Of a stretch of DNA of 64,000 nt, positions 1 through 64,000 are shown one piece after another; the first letter of the stretch is position 1; every line of letters begins with the position of its first letter. The notes beneath the pieces were generated by a model, which saw only the letters and a list, made by a program, of their open reading frames with translations, was not told the origin of the DNA and did not search any database. Source of the stretch: Pyrinomonadaceae bacterium (GTDB lineage: Bacteria > Acidobacteriota > Blastocatellia > Pyrinomonadales > Pyrinomonadaceae); contig JBIOUJ010000262.1 of the NCBI GenBank assembly GCA_044867025.1, positions 717 through 64,716 of the forward strand. The letters run 5' to 3'. Both the position numbers and the translations under genes were made by a program.

Positions 1-3000
1 GGATTGAGACTGGAAACGTTCGTGCCGATTCCCAGGAGGCCAAACGGATTGGCGCCCCAGGCCCGAATCACACCGCCAGTGGCTGGATTCCCGATCAACG
101 CCAGAACTGAAGCGCCTCCGGCGACTGTCGCAAAGACATCTGAAATCCCGGGTACGGAAACTGGCGTCGGATGCGACACCACATCCTGAAATCCGAGACC
201 GAGCTGTCCGTTATCATTTTGGCCGAAGACTTTGAGCGTGCCCGATGGTTCGGTCACAACCGCAAACCCCGAGCCGCCCGAAACATGCTTAGCCAACAGT
301 CCAGCGATCACCGTTGGCACCGGATATGGACCATTATCGGGTAGACCACGACCGAGTTGGCCCCTGAAGTTGTTGCCATAGGAAAGTAGGCTTCCGTCCG
401 GGTTGAGCACGATCGTCGACGAGGCACCTGTTGATGCGCTGAGCATGCCTTTCAACGCCGGCAACTCTATGGGCGACATCACGCTTAGAGTGCCTGAGGT
501 ACCGTCTCCAAGTTGGCCCGAAAAACTGACGCCCCAACCGAATACCGTCCCGTCGCCCTTCATCGCGTAGGATACGCCGCCGCGCAGGAAAATACTTACG
601 ATGCCGGTGAGACCGGATACTTGAACCGGAGTTGGATGGTTGCCAAAGTCCGCCGTGCCGAGACCCAAATCGCCCTGGCTGTTTGCTCCCCATACCCACA
701 CAGTGCCGTCCGATTTCAGCGCCATGGCGTGAGTGTCGTTGGCCGCGATCGCTGTCACTGACGTCAGTGATGCCTGGATCGGACGGGTCGCCCCAATTGG
801 TACCATCGATCCGGTTCCCAATCTACCCCATGAATTGTCGCCCCAGGTCCACACTGTGCCGTCGCTTTTCAGCGCCATTGAAAAGTTGTGTCCTGCGGCG
901 ATGTCCACTACTGACATCAGATCCTCTACCTGGACCGGAGTGTTCCGTTGCTCAAATGTTCCATCGCCCAACTGTCCAACGATATTGAAGCCCCACGCCC
1001 ACACGGTGCCCCGTCGCAGTGCGAGGACGTGATTTCCACCGACAGTGAGCGAGATCTTCTTCGCCTCCGTAAACGGGGTCGCCTCATTTACGCGAGGAGT
1101 TACAGTGGCGCTATTGTTTGCGGGATTGGAATCCTCACTCGTGGTTGAAATGTTTGCGGTTGCAGTAAGCGTAGTCCCATTAGCTGCATTCACTTTCGCG
1201 GTTACGCGGAAAGTGACGATTGTAGCTCCGAAGATGTGGAAGAACCCTGCGCTAGCGGTTCCACCATCCGCACCCGATGGAGGGATGCAAGCCGGATCGC
1301 ATGACACAAAGCTGACACCTGATGGAAGAGCAATCGAAATCTGAGTGTTGTTTGCGATTCCCAATCCTACATTTCGTCCAATAACAACAAACTCAACTGC
1401 CTCGCCAGTCGGAACGGGATCCGGACTGGCGACAAAAGAGGTGATTACCAGATCTGCCGGTGGTGTCGGCGTCGGAGTTGGAGTGGGAGTTGGCGTCGGT
1501 GTCGGTGTAGGCGGCGCGCCGTTCGAGGTCCAATTTAGAGTGATGTTGCCGAATTCGCTGTTCCAACCGTCAATCGCGATGCGGTACGCCTGTCCGGCGA
1601 TAACATTGAACTGAACGCTGCTCGCTGTGTTTGTACCCTGTGCGATGTCGTCATTCGCGATTACGGGCAAAAGCTGGTTGACGGGTGAACCGATGTACAC
1701 AGCGAGCGTCGTATCGAAGTTACTACCGATCGTGTCAAACGTCGCTTGTCCGTTCACGGGTGATACCCAGGAGTACCAGACCGACTTGTCACCAAGGAAA
1801 TTGGCGTGGCCCGGCTCACCGGCCTCGCGCGTCGCGTTCACATTTGTTCCCGTAAGCGATCCGGTTGCGGTGGTTAGCACGATGGCATTGGCGAAGTTGT
1901 CGTTCGGCGGGCGCACTGGTGCTGGTCCACCAATCGCGTAACCAAACAAGTCGAGCGCGAGGATGTCGTTCTCGCTGATTGTTCGACGCAGTCCGCTCGA
2001 CAACGTCGGATCCATGATGCCGATGTATTGTTGCGGCGGGTCGAGCGAGTCGTCGCGCCAGTGACTCGACTGCCTTCCGTCACCATCACCGGGATCGGGA
2101 TCTGGACCACCAGTCGACAGCGCGAGTTCCAACGTCGCGTACGTCGTGACCTGGTTGCCGAAGAACACTTGATCGCCGCCGAGCGACATGATGCGCGGCG
2201 TGGTGGCGAACGTGGCGAGGGTGGCCCTCGACCGCTTGAACCGAAAAACGTCCCAGGTAGTAACCGATGAGGTGTTGCCGGCACCTGCGTTTGAAGTAAA
2301 CCCAAGAGCGTGACCGATTTCGTGGACCGCGACGGCGTCGAAATCGGTGAAACCCGAACTGATGCCGTCATCGGGATTGAAATCGAACGCGTGTGCGGAA
2401 TTGAAGCCGATGCCGGCGTCGCCGTCGCCGAGCACTCGCGAGTTGGGATCGGTAATGTCCGGAATAATGCCGAGGGCGCGCGCGTTCGGCACCGTCGCTA
2501 ATGCGTTCGTAACACTGCTGACGACGTCGTTCACTTCGATTGGCAGTTCAGTTAACGGAAGTGCGTTGTAGAGTTCTGCCTCGGCGCTGGTTGACGCACG
2601 AGTTATCAGGCGCTGACGCAGATCGGAAAAAGGCCCGCTCAAAAAATCCACGCCTGTCTGACCGAGTATGTTGGGACTGCTGTAAGCGTGGCCGAAGAAC
2701 GTCGTTCCGAAATCGACGTCGATGACAACTGTGATCGGAGTGGCGATGATGGCTTCCCAACGGTTCGCAGCGACGATGAAGGCGTTCTTTGCGGTTTGGT
2801 TCTGCTCCAACTGCGGCGTGCTGTGCAGGACGATCCTTAGTCCCGCCGAAGGCAAAAGATCCACACCCGGTGGAGACTCGACTGCCGTCTGCTCGCTGGT
2901 CTTATCTCCTCGGCGTGGAGCGCCTGAGTAGATGACGCGCGTAGGGCCGCCCTTATGACGCGAATTGATCTGATCGCGCTCGGCTTTAGTGGCACGTCGA

Positions 3001-3200
3001 CATGTCGACTCGCCGCGTTCGTTCTGATAGATGACGAACGTGTCGTCGTCGCTGGTTGTAATGGTCCAATTCTGTGGCGGTCTTTGAGTCTGGAACCTGG
3101 CCTCGGACGAGTGCGGTAAAAAGATGGCGCAGCACAACCCCGCCAGTAGTGCGAAGGCAGCAGCCCTGGAGGCAGAGGGTCGGAGAAAGGGGGACCTCAT
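1..3200 (-). CDS. Secreted multidomain protein, 3'-partial (runs off the window start). It has a signal peptide, an HExxH zinc-metalloprotease domain, a PT linker, a DUF11-like domain and RCC1-type propeller repeats.
   Basis: This gene is absent from the ORF track because it has no stop codon inside the window. My manual translation of the minus strand from the ATG (complement of cat at 3198-3200) stays open to position 1. It begins MRSPFLRPSASRAAAFALLAGLCCAIF. It contains AVHEIGHALGF (HExxH) and APPTPTPTPTPTPTPTPTPPAD, whose shadow is the GVGVGV ORF at 1345-1614. It also carries repeated RCC1-like blades (ALKSDGTVWTWG, GQLGDG, GDLGLG, GQLGRG, GQLGLG). The + strand ORFs listed in 4-3327 are antisense shadows. 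Confidence 0.8.
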   Translation of the reverse strand, partial: MRSPFLRPSASRAAAFALLAGLCCAIFLPHSSEARFQTQRPPQNWTITTSDDDTFVIYQNERGESTCRRATKAERDQINSRHKGGPTRVIYSGAPRRGDKTSEQTAVESPPGVDLLPSAGLRIVLHSTPQLEQNQTAKNAFIVAANRWEAIIATPITVVIDVDFGTTFFGHAYSSPNILGQTGVDFLSGPFSDLRQRLITRASTSAEAELYNALPLTELPIEVNDVVSSVTNALATVPNARALGIIPDITDPNSRVLGDGDAGIGFNSAHAFDFNPDDGISSGFTDFDAVAVHEIGHALGFTSNAGAGNTSSVTTWDVFRFKRSRATLATFATTPRIMSLGGDQVFFGNQVTTYATLELALSTGGPDPDPGDGDGRQSSHWRDDSLDPPQQYIGIMDPTLSSGLRRTISENDILALDLFGYAIGGPAPVRPPNDNFANAIVLTTATGSLTGTNVNATREAGEPGHANFLGDKSVWYSWVSPVNGQATFDTIGSNFDTTLAVYIGSPVNQLLPVIANDDIAQGTNTASSVQFNVIAGQAYRIAIDGWNSEFGNITLNWTSNGAPPTPTPTPTPTPTPTPTPPADLVITSFVASPDPVPTGEAVEFVVIGRNVGLGIANNTQISIALPSGVSFVSCDPACIPPSGADGGTASAGFFHIFGATIVTFRVTAKVNAANGTTLTATANISTTSEDSNPANNSATVTPRVNEATPFTEAKKISLTVGGNHVLALRRGTVWAWGFNIVGQLGDGTFEQRNTPVQVEDLMSVVDIAAGHNFSMALKSDGTVWTWGDNSWGRLGTGSMVPIGATRPIQASLTSVTAIAANDTHAMALKSDGTVWVWGANSQGDLGLGTADFGNHPTPVQVSGLTGIVSIFLRGGVSYAMKGDGTVFGWGVSFSGQLGDGTSGTLSVMSPIELPALKGMLSASTGASSTIVLNPDGSLLSYGNNFRGQLGRGLPDNGPYPVPTVIAGLLAKHVSGGSGFAVVTEPSGTLKVFGQNDNGQLGLGFQDVVSHPTPVSVPGISDVFATVAGGASVLALIGNPATGGVIRAWGANPFGLLGIGTNVSSLN

Positions 3201-3252
3201 AGGCGACGGCAGTGTCTCACAAACCGTTACCCTGAGAAAAGCTCCGCTAAAT

Positions 3253-3455
3253 ACGCCGAAGGCGTTGGCTAATTCCAGCCCAGGGTTGGAGCGCAGCGAC
3301 AACCCTGGGATCACAAGAGCCAATTAGAGCAAACGCTGAAAGCGTTAGGCCTGTGCGACATTAACCCTTACAGGGTTGAAAGCATCGCGATATGTATCCC
3401 CAGGGTTGTCGCCCGCTCCAACCCTGGGCTGGAATTAGCCAACGCCTTCGGCGTT
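3253..3455. repeat. Repeat family A: a composite palindromic element of about 200 bp
   Basis: The left arm is acgccgaaggcgttggctaattccagcccagggttggagcgcagcgacaaccctggg. The right arm, cccagggttgtcgcccgctccaaccctgggctggaattagccaacgccttcggcgtt, is its inverted copy. The core carries small hairpins (aacgctgaaagcgtt, aacccttacagggtt). Related copies lie at 26313-26752 and from 63706 to the window end. Confidence 0.85.
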
Positions 3456-3522
3456 ACATACCGGAGCACGGGACAACGCTTACTCCATTGGGTTGAATCC
3501 AACAGCCGCCTCGTATTGTTCC

Positions 3523-5520
3523 ATGTTCAAGACTCTTCTAATATGCCTGGCTTGCCTGACGGTCGTGGTGAACACTGCCGGCCAGGAGCGAGCAACCTAC
3601 TCCGCTGAGAAGCTTCAGCGTGAAGTAACTTTCCTGCTACTCGACAAAAACATCAACGACGTAACGAAGCAACTCGACAACGAAAGCCCTTCAACCGTTA
3701 ATTCCCTGCTTCGCCGCCTCGTCATCTACAGTCGCGCGGGCCAAACCGCCAACGTGCGCAAGACACTCGAACAATTGAGCGCCCATCCGGATTGGAAATG
3801 TCTCGTTGGTTCCGATCTGACATGGCTGATCCGGAATGCTGACGGGGGTGACTTCGGCGCACGCCGTCTCTACTACGAACGACTCTGCCCCGACGATATA
3901 AACGGCGGTGAAGAGTTCATCACACTTTGGGCCAAAAACGGCGATCTAAAAGAGCTCGACGCCTGGCTGGCTGAACGTTCGAATCGAAATGATGACTGGC
4001 TGATGTACCGCGTCGGTCTGCGCGCGAAGTCAGGCACAGTCGGCGAGGTGCTGGATGCGCTCGCCGCTGAGATAAGGGCAAACCCATCTGATTGGTGGCG
4101 CCTCGAGCGCTACCTGCGAGCAAACAATTACGCCGGCACAATACAAGACGTAAAGTGGCTCGCCGACACTTTCGTAGCCCGCACAGCCAGTGACTACTTC
4201 CAGTTCGCTGAACGCCTGCGACATTACTCGCCTCCAGCCGGCGCGAAACTTCTCGAGAAATCACTCGACCTTCCCTTCACCGACGCCGATGCGAAAGTGG
4301 TTAACGATTTAATAAACCGGTCCCTCTCGATCGGTCTATCAATCAAGATCAACGCCGAGAAGCAACTTCGCTATTGGACCAAACGAAGCCTCGCGGAAAC
4401 GTACCAGGCAATGAACCAGTCGCTCGCGGCTCAACCCCTGGTGGAAGAGCTCGTGTCAATGAAAGGCGACGACATATTACTGGCAGACGTCCATCAGTTA
4501 GCAGGCGCTGTGCAAGGCGGTTCGGGACAGCGAGTGGTAGAGACGAAGATTCTCGGTGATGAAGTCGCACGACGGTCCACATCCGAATACTGGCTCGAGC
4601 GCGCCGCGTATTACCACGGACGCAATGATTTCGGACTCGAACGGGATTCGTACCGGCAAGCCTTAGTCGCACTGCCACTCAGACCTGACGACAGCAACGC
4701 GCTAAACGAACGCTTCAACGTCGTCAGATCATTTGCTTTCTTTCTTGGAGAAAAGGACAACAACAAACTCGAGCTTGAAAAACTTTTGACACGCGAATTG
4801 AGCAGCGTTGCGCCGGAAACAGAGTACGCGTTTCAGATCGCCAGGCTGATTACCCAGAATGAGTTGAGAGTCGACGAGTTGCGAAACTCCCTCCTCGCCA
4901 AACGACCGTCGTTTTTCGCGCGGTTGCTGGATGGACGTCGCGAGTGGGGTGTCGAAGAAATGACGTTGATCGAAGACATCGTGCACCGTGAAGAAGTTCC
5001 ATCTGAGTTAAAAGAAAAAATCTGGTCCAGCCTCGAGGCCCTGGCTCGCAATCCGGGTTCAAGCCGCGCCTATCACCTCGCCGACGCGATGCAGCACAGT
5101 GACGAATGGCAACGAGCGATTCCGCTGTGGCGTGGTTACATCAAGCACGCTTCGCCCACGAGTTGGGAACGTTACAAGACCGACGGATTCGGTAAACTGT
5201 TCACCGCATACTGCCGCACAAAACAATGGCAGGACGCCGAGAAACTTTTGATCGCTGAACAGGATGCGTTCTGGCCTGTTTTGCCGAGTGCGCTGGCGGA
5301 GGTGGCGCTGGTTGCCGCACAGCAGAACGCCATCGCCGATGCGATGCGACTGTGGCGAAAGAGTACAAATCTGGACCGGCGAAACCTCGAAACCCTCGCT
5401 CAACTAGCTCAGACCAAGGCCCGACCGCAGTTGGTCGAAATGTACTCAAACATGAAAAAGGAAGATCCCCAATCCCGCATCCCAGACCTCGCCTTGCGAC
5501 TGTTGCAGCCGTCAAACTGA
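3523..5520 (+). CDS. Hypothetical secreted all-alpha (TPR-like) protein
   Basis: This is ORF 3493-5520. The ATG at 3523 gives a signal-like N-terminus, MFKTLLICLACLTVVVNTAGQ. The rest is helix-rich (W/R/E/L-rich) with no catalytic motif that I recognise. Confidence 0.6.
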   Translation: MFKTLLICLACLTVVVNTAGQERATYSAEKLQREVTFLLLDKNINDVTKQLDNESPSTVNSLLRRLVIYSRAGQTANVRKTLEQLSAHPDWKCLVGSDLTWLIRNADGGDFGARRLYYERLCPDDINGGEEFITLWAKNGDLKELDAWLAERSNRNDDWLMYRVGLRAKSGTVGEVLDALAAEIRANPSDWWRLERYLRANNYAGTIQDVKWLADTFVARTASDYFQFAERLRHYSPPAGAKLLEKSLDLPFTDADAKVVNDLINRSLSIGLSIKINAEKQLRYWTKRSLAETYQAMNQSLAAQPLVEELVSMKGDDILLADVHQLAGAVQGGSGQRVVETKILGDEVARRSTSEYWLERAAYYHGRNDFGLERDSYRQALVALPLRPDDSNALNERFNVVRSFAFFLGEKDNNKLELEKLLTRELSSVAPETEYAFQIARLITQNELRVDELRNSLLAKRPSFFARLLDGRREWGVEEMTLIEDIVHREEVPSELKEKIWSSLEALARNPGSSRAYHLADAMQHSDEWQRAIPLWRGYIKHASPTSWERYKTDGFGKLFTAYCRTKQWQDAEKLLIAEQDAFWPVLPSALAEVALVAAQQNAIADAMRLWRKSTNLDRRNLETLAQLAQTKARPQLVEMYSNMKKEDPQSRIPDLALRLLQPSN

Positions 5521-5584
5521 TTCAAAAAGTCAATTTGAAGAGCAATAAACGTCATATTTACCGGGATTTAAACCAGAAAAATCA

Positions 5585-5614
5585 TTGACAAACAATTCGG
5601 CAGGCTCCTAATAT
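5585..5614 (+). promoter_or_regulatory. Candidate sigma70-type promoter of the fibre locus
   Basis: TTGACA (5585-5590), an 18-nt spacer, then TAATAT (5609-5614), about 155 nt upstream of the ATG at 5771. The predicted leader contains the hairpin gcggcc..ggccgc. Confidence 0.4.
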
Positions 5615-5770
5615 CCTTGTGCGGCCGCTGATATAGGGTAAGGGGCCGCAACACGCTGCTTGAATCCTCCGATACGAGCTAACCCCTATAAACCCTCTTC
5701 CTCAGTCTCATTTCAAAAGCTGACCTGAGCCTACGCGCGCGAGCGCGAATCTCAACCTAGGAGCAACGAC

Positions 5771-6463
5771 ATGTTTAAAATTACCAAGGGTGTTCTAACG
5801 GCCCTGGCTATAGCAACCCTGCTTATGATGACCGCTGCGGTATCATTTGCTCAGACCACCGGTTCGGTGACCATGAACGCAACCGTCTCGAACTTTGTCG
5901 AGTTGACTTCCGGCGGAGCCGTGACGCTCACCGGTAATTCGGGCGGCAGCGTTATCACGGACGGCACCGCAAACAGTCCCCTGGCAGTGGTCGTAAATCT
6001 GGGCGAATTAGGACCGAGCAACACCAATAGTTTCGTGAAATTGAGCGTGCCGCTCAGACTTCGCAGCAACGTAGCCTATCAGCTCAACATGGTTACCAGC
6101 GTTGCGGGCGCTGGTGCGACCGCTTTCAGTCTCAAAGATACCGACGTGGGTTTTGGTTTGACTCCAGCCGCGCGACCGGCAAATCTGGCCGCGGGTGTAG
6201 ACACGAACGCGACCCCTGGCGATCCGACGGTCGGTGGCAGCACGGATGCCAACGGACGCTGGGTCTTCTCTGGAGCGAATTCCACTCTCGGCGCTTATTC
6301 TTCGACTGGTGCAGTTTTGAGTGGACCACGCGTTAACCAGGCAGTCGCCGCAAACAGCAATACCAGTTTAACTTTCCCCGCGATCTTCGCAATCAAGCCT
6401 CAGTTCTTTGATCCTGCTCCGGCGATCACGATCACCGCGCAGTTCACTGTCGTAGCACTTTAG
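5771..6463 (+). CDS. Small secreted beta-rich protein, putative fibre/pilus subunit, paralog 1
   Basis: An AGGAG Shine-Dalgarno sits 7 nt upstream. The signal peptide is MFKITKGVLTALAIATLLMMTAAVSFA. The mature N-terminus has an alternating pattern, TGSVTMNATVS. It shares blocks with the next two ORFs (GGAVTLTGNSGG, NLGELGPSNTNSF, VPLRLRSN, FAIKPQFF) and has a C-terminal beta-strand, ITITAQFTVVAL. Confidence 0.75.
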   Translation: MFKITKGVLTALAIATLLMMTAAVSFAQTTGSVTMNATVSNFVELTSGGAVTLTGNSGGSVITDGTANSPLAVVVNLGELGPSNTNSFVKLSVPLRLRSNVAYQLNMVTSVAGAGATAFSLKDTDVGFGLTPAARPANLAAGVDTNATPGDPTVGGSTDANGRWVFSGANSTLGAYSSTGAVLSGPRVNQAVAANSNTSLTFPAIFAIKPQFFDPAPAITITAQFTVVAL

Positions 6464-6468
6464 TCTTT

Positions 6469-6556
6469 CTCTGCGTACCTCTGCGTACCTCTGCGCCTCT
6501 GCGGTGCACTATGATTTTCACCGCAGAGGCGCAGAGGTACGCAGAGGTACGCAGAG
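6469..6556. terminator. Repeat family D (CTCTGCG-unit) perfect hairpin, a candidate intra-operon attenuator or terminator
   Basis: Perfect 38-bp arms, ctctgcgtacctctgcgtacctctgcgcctctgcggtg (6469-6506) and its exact reverse complement (6519-6556), separated by a 12-nt loop. It starts 6 nt after the stop of subunit 1. The track ORF beginning at 6511 (MIFTAEAQRYAEVRRG) translates the right arm. Confidence 0.6.
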
Positions 6557-6597
6557 GTTGGTCTTCGGACCAACATATTCACGCCCGCCTCAAGGAT

Positions 6598-7296
6598 ATG
6601 AACATGCCCCGCCTAACCAAACCTCTACTACTTACGATATTGCTTGTCTCTGCTGTTACCTGTGTTGGACAGTCCACTACAGGAACAGTCAGCATGAGCG
6701 CGACCGTTTCAAAATTCGTCGAGATTAATTCAGGTGGCGCCGTCACCCTTACCGGCAACTCGGGTGGAGGTGTCACGACGGACGGCGTAGCCAACAGTCC
6801 GCTCGCGGTGTCGATCAACCTCGGTGAGCTTGGTCCAAGCAACACCAACAGCTTCGTCACTGCACAAGTACCACTCAGACTGAGAAGCAATGCGTCTTAT
6901 GTTTTATCGATGACCGCAACTGTGACCAGCTCCGGCACCACGAGCAACAGAATTGGCGCCGCCGATGTAGGTTTCGGACTGGGAACAGTTACGCGATCCG
7001 GAATGGGTGTTAACCCGACCGGCACGGATACGAATGCGACGTCGGGTGATCCGACTCTGGCGGCTAATGGATCGGTTAACGGGACGACGGGCCGCTATGA
7101 ATTCACGGCGGTGAGATCAAATCTCAGCGCGTTCTCTTCAGCCACGACTGCGCTCAGCGGCCCTTTCATCATGAACGCGGTGCCGCGCAGCAATGTCAAC
7201 GGGCTGAGCGTACCCGCATTCTTCGCAATCAAGCCTCAGTTTTTCGAAAACGGGACCACCACCGTCTCCGTCACTTTCACCGTGACCGCACCGTAA
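6598..7296 (+). CDS. Putative fibre/pilus subunit, paralog 2
   Basis: In-frame ATGs at 6598 and 6604 give MNMPRLTKPLLLTILLVSAVTCVGQ (signal peptide). The protein then runs collinear with paralog 1: TGTVSMSATVSKFVEINSGGAVTLTGNSGGGVTTDG, NLGELGPSNTNSF, VPLRLRSN, FAIKPQFF, VSVTFTVTAP. The longer 6511 start lies inside the hairpin repeat and is rejected. Confidence 0.75.
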   Translation: MNMPRLTKPLLLTILLVSAVTCVGQSTTGTVSMSATVSKFVEINSGGAVTLTGNSGGGVTTDGVANSPLAVSINLGELGPSNTNSFVTAQVPLRLRSNASYVLSMTATVTSSGTTSNRIGAADVGFGLGTVTRSGMGVNPTGTDTNATSGDPTLAANGSVNGTTGRYEFTAVRSNLSAFSSATTALSGPFIMNAVPRSNVNGLSVPAFFAIKPQFFENGTTTVSVTFTVTAP

Positions 7297-7955
7297 TGCG
7301 TTTCTTCATATTTCTGACACTTCTGGTTTTCGTTGTCGGAGTCCAGACTGCGTCCGCGCAGGCGCTGGACATCAGCAGCGGAGGTCTACCGACGATCACG
7401 GGCTCCGTGAATGGCTCCGTCACCGGCACCGCGAATGTCACGGGTGATCTGGTGGTGACGATCAATTTCGGAGAAGTCTCGCCACTCAACACGAATTCAG
7501 TCGTAAAGGTGCTTGTGCCGATCGCGCTCCGGAGCAATCAGCCATATCAGGTGTCGGTTTCAATGTCGGGGCTAACGAATGCAAATTCAGAGGCCTTGCA
7601 AGCATCTGACGTGGGCTTCGGTGTTCAGAATCCTCGCTTACTGGGCGGCGCCGGCCAAATTTGCACTCAGAGCACTCATATCGTTCGCTCACCCTTCAAC
7701 AACGATCCTGCTCTTAGTGCAACGATAAGCGGCAGCGGACGCGTCTCGTATCCATCGACGCTCGCAAGCCTGTCTGGTCCAACTGTAATTCTCAGTGGTC
7801 CGGAACTCTCAAAAAACAACAGCTCCAAACGCCAGCAATCCGACGGATGGATTTTTGACGCTGTGTTCGCTCTGACGCCACAGTTTTTCGTCTCTGGAGT
7901 TTCTTCAGCGACTCTCATCTTTACTATCTCGCCGGGACCGAACGTTCCCTGTTGA
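7296..7955 (+). CDS. Putative fibre/pilus subunit, paralog 3 (more divergent)
   Basis: The ATG overlaps the TAA of paralog 2 (taATG). The signal peptide is MRFFIFLTLLVFVVGVQTASA. Shared blocks are INFGEVSPLNTNS, VPIALRSNQPYQVS, FALTPQFF and ATLIFTIS. Confidence 0.7.
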   Translation: MRFFIFLTLLVFVVGVQTASAQALDISSGGLPTITGSVNGSVTGTANVTGDLVVTINFGEVSPLNTNSVVKVLVPIALRSNQPYQVSVSMSGLTNANSEALQASDVGFGVQNPRLLGGAGQICTQSTHIVRSPFNNDPALSATISGSGRVSYPSTLASLSGPTVILSGPELSKNNSSKRQQSDGWIFDAVFALTPQFFVSGVSSATLIFTISPGPNVPC

Positions 7956-8845
7956 AAGGCCTTCGATCGATGCGGACTGCAAATAATGTTTGCCGAGTTC
8001 TGTTTTGGTTGTTCGTTATCGTGGTTTGCGTAAACGCGCAAAGCCCGAATCCTGATGCGACGCCACCACCTAAAGGCAATGGTATCTCCCTGGCTCCCGC
8101 GCGCTTTGAACTCGAGATGGGGCCCGGTTCTGAAACAACCGTGGTAGTGAATCTCGACTATCACAGCACTGCTGAAAACTCACAACCCGTTCGCATCGTC
8201 GCCAGCTTGAACGATTGGACCATCGATCGTGATGGTCAGGTGCAATTTGAAAAAGCTAACACGTTACCTAACTCCGCGAGTCCGTGGTTGATCTACAGTC
8301 CTGCGGAAACAACGGTGGTGCCCGGAAATCTTCATGCGATTCGAGTCACCATCACAGTACCGAAAGATGCAACTCCAGGAGATCACCTGTCAGCACTGAT
8401 CATCGAACAGCGACCGGACAGCCTGAAGTTCACTGAGGATCGTCGTCAGATGGTGATTCGATACCGAATGGCGGCGGTCTTCTACATCAAGGTTCCACAA
8501 CTTCGCCGGCAGGGCTCTTTGGAAAGCCTGCGCGCCGAAGCAAAGGAAGGCCAGGTAATCGTAACGCCCTTTCTCAAGAATGCCGGCAACAGTGTGATTC
8601 GTCCGCTTACTTCGCTGCGGGTGACGGACAGTTCCGGTTTGTCGGTTGTAGAGGTACCGCAAAGAGAATCGTTGCCGTTGCTTGGTGGTTCTGAACTGGT
8701 CCAGCCACTCGTCGTCGAGACGCGTCTCACGCCTGGAACTTACAACGTGAAATATCGTGTGGATTTTCAGGACGGGAGTAGACCGACGGAAGGTATTACT
8801 GAGTTGGTGATCCCGCAAGCGTCAAATGGCCCGTCCAACCGCTGA
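7952..8845 (+). CDS. Secreted two-domain beta protein, candidate PapD-like periplasmic chaperone
   Basis: A TTG at 7952 overlaps the TGA of paralog 3 (TTGA). An alternative ATG lies at 7970 (MRTANNVCRVLFWLFVIVVCVNAQS). The sequence reads ISLAPARFELEMGPGSETTVVVNL...WLIYSPAETTVVPGNLHAIRVTITVP, followed by a second beta domain. Its size (about 290 aa) and position directly after the subunit genes fit a pilus chaperone. Homology has not been verified. Confidence 0.5.
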   Translation: MKGLRSMRTANNVCRVLFWLFVIVVCVNAQSPNPDATPPPKGNGISLAPARFELEMGPGSETTVVVNLDYHSTAENSQPVRIVASLNDWTIDRDGQVQFEKANTLPNSASPWLIYSPAETTVVPGNLHAIRVTITVPKDATPGDHLSALIIEQRPDSLKFTEDRRQMVIRYRMAAVFYIKVPQLRRQGSLESLRAEAKEGQVIVTPFLKNAGNSVIRPLTSLRVTDSSGLSVVEVPQRESLPLLGGSELVQPLVVETRLTPGTYNVKYRVDFQDGSRPTEGITELVIPQASNGPSNR

Positions 8846-9266
8846 GAGTCTCGGGCTTCACGCGAATGAGTAATGTGACTTGCAATGCGTTGTTTGGAGA
8901 ATTGAGAGTGCCGCCTAGTGAGATGCGCGGTCCGCGTAATACCACGTCACCTTCCCGCCTTTTATCCACGACATTGACAGCCTGAGGCGAAACCAAACTT
9001 CCGGTCGCATGTACGTCGACCACCGATAGTCCACTCAATTCGGCCGTTTGTGACTCGAAGACAGCCGAGATCTTGAAACTGCTATTTGAACGCACAAGCA
9101 AGGGCACGCGGATGACGGAAGGCTGAGCCTCGTCGCCCGACAACGTTATTCGCGTAACGGAAAGAGCGACGGTCTCGCTAACCGTGCCGGTCAGCGTGGC
9201 AGTTTGCGCGGCGCTACTCGCAGGCGCCAAAAACACCACTGCTATCAATATGAAGATCTGACGCAT
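8796..9266 (-). CDS. Putative fibre subunit, paralog 4 (short, opposite strand)
   Basis: The signal peptide is MRQIFILIAVVFLAPASSAAQ. The sequence continues TATLTGTVSETVALSV, and VPLLVRSNSSFKIS matches the VP(L/I)xLRSN block of paralogs 1-3. Its 3' end overlaps the chaperone-like ORF by 50 nt in convergent orientation. Confidence 0.6.
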   Translation of the reverse strand: MRQIFILIAVVFLAPASSAAQTATLTGTVSETVALSVTRITLSGDEAQPSVIRVPLLVRSNSSFKISAVFESQTAELSGLSVVDVHATGSLVSPQAVNVVDKRREGDVVLRGPRISLGGTLNSPNNALQVTLLIRVKPETLSGWTGHLTLAGSPTQ

Positions 9267-9292
9267 CGGGATTTCGCGAACTTATACCACTT

Positions 9293-11800
9293 ATGATGTT
9301 CACAAAAAAGCACAAAAGGCACATTTGGGTTGGTTTTACCTTGTTGTTCCTTTTGTGCCTTTTTGTGGCTCCGAGTGTAGTCGCAGATCCCTCGCAAGGA
9401 TCCGTAATCATCGTCAACGAGCGTGCACTCGTTGGCCCCAACAGCGCTGCACAATTACGTGGCGGACGCCTGTATCTTCCCGTCGCCACCATTGCCGAGG
9501 CTCTCGGCGACACGCTCAGCTCTGACGCGACGCAGCGTATCGTGACGGTTCGTCGCCAGAACGGCACGATCGCGGTTTTCAACGCTCCGCTGAATGAAGT
9601 GCGCGAGAACGGCGCTGTTATTCTCACCGTTTCTGGTACGGCCGACCTGGTCTTCCCGCCAACGCCGTACGACTTGATGCTCCCTGCCGAGATCGTTGCC
9701 GCACTTCTCGACGTGACTGTCCGGCGGGACGAAAACCAGGCCATCGTTGTTGCGCGCAAAGGTCTAAAAGCCGAGACGGTTCGCACGGGCGATAAACACG
9801 TGCGTTTCGAACTCTTCCAACTCGAGTACGACTACAACTTCACTCGTTACAGTTCGGCCGGCGATCACAGTCTGGTGCTTCGCGGCACCGGTCGTGTCGG
9901 CGACGCAAGGTTGACGTTCATCGCTAACTCGGCGATCGGTGTGACGCAGAATTCGTCTCGCCCGAGTTTGCAGGGGGGGACCGTCAGACTTGACCGGCCG
10001 AATGGTCAGAGCTTCGTCGGCGGCGAGTTTGGTACTGGCACAGACGTAGAATTCCTGGGGGCGGCCGTACGCGGCGGGTTGGTCCAATTGCCTTTCGATC
10101 GCGTGCGACTGGATTTCTTCGGCGGGCAAACAACTTCCGGAATACCGGAGTTCGATCCAACTGCTGTCTTACGTCCGCTTTCAGCCCTTGCCGTCCGCTA
10201 CGACACAAAACTCTTTGGGGCGATCGCAACCACTGCGACACACGCTCCACGACACCGTGACTTCACGTTCTCGGCTGGCGGTATGCACTTCGGCGGCTCG
10301 AGTCGCAGAGGAGACTTGTTCGCCGGTGGCGTCAAGTACGTTTCGGCTTTTAATCGTTTTCAAGCTGATGTCGCGACGGGCCAGTTCTCAGGTATTAATC
10401 GCCACGGTACTCAAACAGATGGCACCGGCATGGCGATCAATCTCGCCGGGTCTTATCGCTTGTTCGAGCAGGTGGTCCTGCAAGGTCGTTATACTCACGT
10501 CAGCGAAAACTTTTTGAGTCCTCAATCCGGATTACACGATCCAACAAACTCTGCCGCAGCAAGCGTGAGCTGGCAGCCGAGACGATGGCTGACGGCAGCA
10601 CTCAGTGGAAGCACCGCGACCACACCGGGAAGGGCTGAACAATTCAATCGCTACGTAACCGCAACCGTAAATCTCACGCCGGACAATTCGTGGCCGTCTC
10701 TCTTTATCTCTCACACGCAGAGCGGCACGACACACTTGAGAAGCTCTGCGTTCACGTTGATCACGGCCACGAAAAAATTTGATCGCTGGCAATTATTTGT
10801 GAACGGCGCGCGTGTTAAGACATTCGGGAATGCGGATCTCAACCTGCAAGCCGGTGGGAACATCCGCATCAATGACTCAAATGCACTCGAGGTGAGCCAG
10901 TCGGTAGGCAGTCGCGGGCTTCTCAGTGGCATAGCGACGTGGCAGGTATCAAACTTACTGCGTCACCATGTCAGCTTCAGCGCAGGGCTGGGCTACACAC
11001 GAAGCAATTCCGCGCCGCTTTACACTTCGCAACACTTGTCAGCATTCGTTAAGTTGCCGCGGAACAACACACTGCAATTCAGTTACTTGCGAACGCAAAC
11101 CGGAACGACTGCACTGCTGACTTTGCACGGTTTGCTTTTCTCTCCCAAGCGCGGCGAGCGTGCGATCAATGGTCCACTCGCGGACTTGAATTCCTACGGC
11201 TCGGTATACGGCCGTGTTTACCAGGACGTGAACCTGAACGGGCGCTTTGATCCGGGTACAGATCAGCCACAGGCGAATGTGAACATCCGTGTCGACGGAA
11301 GCCGTTACGTGATATCAGATGTGAATGGCAATTTTCGGATTGAGAGCGTTGCGCGAGGTGAGCACACGGTCTATCTCGATCTGTTGTCCGTACGCGCTGA
11401 CCTGACGCTGCTGGACACAGTGCAGCAACTCATTACGATGGATTCGAGTCACGATCAGATCGTGAATTTTCGCGTCGTGCGCACAGGGCGAATCAGTGGG
11501 TTGGTGTGGCTTGATACAAATGAGAATGGACGTCTCGACGATGCGGAACGACCGTTAGCTGACGTGCGCGTCGTGACGGGCAGCGGCCGCGACACCTTAA
11601 CCGACGGAAATGGTTATTTCATCATCGGCGACCTGCCACCCGGCGAACACATCCTCTTGCTGGACGAGAAGACAATGCCCGAACGAACCACATCCGTCGC
11701 GGGCTCCCAAACCATCAAAGTCACGGGAGGCAACGAAACCACGACCACCTTCCCCGTCGCCCCCCTCCCCGACCAGATAAAAAAATTCCCGCGAGAGTAG
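9293..11800 (+). CDS. Large secreted or outer-membrane protein, candidate usher analogue
   Basis: The signal peptide is MMFTKKHKRHIWVGFTLLFLLCLFVAPSVVA. The N-terminal domain resembles a copper-amine-oxidase N-terminal-like fold (RGGRLYLPVATIAEALGDTL...IVTVRRQNGT). About 500 aa of alternating-polarity, beta-barrel-like sequence follow. Two C-terminal SdrD-B / carboxypeptidase-regulatory-like domains are present (VYQDVNLNGRFDPGTDQP...DVNGNFRIESVARGEHTVYLD and VWLDTNENGRLDDAERP...DGNGYFIIGDLPPGEHILLLD). Confidence 0.55.
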   Translation: MMFTKKHKRHIWVGFTLLFLLCLFVAPSVVADPSQGSVIIVNERALVGPNSAAQLRGGRLYLPVATIAEALGDTLSSDATQRIVTVRRQNGTIAVFNAPLNEVRENGAVILTVSGTADLVFPPTPYDLMLPAEIVAALLDVTVRRDENQAIVVARKGLKAETVRTGDKHVRFELFQLEYDYNFTRYSSAGDHSLVLRGTGRVGDARLTFIANSAIGVTQNSSRPSLQGGTVRLDRPNGQSFVGGEFGTGTDVEFLGAAVRGGLVQLPFDRVRLDFFGGQTTSGIPEFDPTAVLRPLSALAVRYDTKLFGAIATTATHAPRHRDFTFSAGGMHFGGSSRRGDLFAGGVKYVSAFNRFQADVATGQFSGINRHGTQTDGTGMAINLAGSYRLFEQVVLQGRYTHVSENFLSPQSGLHDPTNSAAASVSWQPRRWLTAALSGSTATTPGRAEQFNRYVTATVNLTPDNSWPSLFISHTQSGTTHLRSSAFTLITATKKFDRWQLFVNGARVKTFGNADLNLQAGGNIRINDSNALEVSQSVGSRGLLSGIATWQVSNLLRHHVSFSAGLGYTRSNSAPLYTSQHLSAFVKLPRNNTLQFSYLRTQTGTTALLTLHGLLFSPKRGERAINGPLADLNSYGSVYGRVYQDVNLNGRFDPGTDQPQANVNIRVDGSRYVISDVNGNFRIESVARGEHTVYLDLLSVRADLTLLDTVQQLITMDSSHDQIVNFRVVRTGRISGLVWLDTNENGRLDDAERPLADVRVVTGSGRDTLTDGNGYFIIGDLPPGEHILLLDEKTMPERTTSVAGSQTIKVTGGNETTTTFPVAPLPDQIKKFPRE
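9301..9369. repeat. Repeat family E (GCCACAAAAAGGCACAAAA motif), an inverted pair inside the signal-peptide coding region
   Basis: cacaaaaaagcacaaaaggcaca (9301-9323) and ccttttgtgcctttttgtggc (9349-9369) are mutually inverted. They encode the KKHKRH n-region and LLCLFVA h-region of the 835-aa protein. Confidence 0.7.
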
Positions 11801-11880
11801 CTGGAATCACGATCGAAACTGTTTCAAGGGTTCAGTGAGTTTCGTGTGGGCCAATGTCAAAAGATTCCGCAGATGTTCGG

Positions 11881-11909
11881 TTGCTTGTTTAAGAGTGCTA
11901 CTTTAGTAT
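11881..11909 (+). promoter_or_regulatory. Candidate promoter of the TA operon (near-leaderless)
   Basis: TTGCTT (11881-11886), a 17-nt spacer, then TAGTAT (11904-11909). The ATG of the antitoxin is at 11916, 7 nt after the -10 box. Confidence 0.35.
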
Positions 11910-11915
11910 TACTCT

Positions 11916-12173
11916 ATGCGAACCGAACTCGTTACCACTCTTAAGCGCCAAGCCACGGAACTCCTAAACCAACTGGAGAAAGATCGAGAGCCGATCCTGA
12001 TCACACAGCATGGCGTTCCATCAGCGTACTTAGTCGATGTTGAGACGTTTGAAACCCTGCAACGTCGCATGGCATTGCTTGAAGGTATTGCTCGTGGCGA
12101 AAAAGCTGTTGAAGAAGGCCGCTCCCTCACACACAAGCAGGCAAAGCGACGGATGGCTAGATGGCTGAAGTAA
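11916..12173 (+). CDS. Type II antitoxin, Phd/YefM family
   Basis: 85 aa: MRTELVTTLKRQATELLNQLEKDREPILITQHGVPSAYLVDVETFETLQ. This is the typical Phd/YefM N-terminal fold signature. It overlaps the downstream toxin gene by 13 nt. Confidence 0.85.
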   Translation: MRTELVTTLKRQATELLNQLEKDREPILITQHGVPSAYLVDVETFETLQRRMALLEGIARGEKAVEEGRSLTHKQAKRRMARWLK

Positions 12174-12478
12174 TCTGGGCCGAGCCTGCGCTCAGCGATC
12201 TTGATGCCATTGCCGACTACATCGCGTTGGATAATCCCGTGGCCGCACGCGGGCTGGTCCAACGGATCTTCGAGCACGTTGGCCATCTTGAAAGCCACCC
12301 GAAGCTAGGCTCAAAGCCCCCGGAACTCAAAGGCTGGCGTTATCGCCAGATTGTCGAGCCGCCATGTCGCATCTTCTACCGCGAGGATTCTGGCCGAGTC
12401 TTAATACTTCACGTCATGCGATCTGAACGATTGCTGAGGCCGGAGTTACTCAGCCAGCTAGACGAAAGTGGCTCATAA
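12161..12478 (+). CDS. Type II toxin, RelE/ParE superfamily (ParE-like)
   Basis: 105 aa: VIWAEPALSDLDAIADYIALDNPVAARGLVQRIFEHVGHLESHPKLG...YRQIVEPPCRIFYREDSGRVLILHVMRSER. This matches the ParE/RelE consensus layout. Confidence 0.85.
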   Translation: MAEVIWAEPALSDLDAIADYIALDNPVAARGLVQRIFEHVGHLESHPKLGSKPPELKGWRYRQIVEPPCRIFYREDSGRVLILHVMRSERLLRPELLSQLDESGS

Positions 12479-12510
12479 TAACCGTGGTAGGCATCATTGA
12501 AGCTTATATG

Positions 12511-12540
12511 AAAAAGGCCACTCGTAATGAGTGGCCTTTG
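12511..12540. terminator. Bidirectional rho-independent terminator between convergent genes
   Basis: aaaaaggccactc-gtaat-gagtggcctttg: an 8-bp GC-rich stem (12516-12523 / 12529-12536) flanked by an A-run and a T-run. It sits between the ParE stop (12478) and the esterase stop (12569). Confidence 0.7.
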
Positions 12541-12568
12541 TAGTCCGTTCTTGACACTTCTGACGAAG

Positions 12569-13792
12569 CTACTGCTTCTTCGTCGCTTGAGCCTCTTTTA
12601 ATTTCGCGTGGGCGCGTTCGTAGTTGGCCTTAAAGGTCGTAAAGGCTGGATCGTTGTTTTGTTCACCGAGGGTCCGCGCCTTATCGTAGAGCGGTTCCGC
12701 GAGCTCGATTCGCCCGCCGCGCTCATACGCTTCAGCAAGACTGTCGTAAACGTTCGCCGAGCCTGGATAACGTTCGATGTTCGTCTTGAAGACCGCGATC
12801 GCTTCTTCCGGTTTGCCGGCGCCGAGCAACTGGTAACCCACCTGGTTGATCAGGTTCTCGGGCGTCGGAATCGAATAGCCGAATTTCTCGCTCAACTTTT
12901 TGTAATGCTCGTCGATGCCCTTCAAGCCGCCGCTGAGCGCTCCGGTCTGAGGATCTCTCGGAGCTTGCCAACCTTCATAGATCTTTCGTAGTCCAAAATA
13001 ATGACTGCGCAGCACCACTGAACCATGATCTTCGTCAGACATGCGCTCAGCTTGCCATTCGAAACCCTTGATGTTCGTCTTCGAAAGCACTTCTTTAAAG
13101 AGATCGAAGTTCTCTGAGATTCCGCCCTGCTCGTTACCCAGTGACACAAACAGCGCCACGTTCTTCATTTCCTTCGTGTTCTTCAAGAAGTCTTCGGCGC
13201 GTTTCAACGTCTCACCGTTTTCCCATTGCAGCGAAGGACTGACCGCAACGTAGGAATTGAAGAGTCCGGGCTTGCTGATCATCGCGTGGATTGCGAAGAG
13301 CCCGCCGAGCGAGTGTCCGGCGAGAATGCGATACGGGTGAACTCGATATTGCTTCTCGATCTCAGGAATGAGCTCAGTCTCGAAGAACTTCAGAAAATTG
13401 TCTGAACCGCCACTCGTTGGAAATTGCAGTTCGCCGGCCGGGTTTTTGTTGGTCGACTTCGTTGGCGTCAGATCTCTTGTGCGGTCAGTGTTGGTGACGC
13501 CGACAACGATCAGATCCGAGACACGACCGTTCCGCGTCAGGAAGTCAATCGTGGCCGCCGTGTGGCCCATGTGTGCATCGCCATCGGTCATGTAGAGTAC
13601 GGGATAGCTAACCTTGTTCGCCTCATAGCCAACCGGAGTACGCACCAATATGGTCCTCTCTTCGCCCAGCACTGCTGATTTGAGCTTGAGTGTTTTTACG
13701 TTGCCTGTGATGCTTGGTTGTGCGATTGCGGCAGTTGCGATCAACAACAGGAGAGCAACGCAGGAGAGCAGACGAGTCAGATGAGTAGTCAT
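12569..13792 (-). CDS. Secreted alpha/beta-hydrolase (esterase family) with a C-terminal TPR-like tail
   Basis: The signal peptide is MTTHLTRLLSCVALLLLIATAAIA. The nucleophile elbow is GHSLGG. The core resembles a putative esterase or enterochelin-esterase (YPVLYMTDGD). The C-terminus has TPR-like helices (YPGSANVYDSLAEAYERGGRIELAEPLYDKA). Confidence 0.75.
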   Translation of the reverse strand: MTTHLTRLLSCVALLLLIATAAIAQPSITGNVKTLKLKSAVLGEERTILVRTPVGYEANKVSYPVLYMTDGDAHMGHTAATIDFLTRNGRVSDLIVVGVTNTDRTRDLTPTKSTNKNPAGELQFPTSGGSDNFLKFFETELIPEIEKQYRVHPYRILAGHSLGGLFAIHAMISKPGLFNSYVAVSPSLQWENGETLKRAEDFLKNTKEMKNVALFVSLGNEQGGISENFDLFKEVLSKTNIKGFEWQAERMSDEDHGSVVLRSHYFGLRKIYEGWQAPRDPQTGALSGGLKGIDEHYKKLSEKFGYSIPTPENLINQVGYQLLGAGKPEEAIAVFKTNIERYPGSANVYDSLAEAYERGGRIELAEPLYDKARTLGEQNNDPAFTTFKANYERAHAKLKEAQATKKQ

Positions 13793-14240
13793 AGTTCAAC
13801 TCCAAAAAAGTGAATTAATCTCCACCGAAAGTGTGGCAACGCAGCTTGGGGAGGCGGTGATAGTACTAGATTTGCTCATGAATTAGAAGGAATCCCGTAT
13901 TGAATCAGATCCGGAATGTTTGGTCGTAGCGGATCACTTCCGGAATTGGTCCATGCTTGTCAGAACTTGAGGGGCCGATAACTGACCTCTGGTGAATTGT
14001 ATATAGGATGTCGGAAGTCCTGTGTGGGACTGCGCGGGCCCTGTTGGACACTGATGGAGTTACTATCAGGTTTCACCAGAGGACGTATTGGACCACAACA
14101 AACCCTGATAGGGCCTCGTCGACCCCAGATATCCTTAGGCAGATCCCAGAAGCTCCTTGAGAGAAGAAAAAAGCAATTTGGCGGCGGAAATTAGGGATGC
14201 AGCGGATCCCAGAGATGGTCCACACAAATACTCACGCAAG

Positions 14241-14288
14241 GGCGCAAAGACGCAAAGGTCTTCGTAATTCCTTTGCGACCTTTGCGCC
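14241..14288. repeat. Imperfect GCAAAGG-unit hairpin, a candidate terminator of the 71-aa ORF
   Basis: ggcgcaaagacgcaaagg (14241-14258) pairs with cctttgcgacctttgcgcc (14270-14288), with one bulge. It lies about 40 nt downstream of the minus-strand stop at 14331. Confidence 0.35.
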
Positions 14289-14330
14289 TCTGCTCGTTAT
14301 CTTCCCGGGAGATCATCTTTCACTAGTTTG

Positions 14331-14546
14331 TTACGGGTCGAGGTTGTCGAAGTTGCTTCCTCCGGCATCGACGCGGCGCACCAGTTCGGGTAGGCAAGGG
14401 TCATTTATTTCCAAACCGTAGCGGATCAAGCCTCGGATTCGGGCATCGATGGATTTGTCTCTTATGACTGACTGAGCACGTCGCTTGACTGCGTCGCTGA
14501 TGTAAGGTGTTTCTTCGCGCGTTGTTGCGCTACTATGACTGGCCAT
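14331..14546 (-). CDS. Hypothetical 71-aa protein, divergent from the WD40-Roc-phosphoesterase gene
   Basis: This is track ORF 14331-14642. The internal ATG at 14546 is preceded by gaaagga at good spacing, giving MASHSSATTREETPYISDAVKRRAQSVIRDKSIDARIRGLIRYGLEINDPCLPELVRRVDAGGSNFDNLDP. I recognise no family. Confidence 0.4.
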   Translation of the reverse strand: MASHSSATTREETPYISDAVKRRAQSVIRDKSIDARIRGLIRYGLEINDPCLPELVRRVDAGGSNFDNLDP

Positions 14547-14729
14547 GATCGTCATCCTTTCTCGGAAGGTTGATGGTCTAGGGTCGATTTTGTGTGTCAC
14601 CACAAGTCGGCCCGCTTCGTTTTGTTGATGGGTTGAGCGCACTATACCACAACTTGCAGTGCGCCGTTTCTCCTTTCTCCCTTTCCGACTTAGACCAAAT
14701 CAACGAGCTTGAGACCGAGAGAGAAGCAG

Positions 14730-17700
14730 ATGCCAAAGAAGAAGAAAGAGTCGCAGCAGCAACAAAACGTGCAGACAGCGAGTAGCCCAGATCCTCCCCT
14801 ACAGCTAAGACATACATTGCGAGGACATAGGCGTAATGTTTACAGGATGGCCCTGTCACCCGATGGTGAGACTTTGGCGTCATCTTCAAATGACAACACC
14901 GTTCGCCTTTGGGATTTGGAGACTGGGCGACTTCTGAAAACCCTTGACCATGAATCAACTGTTGTCTGCGTATGCTGGTCTCCAGATAGCAAGACATTGG
15001 CGACAGGTGGTAGGCGCCATAATAAGAGGGTGTCTCTCTGGGACGTTGTAACAGGAAAATACATTCGGATTCTGGAAGGGCATGACGAAATTGTCAACGA
15101 TGTTGCTTGGTCTCCGGACGGGAACATTCTGGCATCTTGTTCCCGGGATCAGACGGTCCTGCTGTGGGAGGCAGCGAGTGGATTCCCGAGAAAACTCAAA
15201 GGGCACTCAGGCGATGTCTTCAGCGTTGTGTGGTCGCCGGACAGCAAACGACTCTGTTCCGGGTCGTGGGACCATACCGTCAAGCTGTGGGATGCGGTGG
15301 GCGGCAAAGAGATCCGAACGCTCAAAGGACACAAGCAAGACGTGAATACAGTGGCATGGTCACCCAACGGTCACTACATAGCATCGGGGTCAGATGACCA
15401 CACTGTCCGCATCTGGGATGCCGAAACCGGGCAGCAGCAATACGTTCTGGAAGGTCACACGGCTCGCGTTGTTTCAGTTTCGTTTTTAGACAGCGGGCGC
15501 TTGCTGTGCTCATTGGCTATGAATGGTGCGGTGATCTTCTGGCCAACTGATACCTGGGCTCAAGTCGCACGAACAACTCTTAAGGGTAACAATTATTGGA
15601 TGTGCAACTTAGCGTGTCTTCCTGCTTTAACCTCAATAGCAGCAGTTAGCGAGAACCTGAACGAGATAGATATCTGGGAGCTAAATCTGAGCATTTTGCG
15701 CGGCGCGGAACAAGCTACTCCCACCGTCTTCTATGTGAACGCCAAAGCCGTCTTGCTGGGTGAGAGTAGCGTTGGTAAGTCAGGGCTAGGCATTCGTATT
15801 GCCGAAGGGGAGTTTCGCAGAACTGAATCGACACACGGCGCCCAGTTCTGGCATTTCCCTACAGAGCGCTTGCCTGCGCTGCCGCCTAACGTGCAAGCCG
15901 AGTTGACGCTGTGGGACTTGGCCGGTCAACCAGAATATCGCCTGACCCATCAACTCTTCCTCGACGACACAGACGCGGCGTTATTGCTATTCGACTGCGC
16001 CGATCCAAACGATCCATTTCGCGGTGTACCTTACTGGGCGAAAGTGCTCAAGAAGCATGCTCCGCCGCATGCCAAAAAGTTCCTGATCTCCGCCCGTTGT
16101 GACGTTAGCCCAGTTACGGTGGATCGTCTGACGATCAACCGGACGCTGGCCATGCATACACTGGACGAATATTTCAAGACTAGCGCAAAAACCGGTGAAG
16201 GCGTGGAACCGCTCTTTCATCGCCTGATGAATGAGATTCCCTGGGACAAACTGCCGCGCACCAGCACGCCTAGATTGTTCCAAGTGGTGCGAGAGTATCT
16301 GCTTGAGCGTAAGCAAGGAGACGCGAACCTGATGAGCATGGAAGAAGTTCACCAGGCGGTGGCGGCACGTTTTACCGAGCGTAGGGCCATGCAGGAGGAG
16401 TTGGACACGGTCGTCCAGTTATTACAGAGCCGCGGACTGGTCTTCCGACTTGATCCTCGCCCATCCGTGACGTTGGTCCTGCTTAAGCCGGAAAGGATCA
16501 ATCAATACGGCGGCTCGATAATCCAAGCAGCCCGGAATCATCCAGATGGGATCGGAGCCGTTGTGGAACGAGACGTGCTGACTGGCAATATTGCCTTCAC
16601 GGGCTTTGAGCGTCTAAGGCAAGACGAAGAGGCACTTGTGCTCGAAGGAACCGTTGAACTGCTGATTCGCCACGACTTGGGTTTCCGCGAGATGGGTTAC
16701 CTTGTCTTCCCGAGCCAGATCAACGTGACACGCCGGTCTCCAGACGAAGCGCATCCCCGCACTGAGGTGGCCTACCGTTTTTCGGGGGGCATCGAGACGA
16801 TTTATGCTTCGCTGGTGGTGCGTCTGAGTTACACGGATTATTTTCGGCGCGAGGATCAATGGAAACATGCAGTCGAGTTTTCGCGCGGTGGCAACCGGCT
16901 CGGGTTTTCGATGCGGCAGGTGGAAGAAGGCACAGGTGAGTTAGAGATTTATTTTCAACCGGGAGTGAGCGCGTTTGATCGTGTAACGTTTATTAGGTTT
17001 GTTACCGATCACCTGCGCACCAAGGGCATCGATATTCACGAACAAATTCGGCTTTATTGCCCCAAGTGTTCCAAGGAAGTCACCAATCGTGAAGCTATTG
17101 AAGCGCGCGTCCGCGATGGAAAGCTGGACATCCCCTGCCAATTTTGCGATACGGCGGTTGTGATTCCTACGAGTGTCGAGGAGATCTATCGGCGTGATCC
17201 CTCGCTGGGCAAGAAACAGAAGCAACTGGCTGAGACCGTCGAGCAACGCACGGAGTTAGAGGTCAAACAGTTCCGCGCCGACCAGCAGCAATACACGGCA
17301 ACTGAAGATCACCGAATTCACATGCTGCACCTGTCGGATCTCCATTGTGAAAATGGGACGTTCGCTGGTGTTTGGCGAACACAACTGGAAAGTGATCTCA
17401 TCCAGGAACTCGGCGTTCGTCGTCTCAAGTATCTGATCATCTCTGGCGACATTGCCAACCGCTCGACAGAGAAGGAATACGACGCCGCTTTTTCGATGGT
17501 GGACGGATTGGTGAAGCGGTTCGGGTTGGATGCCAGCCGGGTTGTGATCGTGCCCGGCAATCACGACCTGAATTGGGATCTATCTGAAGAAGCCTATCGG
17601 TTTGTCGCGAAACGCAAGCTACCTACTCCGTTACCGGAAGATCGCTGTATCTCAGCCGGGGACGCTGGTGCGTTGCTTCGTGATGACACTCTGTATCGCG

Positions 17701-18344
17701 AACGATTTGCTCATTTCAACACCTACTTCTATCGCCGCGTCTATAGCGGAGAGGATTACCCGTCCGACTATGGCAACCAATTCGTGTTCCTCGAACGTTC
17801 TGAAGATCGCATTCTATTCCTGGGTCTCAACTCAAGTTGGCAACTGGACCATCACTTCCGAACTAGAGCAAGTATTCACATGCCTGCGCTCGTCCAAGCG
17901 TTGGACCGCTTACATGATCGCACTTTCGACGGCTGGCTGAAAATTGCTGTGTGGCATCACCCTGTCATCGGCAAAGAGATGATGAATGACGAGTTCATGC
18001 AAATACTCGCAGTCCATGGCTTCCAGATCTGCATGCATGGACACATCCACGAAGCCGTCGAAGGTTTTTATCACTACGACAATCGCCGCAACATCCATAT
18101 CATCGGCGCCGGTACGTTTGGAGCCCCAGCCCACGAACAGGTCACTGGGATTCCGCTGCAATACAATTTGCTGACCTTCGATCCCGAGACAGGCGAAATG
18201 ACCATCAACACACGTAAGAAGGAAAAGCCACATGGCGCATGGTCAGCTGATGCTCGCTGGGGTGATAAGAACGATCCGAAAGCGTGGTACCGCTTCACTG
18301 TGCCAAAATACGTCGGCGACAGGAAGCAGAACCGTCCGGTGTGA
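14730..18344 (+). CDS. WD40 (7 blades) / Roc small GTPase / COR-like / zinc ribbon / calcineurin-like metallophosphoesterase fusion protein (ROCO-type)
   Basis: This is track ORF 14709-18344, and the first ATG is at 14730 (MPKKKKES). All residue numbers here are track-ORF numbering (subtract 7 for numbering from the ATG at 14730).
- WD blades: VRLWD, VSLWD, VLLWE, VKLWD, VRIWD, VIFWP, IDIWE (aa ~35-330, nt ~14811-15698).
- GTPase motifs: G1 GESSVGKSG, G3 DLAGQPEY, G4-like SARCD, G5 TSAKTG (nt ~15726-16253).
- COR-like region: aa ~516-780.
- Zinc ribbon: CPKC...CQFC (nt ~17058-17150).
- Metallophosphoesterase motifs: LSDLH, SGDIANRS, VPGNHD, VWHHP, MHGHIHE (nt ~17310-18218). Confidence 0.85.
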   Translation: MPKKKKESQQQQNVQTASSPDPPLQLRHTLRGHRRNVYRMALSPDGETLASSSNDNTVRLWDLETGRLLKTLDHESTVVCVCWSPDSKTLATGGRRHNKRVSLWDVVTGKYIRILEGHDEIVNDVAWSPDGNILASCSRDQTVLLWEAASGFPRKLKGHSGDVFSVVWSPDSKRLCSGSWDHTVKLWDAVGGKEIRTLKGHKQDVNTVAWSPNGHYIASGSDDHTVRIWDAETGQQQYVLEGHTARVVSVSFLDSGRLLCSLAMNGAVIFWPTDTWAQVARTTLKGNNYWMCNLACLPALTSIAAVSENLNEIDIWELNLSILRGAEQATPTVFYVNAKAVLLGESSVGKSGLGIRIAEGEFRRTESTHGAQFWHFPTERLPALPPNVQAELTLWDLAGQPEYRLTHQLFLDDTDAALLLFDCADPNDPFRGVPYWAKVLKKHAPPHAKKFLISARCDVSPVTVDRLTINRTLAMHTLDEYFKTSAKTGEGVEPLFHRLMNEIPWDKLPRTSTPRLFQVVREYLLERKQGDANLMSMEEVHQAVAARFTERRAMQEELDTVVQLLQSRGLVFRLDPRPSVTLVLLKPERINQYGGSIIQAARNHPDGIGAVVERDVLTGNIAFTGFERLRQDEEALVLEGTVELLIRHDLGFREMGYLVFPSQINVTRRSPDEAHPRTEVAYRFSGGIETIYASLVVRLSYTDYFRREDQWKHAVEFSRGGNRLGFSMRQVEEGTGELEIYFQPGVSAFDRVTFIRFVTDHLRTKGIDIHEQIRLYCPKCSKEVTNREAIEARVRDGKLDIPCQFCDTAVVIPTSVEEIYRRDPSLGKKQKQLAETVEQRTELEVKQFRADQQQYTATEDHRIHMLHLSDLHCENGTFAGVWRTQLESDLIQELGVRRLKYLIISGDIANRSTEKEYDAAFSMVDGLVKRFGLDASRVVIVPGNHDLNWDLSEEAYRFVAKRKLPTPLPEDRCISAGDAGALLRDDTLYRERFAHFNTYFYRRVYSGEDYPSDYGNQFVFLERSEDRILFLGLNSSWQLDHHFRTRASIHMPALVQALDRLHDRTFDGWLKIAVWHHPVIGKEMMNDEFMQILAVHGFQICMHGHIHEAVEGFYHYDNRRNIHIIGAGTFGAPAHEQVTGIPLQYNLLTFDPETGEMTINTRKKEKPHGAWSADARWGDKNDPKAWYRFTVPKYVGDRKQNRPV

Positions 18345-18458
18345 CGCGCTTCAAAGCATCGAGGCGATGGGTCGCCAACGTTGCGAAAGCAAACGAAGTG
18401 GGTCAGAACATCATTTGTTGTTCTCGGCGTTCTAGAACTTATATATAATCCGTTGCAT

Positions 18459-18734
18459 ATGACACTATTCGATTTACTGATCCTGCTGCTGGTTGCGGGA
18501 ATTTGTGGAGCACTTGGACAGGCAATCACGGGTTTTTCGCGCGGTGGCTGCCTGGTGTCGATCGCGCTGGGTTTTGTCGGTGCGGTAGTGGGCATGTGGT
18601 TATCGCGAGCGTTGGGCCTGCCGGAGCTCTTTGCGATTCAAATTGGCGCCACTAACTTTCCCATAGTGTGGTCCATTATCGGCTCCGCGCTGTTTGTCGC
18701 TGTGATCGCGTTGTTAACAAGGCGTTATTATTAA
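18459..18734 (+). CDS. GlsB/YeaQ/YmgE-family small membrane stress protein
   Basis: The in-frame ATG at 18459 gives MTLFDLLILLLVAGICGALGQAITGFSRGGCLVSIALGFVGAVVGMWL..., which is the typical transglycosylase-associated (GlsB/YeaQ) pattern. Confidence 0.75.
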   Translation: MTLFDLLILLLVAGICGALGQAITGFSRGGCLVSIALGFVGAVVGMWLSRALGLPELFAIQIGATNFPIVWSIIGSALFVAVIALLTRRYY

Positions 18735-18749
18735 GCTCACCACATTCCG

Positions 18750-19358
18750 GTGGATCAACATCAACCCTCAATCTTGTCTCGGATCTACAAGCGTCTCTCG
18801 CGCTACTTCGTAGACAAAGAAGTATTCGACGCGGCAGAAACACTCGAGCAGTATGGGTTTCCGAGAAAGTCAGCCATCAAAGAGATCGCTGCGATTGTGT
18901 TGTTCCTCGCGATCGTGTCGCTTGTGATCTGGCTCGTTGGTGTCGAACGTGTCGCCTGGACTCAAGCTTTCAGTGCGATTTTGTCTTTAGGAGTTGCGAT
19001 CATCGCTTACCGCCAGTGGCGCGCGGCGCGACAGGAAATATCGATCGACAAGTACTACGATCGGCTGGAGGTCGCCAATAAGAGACTGGAAGCGCTGGAC
19101 ACAGACAAACCGACCGCCGACGACATGCACGTGTTTGCGGAGTTAGACAAGCTCGAGTACGTAATCGCAAAGTACGAGTATGGGTACATGTCGCCAGTTC
19201 TTGCTTTGCGCGCTCTCAATAACTTTAAAGGAATCTGTATGGACCGCAGAGGTTTCAGAGGAAGAGCCTCAGAGTGGGTTAACAAAGCATCGTATCGTCC
19301 AATAACGAGACTAATCGTAAACAAGGTCTGCGAGCATTGTACGCCCGCAGATTCTTAA
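18750..19358 (+). CDS. Hypothetical membrane protein (two predicted TM helices)
   Basis: 202 aa. The hydrophobic segments are IAAIVLFLAIVSLVIWLVGV and AFSAILSLGVAIIAY. I recognise no motif. Confidence 0.5.
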   Translation: MDQHQPSILSRIYKRLSRYFVDKEVFDAAETLEQYGFPRKSAIKEIAAIVLFLAIVSLVIWLVGVERVAWTQAFSAILSLGVAIIAYRQWRAARQEISIDKYYDRLEVANKRLEALDTDKPTADDMHVFAELDKLEYVIAKYEYGYMSPVLALRALNNFKGICMDRRGFRGRASEWVNKASYRPITRLIVNKVCEHCTPADS

Positions 19359-19410
19359 AGCGGTTTGCCCTGAAGGGATTTACTGGTACTTTAGCACCGT
19401 CGTGCAACCG

Positions 19411-20136
19411 ATGAGGTTTACAAATAAAGTATGCATGGTTACAGGCGGCGCGTCCGGAATCGGACGCGCAACGTGCGAGAGGTTTGCTGCTGAAGGTGGT
19501 ATTGCAGTTGTCGTCGACATTAATGAAGACGGCGGTAATCAAACTGCAAACACGATCAAGGAGACTGGCGGCCGCGCAATCTTCGTCAAAGCTGACGTCT
19601 CCGTTTCTGCGGACGTTCAAGCAGCAGTAACGAGAGCTGTGAATGAATTTGCAAGAATCGACGTCTTAGTCAACAACGCCGCTACACAGACATTCAAACC
19701 AGTCGTCGATCTCGAAGAGGACGAGTGGGATCGAGTCATCGGCGTAAACCTTCGCTCCGTCTTTCTGTTTTGCAAATACTGCTTACCTCACATGGAGAAT
19801 GGAGTGATAGTGAACGTGAGCTCGGTTCATGCTCATGAAGCCGGGACTAACGTCGCGCCTTATGCAAGCTCTAAGGGTGGGATCGAAGCGTTCACACGAG
19901 CACTGAGCCGCGAATATAAACCGTCTAATATCCGGGTGAACTGTGTTGCTCCAGGTGGTGTAAACACGCCCATGCTCTGGTCTAATCCAGTGCTCAAAGG
20001 AATGAAGCGTGAAGACGTCTTATATTCCGAGCCCGAGCAAATTGCTGCGGTGATCTGTTTCCTCGCGTCACCAGAAGCAAGTCCGATCAACGGCGCCACA
20101 GTAGTCGCAGACCTGGGCCTACTCGCAGCTCTGTAA
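19411..20136 (+). CDS. SDR-family oxidoreductase
   Basis: VTGGASGIGRA (TGxxxGxG), NNAA, and the catalytic YASSK (YxxxK). The ATG at 19411 lies within track ORF 19402-20136. Confidence 0.85.
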   Translation: MRFTNKVCMVTGGASGIGRATCERFAAEGGIAVVVDINEDGGNQTANTIKETGGRAIFVKADVSVSADVQAAVTRAVNEFARIDVLVNNAATQTFKPVVDLEEDEWDRVIGVNLRSVFLFCKYCLPHMENGVIVNVSSVHAHEAGTNVAPYASSKGGIEAFTRALSREYKPSNIRVNCVAPGGVNTPMLWSNPVLKGMKREDVLYSEPEQIAAVICFLASPEASPINGATVVADLGLLAAL

Positions 20137-21465
20137 TTATTCTCTCCGTTTCGTCCGGCTCCGAGTTGCTGCGACGTCTACCTGCCGTGCCGCTTCGTCG
20201 ATCTTATCGATGTTGACCTTCTCTTCAACCGCACGATGATCGCGACGCTGGATACGCCACAGTTGTTGTTGGTGAGCGAGTTCACCTGCAAGCGGTTCGT
20301 AAATCTCACGGCGTCCCTCGTCGTCAGCGTAGCCCCATAATCCGCTGTAGCAGTGACGATCGTCACCCCAGCCTGGATAGTCGATGATCGGATAGAGACA
20401 CAACCCTTCCAACTGCACGCCGGCCGCCGCAGCAGCGCGTGCTTCCTGACCGATGTAGCGCAGCCACGATGGACGAGCGTCGCCCTCAATACCTGTTTCG
20501 GCGATGAAGACCGGACGGCGATAACGCTCGTACACCTCGCTCAGCATCTCGCGAACGGGCCGGTGCAGAGGGTGCGACGGCGGAAGCAGCACATCCTTAC
20601 GACGACGCGATGGCGGCGTGTTTGGGTCTTGATGGATCCACTGATTGTTTGAGTAGTAGTTGACGCCAATGACGTCGAGGTATTCCGGGCGCCCGCCAAG
20701 CTCCGGACAGAACCTGCCGGAGATCATGTCCCACGCCTGGAACTGCGACTGCCGGTACGCTTCAGCAGCGGGCGCTTCCTCCGGGTAATCCGGATCGATA
20801 GCGATGTGAATGATAGGCTCAGCGTGAAAGATGCGTGCGCTGGGATCGACTTCGAGCACGGCCTGCGTCGCCGCGATCGCCGCGCGCACGAGTTGCGCCT
20901 TGAGCTCTGGACCACGTCCCTTGGCGAACGGGTTCAAGAAGCCCGCATCGCCGCCACCCCACGACACGAACGACATCTCGTTAACGGGCGTGACATAGAT
21001 TGGCCCGCCTGTCTCTTCGAGGATGACGCGTGCGGTGGCACGTGCAAAGCGCTCGAAGCGATCGACGAAGGCTGCACCCCAGATGTTTAGACCGTCTGGC
21101 CAACCGTAGTGATGTAAATCCCAAATGATCTCTGTCTGCGTGCGGCGCGCCGCCTGAAGCATTGGCACCAGGCTGGAAAAATCGTAGCGAAATGGTGTCT
21201 TCTCGATCAGGTGCCAGCGCACGCCGTCGCGGGCCGTGCGGATCCCGGCATCCTGGAGACGCGTGTAATCCTGTAACGCCAATTCGTCGTGTCGTGTGGA
21301 TGCGATGAGGTCGAGGCGTTGCCCGGCAAAGCGACCAAGCGCTTTACGGCGGGGCAGCCGGTGTGTCGAACACTCAAAACCGCCCATCCAAAAGCTCTGA
21401 AAGATCGAACTGTCTGCTTGATTGCGTGAATTATCCGTTTCAACAAACGTGCTGCTCATAGCCAT
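20137..21465 (-). CDS. Clan GH-A (GH1-like) TIM-barrel glycoside hydrolase
   Basis: FWMGGFECSTH at the N-terminus, an acid/base-type VNEMS motif, and a nucleophile-type IAETG motif. The ATG is at 21465 (the track start at 21474 is a GTG). Confidence 0.6.
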   Translation of the reverse strand: MAMSSTFVETDNSRNQADSSIFQSFWMGGFECSTHRLPRRKALGRFAGQRLDLIASTRHDELALQDYTRLQDAGIRTARDGVRWHLIEKTPFRYDFSSLVPMLQAARRTQTEIIWDLHHYGWPDGLNIWGAAFVDRFERFARATARVILEETGGPIYVTPVNEMSFVSWGGGDAGFLNPFAKGRGPELKAQLVRAAIAATQAVLEVDPSARIFHAEPIIHIAIDPDYPEEAPAAEAYRQSQFQAWDMISGRFCPELGGRPEYLDVIGVNYYSNNQWIHQDPNTPPSRRRKDVLLPPSHPLHRPVREMLSEVYERYRRPVFIAETGIEGDARPSWLRYIGQEARAAAAAGVQLEGLCLYPIIDYPGWGDDRHCYSGLWGYADDEGRREIYEPLAGELAHQQQLWRIQRRDHRAVEEKVNIDKIDEAARQVDVAATRSRTKRRE

Positions 21466-21506
21466 AATGTACACAAAGAATCACAAAGAACTTTTTCAAT
21501 GAACTA

Positions 21507-22307
21507 TCAAAAGTATGCGCCGATGTAGCTCGCCGTCGCCAACAACACATGACCGAAAACATGCGCGATCATCGCTGCTTCCAAGCCGTACTTCCAATAC
21601 AGATAACCTGTGACGACACCGAAAGCAGAGTTGGCAACGATTACAAAAATAATCACTGGGGCGGTAAGCTCGGGCAGTAACACCAGCGCGGCAGGAAGAT
21701 GGCCCACGCCAAACATGAAGGCGGAAAGCAATATCGCCAGGACGAAACAGATCGTTGTCGGTTTGGTGGCTCGTCTTTGTAGAACACGCCATGCGACCCA
21801 GACGAGCAAGGTCATGAGCCCCCACCGAATCAGAAGCTCTTCGGTGATGCCTCCGTACAGAAGGCGCATCGGAATCGGAAAAAGTCCCTGCAATTTGTGA
21901 ATGCGCTCTGTGGTCTCCTTCATCAAGAACGGCATGACCACTGCTGAAGTCAAAACCACACAAAACGTTCCAACAATTCCGCCTATTAGACCAGGCAAGA
22001 CTTGTGGCCTTAAAGCGGGAAAGCATCTTCCTCCACCAGCCGCAAGACACTCTGCGAAAGGCGCGGATAATCCGACTTTTGGAGATAGCGCGATCCCGAT
22101 TAGTACCGCAGCCAGCAGTATGACCGCCGGTTGAATTAAACCGAGGATCTTGATCAGCGGCGTGATAGTTGGAACTTCTGTTTGGGCGGGAAGAAGCGCT
22201 ATTAATTTGGACAGGTCAATTAGCAGCAAAGACACGACGCCTGCCATGCCTGACAAAAACAGAATCCAGAAGAGTCGTGTCTTCACGTAAAGCGTATCCT
22301 GCCACAA
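21507..22307 (-). CDS. CPBP-family intramembrane glutamic endopeptidase (CAAX protease-like)
   Basis: A multi-TM protein with ITEELLIRWG (EExxxR), SAFMFGVGH (FxxxH) and the AHVFGHVL motif. The start codon is uncertain (TTG at 22307). Confidence 0.75.
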   Translation of the reverse strand: MWQDTLYVKTRLFWILFLSGMAGVVSLLLIDLSKLIALLPAQTEVPTITPLIKILGLIQPAVILLAAVLIGIALSPKVGLSAPFAECLAAGGGRCFPALRPQVLPGLIGGIVGTFCVVLTSAVVMPFLMKETTERIHKLQGLFPIPMRLLYGGITEELLIRWGLMTLLVWVAWRVLQRRATKPTTICFVLAILLSAFMFGVGHLPAALVLLPELTAPVIIFVIVANSAFGVVTGYLYWKYGLEAAMIAHVFGHVLLATASYIGAYF

Positions 22308-22339
22308 AACGGCACAAAATGAATAAAAGATTAGTCAAG

Positions 22340-22441
22340 CTACTCACCGTTTGAGTCAATGCCGTAGCGCTCGATCATGCGGTAGAGCGTACGCCGATCG
22401 ACGCACTGGCCGGGGAGCGCAAGACCCAGACAGAAGGGTCG
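22340..22441 (-). pseudogene. Remnant of the C-terminal Fis-type HTH of an NtrC-family (sigma54-dependent) regulator
   Basis: The minus-strand translation reads RPFCLGLALPGQCVDRRTLYRMIERYGIDSNGE-stop. The block RRTLYRMIERYGI matches the (S)RxTLYRK(L/M)xxYGI C-terminal HTH signature. An in-frame stop lies immediately upstream, and no AAA+ domain is present. Confidence 0.4.
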
Positions 22442-22733
22442 TTAATGCAAATGATGACATTCCATCAATCAACACAATCTGCCGGCAGATAAGCCTCACG
22501 CTCCCCAAAAAATCTCGTCGTTGGCACCACCGCAAATAGCTGATAAAAGCGACAACAAACTGAAAGAACTAAGTGCGGCGGCGCGCTAGTATTTCGGAGT
22601 GTAGTCAAGATGTTCTTCTTCAATTAGACACAGGGTGCTATTCGAGCGAGAGGGGGTACTTCCCTGTGTTTTGAATGTGGGTGGTCCACAAAAACGGGCT
22701 CACAGGCGGGTCCACCCACATACTCCTTTTCAA

Positions 22734-22785
22734 GCCACAAAAAAGCACAAAAGTTTTTTCTGATCGTTTTGTGCCTTTTTGTGGC
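22734..22785. repeat. Repeat family E hairpin (inverted pair) downstream of the AraC gene
   Basis: gccacaaaaaagcacaaaag (22734-22753) and ttttgtgcctttttgtggc (22767-22785). No clear U-tract is present on either strand. Confidence 0.7.
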
Positions 22786-22798
22786 CTCGACTCCAGCT

Positions 22799-23740
22799 TC
22801 ACAGCGCCGCTCTGAAAGCTTTCGGCGTCGCTCCCGCCAGCCTGCGGAACGCCGTCGTGAAGTGACTCTGACTGGAAAATCCGGAGCGCAGGGCAATCTC
22901 TGAGATTGGCAATTCCGTCTCCTCCAGCATCTTCTTCGCACGTTCGATCCGGCGTTCCGCTATGTAGTTGGTCGCAGTCATTCCCATCGATTGCTTGAAT
23001 GCGCGCGAGAAGTGGAAGTAACTCATACGCACGGCGCGCGCGACAACGCGAAGGGCCACGCGTCCTTCCTCTTCATCAGAAAGACAATGATCTATTAACG
23101 CGATCGCCTGTCGTAATTTGTGTGGCGCCATTCCGCCGTGTCCGACATGGACATCTTTTAAGGCGCTGTAGCGTCTGACGAGTTGAATTGCGAGTCCGGT
23201 CGCAAGCGAGTCCGCGTACAGTCGCCCAACCACATTCGCTTCGTTCAATTCATGCAGAAGCGACATCGCGATGTGGGAAATGTGCTTGTCTCTGAAACCG
23301 ATCTGCGGTGTTAGACCAAGCTCGTTGTTGAAGAAGTTCAACGCGCGCGCCGTGGAACGTACAAATAGTGGCCGCAGATAGAGGAGCAACATCGCCGGCA
23401 GATCCGAACCCTCAGAACGGCAGGCCCACGATGAGCCGGTTGGAATGATTGCCAGTTCTCCGGAGCGCACCTGTCCCTCAAACCTTCGCTTGCCCGGACA
23501 GACGTATGTGAAAAATGGAATGCCGAGGTTTAGGACCACGCAGTAATCGTCAGAGGCGGGCATTATCACTTCTTTCGTACTGTGGCGAACGTGTATCGCG
23601 CGCACATTTTGCCAGCCCGTGGCGTCACTCGATTTCACCACTGATTGATCGTTGATAGATCGCTTCTCGAACTGTTTTGGTGGCGTTACACATCTGACCG
23701 CCAACGGTTGAATACTCGAAGTAGTAGCAGTTTGTAACAT
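22799..23740 (-). CDS. AraC-family transcriptional regulator
   Basis: The C-terminal double HTH reads AVRMSYFHFSRAFKQSMGMTATNYI...ISEIALRSGFSSQSHFTTAFRRLAGATPKAFR. Confidence 0.85.
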   Translation of the reverse strand: MLQTATTSSIQPLAVRCVTPPKQFEKRSINDQSVVKSSDATGWQNVRAIHVRHSTKEVIMPASDDYCVVLNLGIPFFTYVCPGKRRFEGQVRSGELAIIPTGSSWACRSEGSDLPAMLLLYLRPLFVRSTARALNFFNNELGLTPQIGFRDKHISHIAMSLLHELNEANVVGRLYADSLATGLAIQLVRRYSALKDVHVGHGGMAPHKLRQAIALIDHCLSDEEEGRVALRVVARAVRMSYFHFSRAFKQSMGMTATNYIAERRIERAKKMLEETELPISEIALRSGFSSQSHFTTAFRRLAGATPKAFRAAL

Positions 23741-23752
23741 TGCCTTTCCCCT

Positions 23753-24118
23753 TTAGGTTTTATCAAGACAGGCCGTAATTGCGCCGAGCAGAGAATCCTC
23801 GCTAAATGGTTTCTGTAAGAAGTCGATCGCTCCTGCTCGCAGGCCCCGAGCTCGCGCTTCTCGATCGTCATGGGCGGAAATAAAAACAATTGGGATTGAG
23901 GCGCGAGCCGCGTTCAGACGCTCTTGAAGTTCGAGCCCGCTCATTCCCTGCATTCGGACGTCGGCAATAAGGCAGTCCGTTTCGTAGACGAACGGCGACT
24001 TCAGAAACTCCTCGCCGGACCCAAAAACCTCAGCGTGAAATCCCACCGAGTCGATCAGACTCTTCAGCGCCTCCCGCACTGATTCGTCGTCGTCAACAAT
24101 CGAGATCGTAGTGTTCAT
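23753..24118 (-). CDS. Stand-alone response-regulator receiver domain
   Basis: 121 aa. ISIVDDDESVREAL, the phospho-acceptor context LIADVRMQGMSG, and the conserved K in LQKPF. It lies 13 nt upstream of the AraC gene, so the two are a likely operon. Confidence 0.85.
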   Translation of the reverse strand: MNTTISIVDDDESVREALKSLIDSVGFHAEVFGSGEEFLKSPFVYETDCLIADVRMQGMSGLELQERLNAARASIPIVFISAHDDREARARGLRAGAIDFLQKPFSEDSLLGAITACLDKT

Positions 24119-24175
24119 TACGAGAGGAGCTTACGCGGGCGTGAGGCGGAAAAACTATTATACGGAGGTATTTCT

Positions 24176-24197
24176 GACCTATACCTTGGTATAGGTC
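24176..24197. promoter_or_regulatory. Perfect 22-bp palindrome, a candidate operator
   Basis: GACCTATACC-TT-GGTATAGGTC, about 60 nt upstream of the receiver gene start (24118, minus strand). Confidence 0.3.
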
Positions 24198-24217
24198 GAG
24201 GCTTTGCACAAAAGTCG

Positions 24218-24299
24218 CCTGCGGTTCTCTGCGTATCTCTGCGTTTGAAGGGCCTTTTTTACGCAGAGGTCGCAGAGATACGCAGAGGACCGCAGAGAA
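24218..24299. repeat. Repeat family D (CTCTGCG units), an imperfect hairpin copy
   Basis: cctgcggttctctgcgtatctctgcgt ... acgcagaggtcgcagagatacgcagaggaccgcagagaa. It lies between the receiver gene start and the DEAD-box helicase stop. Confidence 0.7.
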
Positions 24300-24351
24300 A
24301 ACTCAATGGCGCAGCGACACCAGGAGTGCGGCGACCATTAAAGCTACTGAA

Positions 24352-25578
24352 TTAGCGCCCGCGAGGTCTGAAAGAACGTACTGCTCCCCTGGACGCCCGC
24401 CCGAAAGGCACGAACGGTTTGCGTGTGTCGGCGACGGCTGCTTGTAAACCACCAAAACCTGCCGGCACGACGCGCTTTACCGCTTGTCCAGTCAGTCGCT
24501 CGATTGCTCTCATCGACAACTCGTCGACAGGCGTGACGATCGTGATCGCCTTACCCTCTCTACCTGCTCTGCCCGTGCGACCTACTCTGTGTACGTAGTC
24601 TTCAGGAACATCAGGTACGTCGAAATTGATTACGTGTGAGACGGAATCAACGTCTAATCCACGCGCTGCTATATCCGTAGCTACCAGCACGCGTGTATGG
24701 CCCTCGCGAAACTGCCGCAAAGCTGCTTCGCGTTGTGGCTGACTTCGGTCCGCGTGAATGCGATTCACTTTATGATTGCGGGCTTTGAGGATGTGTGACA
24801 GGCGTTCGGAGCCGCGTCGAGTACGAGTAAACACCAAGACCTTCGCCAGCGATTCCTTTTCGTTCTCTCGTTCAAGCAAATCAAGCAAAAGCGCTGTCTT
24901 ATTTTCCAGTGAAACTGAATAGGCAGTTTGCTCAACCATCTGCGCCGCACGGCCGCGCTGGCTTACTTCGACCAACTTCGGTTGTCTCATTGTCGAGCGA
25001 GCCAAACTCTCAATGGTTGGAGACATCGTGGCTGAGAACAACAGCGTCTGTCTGTTTCGCGGCAACATTGCGAGGATTCTTTTGATCGCCGGAAGAAAAC
25101 CCATATCCAGCATGCGATCGGCCTCATCCAGGACAAGGACTTCGACACTCGAAAGATCAATGGCGCGACGTTCAGTAAGGTCCAGCAGGCGGCCGGGTGT
25201 AGCAATGACGATCGTTGCCTTGCGGCGCAGCTCGGCGATTTGCGTTCTGATATTGGCGCCACCGATTACGAGAACGCTGCGATTACCTTTCAGATGATTG
25301 AGCTCGCTGTAGTTCTTTTGAATCTGGAGTGCCAGTTCGCGCGTAGGCGCCAGCACAAGGACACGAATGCCCGGGCGCGTTTGTGCGCTCAGGTTGTGAA
25401 TGATGGGGAGGAGAAATGCGGCCGTCTTGCCGGTGCCGGTTTCGGCACAGCCAATTACATCCGCGCCACTCAGAATGAGTGGAATGCCTTTGATTTGTAT
25501 TGGTGTGGGATTTAAGTATCCGAGGGATTCGCAAACGCGCAATTGTGCATCTGCCAATCCTAACTGAGAAAAATTCAT
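24352..25578 (-). CDS. DEAD-box ATP-dependent RNA helicase
   Basis: The ATG at 25578 gives MNFSQLGL. The motifs are AETGTGKTAAF (motif I), PTRELA, DEAD, SAT and HRVGRTGRAG (motif VI). The C-terminal tail is basic. Confidence 0.9.
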   Translation of the reverse strand: MNFSQLGLADAQLRVCESLGYLNPTPIQIKGIPLILSGADVIGCAETGTGKTAAFLLPIIHNLSAQTRPGIRVLVLAPTRELALQIQKNYSELNHLKGNRSVLVIGGANIRTQIAELRRKATIVIATPGRLLDLTERRAIDLSSVEVLVLDEADRMLDMGFLPAIKRILAMLPRNRQTLLFSATMSPTIESLARSTMRQPKLVEVSQRGRAAQMVEQTAYSVSLENKTALLLDLLERENEKESLAKVLVFTRTRRGSERLSHILKARNHKVNRIHADRSQPQREAALRQFREGHTRVLVATDIAARGLDVDSVSHVINFDVPDVPEDYVHRVGRTGRAGREGKAITIVTPVDELSMRAIERLTGQAVKRVVPAGFGGLQAAVADTRKPFVPFGRASRGAVRSFRPRGR

Positions 25579-25684
25579 AGGTTCCTTTGTGTATGCGACA
25601 TTCGTCGCCAAAATAAAAAAGGCAGCATCGATCTCCGCGATCAACAATCAAACGGAGATCGAACGCTGAGTAGAATGCGGCTGG

Positions 25685-26026
25685 TTACCAGCGTGGCTCA
25701 GAGCGACGTCCCTGGTTGCTGCCCCCACGGCCAAAGCCGCCGCCGCGATTACCGCCAAAACCACCACCGCTACGATTTTCGCGCGGACGGGCTTCGTTGA
25801 CTTTCAAGGTGCGACCAGCAACTTCCTTTCCGTTGAACTGTTCAATCGCTGCCGCCGCTTCATCGTCCGTAGACATTTCGACGAAGGCGAAACCTTTCGA
25901 TCGGCCAGTATCGCGATCCTCAATCACGCTTGCTGATTCAACCGTTCCGGCCTGAGCAAACAGTTGCTCAAGATTTTGACTGGTAGTTTGGAAAGCGAGG
26001 TTTCCAACATAAAGCTTTTTTGACAT
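25685..26026 (-). CDS. RRM-type RNA-binding protein with a Gly/Arg-rich tail
   Basis: RNP-2 is KLYVGNL and RNP-1 is KGFAFVEM. The tail is SGGGFGGNRGGGFGRGG. Confidence 0.9.
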   Translation of the reverse strand: MSKKLYVGNLAFQTTSQNLEQLFAQAGTVESASVIEDRDTGRSKGFAFVEMSTDDEAAAAIEQFNGKEVAGRTLKVNEARPRENRSGGGFGGNRGGGFGRGGSNQGRRSEPRW

Positions 26027-26312
26027 AGAGATATACCTTTCCTCTGATTAGGAATGAAAAGAAGCTGCGAATCGGATTTGGCTTCGGCGAACGGTAGCGT
26101 TCGAAGGATCAGGTTCGGATGCTCTCAACTAAGAGCGGCTTCGATATGTGTGAAACAAGCCTGCTCTCGAACTATCCAAAACGTCCGGCGCTGATTGTTT
26201 TATGCGCGGAGCGCATCACCGTCGATGCGCGAGAGAAGGGTAATCGAGGTCTATGATGCCTTATAACAGGCGCAAGTTGCAAGCTGGAGCACAACAGATC
26301 CTTGATTATCCT

Positions 26313-26752
26313 AACGGCGAAGGCGTTGGCTAATTCCAGCCCAGGGTGGCGCGGGAGCTGTTCATTATCATGACATCCTTTACAGTTTGTTTTTCCCGAG
26401 CCGGTTGTAAACGGCCTTTCTCATTCTCCCCAAGCTTTAGCTTGGGGTCCTCGCTGTCTCCTACTCTTGAAAACCATTTAAATGGTTTTCCCGATTCTGG
26501 GAGCGGTGTCCCCCAAGCTAAAGCTTGGGGAGAATGAAAGGCCCGCTGTCATGATAACGATGTGTAAAGGATGTCATGATAATGAACAGCGTAGCGAGAA
26601 CCCTGGGTAATCGGATCAAAATGTATTTCGAACCCTGAAAGGGTTCGGCAATGGGGAACGCTTTCAGCGTTTCGACTTAATTCTATTTGCTAACCCAAGG
26701 TTGTCGCTAATGCTCCAACCTTGGGCTGAAATTAGCGAACGCCTTCGGCGTT
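26313..26752. repeat. Repeat family A copy interrupted by a nested MITE
   Basis: The left arm is aacggcgaaggcgttggctaattccagcccagggt. The right arm is ccaaccttgggctgaaattagcgaacgccttcggcgtt. The hairpin cccagggt..gcgggag / ..gcgagaaccctggg is split by the element at 26357-26590. Confidence 0.8.
26357..26590. mobile_element. MITE-like element (family B), 234 bp with 28-bp terminal inverted repeats
   Basis: The TIRs are gctgttcattatcatgacatcctttaca (26357-26384) and tgtaaaggatgtcatgataatgaacagc (26563-26590). Internal sub-hairpins are cattctccccaagctttagcttgggg / ccccaagctaaagcttggggagaatg and gaaaaccatttaaatggttttc. There is no coding capacity. Confidence 0.75.
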
Positions 26753-26791
26753 ATTCCGACAGACCTTTTGAGCAAGCGATACAAACAGAGA

Positions 26792-29700
26792 CTAAGACCT
26801 GATTCTGAACGTACCCAGGTTACTCATTTCACCGTGTACGGTCACGCGAAGGGTACACGTCCCGATCGGTAAGTTATCCGGTAATGGAAAAACAATCTGG
26901 ACAAATGGGAAGTTCGGTACGGGTCTGACATCTTCGGCCGGTATGTCGTAGGTCTTGTTATTACTATCAATCAAATTAACGACAACTGCAGAACTGGTGT
27001 CACCCTGGACCAACGGAAGATTTGAAGCGAAGATCATGACTCTTCTATTCAGGCCAAGCAGCATGTCCACGACCGGAAACGGATCTCTTACGAATAAGAA
27101 CGCATCCAGCACCGCCACTTGATTTGGCGTACTCCCCGCTTCTTCTGTGAGCAGTTGAATTGAAAAAGGCGTTGGCGTCGGCGTCGGTGTAGGCGTCGGC
27201 GTTGGCGTGGGCGTGGGCGTCGGCGTGGGCGTTGGCGTGGGCGTGGGCGTTGGCGTCGGCGTTGGCGTCGGCGTTGGTGTCGGCGTTGGCGTTGGCGTGG
27301 GCGTTGGCGTTGGCGTCGGCGTCGGTGTTGGCGTCGGATCTCCCGCCACCGTGAAATTCGCCGTCTGGTCGGCCGTGAGATTCGATAGCGTTATCGCCGC
27401 AGGAGTAAATTGAAGGTTCGGTTTTGACGCAGTTAGCGTGTAATCACGCCCGTGCGCCAGTTTAAGGAATGCGTAGTTTCCATTTTGATCGGTCAGCGTT
27501 GTACTGATGATGTTCTGTTGCAAACTTATGGAGATCGTCGTATCCGGAATTCCGTCACCGCTTGCGTCGGAAACTCGACCGCTGATGTTAGCCGTGTTCG
27601 ACGGTCTTAGCTGTAACTCCCATATACCGCGGCCATAAGTTGCCGCACGCAACGTCGATCCATCTCTCGAGACTTTCAGATCTTCAACCCAAATACTGGG
27701 AAGCCCGGAGCCCAGCATGGTCCAGTTTTGACCGCGATCAGTTGTCGTGAAAACTCCATTAAAAGTCCCACAATAGAGTGTGTTTGAGTCGAGAGGATCA
27801 ACCTCAATCGTAAGAACAACCACAAAGGCCGGAGGCAAACCATTCCCACGTGGTGTCCAGGTGTCGCCTCCATCAGTGCTCATGAATACGCCGCTGCATC
27901 CAGAACAAGGGCTGATTGAGCCAACGTAAATCACGTTTGAGTCTGAAGGATCAATTTCCACACTATGGATTGACTTGCCATTAAATTTCGTGGCCCACGT
28001 CATTCCGCCATCTGTAGACCTGTATAGTTGAAAGCCGCTCCAGGCCATCAGGACGTTACCGTTACTTTTTGCGACTGCTACGCCATCAAGAGAGTCCAAA
28101 GTGGACCCGTCACTCACTCCGTTAGGTAATGCCGTCCACGAATCACCTTGATCCGTCGTCTTCCAAACCAGGCGCTGCGAGACCGTGTAAAGAGTTGAAG
28201 GCTGATTCTGGTCCATCACTAATCGCGTTGCGAATGGTTTTCCTTCGCCAACGGGGTACGGAGGTGTGATGAGAGTCGTGGTCGGACCGAAAAAGATATT
28301 GGGGTTAATACCAAAGTCCCTGGTTCTACGAATAGTTCCGCTTTGGCAAGTGGCATATGCGATGGCAGGATTTTGTGGATCGATCGCCGAGTCGAACCCG
28401 TCGCAGAACGGCATAAGGAGCAACTCTGTGCCACCTGAACCAGGCCGCCAATCTACTCCGTTGTCCTGTGAACCAGCTAAGAAGCTGTTTGTGACTACAT
28501 CGTGATTCGACATTGCATAATACTCACGCACGCCCAAGCCTTGATTATGCTCGGTAACGATATTTCCCTGCGCGCGGTATACGCCTCCGTCGTTCGTTAT
28601 CCAGAGAGTTGATCCTTGATATTGTTGATCGGTCCAATCGACATGTACGGAGAAACAATTGAAATCCTGACAGAATGGCAGGAACCAGGTTTCACCGCCA
28701 TCCAGGGAACGGCTGTAAGTAACACCACCAACTGTGATCTCGTTGGGATTCGAAGGAGAAACTACGATCGTATTATCGTGGAAGGCCTGACCCCGCAACA
28801 GATTCCTGTTGTTCGAAAACCCTGCCAGGTCCTGCCACGTCTCGGCGGCGTCCGTTGATTTGAATACGTGCGAAGCCCTGGGGCTGGTTGCAAAGTCAGC
28901 AGTCAGGAGATAAAGGATGCGCGGGTCTGACGGCGTAATCGCAATGGACATATAATCGGGGACAGCAGGTAACCCCGACGTCTTCTCGGTAAAACTCATA
29001 CCTCCGTCTGTCGACTTCAGCACGCGCCCGCCCTCTGACGTGAATGCAGCAGCATAGAGCACGAGAGGACTAGCGGGATCCCGCTTCAAATCGGTCACTT
29101 GATTGTATGGGTTATGGGGAAGGCCAACAGTCCAGTTGTTGCCGCCATCTGTAGATCTAAGGACACCAGCACCGGTCGTGGCGGCAACGAGTTCGAGCGG
29201 ATTCGTTGGATGAACGGAAATGCGGAAAAAACGGCTGGCGATTACGCTCGACGGGAATTGCCAGGTAGCACCGCCATCGACAGACTTAAGCAGGCCGATC
29301 CCGCCCGCGTGTTCTGATCCGGTTCCCACGTAAATCACGTTGGGAGACGACGGGGCCAACGTGATTGCGCCCACGTTCAAGTTGTTAATTGAATCAGTAA
29401 GATTGGTCCATGTTTCTCCGTTATCAGTTGTCTTCCAAACGCCGCCGCTGTTCGCTGCAACATAAACGGTTCCCATCACTGTAGGATGTACCGCCACCGC
29501 GTTTATTCGACCTGCTCCATTGGATGGTCCAAGTGATACCCAACTCGTTGCCGCCGACATTGGACGGGGACCAATTCGTTTCTTGAATGCTTCTCTTGAC
29601 TGGTATTCGTCACGGACTCTCTTTAACCGCAACTCCGGTGCAACATCCGGATGACGTTTTTTGAACCATTTGATGCGCTCGAGAATTTCACTTGACTCAT

Positions 29701-29803
29701 CCTCAACCTCTTTTTTGATCTGACTTGTACTCGGCGGCGTAAAGCACAATGCGAGCAATAGGACCAGGATCAAAGTAGACAGTAAGAGAGCCGGGCTTCT
29801 CAT
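26792..29803 (-). CDS. Secreted BNR/Asp-box (sortilin/Ycf48-like propeller) protein with a carboxypeptidase-regulatory-like domain, a long PT linker and a C-terminal Ig-like domain
   Basis: The signal peptide is MRSPALLLSTLILVLLLALCF. Asp-box motifs are numerous: TTDNGETW, SVDGGATW, STDGGNNW, STDGGMSF, STDAAETW, SLDGGETW, TTDQGDSW, STDGGMTW, STDGGDTW and TTDRGQNW. GRVSDASGDGIPDT...TDQNGNYAF follows, then about 30 PT dipeptides. Confidence 0.85.
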   Translation of the reverse strand: MRSPALLLSTLILVLLLALCFTPPSTSQIKKEVEDESSEILERIKWFKKRHPDVAPELRLKRVRDEYQSREAFKKRIGPRPMSAATSWVSLGPSNGAGRINAVAVHPTVMGTVYVAANSGGVWKTTDNGETWTNLTDSINNLNVGAITLAPSSPNVIYVGTGSEHAGGIGLLKSVDGGATWQFPSSVIASRFFRISVHPTNPLELVAATTGAGVLRSTDGGNNWTVGLPHNPYNQVTDLKRDPASPLVLYAAAFTSEGGRVLKSTDGGMSFTEKTSGLPAVPDYMSIAITPSDPRILYLLTADFATSPRASHVFKSTDAAETWQDLAGFSNNRNLLRGQAFHDNTIVVSPSNPNEITVGGVTYSRSLDGGETWFLPFCQDFNCFSVHVDWTDQQYQGSTLWITNDGGVYRAQGNIVTEHNQGLGVREYYAMSNHDVVTNSFLAGSQDNGVDWRPGSGGTELLLMPFCDGFDSAIDPQNPAIAYATCQSGTIRRTRDFGINPNIFFGPTTTLITPPYPVGEGKPFATRLVMDQNQPSTLYTVSQRLVWKTTDQGDSWTALPNGVSDGSTLDSLDGVAVAKSNGNVLMAWSGFQLYRSTDGGMTWATKFNGKSIHSVEIDPSDSNVIYVGSISPCSGCSGVFMSTDGGDTWTPRGNGLPPAFVVVLTIEVDPLDSNTLYCGTFNGVFTTTDRGQNWTMLGSGLPSIWVEDLKVSRDGSTLRAATYGRGIWELQLRPSNTANISGRVSDASGDGIPDTTISISLQQNIISTTLTDQNGNYAFLKLAHGRDYTLTASKPNLQFTPAAITLSNLTADQTANFTVAGDPTPTPTPTPTPTPTPTPTPTPTPTPTPTPTPTPTPTPTPTPTPTPTPTPTPTPTPTPFSIQLLTEEAGSTPNQVAVLDAFLFVRDPFPVVDMLLGLNRRVMIFASNLPLVQGDTSSAVVVNLIDSNNKTYDIPAEDVRPVPNFPFVQIVFPLPDNLPIGTCTLRVTVHGEMSNLGTFRIRS
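27168..27346 (-). repeat. Coding microsatellite-like (GGCGTN)n tract encoding about 30 PT dipeptides
   Basis: The tract runs ggcgttggcgtcggcgtcggtgtaggcgtcggcgttggcgtgggc... The + strand GV-repeat ORF at 27207-27413 is its shadow. Confidence 0.85.
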
Positions 29804-29907
29804 TGTGGATCGAACTCAGCGGGTCGGACGCCGGAGAAAAATGGGGAGCATGCGAAGGGGCGACCGAAGTGAGAATAGACTACTGAGGATTGTTCCTGCG
29901 TGCAAGA

Positions 29908-31083
29908 TTATCGGGCGGACTTCTGTATAACTCGAGGGGCAGAATCCAGTTCAGAATCTGCCGGAAGCGTGAACTGGAAGACAGCTCCGCGGGGGGAGTT
30001 TGGGGCGGCCCAGAGGCGGCCGCTGTGGGATTCGATGATGGTGCGGCTGATCGCGAGGCCCATGCCCATGCCGTCCGCTTTCGTCGTGAAGAAGGCATCA
30101 AAGACACGTTCGAGATTAGCCGGATCGAGTCCCTCACCGGTATCGCGTACGGCGACGGTCACAGCCTTCGAGTCGTCGTGACTAGAACTGATCGATAATT
30201 CTCGTTCGCCGTTCTTGTTCTTCGCGATTGCTTCCAGCCCGTTGATGACCAGATTCAGAATTACCTGTTGCAATTGAACGCGGTCTCCGCGCACCCGAGG
30301 CAAGTCAGTCGCCAGTTCCCTTTTCAACACGACACCCGCACGGCGTGCCTGGTTTTGGGCCAGGGCCAGCACCTCTACAATCACTTCGTTCAGGTCCACC
30401 AGATCGTTTCGCGCCGGTGTCTTTTTCACCAGCGCGCGAACACGCGAGATCACGTCGCTCGCCCGGTAACTGTCCTTGATAATGCGGTCGACGGCTTTGC
30501 GCGCCTCGTCAAAATTCGGTTGCGCACCCCCGAGCCACCTCAGACAAGCGTTACTGTTTGTGACGATCGCCGCCAACGGCTGGTTAACTTCGTGAGCGAT
30601 CGAAGCTGTCAGTTCTCCAACAGTCATTACGCGAGTGACGTGGGCTAATTCCGTCTGAACTTTTTGCAACGTCTCGCCGCGTTCCCTCAGCGTTTCGTTG
30701 GCTTGTCTCAGCTCCGCTGTGCGGTCCTGCACTCTCGTTTCGAGTTCGTCGCGAGCATGGCGCAACGCTTCCTGAGACTGCTTCCGCTTCGCACTCATCC
30801 AACTCGTCAGGACAGCTAAAAACCCAAACACGACGAGAAAACTGATCTGCTTCAAATCCGGGCGCAGCGTGTAGAGCGGCGGAACAAAGTAATAGTCGAG
30901 CGCGACTGTGGCCAGCGCGACGGCAACGAGACCTGGCCCCATGCCTCCGAACCAGGCGCTGATCACGATCGCGGCGTAGAAAAGAGGCGTGATGTCAGTG
31001 TATTGCTCGAGCGACTTCGTGATGACCAGTGCCGCTGCGACAGTGAGCACAGCGAAAGCATATCGCCACAGTGTTCTCAACAT
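29908..31083 (-). CDS. Membrane sensor histidine kinase
   Basis: An N-terminal TM block, then a coiled coil, then the H-box ASIAHEVNQPLAAI. The N/G boxes are LNLVINGLEAI, VRDTGEGL and GMGMGLAISR. Confidence 0.85.
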   Translation of the reverse strand: MLRTLWRYAFAVLTVAAALVITKSLEQYTDITPLFYAAIVISAWFGGMGPGLVAVALATVALDYYFVPPLYTLRPDLKQISFLVVFGFLAVLTSWMSAKRKQSQEALRHARDELETRVQDRTAELRQANETLRERGETLQKVQTELAHVTRVMTVGELTASIAHEVNQPLAAIVTNSNACLRWLGGAQPNFDEARKAVDRIIKDSYRASDVISRVRALVKKTPARNDLVDLNEVIVEVLALAQNQARRAGVVLKRELATDLPRVRGDRVQLQQVILNLVINGLEAIAKNKNGERELSISSSHDDSKAVTVAVRDTGEGLDPANLERVFDAFFTTKADGMGMGLAISRTIIESHSGRLWAAPNSPRGAVFQFTLPADSELDSAPRVIQKSAR

Positions 31084-31171
31084 TTAATCGCCCTCCGGGT
31101 CCCACAGATTCTAATTAGAGCCACAAAAAGGCACAAAGTGCGGCCTTTCTTTCATGGCAAAGCCGTGGCAA

Positions 31172-33400
31172 TTACATCACGAACCCAGGAGCTTCGGGGA
31201 TCGGGAGGGCGGCGGGTGAGTTAACGCGGTTCAGAATAAACAGGTCGGCGTCCATTGCATTCATGGGTTGGGAGAACAAGAAGCCCTGAGCATATTGACA
31301 CCTCAGTAGACGGAGTTGGTTTAGTTGTTCTTCAGTCTCGACACCTTCGGCGATCACTTCCATACCGAGGTTTCCAGCCAACGTCACGATCGTCTTCACT
31401 ATCTGCAAGTTTTCATCACTCTGATTCATCGTCGAGATGAAGGAGCGATCGATCTTCAGGATGTCCAGCGGGAACCGGTTGAGATAACTCAGCGAAGAAT
31501 AGCCGGTACCGAAATCATCAATGCTCAAAAGCACTCCCAGCGCACGCAATTTACCGAGCGTGATCGCAGCGATTTCCGGATTCTCCATCACCACGCTTTC
31601 CGTGACCTCCAATTTCAAATGCCACGGCTTAAGCTGAGTTTCCTGTAGCACTTCTGCAATTCGTTGGACCAGGTCATGCTCCATTAGCTGTTTTGCGGAG
31701 AGATTGACGCTGATTATCAAGTCTCGCTCCGAGAACGAACGTTGCTGCCACACCCGCAACTGACGGCAAGCTTCACGAAACACGTTCAATCCTATTGGCA
31801 GAATTAACCCGGTCTCCTCCGCAAGCGAGATGAAGTCCGTGGGCGAGACCACGCCACGTTCCGGGTGATGCCACCTCACCAGCGCCTCGAACCCGTGCAG
31901 TTGCCCGGTTGTTACCGAGACAATCGGCTGATAATAAACACGAAGCTCATCGTTCTCGATCGCACGTCGCAGATCGGTCTCCAGGCGCAGTAACGTGACT
32001 GCCCGCGTATGCATCGCCGTGTCGAATACCTCGTAACGCGCTTTGCCACCCTCTTTCGCGCGATACATCGCGGTGTCTGCATCGCGGATGATGTCTTCCG
32101 CTTCTTTATAGTTCGGGGAACTGAGCGCGACGCCGATGCTGGCGGTCGAAATCGCTTCGTGATTTGTGAGGTTGAAAGGCGCAGTTATTGTTTGCAGTAC
32201 CTTTTCAGCAACCTGGATCGCGTCTGACGGACCCTGTATCGACTCGAGCAGTATCGCGAACTCATCGCCGCCGAACCGTGCCACTACATCCGACTGCCGA
32301 ACACACGTTTCGAGACGACGAGCGATCATGATCAGCAGTTCATCGCCGCAAGGATGGCCCAAACTGTCGTTGATATTCTTGAAACGATCCAGATCGAGGA
32401 ACAACACACAGAACCGGTATTCGTCGTTCTGATGAGCACGTCCGAGAGCCAATCGCAGGTGCTCAGTGAACAATGTACGGTTAGGCAGTCCGGTCAGCGC
32501 ATCGTGAAAAGCGGCGTGACGAAAATGTTCGCGACTTTCCTGAAGCTCTTTGCTGGTCCCTTCCAGCTTCTCAACGTAACGATTAAGTTCTGAAACATGT
32601 CGCTCAGCCTGTTCGGCTCGAAGGCGCTCAGCTTCCGCACGCGCGTGTTCGGCCTCGGCGCGTTCGCGTTCGGCTCGTTCAGCGTGTGCCGCAGTCGCTC
32701 TGATGTCTTCGAGGTATTTTTCGTAGGTGAAATAAATGATCGAGATGATCGGAAGCGGCGCCAGCACGGCGTAAAAGCTGATCGTGTTTTCCAGTTTCAC
32801 GATACCGCCGGCCAGAAACGCACCGACAAAATAAGTCAGCGACGACCAGAGGTAATGCTTGTTCCACGTTTGCCACAGAGGCCGATCAGTTTTCAGGCCG
32901 AGGCAAATCGCTACGAGCCATGTGTGCATTAGATACTGCGCCACCGCAACTACGCAGAGAATAACCAGGCTGCTCGAAAAGGGTTGTGAATGAATGTTGA
33001 ACTCAATGCCGAACAGCAGCCGCGCCAACGCGCCTGTGGTGAAAACGGCGCTCGCGCTTGCTCCCGCATTGAAGAGGACCGTGATCCAACGTCTGCTGAG
33101 ATGCAGGCCGGAACTCAATCCATCGATAGTAGCGACTACAACTGCCGCTTCTGGTCCATAAAGGAGAAACGTAAGAAAGACAAAGGTGTCGGCTACTGTA
33201 ATGGTCGTATTGGCGCGCGGAATTCTGATGGCGATACGTGAACTAATAACCGCCGTCAGCAGAAACAGCAAAAGAAAACGAAAGTCGAGTTGCTGGTAAG
33301 GCAGGTTCTGCGCCGAATAGAGAAAGATCGTACTGCCGACGGTAACGACCAGCCACATATAGCGGTGCAGAAGCTTTTGTCTTGCCGTCGTGTCGGGCAT
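31172..33400 (-). CDS. Membrane-anchored GGDEF-EAL protein (c-di-GMP cyclase/phosphodiesterase)
   Basis: About 6 N-terminal TM helices, then an ERAERERAEAEHARAEAERLRAE coiled coil. The GGDEF motif is RFGGDEFAILL. The EAL motifs are FEALVRW and DDFGTGYSSLSYL. Confidence 0.9.
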   Translation of the reverse strand: MPDTTARQKLLHRYMWLVVTVGSTIFLYSAQNLPYQQLDFRFLLLFLLTAVISSRIAIRIPRANTTITVADTFVFLTFLLYGPEAAVVVATIDGLSSGLHLSRRWITVLFNAGASASAVFTTGALARLLFGIEFNIHSQPFSSSLVILCVVAVAQYLMHTWLVAICLGLKTDRPLWQTWNKHYLWSSLTYFVGAFLAGGIVKLENTISFYAVLAPLPIISIIYFTYEKYLEDIRATAAHAERAERERAEAEHARAEAERLRAEQAERHVSELNRYVEKLEGTSKELQESREHFRHAAFHDALTGLPNRTLFTEHLRLALGRAHQNDEYRFCVLFLDLDRFKNINDSLGHPCGDELLIMIARRLETCVRQSDVVARFGGDEFAILLESIQGPSDAIQVAEKVLQTITAPFNLTNHEAISTASIGVALSSPNYKEAEDIIRDADTAMYRAKEGGKARYEVFDTAMHTRAVTLLRLETDLRRAIENDELRVYYQPIVSVTTGQLHGFEALVRWHHPERGVVSPTDFISLAEETGLILPIGLNVFREACRQLRVWQQRSFSERDLIISVNLSAKQLMEHDLVQRIAEVLQETQLKPWHLKLEVTESVVMENPEIAAITLGKLRALGVLLSIDDFGTGYSSLSYLNRFPLDILKIDRSFISTMNQSDENLQIVKTIVTLAGNLGMEVIAEGVETEEQLNQLRLLRCQYAQGFLFSQPMNAMDADLFILNRVNSPAALPIPEAPGFVM

Positions 33401-33405
33401 CTGCG

Positions 33406-34296
33406 TTAGAAATAGAGGAGATCGTATTGGCCGGAAACAGTAAATCCGAGTTTTGAATAGAACGATTTTGTGCGAGTGTCTTTACTCTCGACGAATAGAT
33501 AGATAGCGTGGGTGCGTTCCAGCAGAATGCGACCGAGTGCAGTCACATAACGGTGACCCACTCCTTTACCCCGCTCTTCTGGTCTGACATAAACGCCTTC
33601 GATATAGCTGGCCTGAGGTGTATCCGCAATTACGTCTGTCTTGAAGATCAGCCGTCCATTTTGGATCACGACCCAAACTCGTTTCTTGTCGATGCGGCGA
33701 AGATAACGTTGACGGAAACCGAGCGCGTCTTTCTTCAGCGGATCGACGCCGCTGGTCTCAAAGGCCATCGAGGCTTGAGCACGAACCACCTGCTCGAGAT
33801 CCTCGCCTGTCGCTAGCCGAAGGCCCTCAACATTAGCTTGTTCCGCAAATGGCTCCCGCCGCTGTAAGAAAGTGATCGGACATACGAGTCGTGGCGAAGC
33901 ATCGTTGGCAGCGTAGTATTTCCAAAATCGTTCGACCGCATTGTGCTCGCCCATCAGTAAGTGAGGTGAACTCTCACGACGAGCGAGCGCTGCAAACGCC
34001 TGGATCGCACGATCGCTAAAAGCTTCAAACAGGATCGTATGGCCTATGAGCGCGACGCCCTCCACTCTGTTCTTTTCATCGCGGCACGTATAAAACCGTC
34101 CACGGTTTAGAGGATTGACAAAAGTGTTATCGCGGATGAACCCGGCCATGATCACGTTTGTCAGCGACTCCCTGGAGAGTGCCGGCAGAATGCGCTCCTC
34201 ACTTCCAGGTAAAGGAGACGTGATAACAGGTACGGTCGCCTGTCCCGCGATAGCAGGTAGGTTTTCTGTTTGGAGTTTAGGAGCTGGAGTTGCCAT
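33406..34296 (-). CDS. GNAT-family N-acetyltransferase (two-lobed)
   Basis: The acetyl-CoA-loop-like motif is RPEERGKGVGHRYVTALG. It lies 5 nt upstream of the GGDEF-EAL gene. Confidence 0.65.
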   Translation of the reverse strand: MATPAPKLQTENLPAIAGQATVPVITSPLPGSEERILPALSRESLTNVIMAGFIRDNTFVNPLNRGRFYTCRDEKNRVEGVALIGHTILFEAFSDRAIQAFAALARRESSPHLLMGEHNAVERFWKYYAANDASPRLVCPITFLQRREPFAEQANVEGLRLATGEDLEQVVRAQASMAFETSGVDPLKKDALGFRQRYLRRIDKKRVWVVIQNGRLIFKTDVIADTPQASYIEGVYVRPEERGKGVGHRYVTALGRILLERTHAIYLFVESKDTRTKSFYSKLGFTVSGQYDLLYF

Positions 34297-34314
34297 AGTC
34301 TTTATAGAGGTCGA

Positions 34315-36300
34315 TTACTGCACTGAGCCGTCGTCCTGAACAGCAGCCATTTCGGCAGTGCGGTCGCCATCCAACAGCACTGACAAAGCCCAAACTGCAC
34401 CGCCATCGCCGATCGCCACGCCATCACCGATGGCCACTCCATCCGAAAGAAGGATGCCATCGCCGATAGCTACTCCGTCGCCGATCGCGACACCACTCTT
34501 GAGAGCACTGCCCAAAAAGAAGACGTAGCCATCACCAATCGCCACGCCGGTGCTGGTCAAGACGTTATCTCCGATCGCGACGCCATCGCCGATCGCGACA
34601 CCGTCACCAATCGCGACACCGTCACCAATCGCAACGCCGTCACCAATTGCAACACCATCTCCGATTGCTACTCCGAGATCGTAGATTCGATGGTAACGAG
34701 TGATGAGGTTGGTACCAGTCGCATAACCATGGTTGAGAATGATTCCCTGGGCCCACATGAAAGTAAAACCCTCGAACGAGGAATACGGGCTGGGAGGCGT
34801 CGTTGTAATTAACAGCGGTGCTCCCAGTAAGGTTGCGTTTGATAAGTCGGTGCGCACGAGCTTCGCCAGACGAACAGCGCCTTCGACGTTCAACTGGCCG
34901 GCGCCCTCTTCGAGCATGTTCTGACCAGCGAGAGGCTGCGCCGTGTACATGAGAATCATCTTGACGAGATTGGGGGTGAGTTTCGGATTCGCCTGGAGAA
35001 GAAGAGACGCGGTGCCTGAGACGAGCGGCGTAGCCATCGAAGTACCACTCATTCTCATCATCTTATGATTGCTGCCGCTACTCGGAGTACATTCGAGTTG
35101 CGGGTATTCCGAAACGAGTCTATTCGCTCGGCTTTCGGCGGCAATGAGTTTGTTGCCGGGTGCGACGAGATCTGGTTTGAAGATGTGATCGTAGTAGCGA
35201 ATGCCGTTGATTGTTCGATAACTTCGCGTGGGCCCGCGCGAGCTGTAGGTTGTAACGCGATCGTCAGCGCGTGAATCGGTTCCGAACGTGTTAGTTGCAC
35301 CAACCGTGATTACTGAAGGTTCGTTTCCGGGTGCGTGGACGCGGCCATAGATTGTTCGTCCGGTAGCGTCTGTACCGTCGTTACCCGCCGCAGCTACAAC
35401 GACAAGTCCGGTATTTACGAGCCGGCGAGCGGCGAGACACAGTGGATCGTCTTTATACGAATCCACCGCCGGGGCACCCAGGCTCAAGTTAACGACTTTG
35501 ATTTTGTATTTCTGATAATTCTTCTCGCCTAGCGGCTTGTTCGGATCAACTGGTGCAAGAATCCAGTTGAGCGCCTTCATCACATTAGAAACTGCCCCAA
35601 GTCCAGCGGAGTTGAGAACGCGCAGATTGATTACCTTTGCTTCGGGCGCGATCCCGGTGTACGCGCCGTGTGCAACGTGGTCTACTCCAGCAGCGAGCGA
35701 CGCGACGTGAGTTCCGTGGCCGTAAGGATCGTCGAGACGTCCTTCGCCCGTGAAGTCGAATTGCGCCTCAATCCTGCTTCCAATCTGGTGATGGTCCTTA
35801 TCGATACCGGAGTCGAGCACGGCAATGTTGACATCTTTGCCTTTGAGACCGCTGTTGCCGGATTGCGTGCGCATGACCACTGCGCCTGTCGTCTCCTCGA
35901 CGTGTCCCAACAAGTTAACTTCTCTATCGAGAGAGATGAATTCCACTTCATCGAATTCAGACAACTCTGCGATGACGCTCGACGGCAACTCGACTACGGC
36001 CGAATTGAATGCCTCAAAATTATCTTTGACTTTGATGCCGGCCCGTCGGAGTAGCGCGTTTAAGCGGCCTGTCGGCGCGGAATTGAGCTGCAGGATGACC
36101 TGGACCAGTTCGTCGTCGCGATATTGGCGACTCAGACTCGGTGAGATCTTTTCATGCTTGCTCCGCTTTACTTTCGGAGCTTTATTGGTAGATTCAGCTC
36201 CGACGCGCTGTGGGCTAATACCGGCACCGCAAAGGCAAAAGAGAAGGGCGCAGGCCGTGAGTATTGAAGCAGTGGTGAATAGCCTTTTCGTTCTCATCAT
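34315..36300 (-). CDS. Secreted S8 (subtilisin-family) serine peptidase with a C-terminal GVAIGD hexapeptide-repeat domain
   Basis: The start is at 36300 (MMRTKRLFTTASILTACALLF). The catalytic triad contexts are VLDSGID, HGTHVAS and SGTSMATP. The C-terminus carries 15 in-register hexads (34405-34674). Confidence 0.85.
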   Translation of the reverse strand: MMRTKRLFTTASILTACALLFCLCGAGISPQRVGAESTNKAPKVKRSKHEKISPSLSRQYRDDELVQVILQLNSAPTGRLNALLRRAGIKVKDNFEAFNSAVVELPSSVIAELSEFDEVEFISLDREVNLLGHVEETTGAVVMRTQSGNSGLKGKDVNIAVLDSGIDKDHHQIGSRIEAQFDFTGEGRLDDPYGHGTHVASLAAGVDHVAHGAYTGIAPEAKVINLRVLNSAGLGAVSNVMKALNWILAPVDPNKPLGEKNYQKYKIKVVNLSLGAPAVDSYKDDPLCLAARRLVNTGLVVVAAAGNDGTDATGRTIYGRVHAPGNEPSVITVGATNTFGTDSRADDRVTTYSSRGPTRSYRTINGIRYYDHIFKPDLVAPGNKLIAAESRANRLVSEYPQLECTPSSGSNHKMMRMSGTSMATPLVSGTASLLLQANPKLTPNLVKMILMYTAQPLAGQNMLEEGAGQLNVEGAVRLAKLVRTDLSNATLLGAPLLITTTPPSPYSSFEGFTFMWAQGIILNHGYATGTNLITRYHRIYDLGVAIGDGVAIGDGVAIGDGVAIGDGVAIGDGVAIGDNVLTSTGVAIGDGYVFFLGSALKSGVAIGDGVAIGDGILLSDGVAIGDGVAIGDGGAVWALSVLLDGDRTAEMAAVQDDGSVQ

Positions 36301-36503
36301 TCCCCCAGGGAGTTCGAAAGTACAAAGAGTCAGAATGCGGGTTCGTTCGTCCTCGCAGCGCATAGTGCACTGACTGTGCCATCTGGAATCTGCCTGATTT
36401 ACAAGGGATTTTGGGGCAAACCGCTCATGTTGAAAGGTCAGACTGATTTATGAGGTCATTTTGAATAGAATGAATCATGAGACGGAGTTCACAAAGGCAC
36501 AAA

Positions 36504-37376
36504 ATGAAGTTACTCCTATTTGTAATCTGTATATTCGCTCTGACAGCGAACGCACAAAGCACGCTCACAAGGCTTGAAGGACAGGTCGTGTGCTGCGCGG
36601 AGTGTTGGGCACAGGCCGACCACAACAAAGTGGAATACGGGACGGCGCAGGATCTTTTGAAAGCGAAATCGTGTGTTGAAGGCGGCGATCCGACCCTGCT
36701 TGCCGTGCGCGAAGGTGACAAGTTCAAGCTATATCAACTCGCGAGTGGTAAATATCGCTTGCCTGGAAAGAATTGGCTGGAGTTTGTCGGGAAACGCATC
36801 GCCGTCCAAGGCATGGTCCAGTCCAAAAAAGAGACCGACATTATTCGAGTGGATAGTCTCGAAGTGCTGGAGCAGAGTCTTGCACAGCGCGAAGCTGCAA
36901 AGTTGGTGGGACAACAAATCGATCTCACGCTGAAAGACCTGTCAGGTGTCGATCAAAGTCTCTCTGCACTCAAGGGGCGAATCGTTGTCCTGAACTTCTG
37001 GGCCACTTACTGCATCCCGTGCAGAAAAGAGATGCCCGACCTCGCAGCCATTCAAAATGAGTTTGCCGCGTTGGGAGTGCAGGTTGTCGGCGTCAACACT
37101 GACGAATTGAAAGATCGAAGCAAAGTCTTGCAGTTCGTCAAAGAGACAAGGGTTAACTTTCCGATTTGGGTCGGCGGCTCTACGGAGCACATGGTGAGAT
37201 TCGGACTCGGCGCAGCTCTGCCCGGAACCGTCGTCATTGGACGCGACGGACGAGTGGTAAAAATCATTTCCGGCGTAGTCGATCAGGTCATTTTAAGAAA
37301 AGAGATTGAAGCGCTGCTTGCAGTTGCGACAACTACGAAAACGCCAACGAACCAGGCTTCAACAGTTCCGAGTTGA
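36504..37376 (+). CDS. TlpA-family thiol:disulfide oxidoreductase (thioredoxin fold)
   Basis: The ATG at 36504 gives MKLLLFVICIFALTANA. The active site is WATYCIPCRKEMP (CxxC). There is an N-terminal Cys-containing extension (VVCCAECW). Confidence 0.8.
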   Translation: MKLLLFVICIFALTANAQSTLTRLEGQVVCCAECWAQADHNKVEYGTAQDLLKAKSCVEGGDPTLLAVREGDKFKLYQLASGKYRLPGKNWLEFVGKRIAVQGMVQSKKETDIIRVDSLEVLEQSLAQREAAKLVGQQIDLTLKDLSGVDQSLSALKGRIVVLNFWATYCIPCRKEMPDLAAIQNEFAALGVQVVGVNTDELKDRSKVLQFVKETRVNFPIWVGGSTEHMVRFGLGAALPGTVVIGRDGRVVKIISGVVDQVILRKEIEALLAVATTTKTPTNQASTVPS

Positions 37377-37403
37377 CCGCTTTGACCGGGCGAAGGTCGC
37401 GCC

Positions 37404-37928
37404 GTGAGCGGGGCAGGAGAAAACGATTACAAATGGACCTACGGCGTGCGTGTCATCGCTCATCAGATCGATCGTGCGACGTGGCGCAACACGCTGACTT
37501 ACCGTTTCCATCCTCGGTTCACAGCGGGTATCGAGTACAACCCGCTGGCGGCGAAAGTCAGCCCGCTCGCGAACCTCGTAGTAGTCACCGAAACGCACCA
37601 CCGACCGGCGTTGATCGTAGGAACGAGCTCGGATCGCATAGGCACACCTTCGGGGCAGTCGTTTTACGCCACGGTCAGCAAGAACGTAAAGCATTACACC
37701 AATCTGCCTGTGAGTCCTTATGTCGGTGTTGCGTACGGTACGTTCGAAGATCGCGCTCGTGTAATTGGAGGGTTGAATATCGCGATTGCCGAGGGTTGGA
37801 GTTCAACAATTCTTTTTGACGGCGTTCGCGTTCATCCCCTGTTGAATTACACGCGTGGACGGCATCAGTTCGGAGTGATTTTAGAGAGAGGCCGCCGCCC
37901 GGGCGCAAGCTACAGCATCTCGTTTTGA
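37404..37928 (+). CDS. Hypothetical beta-rich protein ending in an aromatic residue (OMP-like), with no signal peptide visible
   Basis: GTG start. The sequence shows alternating polarity and the C-terminus is ...GASYSISF. The N-terminus MSGAGENDYKW lacks a signal sequence, so the gene may be 5'-truncated or mis-started. Confidence 0.4.
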   Translation: MSGAGENDYKWTYGVRVIAHQIDRATWRNTLTYRFHPRFTAGIEYNPLAAKVSPLANLVVVTETHHRPALIVGTSSDRIGTPSGQSFYATVSKNVKHYTNLPVSPYVGVAYGTFEDRARVIGGLNIAIAEGWSSTILFDGVRVHPLLNYTRGRHQFGVILERGRRPGASYSISF

Positions 37929-37941
37929 GATACTTCCTTCC

Positions 37942-38134
37942 GCTTTGCCTCAAAAGTCTCTTTCATTCTCACCAGGCTTTAGCCTGGTGCGTTGTGCAGG
38001 CCATTACTCAGAAACCGTTTCAACGGTTTCCTGCGGGAAAGAATGGCAAACCGTTGAAACGGTTTCTGCTTTAGTGTTACGTTGGTCACCAGGCTAAAGC
38101 CTGGTGTGAATGATAGAGACTTTTGAGGCAAAGC
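37942..38134. mobile_element. MITE-like element (family C), 193 bp, with TIRs and an 11-bp target-site duplication
   Basis: The TIRs are gctttgcctcaaaagtctct (37942-37961) and agagacttttgaggcaaagc (38115-38134). The arms extend through caccaggctttagcctggtg. Flanking direct repeats tacttccttcc lie at 37931-37941 and 38135-38145. Confidence 0.8.
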
Positions 38135-38719
38135 TACTTCCTTCCAATCTACCTCGTCCTCTATGTCATCGCGGCATTCTTTTGGCGATCGTATGTGGTT
38201 TGGAAGAAGACGGGGATCAATCCCGTCGTCTTCAAAGGCACAGACAGCGCACATGACTTCATCGGTACGGTGTCCAAGCTGATCTTCGCCGTCGTGTTGT
38301 TGGTGGTGCTGATTTATTCGGTTCTTCCAAATGCTTATCCGTACCTGATGCCGGTTCCTTGGTTGCAACATCCCTGGATCAGATCGACGGGAGTTATTTT
38401 GCTGATCGCGTCGTTGGTTTGGATCGTTCTGGCGCAGGGGCAGATGGGTGAATCATGGCGCATCGGTATCGACACCGATAACAAGACGAAGCTGGTTCAA
38501 ACCGGCGTGTATCGCGTTTCCAGAAACCCGATCTTTCTCGGCATGATGGTTACACTGTTCGGGCTTTTTCTCGTGATTCCAAATGCTGTCACCTTGCTGA
38601 TTTTTGTATTGATAGTGGTGCTGATTAATATTCAGGTTCGGCTTGAAGAGGAATATCTGAAGAGCAGTCACGGCGAGGATTACGTGCGTTACCAGCGAAC
38701 GGTGGGAAGGTGGATATGA
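38123..38719 (+). CDS. Isoprenylcysteine carboxyl methyltransferase (ICMT)/phospholipid methyltransferase-family membrane protein
   Basis: A multi-TM protein with the motifs YRVSRNPIFLGMM and EEEYL. The present TTG start (38123) lies inside the MITE terminal repeat. Confidence 0.7.
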   Translation: MRQSYFLPIYLVLYVIAAFFWRSYVVWKKTGINPVVFKGTDSAHDFIGTVSKLIFAVVLLVVLIYSVLPNAYPYLMPVPWLQHPWIRSTGVILLIASLVWIVLAQGQMGESWRIGIDTDNKTKLVQTGVYRVSRNPIFLGMMVTLFGLFLVIPNAVTLLIFVLIVVLINIQVRLEEEYLKSSHGEDYVRYQRTVGRWI

Positions 38720-39210
38720 ATATCAGACGATTGATGGAGACGAACGCGCCACGCTCGGTGATACTGATCCGGATCATCGTGGGCGCGGTGTTTTTGTCGG
38801 AAGGGATTCAGAAGTTTCTGTATCCCGCGGAAAATGCTGCCGGAAGGTTTGCGAAGATCGGTATACCTTCACCGGATGTGATGGGGCCGTTTGTTGGCGT
38901 TGTCGAGGTCGTCTGCGGTGCTCTGATTCTGATCGGGTTTCTTACGCGGCTCGCCGCGATTCCCCTAATCATCGACATGCTCGTCGCCATTCTTTCAACC
39001 AAGGTTCCAATTTTACTCGGCCATGGCTTTTGGGGATTCAGTCTGCGCACACTCCCGTACTACGGATTCTGGGGGATGGCCCATGAGGCGCGTACGGATT
39101 TTGCGATGTTGCTCGGGTCGATTTTTCTGTTGATCGCCGGCGCTGGATTGTGGTCGGTCGATGCGAGGATGTATTCAACGCGATCCCCTTATCTTCCGCG
39201 CTATCGCTAA
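38716..39210 (+). CDS. DoxX-family membrane protein
   Basis: The ATG at 38716 overlaps the ICMT stop (ATGA). The sequence reads IIVGAVFLSEGIQKFLYP...VEVVCGALILIGFLTRLAAIPLIIDMLVAI. Confidence 0.75.
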   Translation: MNIRRLMETNAPRSVILIRIIVGAVFLSEGIQKFLYPAENAAGRFAKIGIPSPDVMGPFVGVVEVVCGALILIGFLTRLAAIPLIIDMLVAILSTKVPILLGHGFWGFSLRTLPYYGFWGMAHEARTDFAMLLGSIFLLIAGAGLWSVDARMYSTRSPYLPRYR

Positions 39211-39675
39211 GGCCCATAGTAGACCCACCACCAGAAACGGCGCCAAGTACAGCAAGAGATCCCAGCGGCCGTACCCGGGTGGAGTAGCTTTGACTGTTGC
39301 GATAGTCTCGGCGCTTCCCTGCGCACTCTCGAGCCGCACGCGCACCCGCCAGAGTTCCTCGGCGTCGAAGTGCACGTCTGCACGATACTGAACCTGGTTT
39401 TGCAAGTTCTCGCGTTGGGCCGTGTAGACGGCCTCCGGCAAACGGCCGCTCACCGGTTGCACGCCGATTTGCACGCGAAGATCCGGAGGAAGTTCGGGTG
39501 TGTTGACAATCACGAAGAACAGCGCCGTGCCGACGTCCGGATCAGTCCACACGGACACGACAAAACGATCGACTTTTTGATCGACGAACAGCGGAAACGG
39601 AGGACCTTCGTGAGCGCTGGTGGTACTCGCGAAGAATAAAATGATAAGGAGCGGCAGCGCACGTCGTAAGCTCAT
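39175..39675 (-). CDS. Hypothetical exported protein with a C-terminal TM anchor; the mature N-terminus is predicted to begin with His
   Basis: The signal peptide is MSLRRALPLLIILFFASTTSA, followed by HEGPPFP. The C-terminal anchor is LLLYLAPFLVVGLLWALAIA. It is the last gene of the 42225-39175 minus-strand cluster. Confidence 0.55.
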   Translation of the reverse strand: MSLRRALPLLIILFFASTTSAHEGPPFPLFVDQKVDRFVVSVWTDPDVGTALFFVIVNTPELPPDLRVQIGVQPVSGRLPEAVYTAQRENLQNQVQYRADVHFDAEELWRVRVRLESAQGSAETIATVKATPPGYGRWDLLLYLAPFLVVGLLWALAIARKIRGSR

Positions 39676-39716
39676 GACTCAGATGTTTTGTTTCTTGTGT
39701 GCCCTTTTGTGGCGAC

Positions 39717-41177
39717 TCATCCGCTGCCGAGCACGACGCCACGCATTTCCATCGGTTGCGACATCAACCAGAACGCTGCGCCTGCCATCAATAGCGACAA
39801 AACAGCCCACGGGATGAACACGCGCGTTGAATGGACCACCTCTTCTGTCGCGGCGATTGAGTAACTTACCAACAGAGATCCGATGAGTCCGAGAGTGATA
39901 AAGCCAAACTCGAACAGTTGCACGACATTCGGCGCGAAACCAGACAGGCCCCAGTGGGGTGGGCCCAAAATCGCCCAGCCCAGGTCAGCCACAGCAGCCT
40001 GCGTCACGGGAATGAACGTGTAGAGTCCAGTCAGGAAATGAAAGCCGAAGTGCGCGAGCCAGATTCCGAATCCGAGCGGTGCGAGCGAATATGAGTAACG
40101 GAGTGCGTGAGATACGAATGGTCTTTTGCTGCCACTCCATGCACGCGAGATCCATGCAGCAATGCCGATCAGAAGCAGTGGTTCACAAACGAGCACAAAT
40201 GCGAACACAAATGCGAGCACGGGCAATTCAGACGTGACGCCAAACCGATTCGCCAGAAACTGCTCGAGCGCGTAAACAGGACTCACCATTCCGAACACAT
40301 TCAGCAGCGCGCCGAAAGCAAATATGACTGCGAGCGCAGCAACATCCTTGCGCTTCGATAGAAATCCAACGCCCGAGCGCATCACATCGTTCATCAATTC
40401 CGCCGCCGGAAGCCGGCTCATGATGCCGACGTTGTCGTACGGACACGCCTGCACACAATCCAGACAAAACGTGCAATCGAGGTTGCCAACTTTGCGCGGC
40501 TGGAATAACGCGAGTTCGCAACCACGCTGAATCACAACCAGCGGCGCCATGGGCTCGCGCACGCCGCGAATGCAATCCTTCGTCTTACAGCGCGTACATA
40601 CGTCGTGATCGCGAACTGCGACCTCGAGCGGCGAAACAGTAGAAGCGACGAAATTGAACTGTCCGATCGGACAAACGAACTTGCAAAAGCTTGCGTGTTT
40701 GAAAACCGCGTCGATCAGCAACGCGCCCGCAAAGTACGCGATGATTAGAATAGCCGTCCACCAGGGAGAAGCCCACAGATCCAACCACTCGTAAACAAAC
40801 AGCATGGCGACGAGCAGCGCGATTGAGAGCCATTTGTTGCGCAGAGGACGCGGCCAGTTTCGAGTGGGATGAAAGAACTTGCGCGCGAGATTTCGGACGA
40901 ACATGAAGGGGCAAGCGAGGCAGAAGAAGTTCCCGGCAAACAGCAGGACAAAAACCAGGGCGCCGCGAAAGTGTACCCACGTCAGAGTTGTAGCCAGGTT
41001 CTTCGGCGCCAGCGTTGGCCCAAAAAGTCCGTGAAGAATCATCGCAGCGCTAATGAGGAACAGCGGTATCTGAAGCAATGTTCGCGCATGTCGCCAGTGA
41101 AGCAGGTTGCCAATCAACGGCACGCGCAGGAGATCCACAGCCGGTTGGCTTTTGGTTTTTTGAGCAGGCTGGAACAC
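39717..41177 (-). CDS. Polytopic 4Fe-4S ferredoxin-type membrane protein (CcoG/FixG / NapH-like)
   Basis: Multiple TM helices. The cysteine clusters are CLACPF, CKFVCPIG, CTRCKTKDC and CTFCLDCVQACPYD (CxxCxxCxxxCP). Confidence 0.7.
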   Translation of the reverse strand: MFQPAQKTKSQPAVDLLRVPLIGNLLHWRHARTLLQIPLFLISAAMILHGLFGPTLAPKNLATTLTWVHFRGALVFVLLFAGNFFCLACPFMFVRNLARKFFHPTRNWPRPLRNKWLSIALLVAMLFVYEWLDLWASPWWTAILIIAYFAGALLIDAVFKHASFCKFVCPIGQFNFVASTVSPLEVAVRDHDVCTRCKTKDCIRGVREPMAPLVVIQRGCELALFQPRKVGNLDCTFCLDCVQACPYDNVGIMSRLPAAELMNDVMRSGVGFLSKRKDVAALAVIFAFGALLNVFGMVSPVYALEQFLANRFGVTSELPVLAFVFAFVLVCEPLLLIGIAAWISRAWSGSKRPFVSHALRYSYSLAPLGFGIWLAHFGFHFLTGLYTFIPVTQAAVADLGWAILGPPHWGLSGFAPNVVQLFEFGFITLGLIGSLLVSYSIAATEEVVHSTRVFIPWAVLSLLMAGAAFWLMSQPMEMRGVVLGSG

Positions 41178-41191
41178 TAGAAAATCTATTA

Positions 41192-41280
41192 CTCTGCGTA
41201 TCTCTGCGTACCTCTGCGCCTCTGCGGTGAAGAAGCTGTTTTTACCGCAGAGGCGCAGAGGTACGCAGAGATACGCAGAG
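41192..41280. repeat. Repeat family D hairpin with a perfect 37-bp stem
   Basis: ctctgcgtatctctgcgtacctctgcgcctctgcggt (41192-41228) and its exact reverse complement (41244-41280). It sits between the FixH-like stop and the CcoG-like start. Confidence 0.85.
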
Positions 41281-41286
41281 AAAAAC

Positions 41287-41673
41287 TCAAGCTAATGCAA
41301 CTCCCTTGATTTCGAACTGCCGGTCGAGTTTGCGGCCGTCCTTCAAAGTAACATGGACCAGGATGAACCAATCTCCCGCCATCGAGAGTTCCATCGTCGA
41401 TTGATAACGTCCGGGTTCGGTTTCGCGTGCGCCGGTAAACACCGGAACCATTCCCGCGTGCGACATGTTTGCTTCCAACGTGATGCGCGCTCCGTCGACC
41501 TGCCTTCCAGCAGTATCCGTCAATCTGAGCGTGATTGTCACCGGGCCTACACGAGGCGGATTTGGAGAAACTTCATGCGCGAGTGTGAGGTCCGATATCG
41601 ATTCGTTTCGGCAACCTTGCGCGAGCGAGAGCCAGACACAAAGGGCCACCAGTGAACTGCGTCTTGAAAGCAC
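41287..41673 (-). CDS. FixH/YtkA-domain lipoprotein
   Basis: The lipobox is LSLAQGC. The sequence reads VGPVTITLRLTDTAGRQVDGARITLEANMSHAGMVP...EPGRYQSTMELSMAGDWFILVHV, which is the FixH-family pattern. Confidence 0.7.
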   Translation of the reverse strand: MLSRRSSLVALCVWLSLAQGCRNESISDLTLAHEVSPNPPRVGPVTITLRLTDTAGRQVDGARITLEANMSHAGMVPVFTGARETEPGRYQSTMELSMAGDWFILVHVTLKDGRKLDRQFEIKGVALA

Positions 41674-41676
41674 CGG

Positions 41677-42225
41677 TTACGCTGCGATCGCCTGTAGTGG
41701 CTCGTGTCGCACCGCGCAGCTACACGCGGCCGCTTCTTCTGCCGTGGGTGGAAACATGTGGTAGTACATGCCGATCATCATCGGGATAAACACGATCGCG
41801 TTGTAAAAGAGATGTACCTCGGCTCGAAACTTCGGGAAGAGCAGTTGCAGAAAACTGATCGGGACCGGCGAGTTAAACCAGTAGTGATGCGTGATCGCTT
41901 GCCACTGCAAGACCGCGTGTTCGATGTGATGCCAGAATTGAATCACTAATGCAATGGTCCACCACTTACGCGATGTTCCGGTAAAGCCTTTTCGGAGCAT
42001 CCAAATTCCAACAAGCATCACGATCGCATAGCCGTAGTGCAGCACCTCGGAAGTGACGAGCCACGGAAAGAAGACACCCAGGACGCCATTCGAACTCGGG
42101 CGCGGCCACCCGAGCACATAAATCTGAAAAGTCTGCGCGAGGTGCTCTGCCCAGTGCGCGAGCACGATGAGCATGAACACGTTGAGGGCGCGCTTGTGCC
42201 AGACGGTATTCAGCTTCTGATACAT
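41677..42225 (-). CDS. Histidine-rich polytopic membrane protein, family unknown
   Basis: 182 aa with about 5 TM helices and repeated His motifs: AHWAEH, VLHYGY, FWHHIEH, ITHHYW and YYHMF. Confidence 0.55.
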   Translation of the reverse strand: MYQKLNTVWHKRALNVFMLIVLAHWAEHLAQTFQIYVLGWPRPSSNGVLGVFFPWLVTSEVLHYGYAIVMLVGIWMLRKGFTGTSRKWWTIALVIQFWHHIEHAVLQWQAITHHYWFNSPVPISFLQLLFPKFRAEVHLFYNAIVFIPMMIGMYYHMFPPTAEEAAACSCAVRHEPLQAIAA

Positions 42226-42322
42226 GGCGTGAAAGTCTAGCGCAATTCAATAAATTCAGCCACAAAAAGGCGCAAAAATGTTACCTTAAACACTAGCCTC
42301 AGTTGCCTCACCTGCGACAACT

Positions 42323-43315
42323 ATGTTCCCCGTCGAAAGAGCGTTATTGATCATTAATCGCGCTGCCGGAACCGGTCAGGGCGGATCAGTTACAGGCGAA
42401 CTGGCCTTGCTTTTCAAGCAGGGGCTGGAGGGTCTTTCCGACGTGCAAATCGAATTGGTCAGCGATCACGCGACCGCACGCGCTTGCGCAGCACAGTTTG
42501 TTTCCGAGTCTGACGAGCAGGCGCTGATTGTTGCAGGTGGGGGAGGCGGAACTTTGCGTGCCGTCATCGAAGGCGTGTTCAAGAGTGCAGGGCGTGTGCG
42601 AGTGGGAGCATTGCGGATGGGGTCGGGTAATGTACTCGCACGACAATTTGGCGTTCCACGCGATCCTGTACGCGGACTCGAAGGTTTACTTACGAACCTC
42701 AAAGCCGGGCAGATCGTTCCGTGTTGTGTGATGCGATGTGAAACCTCGACGAGTGCGGGACAGTCTCAAATCCATCATGCCGTCACTCTCGGAGGACTAG
42801 GTCAGTTCGGCCGCATCCCGTCCGATCTTGCGCGCTGGCATGCGCGGTTGCCGTTCCTTCACGAAAGCGCAGCTCGCGCGCTTGGCATTGAGAAGTTAAC
42901 AAACATCGAATACGCACTCGCGTTTCTCATCCGCTCGATCTCCTGCATGTTATTTCCTGAAAAGGCTGAGTTCGTGGAGATTCAATTTCAAGGCCAAACG
43001 GAACGTTTGCGACTGCTTTCCGGAGTCGTCATGAATTTCCCGATCAAGGCTCTTCCGTTTACTCCCGGTGTGACCGTGGAAGATGAAGCGCTCGCAGCTT
43101 ATTTGATTCCACTTGATCTTCGCATTCGTCGCCACAGAATCGAAAAGAACCAGCGCCTTGAAATTCGCTTGCTCGATCGCGAGTGTGCCGAGTTGTTCCT
43201 GGATGAAGATCCGGTTACGACGTGCAAAGGTCTCAGTATTGAAGTCGCCGGTTCAATCGCGTTCGTACCCGGTCCGGACTACGCGCCGGTCGCCGGCGGA
43301 GGAAACTCCAAATGA
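42323..43315 (+). CDS. Diacylglycerol-kinase-family lipid kinase (DAGK catalytic domain)
   Basis: LIINRAAGTG, the glycine-rich loop VAGGGGGTLRAV, and MGSGNVLA. The stop overlaps the next ATG (ATGA). Confidence 0.7.
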   Translation: MFPVERALLIINRAAGTGQGGSVTGELALLFKQGLEGLSDVQIELVSDHATARACAAQFVSESDEQALIVAGGGGGTLRAVIEGVFKSAGRVRVGALRMGSGNVLARQFGVPRDPVRGLEGLLTNLKAGQIVPCCVMRCETSTSAGQSQIHHAVTLGGLGQFGRIPSDLARWHARLPFLHESAARALGIEKLTNIEYALAFLIRSISCMLFPEKAEFVEIQFQGQTERLRLLSGVVMNFPIKALPFTPGVTVEDEALAAYLIPLDLRIRRHRIEKNQRLEIRLLDRECAELFLDEDPVTTCKGLSIEVAGSIAFVPGPDYAPVAGGGNSK

Positions 43316-45129
43316 GTCTGCAAGTTTGCATTTTGGGAATCGACGGCAGTGGAAAGAGTACGGTGGCGGCAGCATTGCCCAGCATCCTCGCGGCAGAAAC
43401 CGGCTTCGTGGTGGGCTCTGCTGGTGACTCATTTCAGATTGTTGCGCCAGATCAGGATCATCTCGCTGCGCGGTTTTACCCTGACGGGCTTTGTATGTCA
43501 GCTCGGCTCGCAATCAGATTCAGGCGTTTAGCAAAGAAGCTGGTGGACCACCCGAAACTCTACGCTGTCGTGAAGCTTGCGCACATGCTGACACAGGACA
43601 GCGCGGCAAAAGCTTTGGCGCGGCGCTATGGCACGAAAGCTTTCGTGAGTGACGGCAATGCGTTTTTGTCTACCACGGGTCGAGCGAGCAATTACCTGCG
43701 AGCTGCGAGCTCAGACGATAGCGCAGGTGTGCCTGCTCCTGATGCCGAAGATCTCAAGGCTGTCTTCTCATACATTCTCGACGATAAGCCAGTACCGGCG
43801 AAAAACAGCGAGAAGCTTCCTTCACTCCGCAAAGGTAAACTCATCTACAAACTCAACAACACGCTCGGACTAAATGGCGCATGGTTACCGAATGTCTTGA
43901 TCTTTCTCGACGTGTCGCCGGAGCTCGCAGTGTCGCGAATCAGATCTCGTGGGAAGAAGATCGATAAACACGAGAACCTCGCGGACCTCACTCAAGCGCG
44001 TGAGATGTACCTCAAAACGGTGCAGGCCTTTGAGTCCTACAACGCCAGGCCGTGCGCTCATGTGATCCGTATTGATGACCTATCACTCGGAGAGACTCTG
44101 AACGCCGTTGTCGAAGCGCTCAAACCGCATCTGATGTCCACTGATGCCGTAGACCGAACATCCATCGCGTCGCTGGGCACCACGGATCTCGAAGACGAGA
44201 CAATTCGTGGAAAGACTCTCAATCACCGTTACCTGTTTCGATATCTTTTGCCGAAATGGTTTACGGGCGCGTGGCGTGAGCCGACGTTTTTCTTTTCAAA
44301 GCTCGGGCGGCTGTTCTTGAAGGAAGGTTACTCTGCCGGCGTGATGCGGGTAATTTACGATCGTGATGAGAAAGACTATGGCTTTCTCGATCGCGTCTTC
44401 CTGGAATACTCGCTGCACCGCGCGGTGTACGATCGGCTACAAATTCTCGTCCGAAAAATTCAGCCTGAGATGGAGGCGCGCCTTGCGAGGGGTGGTGAGC
44501 TCAGGATCTTCACCGCGCCGAGTGGTTTTGCTTACGACCTGTTTCGACCGCTTGAAGATATCGCTCGGCGCGATCGGGAGGCGATGAAGCGCGTGCACGT
44601 AACTGCCGCTGACCTGGATCCTCACGCCGTGCTGCAAGAAGAGTTAAGCGCTCGAGCAACACGACTCCGTATTCACTTCACGTTCCATCGCGGTGATATC
44701 ACAGACGCGAGTATGCTGGAACGGCTCGAGCAAACAGCGCCGTTCGATCTCGCTCTTTTCGTCGGACTCTCGAGCTGGTTGCCTAAGCCGCAGACGCTGC
44801 GACACCTCGCGTGGTTACGCAGAAATTTAGATGACGAAGGCCGGCTCGTCACCGACTGCTTTACACCGGAAGCATACGCACTTTCCGGTAGATACATCGG
44901 ATACAAAGCCAACTACTACACTCCTGAAGTTTACAAATCGATGCTCGATTTCTGCGGCTTCGCTGGTTTGGCTGCTGACGTGGAATCTGGTCGCGATCAA
45001 ATCAATCACGTTCTCGTCGCTCAGCCTTCAGTAAGGCCACAAAAAGGCACAAAAAGAACAAGTGAGTTAGCATGGCGCTCGATACATTCAACAAACGGTC
45101 GCGCCCGGCGATCTTCCGTAGACTCGTAG
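43312..45129 (+). CDS. Fusion of a thymidylate-kinase-like P-loop kinase (N-terminal) and a class-I SAM-methyltransferase-like domain (C-terminal)
   Basis: The P-loop is ILGIDGSGKST and the lid-like region is FLDVSPELAVSRIRSRGKK. The C-terminal half has a Rossmann-like motif order: RIFTAPSGFAYDL, AADLDP, RGDITD, DLALFVGLSSWL. Confidence 0.6.
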   Translation: MSLQVCILGIDGSGKSTVAAALPSILAAETGFVVGSAGDSFQIVAPDQDHLAARFYPDGLCMSARLAIRFRRLAKKLVDHPKLYAVVKLAHMLTQDSAAKALARRYGTKAFVSDGNAFLSTTGRASNYLRAASSDDSAGVPAPDAEDLKAVFSYILDDKPVPAKNSEKLPSLRKGKLIYKLNNTLGLNGAWLPNVLIFLDVSPELAVSRIRSRGKKIDKHENLADLTQAREMYLKTVQAFESYNARPCAHVIRIDDLSLGETLNAVVEALKPHLMSTDAVDRTSIASLGTTDLEDETIRGKTLNHRYLFRYLLPKWFTGAWREPTFFFSKLGRLFLKEGYSAGVMRVIYDRDEKDYGFLDRVFLEYSLHRAVYDRLQILVRKIQPEMEARLARGGELRIFTAPSGFAYDLFRPLEDIARRDREAMKRVHVTAADLDPHAVLQEELSARATRLRIHFTFHRGDITDASMLERLEQTAPFDLALFVGLSSWLPKPQTLRHLAWLRRNLDDEGRLVTDCFTPEAYALSGRYIGYKANYYTPEVYKSMLDFCGFAGLAADVESGRDQINHVLVAQPSVRPQKGTKRTSELAWRSIHSTNGRARRSSVDS

Positions 45130-46709
45130 AGGAGCAGTTCGATCTGCTGGTGATCGGTGGAGGCATCACCGGCGCTTCGATATTTCGTGACGCAGCACTA
45201 CGAGGAATGCGAGTCGCACTCGTCGAGGCGAAAGACTTCGCCTCCGCGACGAGCGGGCGTAGCTCCAAACTCATTCACGGCGGACTCCGTTATATAAAAA
45301 ACCTCGGACTCGGCCTTGCGTGGGAATCGTGTCACGAGCGCAACCTTCACATTCGACTCAACAAGCGACTCGTACGTCCACTTCCCTTCCTCGTTCCGCT
45401 ATATGAGAACCGCGGTGAGCCTCGCTGGTTAATGCGTCTCGGCATGCTCGCCTACGAAGCACTCTCCGGATTCAACAATCACCGGTTCCATCACTTCCTG
45501 AATCGCGAAGAGACGCTCTCGTTAGCTCCGGCGCTGCCGACCGAAGGACTGACAGGAGGATGCCTGTACTACGACGCCGTCATCAACGACAGCCGTTGGA
45601 CCATGGAGGTCGTCAAAGACGGAGTAGCAAATGGCGGCGCCGCCGTGAATTATTCACCGGTGACGCAACTCCTGCATGAAGGCCGGCAGATCGCCGGCGC
45701 GCGAGTTCGTGATGAGCTTGGCGGAAATCAGTACGACGTTCGCGCGCGAGTCGTCATCAACGCAACAGGAATCTTTGCCGATCAGATCCGCCGCCTTGAT
45801 GGTCGCACTACGGCAAAGTCTCGTCCGTTGTCGAAGGGTACGCACCTGGTGTTCGCTGAAGAAGACGTGCCACTCTCCACGACGATCGTGTTCGCGTCGC
45901 CGTTGGATGGCCGTTCGCTTTTCCTTGCGAAGCACGAAGAGTGCTTCCTTTTCGGAACTTCGGACCACTGGGAAGAAGCGAGTCCGGACCTGCCGATACC
46001 GGCGCCAACCGACGTCGAATACTTATTGAAATCGCTCAACCAGTTCATGCCCGAAGCGCAACTCGACCGCAGTAAAGTGCAATTTGTTTACAGCGGGTTT
46101 CGTCCGCTGATCTCGAATGGAGACCAGAGCGACTCGTCGTCAGTTACGCGTGAAGATCTCATCGAGATTTCGCCGTCGGGGTTAGTGAGCGTCGTTGGGG
46201 GCAAACTCACGACCGCGCGAATCACAGCAGTACGTGTTCTGGACCGTGTTATGAAACTCACTGGTCGCGATCCCGCGTGGTCTGAGTGCAAGACGCACAA
46301 GGTCTCAATCGGTGGCACAAACGAAGCTGTTGCTGAGAGTCTGGCTTACTGGGTGAGACGTTGTCCGAGGCTTACGTCGTATTTCAGAGTTCTGTATCAG
46401 CGATACGGTCTCGACGCGAATGAGATCTGTGCGGAAGTTGTGCGCATTCACGAGGGCACCGATCCCACAGCCGAACCGATTCGCGCAGAAGTCCAGTACG
46501 TCTGCCGTCACGAAATGGTCTGTACGCTTGAAGATCTGATCGACCGTCGCGCCGGTTTTCTCTACTGGAACGTGGAGAAGCGCCTCGAACGTCTCCGCTA
46601 CGGCGCAAACGTCATCCGCAACGAACTGGACCTGAGCGAACCAGAATTCGAATCCCAATTTCTCGCTTACCGCACGCACCTTGAGCGCTTTCACTCCTTG
46701 CCCGAATAA
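45072..46709 (+). CDS. glpD: FAD-dependent glycerol-3-phosphate dehydrogenase/oxidase
   Basis: DLLVIGGGITGASIFRDAALRGMRVALVEAKDFASATSGRSSKLIHGGLRY is the classic GlpD N-terminus. The length of 545 aa also fits. Confidence 0.8.
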   Translation: MALDTFNKRSRPAIFRRLVEEQFDLLVIGGGITGASIFRDAALRGMRVALVEAKDFASATSGRSSKLIHGGLRYIKNLGLGLAWESCHERNLHIRLNKRLVRPLPFLVPLYENRGEPRWLMRLGMLAYEALSGFNNHRFHHFLNREETLSLAPALPTEGLTGGCLYYDAVINDSRWTMEVVKDGVANGGAAVNYSPVTQLLHEGRQIAGARVRDELGGNQYDVRARVVINATGIFADQIRRLDGRTTAKSRPLSKGTHLVFAEEDVPLSTTIVFASPLDGRSLFLAKHEECFLFGTSDHWEEASPDLPIPAPTDVEYLLKSLNQFMPEAQLDRSKVQFVYSGFRPLISNGDQSDSSSVTREDLIEISPSGLVSVVGGKLTTARITAVRVLDRVMKLTGRDPAWSECKTHKVSIGGTNEAVAESLAYWVRRCPRLTSYFRVLYQRYGLDANEICAEVVRIHEGTDPTAEPIRAEVQYVCRHEMVCTLEDLIDRRAGFLYWNVEKRLERLRYGANVIRNELDLSEPEFESQFLAYRTHLERFHSLPE

Positions 46710-46711
46710 AA

Positions 46712-49700
46712 TCACTTACTCCAGGTCAGCGCCAACCAGAGGTCTGTCACTGTTTGGTCGTCCAGAGTGAGCGTGAGTGTTCCTGTTGAGGGCAACGATT
46801 GGTTGTCGAGTTTGCCATGCTTGAGATTGTTGAGCGAAGGGTCTGGTAAAAGAGAGAGCTGCTGCCCATTCACAGTGCTCTCGACGCCGCCTTTCTCGGT
46901 CCTCGCGTATAAATCAACCCGCTCTATGATCCCGAGAATACCTTTGCTCCAGAACGGATAATGCTCTTCGCGAAGCTCGATAGAGAGTTCTGCAAAGCCC
47001 GACGGATTAGGCGTTGCACCCTTGAATCGTGCCCAATCGTTGGGAAATTCGTGTCGCACCGAGAACAAACGCACGGACCCGACGCCATGAGCCGCTTCAA
47101 TGCCGGCCTTGAGGTTTTCGACCGCGGCTTTTCGCAATGCGGATCCTCCCTCGCGCGCAGTGTACCGGACATGAATGATCACATCGCTGATTGTGTCGTA
47201 GTTGAATTGGCGAACTTCATTGGGCAGCTCGAGGCGCCACTCACTGATCGCGCCCGAACCTTCAAAAGGTAGATATCTCTCGTCGCGCAGGTTTGTCTCG
47301 AACAGGCCACTGTCTCCCTGTCCCGAGCTGGTGACGATCGATTCAAGACTTCCAAAGTGATCGCTGAAGCGGTTGTCATCATCGTCGGCCCGCGCATAAC
47401 CTTTGACGCCAGGCACTGAGCTTCGCCGAATGGAACTCTTCAAAAGCGTCAACGTGCAGTTCACGCTCGAATATGGACCAGACACCGCAGGAATACTCAC
47501 AGAAACAGACTTGAGGCGGCGGAAATAATGTCCGGGGCAGTCGAGATCGAACAACTCTTCCGGCAGCGAGACCGTGCACTGTCCCAGCATGCGAAGCTGC
47601 AACAAGCTTTCCGGATCGAGTTGCAGCAGGCTCGCATGTGTTGTGAGTTCGTATTCGCGTTTAGTGAGATCGTGATACGCCAAATCGAGGCGTATTAGAT
47701 CCAACGATAATCGTTCACCTGAGAGCAGCCCTTTTCTCAGACTGTCCCAATATCCGAATTGTATAAAGTCAGAAGAGGTGAGGCCGAGTTCGTAGCGGTA
47801 AGCCTTCTCCGCTTTTTTAGCCGTGTCGTAGGCAAGCTTATAGCTCTGGAAGAACACGGCTGAGATCTGCGACACCATCCAGCCATAGAGCTCCTCGTTT
47901 GTATATTTGTTCCGCAGGAACTCTTCGACGGCGGCGCTGTTTTCAACCTGCTTCTGGTGGTTTTCGAGCTCTTTTTCCGCGATGGCGAGCTTAATCTCGG
48001 CAGCCGCAATTTGCTTGTCGATTTGATCGAGCTCTTTCTTGGCTATTTTCTCGTGGTGCTTCCATTCCTCCCAGCGACGGTCATAACTTCCTTTGAGAGA
48101 GGCCATGGTTGCATCGAGCGTATGATGGGCCGCAATAAAGTTGAATACCGACGCAACCGCTTGCAACGCGCTGCCCACGTTTGAACCTCCGAATGCAACC
48201 GTCACTCTAGCCATGGGAACGCCTGAAAACCCGCCCGGCGACGTTCCCGCATCAACTTGCGGGACCCCGAACGCGCTTGATGCCGCACCGCTGATCTCCT
48301 GTGCAATTTGATTAAAGGTGTGCGCGGTGCGCAGGCTATCCATATGGGCCTGTTCCTGGTCACTGATGCGATTCAGGTTCTGGTAGTAATCGCGCTGCGC
48401 TTCAGTTACAAGTTTGCCTTTCTTCAGCGCCTCGAGTTCTTCCCTGGCTTGCTGGACCTGCTGCTTTTTTATCTCGGTTATAGCTTCAAGCAAACTAGTC
48501 TCATGGCTCGTGCGAAGAACCCCCAACTCTTCAGCATCTTTCTTTTCCAATGCCGACAACAATGCGCCGCCGAGTGACTTTACTTCCCCGCAAAGCTGCT
48601 GCGCCTTTTGCAGTGTGTAGGTGAATCGATAGTGAGGCGACGCCGAATTTATGTCGTTCATTACGCTGCTCAAATCCAACCCCATCGCCGCGGCCTTCAC
48701 AAGCAGAGCCGGATCGATCGGAGGCTCGAACAACGGCAGTTCGCGCACGACGCCTTCAATGTTCATGCAGTGGCGAATCTTGAACAGCCGGTCTGCGACA
48801 GTGTCCCAATAACCAAGAAGCTTCTCGTTCTTTGGAATGCAAAAATAGAAAGTGTCAGCCGTGCCCAGTCCTTTGTCCTGCTCGTCGCCGTTCGCAGCGT
48901 CATTGCCGGTGAACGGAAACTCATTCTCCAGCGTCACTAACACATTCGAGAATTCGTCCAGCTTAGATCGCAGCTCGTTATACGTTTGGTCCACTTTCTT
49001 CAGCCGCTGCGGTATCTGCTCGGGACGTGGTCCGAGAATGTTATGGGCCATTATGTACAACTGTGTCGCTTCGTTGATTGATTCGATGGTGTCCATTCTG
49101 AATAACTGATCACCCCAGGCGATCAGGTTATCGATATACTTCATAACCACCGTCTTTTGGTAGGCAGTTATCCGCGACCTGGCGATCAGGTGAGGCTTGA
49201 ACGGATCGTTGCGCCACTCTTCGACCTGCCGAACCAACTCGGCATCGCCTGAGTTGAGTGACTCCAGCAGAGTCACGATCTGCTGGTCCTCCGGATGCGC
49301 GTTTTCATGGAACGGCAGGAATTTCCAGAACCGCTGGGGCGACTCTTCTTTAGTCAAACTGTCTGTCGGATTGAAGATGTAGTGAAACCACTTCATCGCT
49401 TCTTCGAATCGTTGATTTTTGCTGAGCCGGTCGGCGATCAATAACGGCGTGTGAAAAAACAACTCCCAGTTGTAGAGCGAATAGGCGCCGCTCAACTCAA
49501 AATCAACGAACTCTTTGGGATAATCCAGTTGGACAACCCACCAAGGTTTGTATATGTCTTCGAAAAACGTCTCAAACGGTTGGCCCTCCCTGCCAAGTCG
49601 CTGAGCGTCCAGAGAAAGTAAGACAGAAATCCCACTTTGATTGAGAATCCTTACCAAGGTGCAAACGTGCGGATGAAAGAACGTGAAAAACTTCAGCTTT

Positions 49701-52700
49701 GGTATCTCGTAGGGTCTTTGCTGAGCCGGCATCACGAGATAGGTTCGGCGGTAGTCTTGATAAAAGAGTACGGCCTGAGCTACGAACCTGGACAGTTGAT
49801 GCGCGTAGACAAGAGAGAAAGTATCCGGAGTCTTTCGAAGCACTGCACGGAGCGTTATGCTGCCGGGTTCTAGTTTCCCATAGCCGGTCACGACACCTAA
49901 ATTCAGCCTCAGCTTGTGGTCCTGTTCACCCGGATTCTCCGTCAGCATCATCGAATCGTTATGTGTATCTGGAGGAGGGACCGGTTGCACCCAACCACCG
50001 GGCGGTTCGATCTGTATTCTCCCGTTACAGCCGATCACGCGGAAGGCTGGACAATCGAACGAAGCACCAACTTCCTCGAGCCAGCCTGCCCAGCTTGGAA
50101 TGATGAGAAGTGAGCCATCTTCAATCCGTGATCTAAAACAATATTCGCTCTTCAGTGTCTCGTTTGGGATATTGAACAGTCCGTTCTTCGGGCCTCGAAA
50201 TTCGTCTGTCGAGATCTTCGCCTGCGATACTCTCCTGGGCGTCCACTTCTTGTTCCTGTATTCACTCCAGGCAAGTCTGATTTCCCAGTGCATAACAGGA
50301 GGTTGAGCCACATCAAACTGCGGATTGGGTAATTCCTGTTCTTTGTCCGGCTTCTCTTCGAAGATGGGCCAATACAGTTGCAAACGACGGTTGTAGACCA
50401 CGGGGATCAGATGATCGCCATCGATGTCGAGGTTTACCTTCTCCCACGGCGTCCATACTCCAGTCGCTACGCGCTGCTTGCGATAGTAATAAATGTGCGG
50501 CGAGTTGAAGGTTCGGCCGACGACATGAAGTATGTCCGAGGGATCTCCCTGCTCCTTCGCTTGCCAGTAGAGTCCGCAGATTTCCAACCGCGCGACTTCG
50601 TCCAGCTTCTCCAGGTAAGTAACAAACGCGTTCTCGACGGTCTCATCCGTCACCTCGTTCTGAAGCAACTGCGTTTCGAGCTCCCTGAAGAACGGGCTCT
50701 TGTCGTCTCGCAATTCCGGTTCGATCCAGTTCTCCGGATAGAGAAAAACCTTTCGGTTGGCTTCCCAAACACGGTAGTACTTCATCCACTTGTTCCAACG
50801 GTCCGCATCGATGTTCGAAGGCTTAACTCCCTGTTCCAGATTCAACAGACAGCGGTGCACGAAGAGCTGCACTGACGAGACCGCCTGCTTGATGCGCGAC
50901 GTCATAAAGCAAGCACTCATATTCACGTCGACGAGGAAATACTCGAAGAGCTGGTTTGAATCCGTAATTCCCTGTTCGACAAGGGCGGGGTCCACGAGGA
51001 TATATGCGATCAGCGCGTCCTTCCGGCGTTCACGCAGGCGATTGTTGAGCGGCTTGGCGACCCCTAGCCACTGCTCTTCATCGTATTTCGCTTTGACTGT
51101 CGTGATTATCTCTTTAGCCTGGCCCGGAGTGGGCTTGTCTGTCGCCCACTTGCGAAGCTGGACCATCGAGGCTCCGAGTCGCTGGCCGAGCGCGACACAT
51201 TCCCATACCTTCACTAGTTTGACTTCGTTTCTGAAGTCGCCGTCTTTTAAATTGAAAGTGTTTGCCAAATCCGCAATTTTGGTTTGGTCCCAACCTGTGG
51301 TTTCGCTCAATATGCCGGCTACCGAGTCGCTCAGCTTATTCTCGACGCTCGCGGCTGCAGCGCTAAACAAGTCGACGAGCCCGTTAGACAACCGGTCGCG
51401 CAAACTGAACAGGTCAAACAAGCGTTCCCACTGCCCGAACAGCACGGTCGGAGCGGGCGGATTCGACTCACCCAGCGCGTTGAAATCGAAATCGACGGAC
51501 TCATTCTTGGCCGGATCGACGACGGCAAAATCGCCTCCGTGAGTCGACAGGTAAGCGACCTCTCCGGCAGTCATTTCGAAACCGTTAATCAACAGAGCGA
51601 TCCTGTTGAGCAGCAGGAACGACTGCCGAAACGCATCGATCGCATTCGGATCAAGTAACGCCAGCCAGTCCGTGCTCGATTGCACAACAGTTTCCAGCAA
51701 CAAAGCCGCAACTGCCGGCTCGAGCTCGAGCGCATCGCTCAGTGTTTGTTTGACGAAGCTGCGGCTGAGCATGTCCTGTACGTACGGAAGAACCTGCGCT
51801 AACACATAAGCGAATTTCTCTTCGGCGGTTTTCTCCTGGTCCAATAGCGTTGGAGGATCCAGTCCCAGGAGTTCCACTTTCGGGTCTTCGAGAAAGTTTT
51901 TCGGCTCGTCAAATAACTGATTGATCGCTTCAGTGTAGGTCTCTTTTATCGACAAGCTTAGCAGGATCGTCTTTTCCCCCTCCGACATCGGCCCGGCGCA
52001 TTGCAATGTCTTCGTAGCATCGTCGTAAGTGATCTTTCCTTTACCTGGTGCGAAGAACTCCAAGTTTTCTATCAGGGGCTTCACCAGCGCCATGTTCGTT
52101 ACGTTTTCCGCGCTCAAGTCAAACAGCGAATTAACCGCAGTCTGGTAGAGCGAATCTTCTGAGAAGGACAGAAGAAGCGACCTCTGACCCTCGGTCATCT
52201 TGCCCAGAAACAGAAGTTGATCCGGCTCGACGTAAGCGAAAGGCGCTGCCGCGTCGACTGAGGCAGGTAGAAACAGTTCCGGAAGTTCAAAGAGCGACGC
52301 GCTATAGATCGCTGAGCCGCTAATCAGCCCGATCATTTCCTCGACTGCTGCACTCTCCCAATTCAACTGCTCCAATTTCTTTCGAGTTAACTCACCCGCC
52401 GGATCCGGCGCCGGCATGTTGTCATCCGCAATCGCTTTCAAGCCGTCTTGCAGTTGAGTGGTCAGCAGCGCAATTTGCTCTTCTGTGGGAGCGAGGCTCT
52501 TTGCAGGTTCCGATGTATCGCGATAGATGTAATTTAGCTGCGCTATGGTATGGCGAGAGCTCCTGATCTTGCGCAATTTCTCAATGAACTTGAGCGTCTT
52601 GGCTGGAGCGCCAAAAGGATCGATAAACTGCTTCAGCACGAGCAGCTCTTTGACCTTGAGTTTTAATCGTTTCGCAAGCAGCGCATGGCGAAAAAGGATC

Positions 52701-55700
52701 GTGAGGTTCGCCAGGTTCAGGGAAGCGTTCTCATCGGACAGGTTTGTAGCTGCGCGTATCGCGGCGAGGTCGTCGGCGTTGATGCCCAGTGCTGCGAGAA
52801 TGGCGGGGACATGGTCAGAAATTAACGCCTGACCTTGCGAATCAGACAGCGCAAAAGCAGGATCCACTGGGTTGAGGACGGCTTTGTTCAGGAAGAGCTT
52901 GTGATAGAGCGCCCCCTCACCAAATGTGTCGATTTCAAACCACAAGCTCAACAGCGCCACCACCGGCAGATCTAATTCCGCCCGCGCCTTTTCAATGTGG
53001 GATAGTTGCTGCAAAACGTTGGTGCTAATGCTGCCGGCCCCCATCGCTATCAGGGCTTTATCCAGCTCTTGAATGGTCCAACCCAGCTTTCGCCACAGTC
53101 GTAGGAATCGATGCACTTTCTGCAGCTCATGGTCCGTCAATGGCTTGCCGTCCCGATGCTGAATCGACGTCTTGCTCAAATCACAAACTGAGTTGGGAGA
53201 GAACAACACGATGAGGTCCGAAGGCAATGGATCCTCTGTTTGACCGGGGTTGATAAAACGCGTCTTGGTCAACTCCACCAGCTCCAAATAGGTGATGCCA
53301 CACCGCTGAAGAACCTCCGGCACCCGTGACAGGTTCGTAAGCCAGTCTTCAGTCTCCGAGACTTTTGTTCCCTTGTCGTCTTTGTGGACATGGACCACCG
53401 TCTCTTTCGAGTGACCAAAGAACTCGCGCGTCGGCTGGGACGCCGTACCAGTAATGATCGCCGCTTCTTCCGGAGTGATCTTGAGATACTCGCACGCAAG
53501 CTCGAAGTCCGATGGTTTCTTGTTGACAGGATTGCCCGCGTTTTGGACGACCTGCATCACTTCATGCCGGCTGCTGCCGAGATGTTCCAGATAGATTCGC
53601 GCGGTCTCCACTGGAAGATTGAAAGGAAGATGAAACGAATGGACCGCCTCGCTGAGCTTGGTATAAGCGCCGTCGCTCGTGTATTGCGGGTTGGCGCTTA
53701 GCTCGTCTGCGGAAAGATCAGTGTTCCTGGCAAGTAGCTCTCCATCTTCCGGTTTAATTCCATTGTGTTCGACGTAGAACTCGAGGATCTCGTTGACGAG
53801 ATCGACGTACGGGAGCGGCGTGTTTGTGTTCTCACATGAAAGCTTGATGTGGGCGAGGTCGGGACGCCGCGCCAGCAACACCTCGAGCGGCTTCACGGTA
53901 GGTTCAGGATACGGCTGGGAAGACGTTGGGATGAATGGCTCCGGTGCTGCTTCCTCATTGATGAACTGCAGCAGGTCGACCAAATAAGCGGCCGGACCGT
54001 AAACCGATCGGCAATGCCGGCAGTCGCAAAGATCGAAGGAACCGAACAACGTTGTCAGATTCGGCAACTTCTTGATGATTGCCTGCACGGTGTGCCCATT
54101 GTGCACCGCGGAAGGAGAGACACCGTTCACCAAATCATTCAAATTGGCCGCAATCGTTGCAGCAGTCGCGACATACTGAGCTGCCTTGTTGTAATAGCGG
54201 TTAGCCTGGTCTTCACCGCCGAGCGCGTCTTTAAAACGGTTCACGAAATTCTGTCTGGTAAGGGCGGCAATCTTATGAGATGAATCGAGCCCTTCGCCCA
54301 TCAGCACTTCCAAATGCTCGTACGTGGGCGCGATGCGAGAGACGCGCTGCATCGCTTTGAGCTGCCGTGTGACCGGCCCGCGCTGCTCTTCAGGTATTTC
54401 GTTGTAGGCAGTCGGGTGTGCGGCGATATAGTTGTCGAGATGCGTGTTGACCAGCTCGAAATCGGGTTCGTTGCCCAGGAATTGGACGACGCCTTTTCGG
54501 ATCGGGTTATCAATGGTCGCCTGGTCTGACTCGCTTGCAAGCGTGCTCCGGTAATCAAACTCCGGGAACATATTGATCTCACGCCGAAGCGAATCGAGCG
54601 ACTGTTTCACCTGCTCCTGTTGGTCCACACTCATACTGCTCAGGTCGAGAGAAGATGGCCGGCTTAGATCGAGATCAGGATTTTGCGCCAACACCTCCGT
54701 TACCAGCGGCGCGTCGATCTGTGACTCACGAGCGACGCCGGCGCTGATAAAAGTAGTCGGGAAGGCGTCGCGCAGTTTTTCGATAATGCCGTTGACATAG
54801 TTTGCAACGTCGCCGTTCTGTTTGTGCTCGGTCGCAGAGCTGTTAACCAGTTCCGTCCACGCTTTAGCGTCCAGTCTGGTGACCAAATCGCGTTGGGATC
54901 GCACAGTTCCTTGCGTGCGCAGATCTTGCAGTGCTTTGACGAGTGGAATGTTATTGTCGGTGAGCTTTGCCATCTGGTGCGCGAACTCGAGATCGTCACC
55001 AGCGCCGTCTTCCAACTCCGAGCGCAACTGGCTCCAGACTTGTTCATCAGGCCCTTCGTTTTCGCTCAAAAAATTCAGGGCCTTCTCCTGTTCTTCGCCG
55101 GAAAGACCTGCAATGCCGAGCAATTGGACTACTGGAAGAGCGGCTGCTCCGTCCGTTGACTGGAGCACCTGTGATCTGACCAACTGCTTCAATTTGTCGA
55201 TCGTCGTTTCGATCTCATCACGCAGCCTGGCAGGAACGATCCGATCATGCAGCGCGCTGACGAGGGCGTCGCGCAGTGACGAGCGGCTCCGAAGGATCAG
55301 CGAGGGAAGATCGGTCGGCAGATCCTTGCGGAACAACGCGTAAAAGACTTCCGGCGACAAACCCGTTGTTTGGGCCAACCGGTGCGCTCTGACCAGGTAC
55401 GCGATACGTTCACGGCGCTGACTGGTCTCGCCGCTTAAAAAAGTAATGTCGTCTTCGGTCAGGTCGGTGAAGGATAATTCCTGTAACAACGGCGTGAGGT
55501 CCTGGACGAGTCGCTCGTATTCTGAAGGCCCTCGGTATGTTTCGTTGTCAACAATGAGATCGATAGTCTCCTCGGCGGCGGCGTTGAAGAGGATTGGAGA
55601 TGAGGCGATTGCGAGTCCGGCGTCGTCGTAGGCTCGGACGTTCAGGTCTGCGCTTTTCTTTTCGGCCCGGCTGAATTGTTCGGCGCTGTATTGAATCTCA

Positions 55701-64000: not shown

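Follow-up and report, generated by a model that had tools for sequence, protein, structure and literature searches.

Members of the archaic chaperone-usher class are widespread outside the Enterobacteria. In Gram-positive bacteria, the DUF916 protein ElrE has been described as the donor-strand chaperone of WxL pili, with a predicted structure that matches CsuC, CfaA, Caf1M and EcpB, and this Elr system is reported to be confined to the Bacillota (bioRxiv 10.64898/2026.10.17.759780, October 2026 preprint). Donor strands also join the TLP-1a fibril, which was recovered together with TLP-1b from Tsinghua Lotus Pond water (PDB 9IKJ/9IKK); the N-terminal strand concerned is left unstructured in AF2 monomers, its authors could name neither the producer nor the assembly genes, and the nearest predicted homologues belong to the Flavobacteriales (PMC11494351).

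The window analyzed here, a stretch of 64,000 nucleotides from the genome of a soil bacterium of the Pyrinomonadaceae, contains a self-contained cassette of six genes in which four paralogous secreted subunits (S1-S4) are encoded together with a secreted two-domain protein of about 291 aa (C) and a secreted protein of 835 aa (U) (Table 1). This cassette most likely makes a hair-like surface fibre from three kinds of parts, none of which falls into the families that define chaperone-usher pili, and it is probably a non-canonical chaperone-usher-type pilus built by donor-strand exchange. Wherever the contig permits, S-type genes, C and U are adjacent in all 80 related loci, which were drawn from Pyrinomonadaceae and other Acidobacteriota and without exception from uncultured genomes, and the divergent subgroup L107 retains the identical gene set. 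Comparison of the 80 neighbourhoods revealed no flanking gene family common to more than 8 loci; thus the cassette genes stay together across genomes while their flanks do not. The original prediction had described this layout (S1, hairpin, S2, S3, a 297-aa protein, S4 on the reverse strand and an 835-aa protein), and its open reading frames were confirmed. Likewise, its statement that none of the six proteins shows a motif confidently assignable to a classical family agrees with the absence of PapD_N, Usher and fimbrial Pfam matches. Profile searches gave no sequence-level link to the PapD_N, Usher, fimbrial, SCPU or WxL families, hhalign comparisons with FimD, FimC and ElrD yielded probabilities below 1%, and PapD_N (PF00345) and Usher (PF00577) had no match genome-wide at E<=1. 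Its core reading, that the fibre system is uncharacterised and follows chaperone-usher logic, has gained weight from co-conservation in the 80 loci, from the likeness of U to FimD/PapC and of C to DUF916, and from the distribution of an N-terminal extension among the subunits.

Table 1. Coordinates of the cassette and its elements in the window.
Feature	Position	Strand	Basis and details
Sigma-70-type promoter-like site	5585-5614	+	TTGACA-N18-TAATAT; motif match and conservation
Conserved 5' leader	5615-5770	+	~155 nt; alignment and consensus fold
S1	5771-6463	+	ORF; 230-aa subunit
Perfect hairpin	6469-6556	.	Arms 6469-6506 and 6519-6556, 38 nt, 100% complementary; 12-nt loop
S2	6589-7296	+	235 aa; ORF itself 6511-7296
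S3	7296-7955	+	ORF; 219-aa subunit
C	7970-8845	+	291 aa; longest ORF 7952-8845, 297 aa from TTG at 7952
S4	8796-9266	-	ORF; 156-aa short paralogue
U	9293-11800	+	ORF; 835 aa
Inverted pair of 19-23-nt motif	9301-9367	.	Inside U signal-peptide codons
U N-terminal domain, copper-amine-oxidase-N or 'stalk' type	9404-9757	+	Residues 38-155; alpha/beta in model
U core, ~26 consecutive long antiparallel beta-strands	9779-11140	+	Residues 163-616; DSSP of model
U, two C-terminal beta-sandwiches	11195-11764	+	Residues 635-730 and 732-824; usher CTD1/CTD2 positions

The subunits have signal-peptidase-I type cleavage sites in their ORF translations and are related at 56% (S2), 34% (S3) and 27% (S4) identity to S1; the conserved blocks quoted in the original prediction (NLGELGPSNTNSF, VPLxLRSN, IKPQFF and the final strand) are present. 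In S1, the signal peptide (cleavage after SFA) is followed by a 14-15-residue N-terminal extension, QTTGSVTMNATVSNF, and then by a beta-sandwich that ends in the last strand. The same arrangement of signal peptide and extension (TTGTVSMSATVSKF) is seen in S2, for which the ATG at 6589 (MNMPRL) is the likely start; this subunit is of a type found in every related locus and has, as previously noted, a stop that shares one base with the S3 start (TAATG). The 14-residue extension occurs in 44/44 S1/S2-type sequences and in 0/55 S3-type sequences, and its pattern SVTMNATVS parallels the FimG donor strand TITVNGKVV. The alternating N-terminus that had been attributed to all subunits is found in S1, S2 and S4 but not in S3, and judged from sequence this presence/absence pattern fits donor-strand exchange. 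S3, by analogy with tip subunits, which likewise have no extension, is a candidate tip subunit; besides a conserved internal Cys it has one at the C-terminus, the residue in which 50 of the 55 S3-type sequences end. S4 has an extension-like N-terminus (TATLTGTVSETVALS), is transcribed divergently from U and overlaps C by 50 nt at its 3' end. Among representatives it forms a separate subfamily. An S4 gene occurs in 55 related loci, invariably in head-to-head orientation to U, which also holds where the S4-U pair is inverted; the window copy is a short form, most orthologues having 175-210 aa. No Pfam family, SCPU included, is matched by any subunit or relative. The AlphaFold2 model of S1 (pLDDT 91, pTM 0.87) leaves residues 1-15 without secondary structure, and when compared with the PDB by Foldseek its best match, and the only one with E<1e-3, is TLP-1a (E 5e-4, with a modest TM-score of 0.34-0.39); pilins of the Fim, Pap and Cfa types come next. 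These pilin matches are weak (E 0.01-0.1); about 18 of the best 50 matches are chaperone-usher subunit chains (FimA, FimF, FimG, FimH, FimI, CfaB and PapH).

Protein C, which is predicted to consist of a DUF916-like N-terminal and an Ig-like C-terminal domain, is a candidate periplasmic chaperone and by its sequence resembles the DUF916 chaperone class. Its PF06030 (DUF916) match, the only one in the genome, lies below the cut-off (E 1e-4; 22.8 bits against 27.3) and is weak but consistent, given that 58/62 C relatives match at E<=0.01 (best 2.7e-6). On the other hand, C has no PapD_N match and no membrane anchor, and it does not match PF11797, the second WxLIP domain, whose sole match in the genome (E 0.51) is on another contig. 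Among C relatives the blocks APARxE and GDHLxxLxxEQR are invariant, the N-terminus of the window's own C, GISLAPARFE, resembles GVALGATRVIY of FimC, and some relatives carry the JGI COG-based name 'P pilus assembly chaperone PapD'. The likely start is the ATG at 7970, which GAAAGG precedes by about 10 nt, and 291 aa is also the length in public gene calls; because C probably starts there, the 'TTGA overlap' of S3 and C reported earlier is probably an artefact of choosing the longest ORF.

U has a signal peptide (residues 1-32), and in its AlphaFold2 model (pLDDT 82, pTM 0.55) about 26 long beta-strands stand between an N-terminal domain and two beta-sandwiches at the C-terminus. In Foldseek comparisons with the PDB, its best 12 matches are all FimD/PapC (E 8e-22 to 8e-14) and pore-only usher structures follow at E 5.6e-11 to 4.8e-10 (3ohn_B, TM-score 0.56; 2vqi_B, 0.51), whereas other barrel classes reach E 1e-7 or worse, TonB-dependent receptors being at about 1e-7; TM-scores are modest overall (0.36-0.56). 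By analogy with ushers, the core is read as a transmembrane barrel, which would make U an outer-membrane protein. The non-classical nature of the protein in the usher position was correctly anticipated, U being closest to FimD/PapC in structure and having no PF00577 (Usher) match. The domain calls also hold in Pfam searches, with Cu_amine_oxidN1 (PF07833, E 1e-7, above cut-off) at residues 50-149 and CarboxypepD_reg and SdrD_B above their cut-offs in the C-terminal domains, a sandwich pair that is the sole part of U still common to distant acidobacterial cassettes. As to the question raised earlier, whether residues ~170-640 form a 24-strand barrel with a plug, the model shows about 26 strands at residues 163-616, and no separate plug domain is discernible in it.

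Upstream of S1, the previously noted promoter-like site has both hexamers conserved in 15/19 orthologous upstream regions, with DNA 5' of the -35 element unalignable; such matches are not rarer than chance in the region (2 found, 3.4 expected). The leader contains the invariant blocks TAGGG...CCCTAT and CCTCAGTC...GACyTGAG and a Shine-Dalgarno sequence; its consensus fold has invariant predicted pairs without covariation, and no Rfam family matches. The hairpin 3' of S1 is composed of CTCTGCG units and belongs to a dispersed repeat family, other copies of which lie at 24227-24297 and 41192-41280. A strong hairpin is predicted at this position, in the S1-S2 spacers, in 36/38 orthologous loci (-25.8 to -69.6 kcal/mol), with sequences that differ by lineage, and the earlier idea about the hairpin thereby gains support. 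On the minus strand, the inverted motif pair precedes S4 by 35-100 nt and may serve as an S4 promoter or operator.

From these features, the following model is proposed. Transcription from the conserved sigma-70-like promoter would proceed through the conserved leader into S1, and the stable hairpin would probably shift output in favour of S1 over the downstream genes, through attenuation or through a stabilised mRNA 3' end. All six products would be exported by Sec, and soluble periplasmic C would hold each subunit by lending a strand, the candidate being the invariant GDHLxALIxEQRP that closes its DUF916-like domain, with the invariant Arg of APARxE as candidate anchor for the subunit C-terminus. 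U would be the pore in the outer membrane, and docking and hand-over would fall to its N-terminal domain and two C-terminal sandwiches, as they do to NTD, CTD1 and CTD2 in an usher. S3 would enter first and cap the tip because it has no donor strand, S1 and S2 would polymerise after it, and S4 may be a minor adaptor or terminator subunit.

It is unlikely that the cassette is instead an export or display system for non-polymerising surface proteins, with C as a periplasmic holdase and U as an outer-membrane pore by which S1-S4 would be released or anchored, either as monomers or in a coat layer, without donor-strand exchange. The S1 monomer model is confident throughout, its extension included (pLDDT ~79), and this, together with the weak pilin matches of S1 and the lack of a discernible plug in U, would suit such a system; however, the strict split of the extension has a natural meaning only with strands donated between subunits, S1 is structurally closest to a donor-strand fibril, and the likeness of U is specifically to ushers. 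Far less plausible is an outer-membrane uptake complex, in which U would be a CarboxypepD_reg-bearing transporter barrel (cf. SusC and TonB-dependent receptors) and S1-S4 its surface substrate-binding partners. CarboxypepD_reg domains and TonB-dependent receptors do appear among the features and Foldseek matches of U, yet these domains are C-terminal rather than N-terminal, the usher matches, which span the full length, are better than those to the receptors by 7 to 15 orders of magnitude, no plug domain, TonB box or lipoprotein signal is seen, the subunit cleavage sites being of the signal-peptidase-I type, and no transport or catabolic genes in the flanks of related loci are co-conserved with the cassette.

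A different question, which concerns ancestry only and is compatible with the mechanism of a donor-strand pilus, is whether the cassette, though extremely diverged, truly belongs to the classical usher and PapD families, as opposed to being its own lineage or a chimera that combines DUF916-type with usher-type parts. Common descent is conceivable but doubtful: the domain order of U is that of FimD with similar domain sizes, its usher Foldseek E-values are strong, and both the N-terminal motif of C and the PapD name of some C relatives point the same way, while the unmatched PF00577 and PF00345, the hhalign probabilities and the assignment of the terminal domains of U to other Pfam families argue against it.

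Compared with known systems, the non-canonical chaperone-usher-type pilus proposed here shares with the recently described Pam pili of CPR bacteria donor-strand assembly and non-classical chaperones encoded in the pilin operon, but Pam chaperones are membrane-anchored, Pam pilins have two domains, and the host has neither outer membrane nor usher (PMC13278184). As in TLP-1a, the S1 extension is unstructured in the AF2 monomer; however, identity to S1 is 12% at the TM-score given above, no profile-level match links TLP-1 to the cassette subunits, and TLP-1 fibrils are tubes in which the strand is donated to subunit n+4. With the Elr/WxL pili of Enterococcus faecalis and other Bacillota, the cassette has in common the only family signal of C (DUF916/PF06030, the ElrE N-terminal domain), a donor-strand-like N-terminal extension of about 15 residues and subunits that stop directly past the last strand (...T(F/W)T(V/L)xxxP). 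It differs in that C has no DUF3324/PF11797 match and no membrane helix at its C-terminus, WxL domains are not detectable in the subunits (hhalign <1%), LPxTG anchor and sortase are absent, and a putative outer-membrane usher-like protein, lacking in Elr, is present. Archaic (sigma) pili with SCPU subunits, such as Acinetobacter Csu, also have several small paralogous subunits, a chaperone and an usher per operon. The label 'archaic, Csu/SCPU-like' in the original prediction was rejected, as no protein or relative has an SCPU, CsuC-type (PapD_N) or usher match and C gives a signal only to the Gram-positive WxL-interacting family. From the type 1 (FimA/F/G/H, FimC, FimD) and P (PapD, PapC) pili of E. 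coli the cassette differs in its lack of matches to the defining Pfam models, in the Cu_amine_oxidN1 and CarboxypepD_reg types of the U termini and the plug not being discernible, in its single-domain candidate tip subunit and in its acidobacterial host. The operon logic is nevertheless alike, with several paralogous secreted subunits and what are here a putative periplasmic two-domain protein and a putative outer-membrane protein of about 800 aa; FimD/PapC best match the predicted N-domain, large barrel and two C-terminal sandwiches of U, the extension alternates hydrophobics around a small residue as in FimG, tip subunits have no extension, as in the S3 type, and a hairpin follows the first subunit gene in both.

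The six-gene cassette, which comprises four paralogous secreted subunits (S1-S4), a two-domain secreted candidate chaperone (C) and an 835-aa usher-like protein (U), probably encodes a donor-strand pilus of the chaperone-usher type with non-classical components, as judged from comparative analysis of its products. Its host is an uncultured member of the Pyrinomonadaceae (Acidobacteriota, Blastocatellia). All six open reading frames of the original prediction were recovered (see table), as were the perfect hairpin with 38-nt arms at 6469-6556 and the promoter-like site at 5585-5614, which proved to be real. The paralogy of the subunits also holds, S1 being 56% identical to S2, 34% to S3 and 27% to S4, with the quoted sequence blocks common to all. 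The start of C, at 7952 for the 297-aa protein of the original prediction, is to be revised; the ATG at 7970 is more likely to be the translation start, as it is preceded by GAAAGG about 10 nt upstream and public gene calls give 291 aa.

Genes of the cassette in the window
Gene	Position	Strand	Remark
S1	5771-6463	+	ORF
S2	6589-7296	+	reading frame open from 6511
S3	7296-7955	+	ATG has one base in common with the S2 stop
C	7952/7970-8845	+	ATG at 7970 likelier start
S4	8796-9266	-	ORF
U	9293-11800	+	ORF

The start codons of S4 and U lie head-to-head with 26 nt between them (window 9264-9367), and hence either the promoter of each must be located within its neighbour or U is transcribed by read-through antisense to S4. 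A dispersed motif also occurs in this region as an inverted pair (9301-9323 and 9345-9367), within the signal-peptide codons of U and just upstream of S4. The 3' ends of the convergent C and S4 genes overlap by 50 nt (window 8796-8845), and a similar overlap is present in the closest related locus (L024). Directly downstream of U, two overlapping ORFs of 85 aa and 105 aa (11916-12478), which were described in the original prediction as a Phd/ParE-type toxin-antitoxin pair, fall outside the cassette in related loci.

Ushers are composed of a periplasmic N-domain, a large beta-barrel and two C-terminal Ig-like domains, and in classical ushers a plug domain inserted in the barrel gates the pore. 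Pfam assigns residues 50-149 of U to Cu_amine_oxidN1 (a 'stalk' domain) and its C-terminus to CarboxypepD_reg/SdrD_B-like domains, with no match for residues 150-640. The AF2 model, for which 62 sequences were used (pLDDT 82), comprises an alpha/beta N-domain (residues 38-155), a core of about 26 consecutive long antiparallel strands (residues 163-616) and a C-terminal part made up of two beta-sandwiches (residues 635-730 and 732-824). When this model was compared with the PDB using Foldseek, the best 12 matches were all FimD or PapC ushers, aligned at full length with E-values from 8e-22 to 8e-14, and pore-only usher structures were matched at an E-value of about 1e-10 with TM-scores of 0.51-0.56, while TonB-dependent receptors, MtrB and porins ranked below the ushers, at 1e-7 or worse. 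In its predicted structure U thus has the three-dimensional architecture of an usher, namely an N-domain, a large barrel and two C-terminal domains. The original prediction asked whether residues ~170-640 form a 24-strand barrel with a plug. In the secondary structure of the model, the core contains about 26-27 strands in 454 residues and one disordered loop (281-304), with no obvious 80-residue insert and no evident plug. This resemblance is not accompanied by a sequence link to ushers, the U family aligning to FimD with an hhalign probability of 0.7%; at E<=1 the Usher family (PF00577) matches neither U nor any other part of the genome, while a control E. coli genome was matched.

The sole family signal in C is DUF916/WxLIP_PGBD (PF06030), matched over its whole length at residues 52-152. 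The score for the window's own protein is 22.8 bits, under the cut-off of 27.3, and the same family matches 58 of 62 relatives of C at E<=0.01 (best E 2.7e-6); in the genome, C is its only match. The C-terminal half gives weak Ig-like matches (CopC, FixG_C, NPCBM_assoc). The second family of such chaperones, DUF3324 (PF11797), has no match in C, and its only match in the genome, at E 0.51, is on another contig. No match to the PapD families (PF00345/PF02753) was found in C or in the genome, and the C family aligns to FimC with an hhalign probability of 0.4%; what points to PapD is limited to an automatic JGI name and a FimC-like N-terminal motif. The protein starts with GISLAPARFE, containing an invariant Arg, which compares with GVALGATRVIY in FimC, where the corresponding Arg binds the C-terminus of the subunit. 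The invariant residue in C may be comparable to this subunit-binding Arg. Its C-terminus, ...ITELVIPQASNGPSNR, has no hydrophobic stretch and hence no membrane helix, and the same is true of its relatives. ElrE, the DUF916 chaperone of the Elr/WxL pili, has its donor strand where the DUF916 domain ends (bioRxiv 10.64898/2026.10.17.759780). The equivalent of this strand in C may be GDHLSALIIEQRP, the block in which the C family is most conserved. According to the same preprint, dated October 2026, the Elr system is confined to Bacillota, and its chaperones have no sequence connection to PapD-type chaperones; CsuC, CfaA, Caf1M and EcpB are matched by ElrE in its predicted structure (bioRxiv 10.64898/2026.10.17.759780).

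Subunits of chaperone-usher pili are Ig-like sandwiches that lack their last strand and are completed by a foreign one, and the distal tip subunit (FimH, PapG) is the one without a donor strand. In an alignment of 99 subunit sequences, a 14-residue extension follows the signal peptide in all 44 S1/S2-type proteins, with the consensus Q-T-T-G-T-V-x-M-S-(A/G)-T-V-S-K-F and the conserved V6, M8, A/G10 and V12 on one face; its pattern SVTMNATVS parallels the FimG donor strand TITVNGKVV, and FimF was compared as well. The N-terminus of S4 is extension-like. The extension had been attributed to every subunit, but S3 does not have it: it is missing in 55/55 S3-type proteins, 50 of which end in Cys. 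Since S3 is devoid of the extension, and the donor-strand-free subunit of chaperone-usher pili is located distally, S3 is a candidate tip subunit. The AF2 model of mature S1 (pLDDT 91, pTM 0.87) leaves residues 1-15 of the monomer without secondary structure. Its sole PDB match at E<1e-3 in Foldseek is TLP-1a (9IKJ), with an E-value of 5e-4, a probability of 1.00 and TM-scores of 0.34-0.39, and the next 49 matches include about 18 chaperone-usher subunit chains (FimA, FimF, FimG, FimH, FimI, CfaB, PapH) at E-values of only 0.01-0.1. This predicted likeness to TLP-1a is moderate evidence. At the sequence level, Pfam (E<=1) and NCBIfam gave no match for S1-S4, Pfam gave none at E<=0.01 among 102 diverse subunit relatives, and alignment of the S families to the WxL pilin ElrD (queried as the translation of the preprint's synthetic insert) gave hhalign probabilities of 0.3-0.5%. 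Nothing credible was returned when PDB sequences were searched with C, S1 and U or with the C and S families, using single sequences and profiles.

A scan using one genome per species identified 80 related loci, every one from Pyrinomonadaceae or other Acidobacteriota genomes, with C proteins 54-90% identical to that of the window. Co-occurrence of the cassette genes, which had been proposed as a check, is evident in these loci, as S-type genes are found upstream of C and U is found beside C wherever the contig allows. Three layouts were observed: S1 S2 S3 C S4(-) U(+), as in the window; S2 S3 C U(-) S4(+), in which the head-to-head S4/U pair is flipped as a block; and S2 (S2) S3 C U, from which S4 is missing. 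The same genes occur in a divergent subunit subgroup, arranged as S, S, S (frameshifted), C, U and then an S3-like gene. Clustering of all flanking ORFs yielded no further gene family common to more than 8 loci, and the cassette is therefore self-contained in varying contexts. The 675-aa TPR-like gene upstream (3493-5520) was considered as a component and rejected, as it does not lie beside the cassette in any of the 80 related loci. Carriage is patchy within the genus (8 of 25 genomes), and the subunits form a small family, only 224 of whose clusters (50% identity) occur in a set of 1.84 billion representatives; with direct sampling confined to Acidobacteriota, no relatives outside this phylum turned up, and the most divergent subunit subgroup belongs to Pyrinomonadaceae wherever it is named. 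Decayed cassettes were seen at L088, L073, L006/L009 (genome G010), L007/L010/L011 (genome G007) and L107:4132-4915, with C or U split into pieces or carrying stop codons and, in one instance, a frameshifted subunit gene.

A wider class was sought by running a profile of C that included distant members on 401 sampled Acidobacteriota genomes from 227 genera, and C-like genes were detected in 37 genomes from 26 genera. In eight loci examined from other Acidobacteriota families (L121-L128), proteins of ~550-1000 aa adjoin the C-like gene, and several have 1-4 small secreted proteins upstream of it. The tandem sandwiches that form the C-terminal domain pair of U are present in the large protein of seven of these eight, that of L127 giving no match, and the U-like proteins of L125 and L023 align to this pair of U with an hhalign probability of ~98%. 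The barrel cores of the distant proteins have no detectable similarity to U. Because only the C-terminal domain pair is held in common, the existence of a wider C-like/U-like class in Acidobacteriota is suggested rather than established. The distant cassette L023:1120-6776, from a genome of the same genus (G015), encodes a pair of small secreted proteins together with a C-like product and a U-like product of 910 aa, and has in its middle a gene resembling those of type IV pilins (N-terminus FSLIELLIVVAIIGIIAAIAVPSL).

As regards expression, 15 of the 19 upstream regions of orthologous loci keep the -35 and -10 hexamers, the DNA further upstream not being alignable, and a conserved leader of ~155 nt separates the promoter from S1 (window 5615-5770). 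The leader contains invariant, potentially pairing blocks (TAGGG/CCCTA and CUCAGUC/GACUUGAG). Its consensus fold has invariant pairs with zero covariation, and no structure can be claimed for this reason; Rfam holds no family for it and gave only spurious microRNA matches on the hairpin. Between S1 and S2, a strong GC-rich hairpin (-25.8 to -69.6 kcal/mol) occurs in 36 of the 38 loci having both genes. Many of these hairpins have CCGGCCGTCAG...CTGACGGCCGG in common and those of other lineages are unrelated in sequence, indicating that position is conserved and sequence is not. In the window this slot is filled by a hairpin of a dispersed repeat family; long perfect hairpins with CTCTGCG(T/G)AC units are found at 6469-6556, 24227-24297 and 41192-41280, each between genes of an operon. 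A classical terminator was rejected as an explanation, since a T-run is missing from most copies. The conserved position agrees with a role in which the hairpin would increase the output of S1 over that of the genes that follow.

Several affiliations have to be weighed against the reading of the cassette as a non-classical donor-strand pilus. The original prediction favoured an archaic, Csu/SCPU-like system, a view contradicted by the lack of any SCPU match in S1-S4 (E<=1) or in their 102 relatives (E<=0.01). On sequence evidence, the cassette is outside the PapD, Usher, SCPU and WxL families, since membership of each was tested and returned negative. A more far-reaching proposal, which we regard as possible though somewhat improbable, is that it represents the double-membrane counterpart of DUF916-chaperone pili, of which recent descriptions are limited to Gram-positive bacteria, combining a soluble periplasmic DUF916-type chaperone with an usher-like pore that was either independently invented or is a very deep usher branch, that the class is widespread in Acidobacteriota (37 of 401 sampled genomes) and that it is the type of machinery by which environmental fibrils like TLP-1 are made.

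It is the PapD and usher families that define chaperone-usher pili, most of which are known from Proteobacteria. The non-classical pilus proposed here would extend the same assembly logic to abundant uncultured soil Acidobacteriota, using parts that standard family models miss, and it would consequently escape surveys of genomes for adhesins and secretion systems; a literature search found no published description of the cassette. Such fibres may help Acidobacteriota to attach to soil particles and to form biofilms. The sole detectable kinship of C is with the DUF916 chaperones that serve WxL pili in Gram-positive bacteria, and a periplasmic DUF916 relative coupled to an usher would render a common chaperone origin testable. 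If true, the counterpart reading would bridge the worlds of WxL and chaperone-usher pili, which are disjoint in sequence (bioRxiv 10.64898/2026.10.17.759780).

Compared with known systems, the cassette differs from Elr/WxL pili in several respects. Their chaperone pairs DUF916 (PF06030) with DUF3324 (PF11797) and is tethered by a C-terminal transmembrane helix, whereas C shows a sub-cut-off PF06030 signal only and has no such helix; their pilins are WxL-domain proteins, unlike S1-S4 and the 102 relatives, which are without a Pfam match; and they are anchored through an LPxTG base subunit and a sortase, for which there is no gene in the cassette or among co-conserved neighbours. The likeness of S1 to TLP-1a is structural, the S family profile having no sequence match to PDB chains. 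TLP-1a was found by cryo-EM in pond water as a fibril in which an N-terminal donor strand, left disordered in AF2 monomers, holds the subunits together, and its authors knew neither the producer nor the assembly genes (PMC11494351); through the S1 match, the cassette becomes a candidate for the type of machinery that assembles such fibrils, which were never traced to genes. The usher (PF00577) and chaperone (PF00345/PF02753) families of classical chaperone-usher systems have no match in the cassette, but the predicted architecture of U is like that of FimD and PapC, and the extension that classical systems carry in most subunits and lack at the tip is distributed likewise between the S1/S2-type and S3-type proteins.
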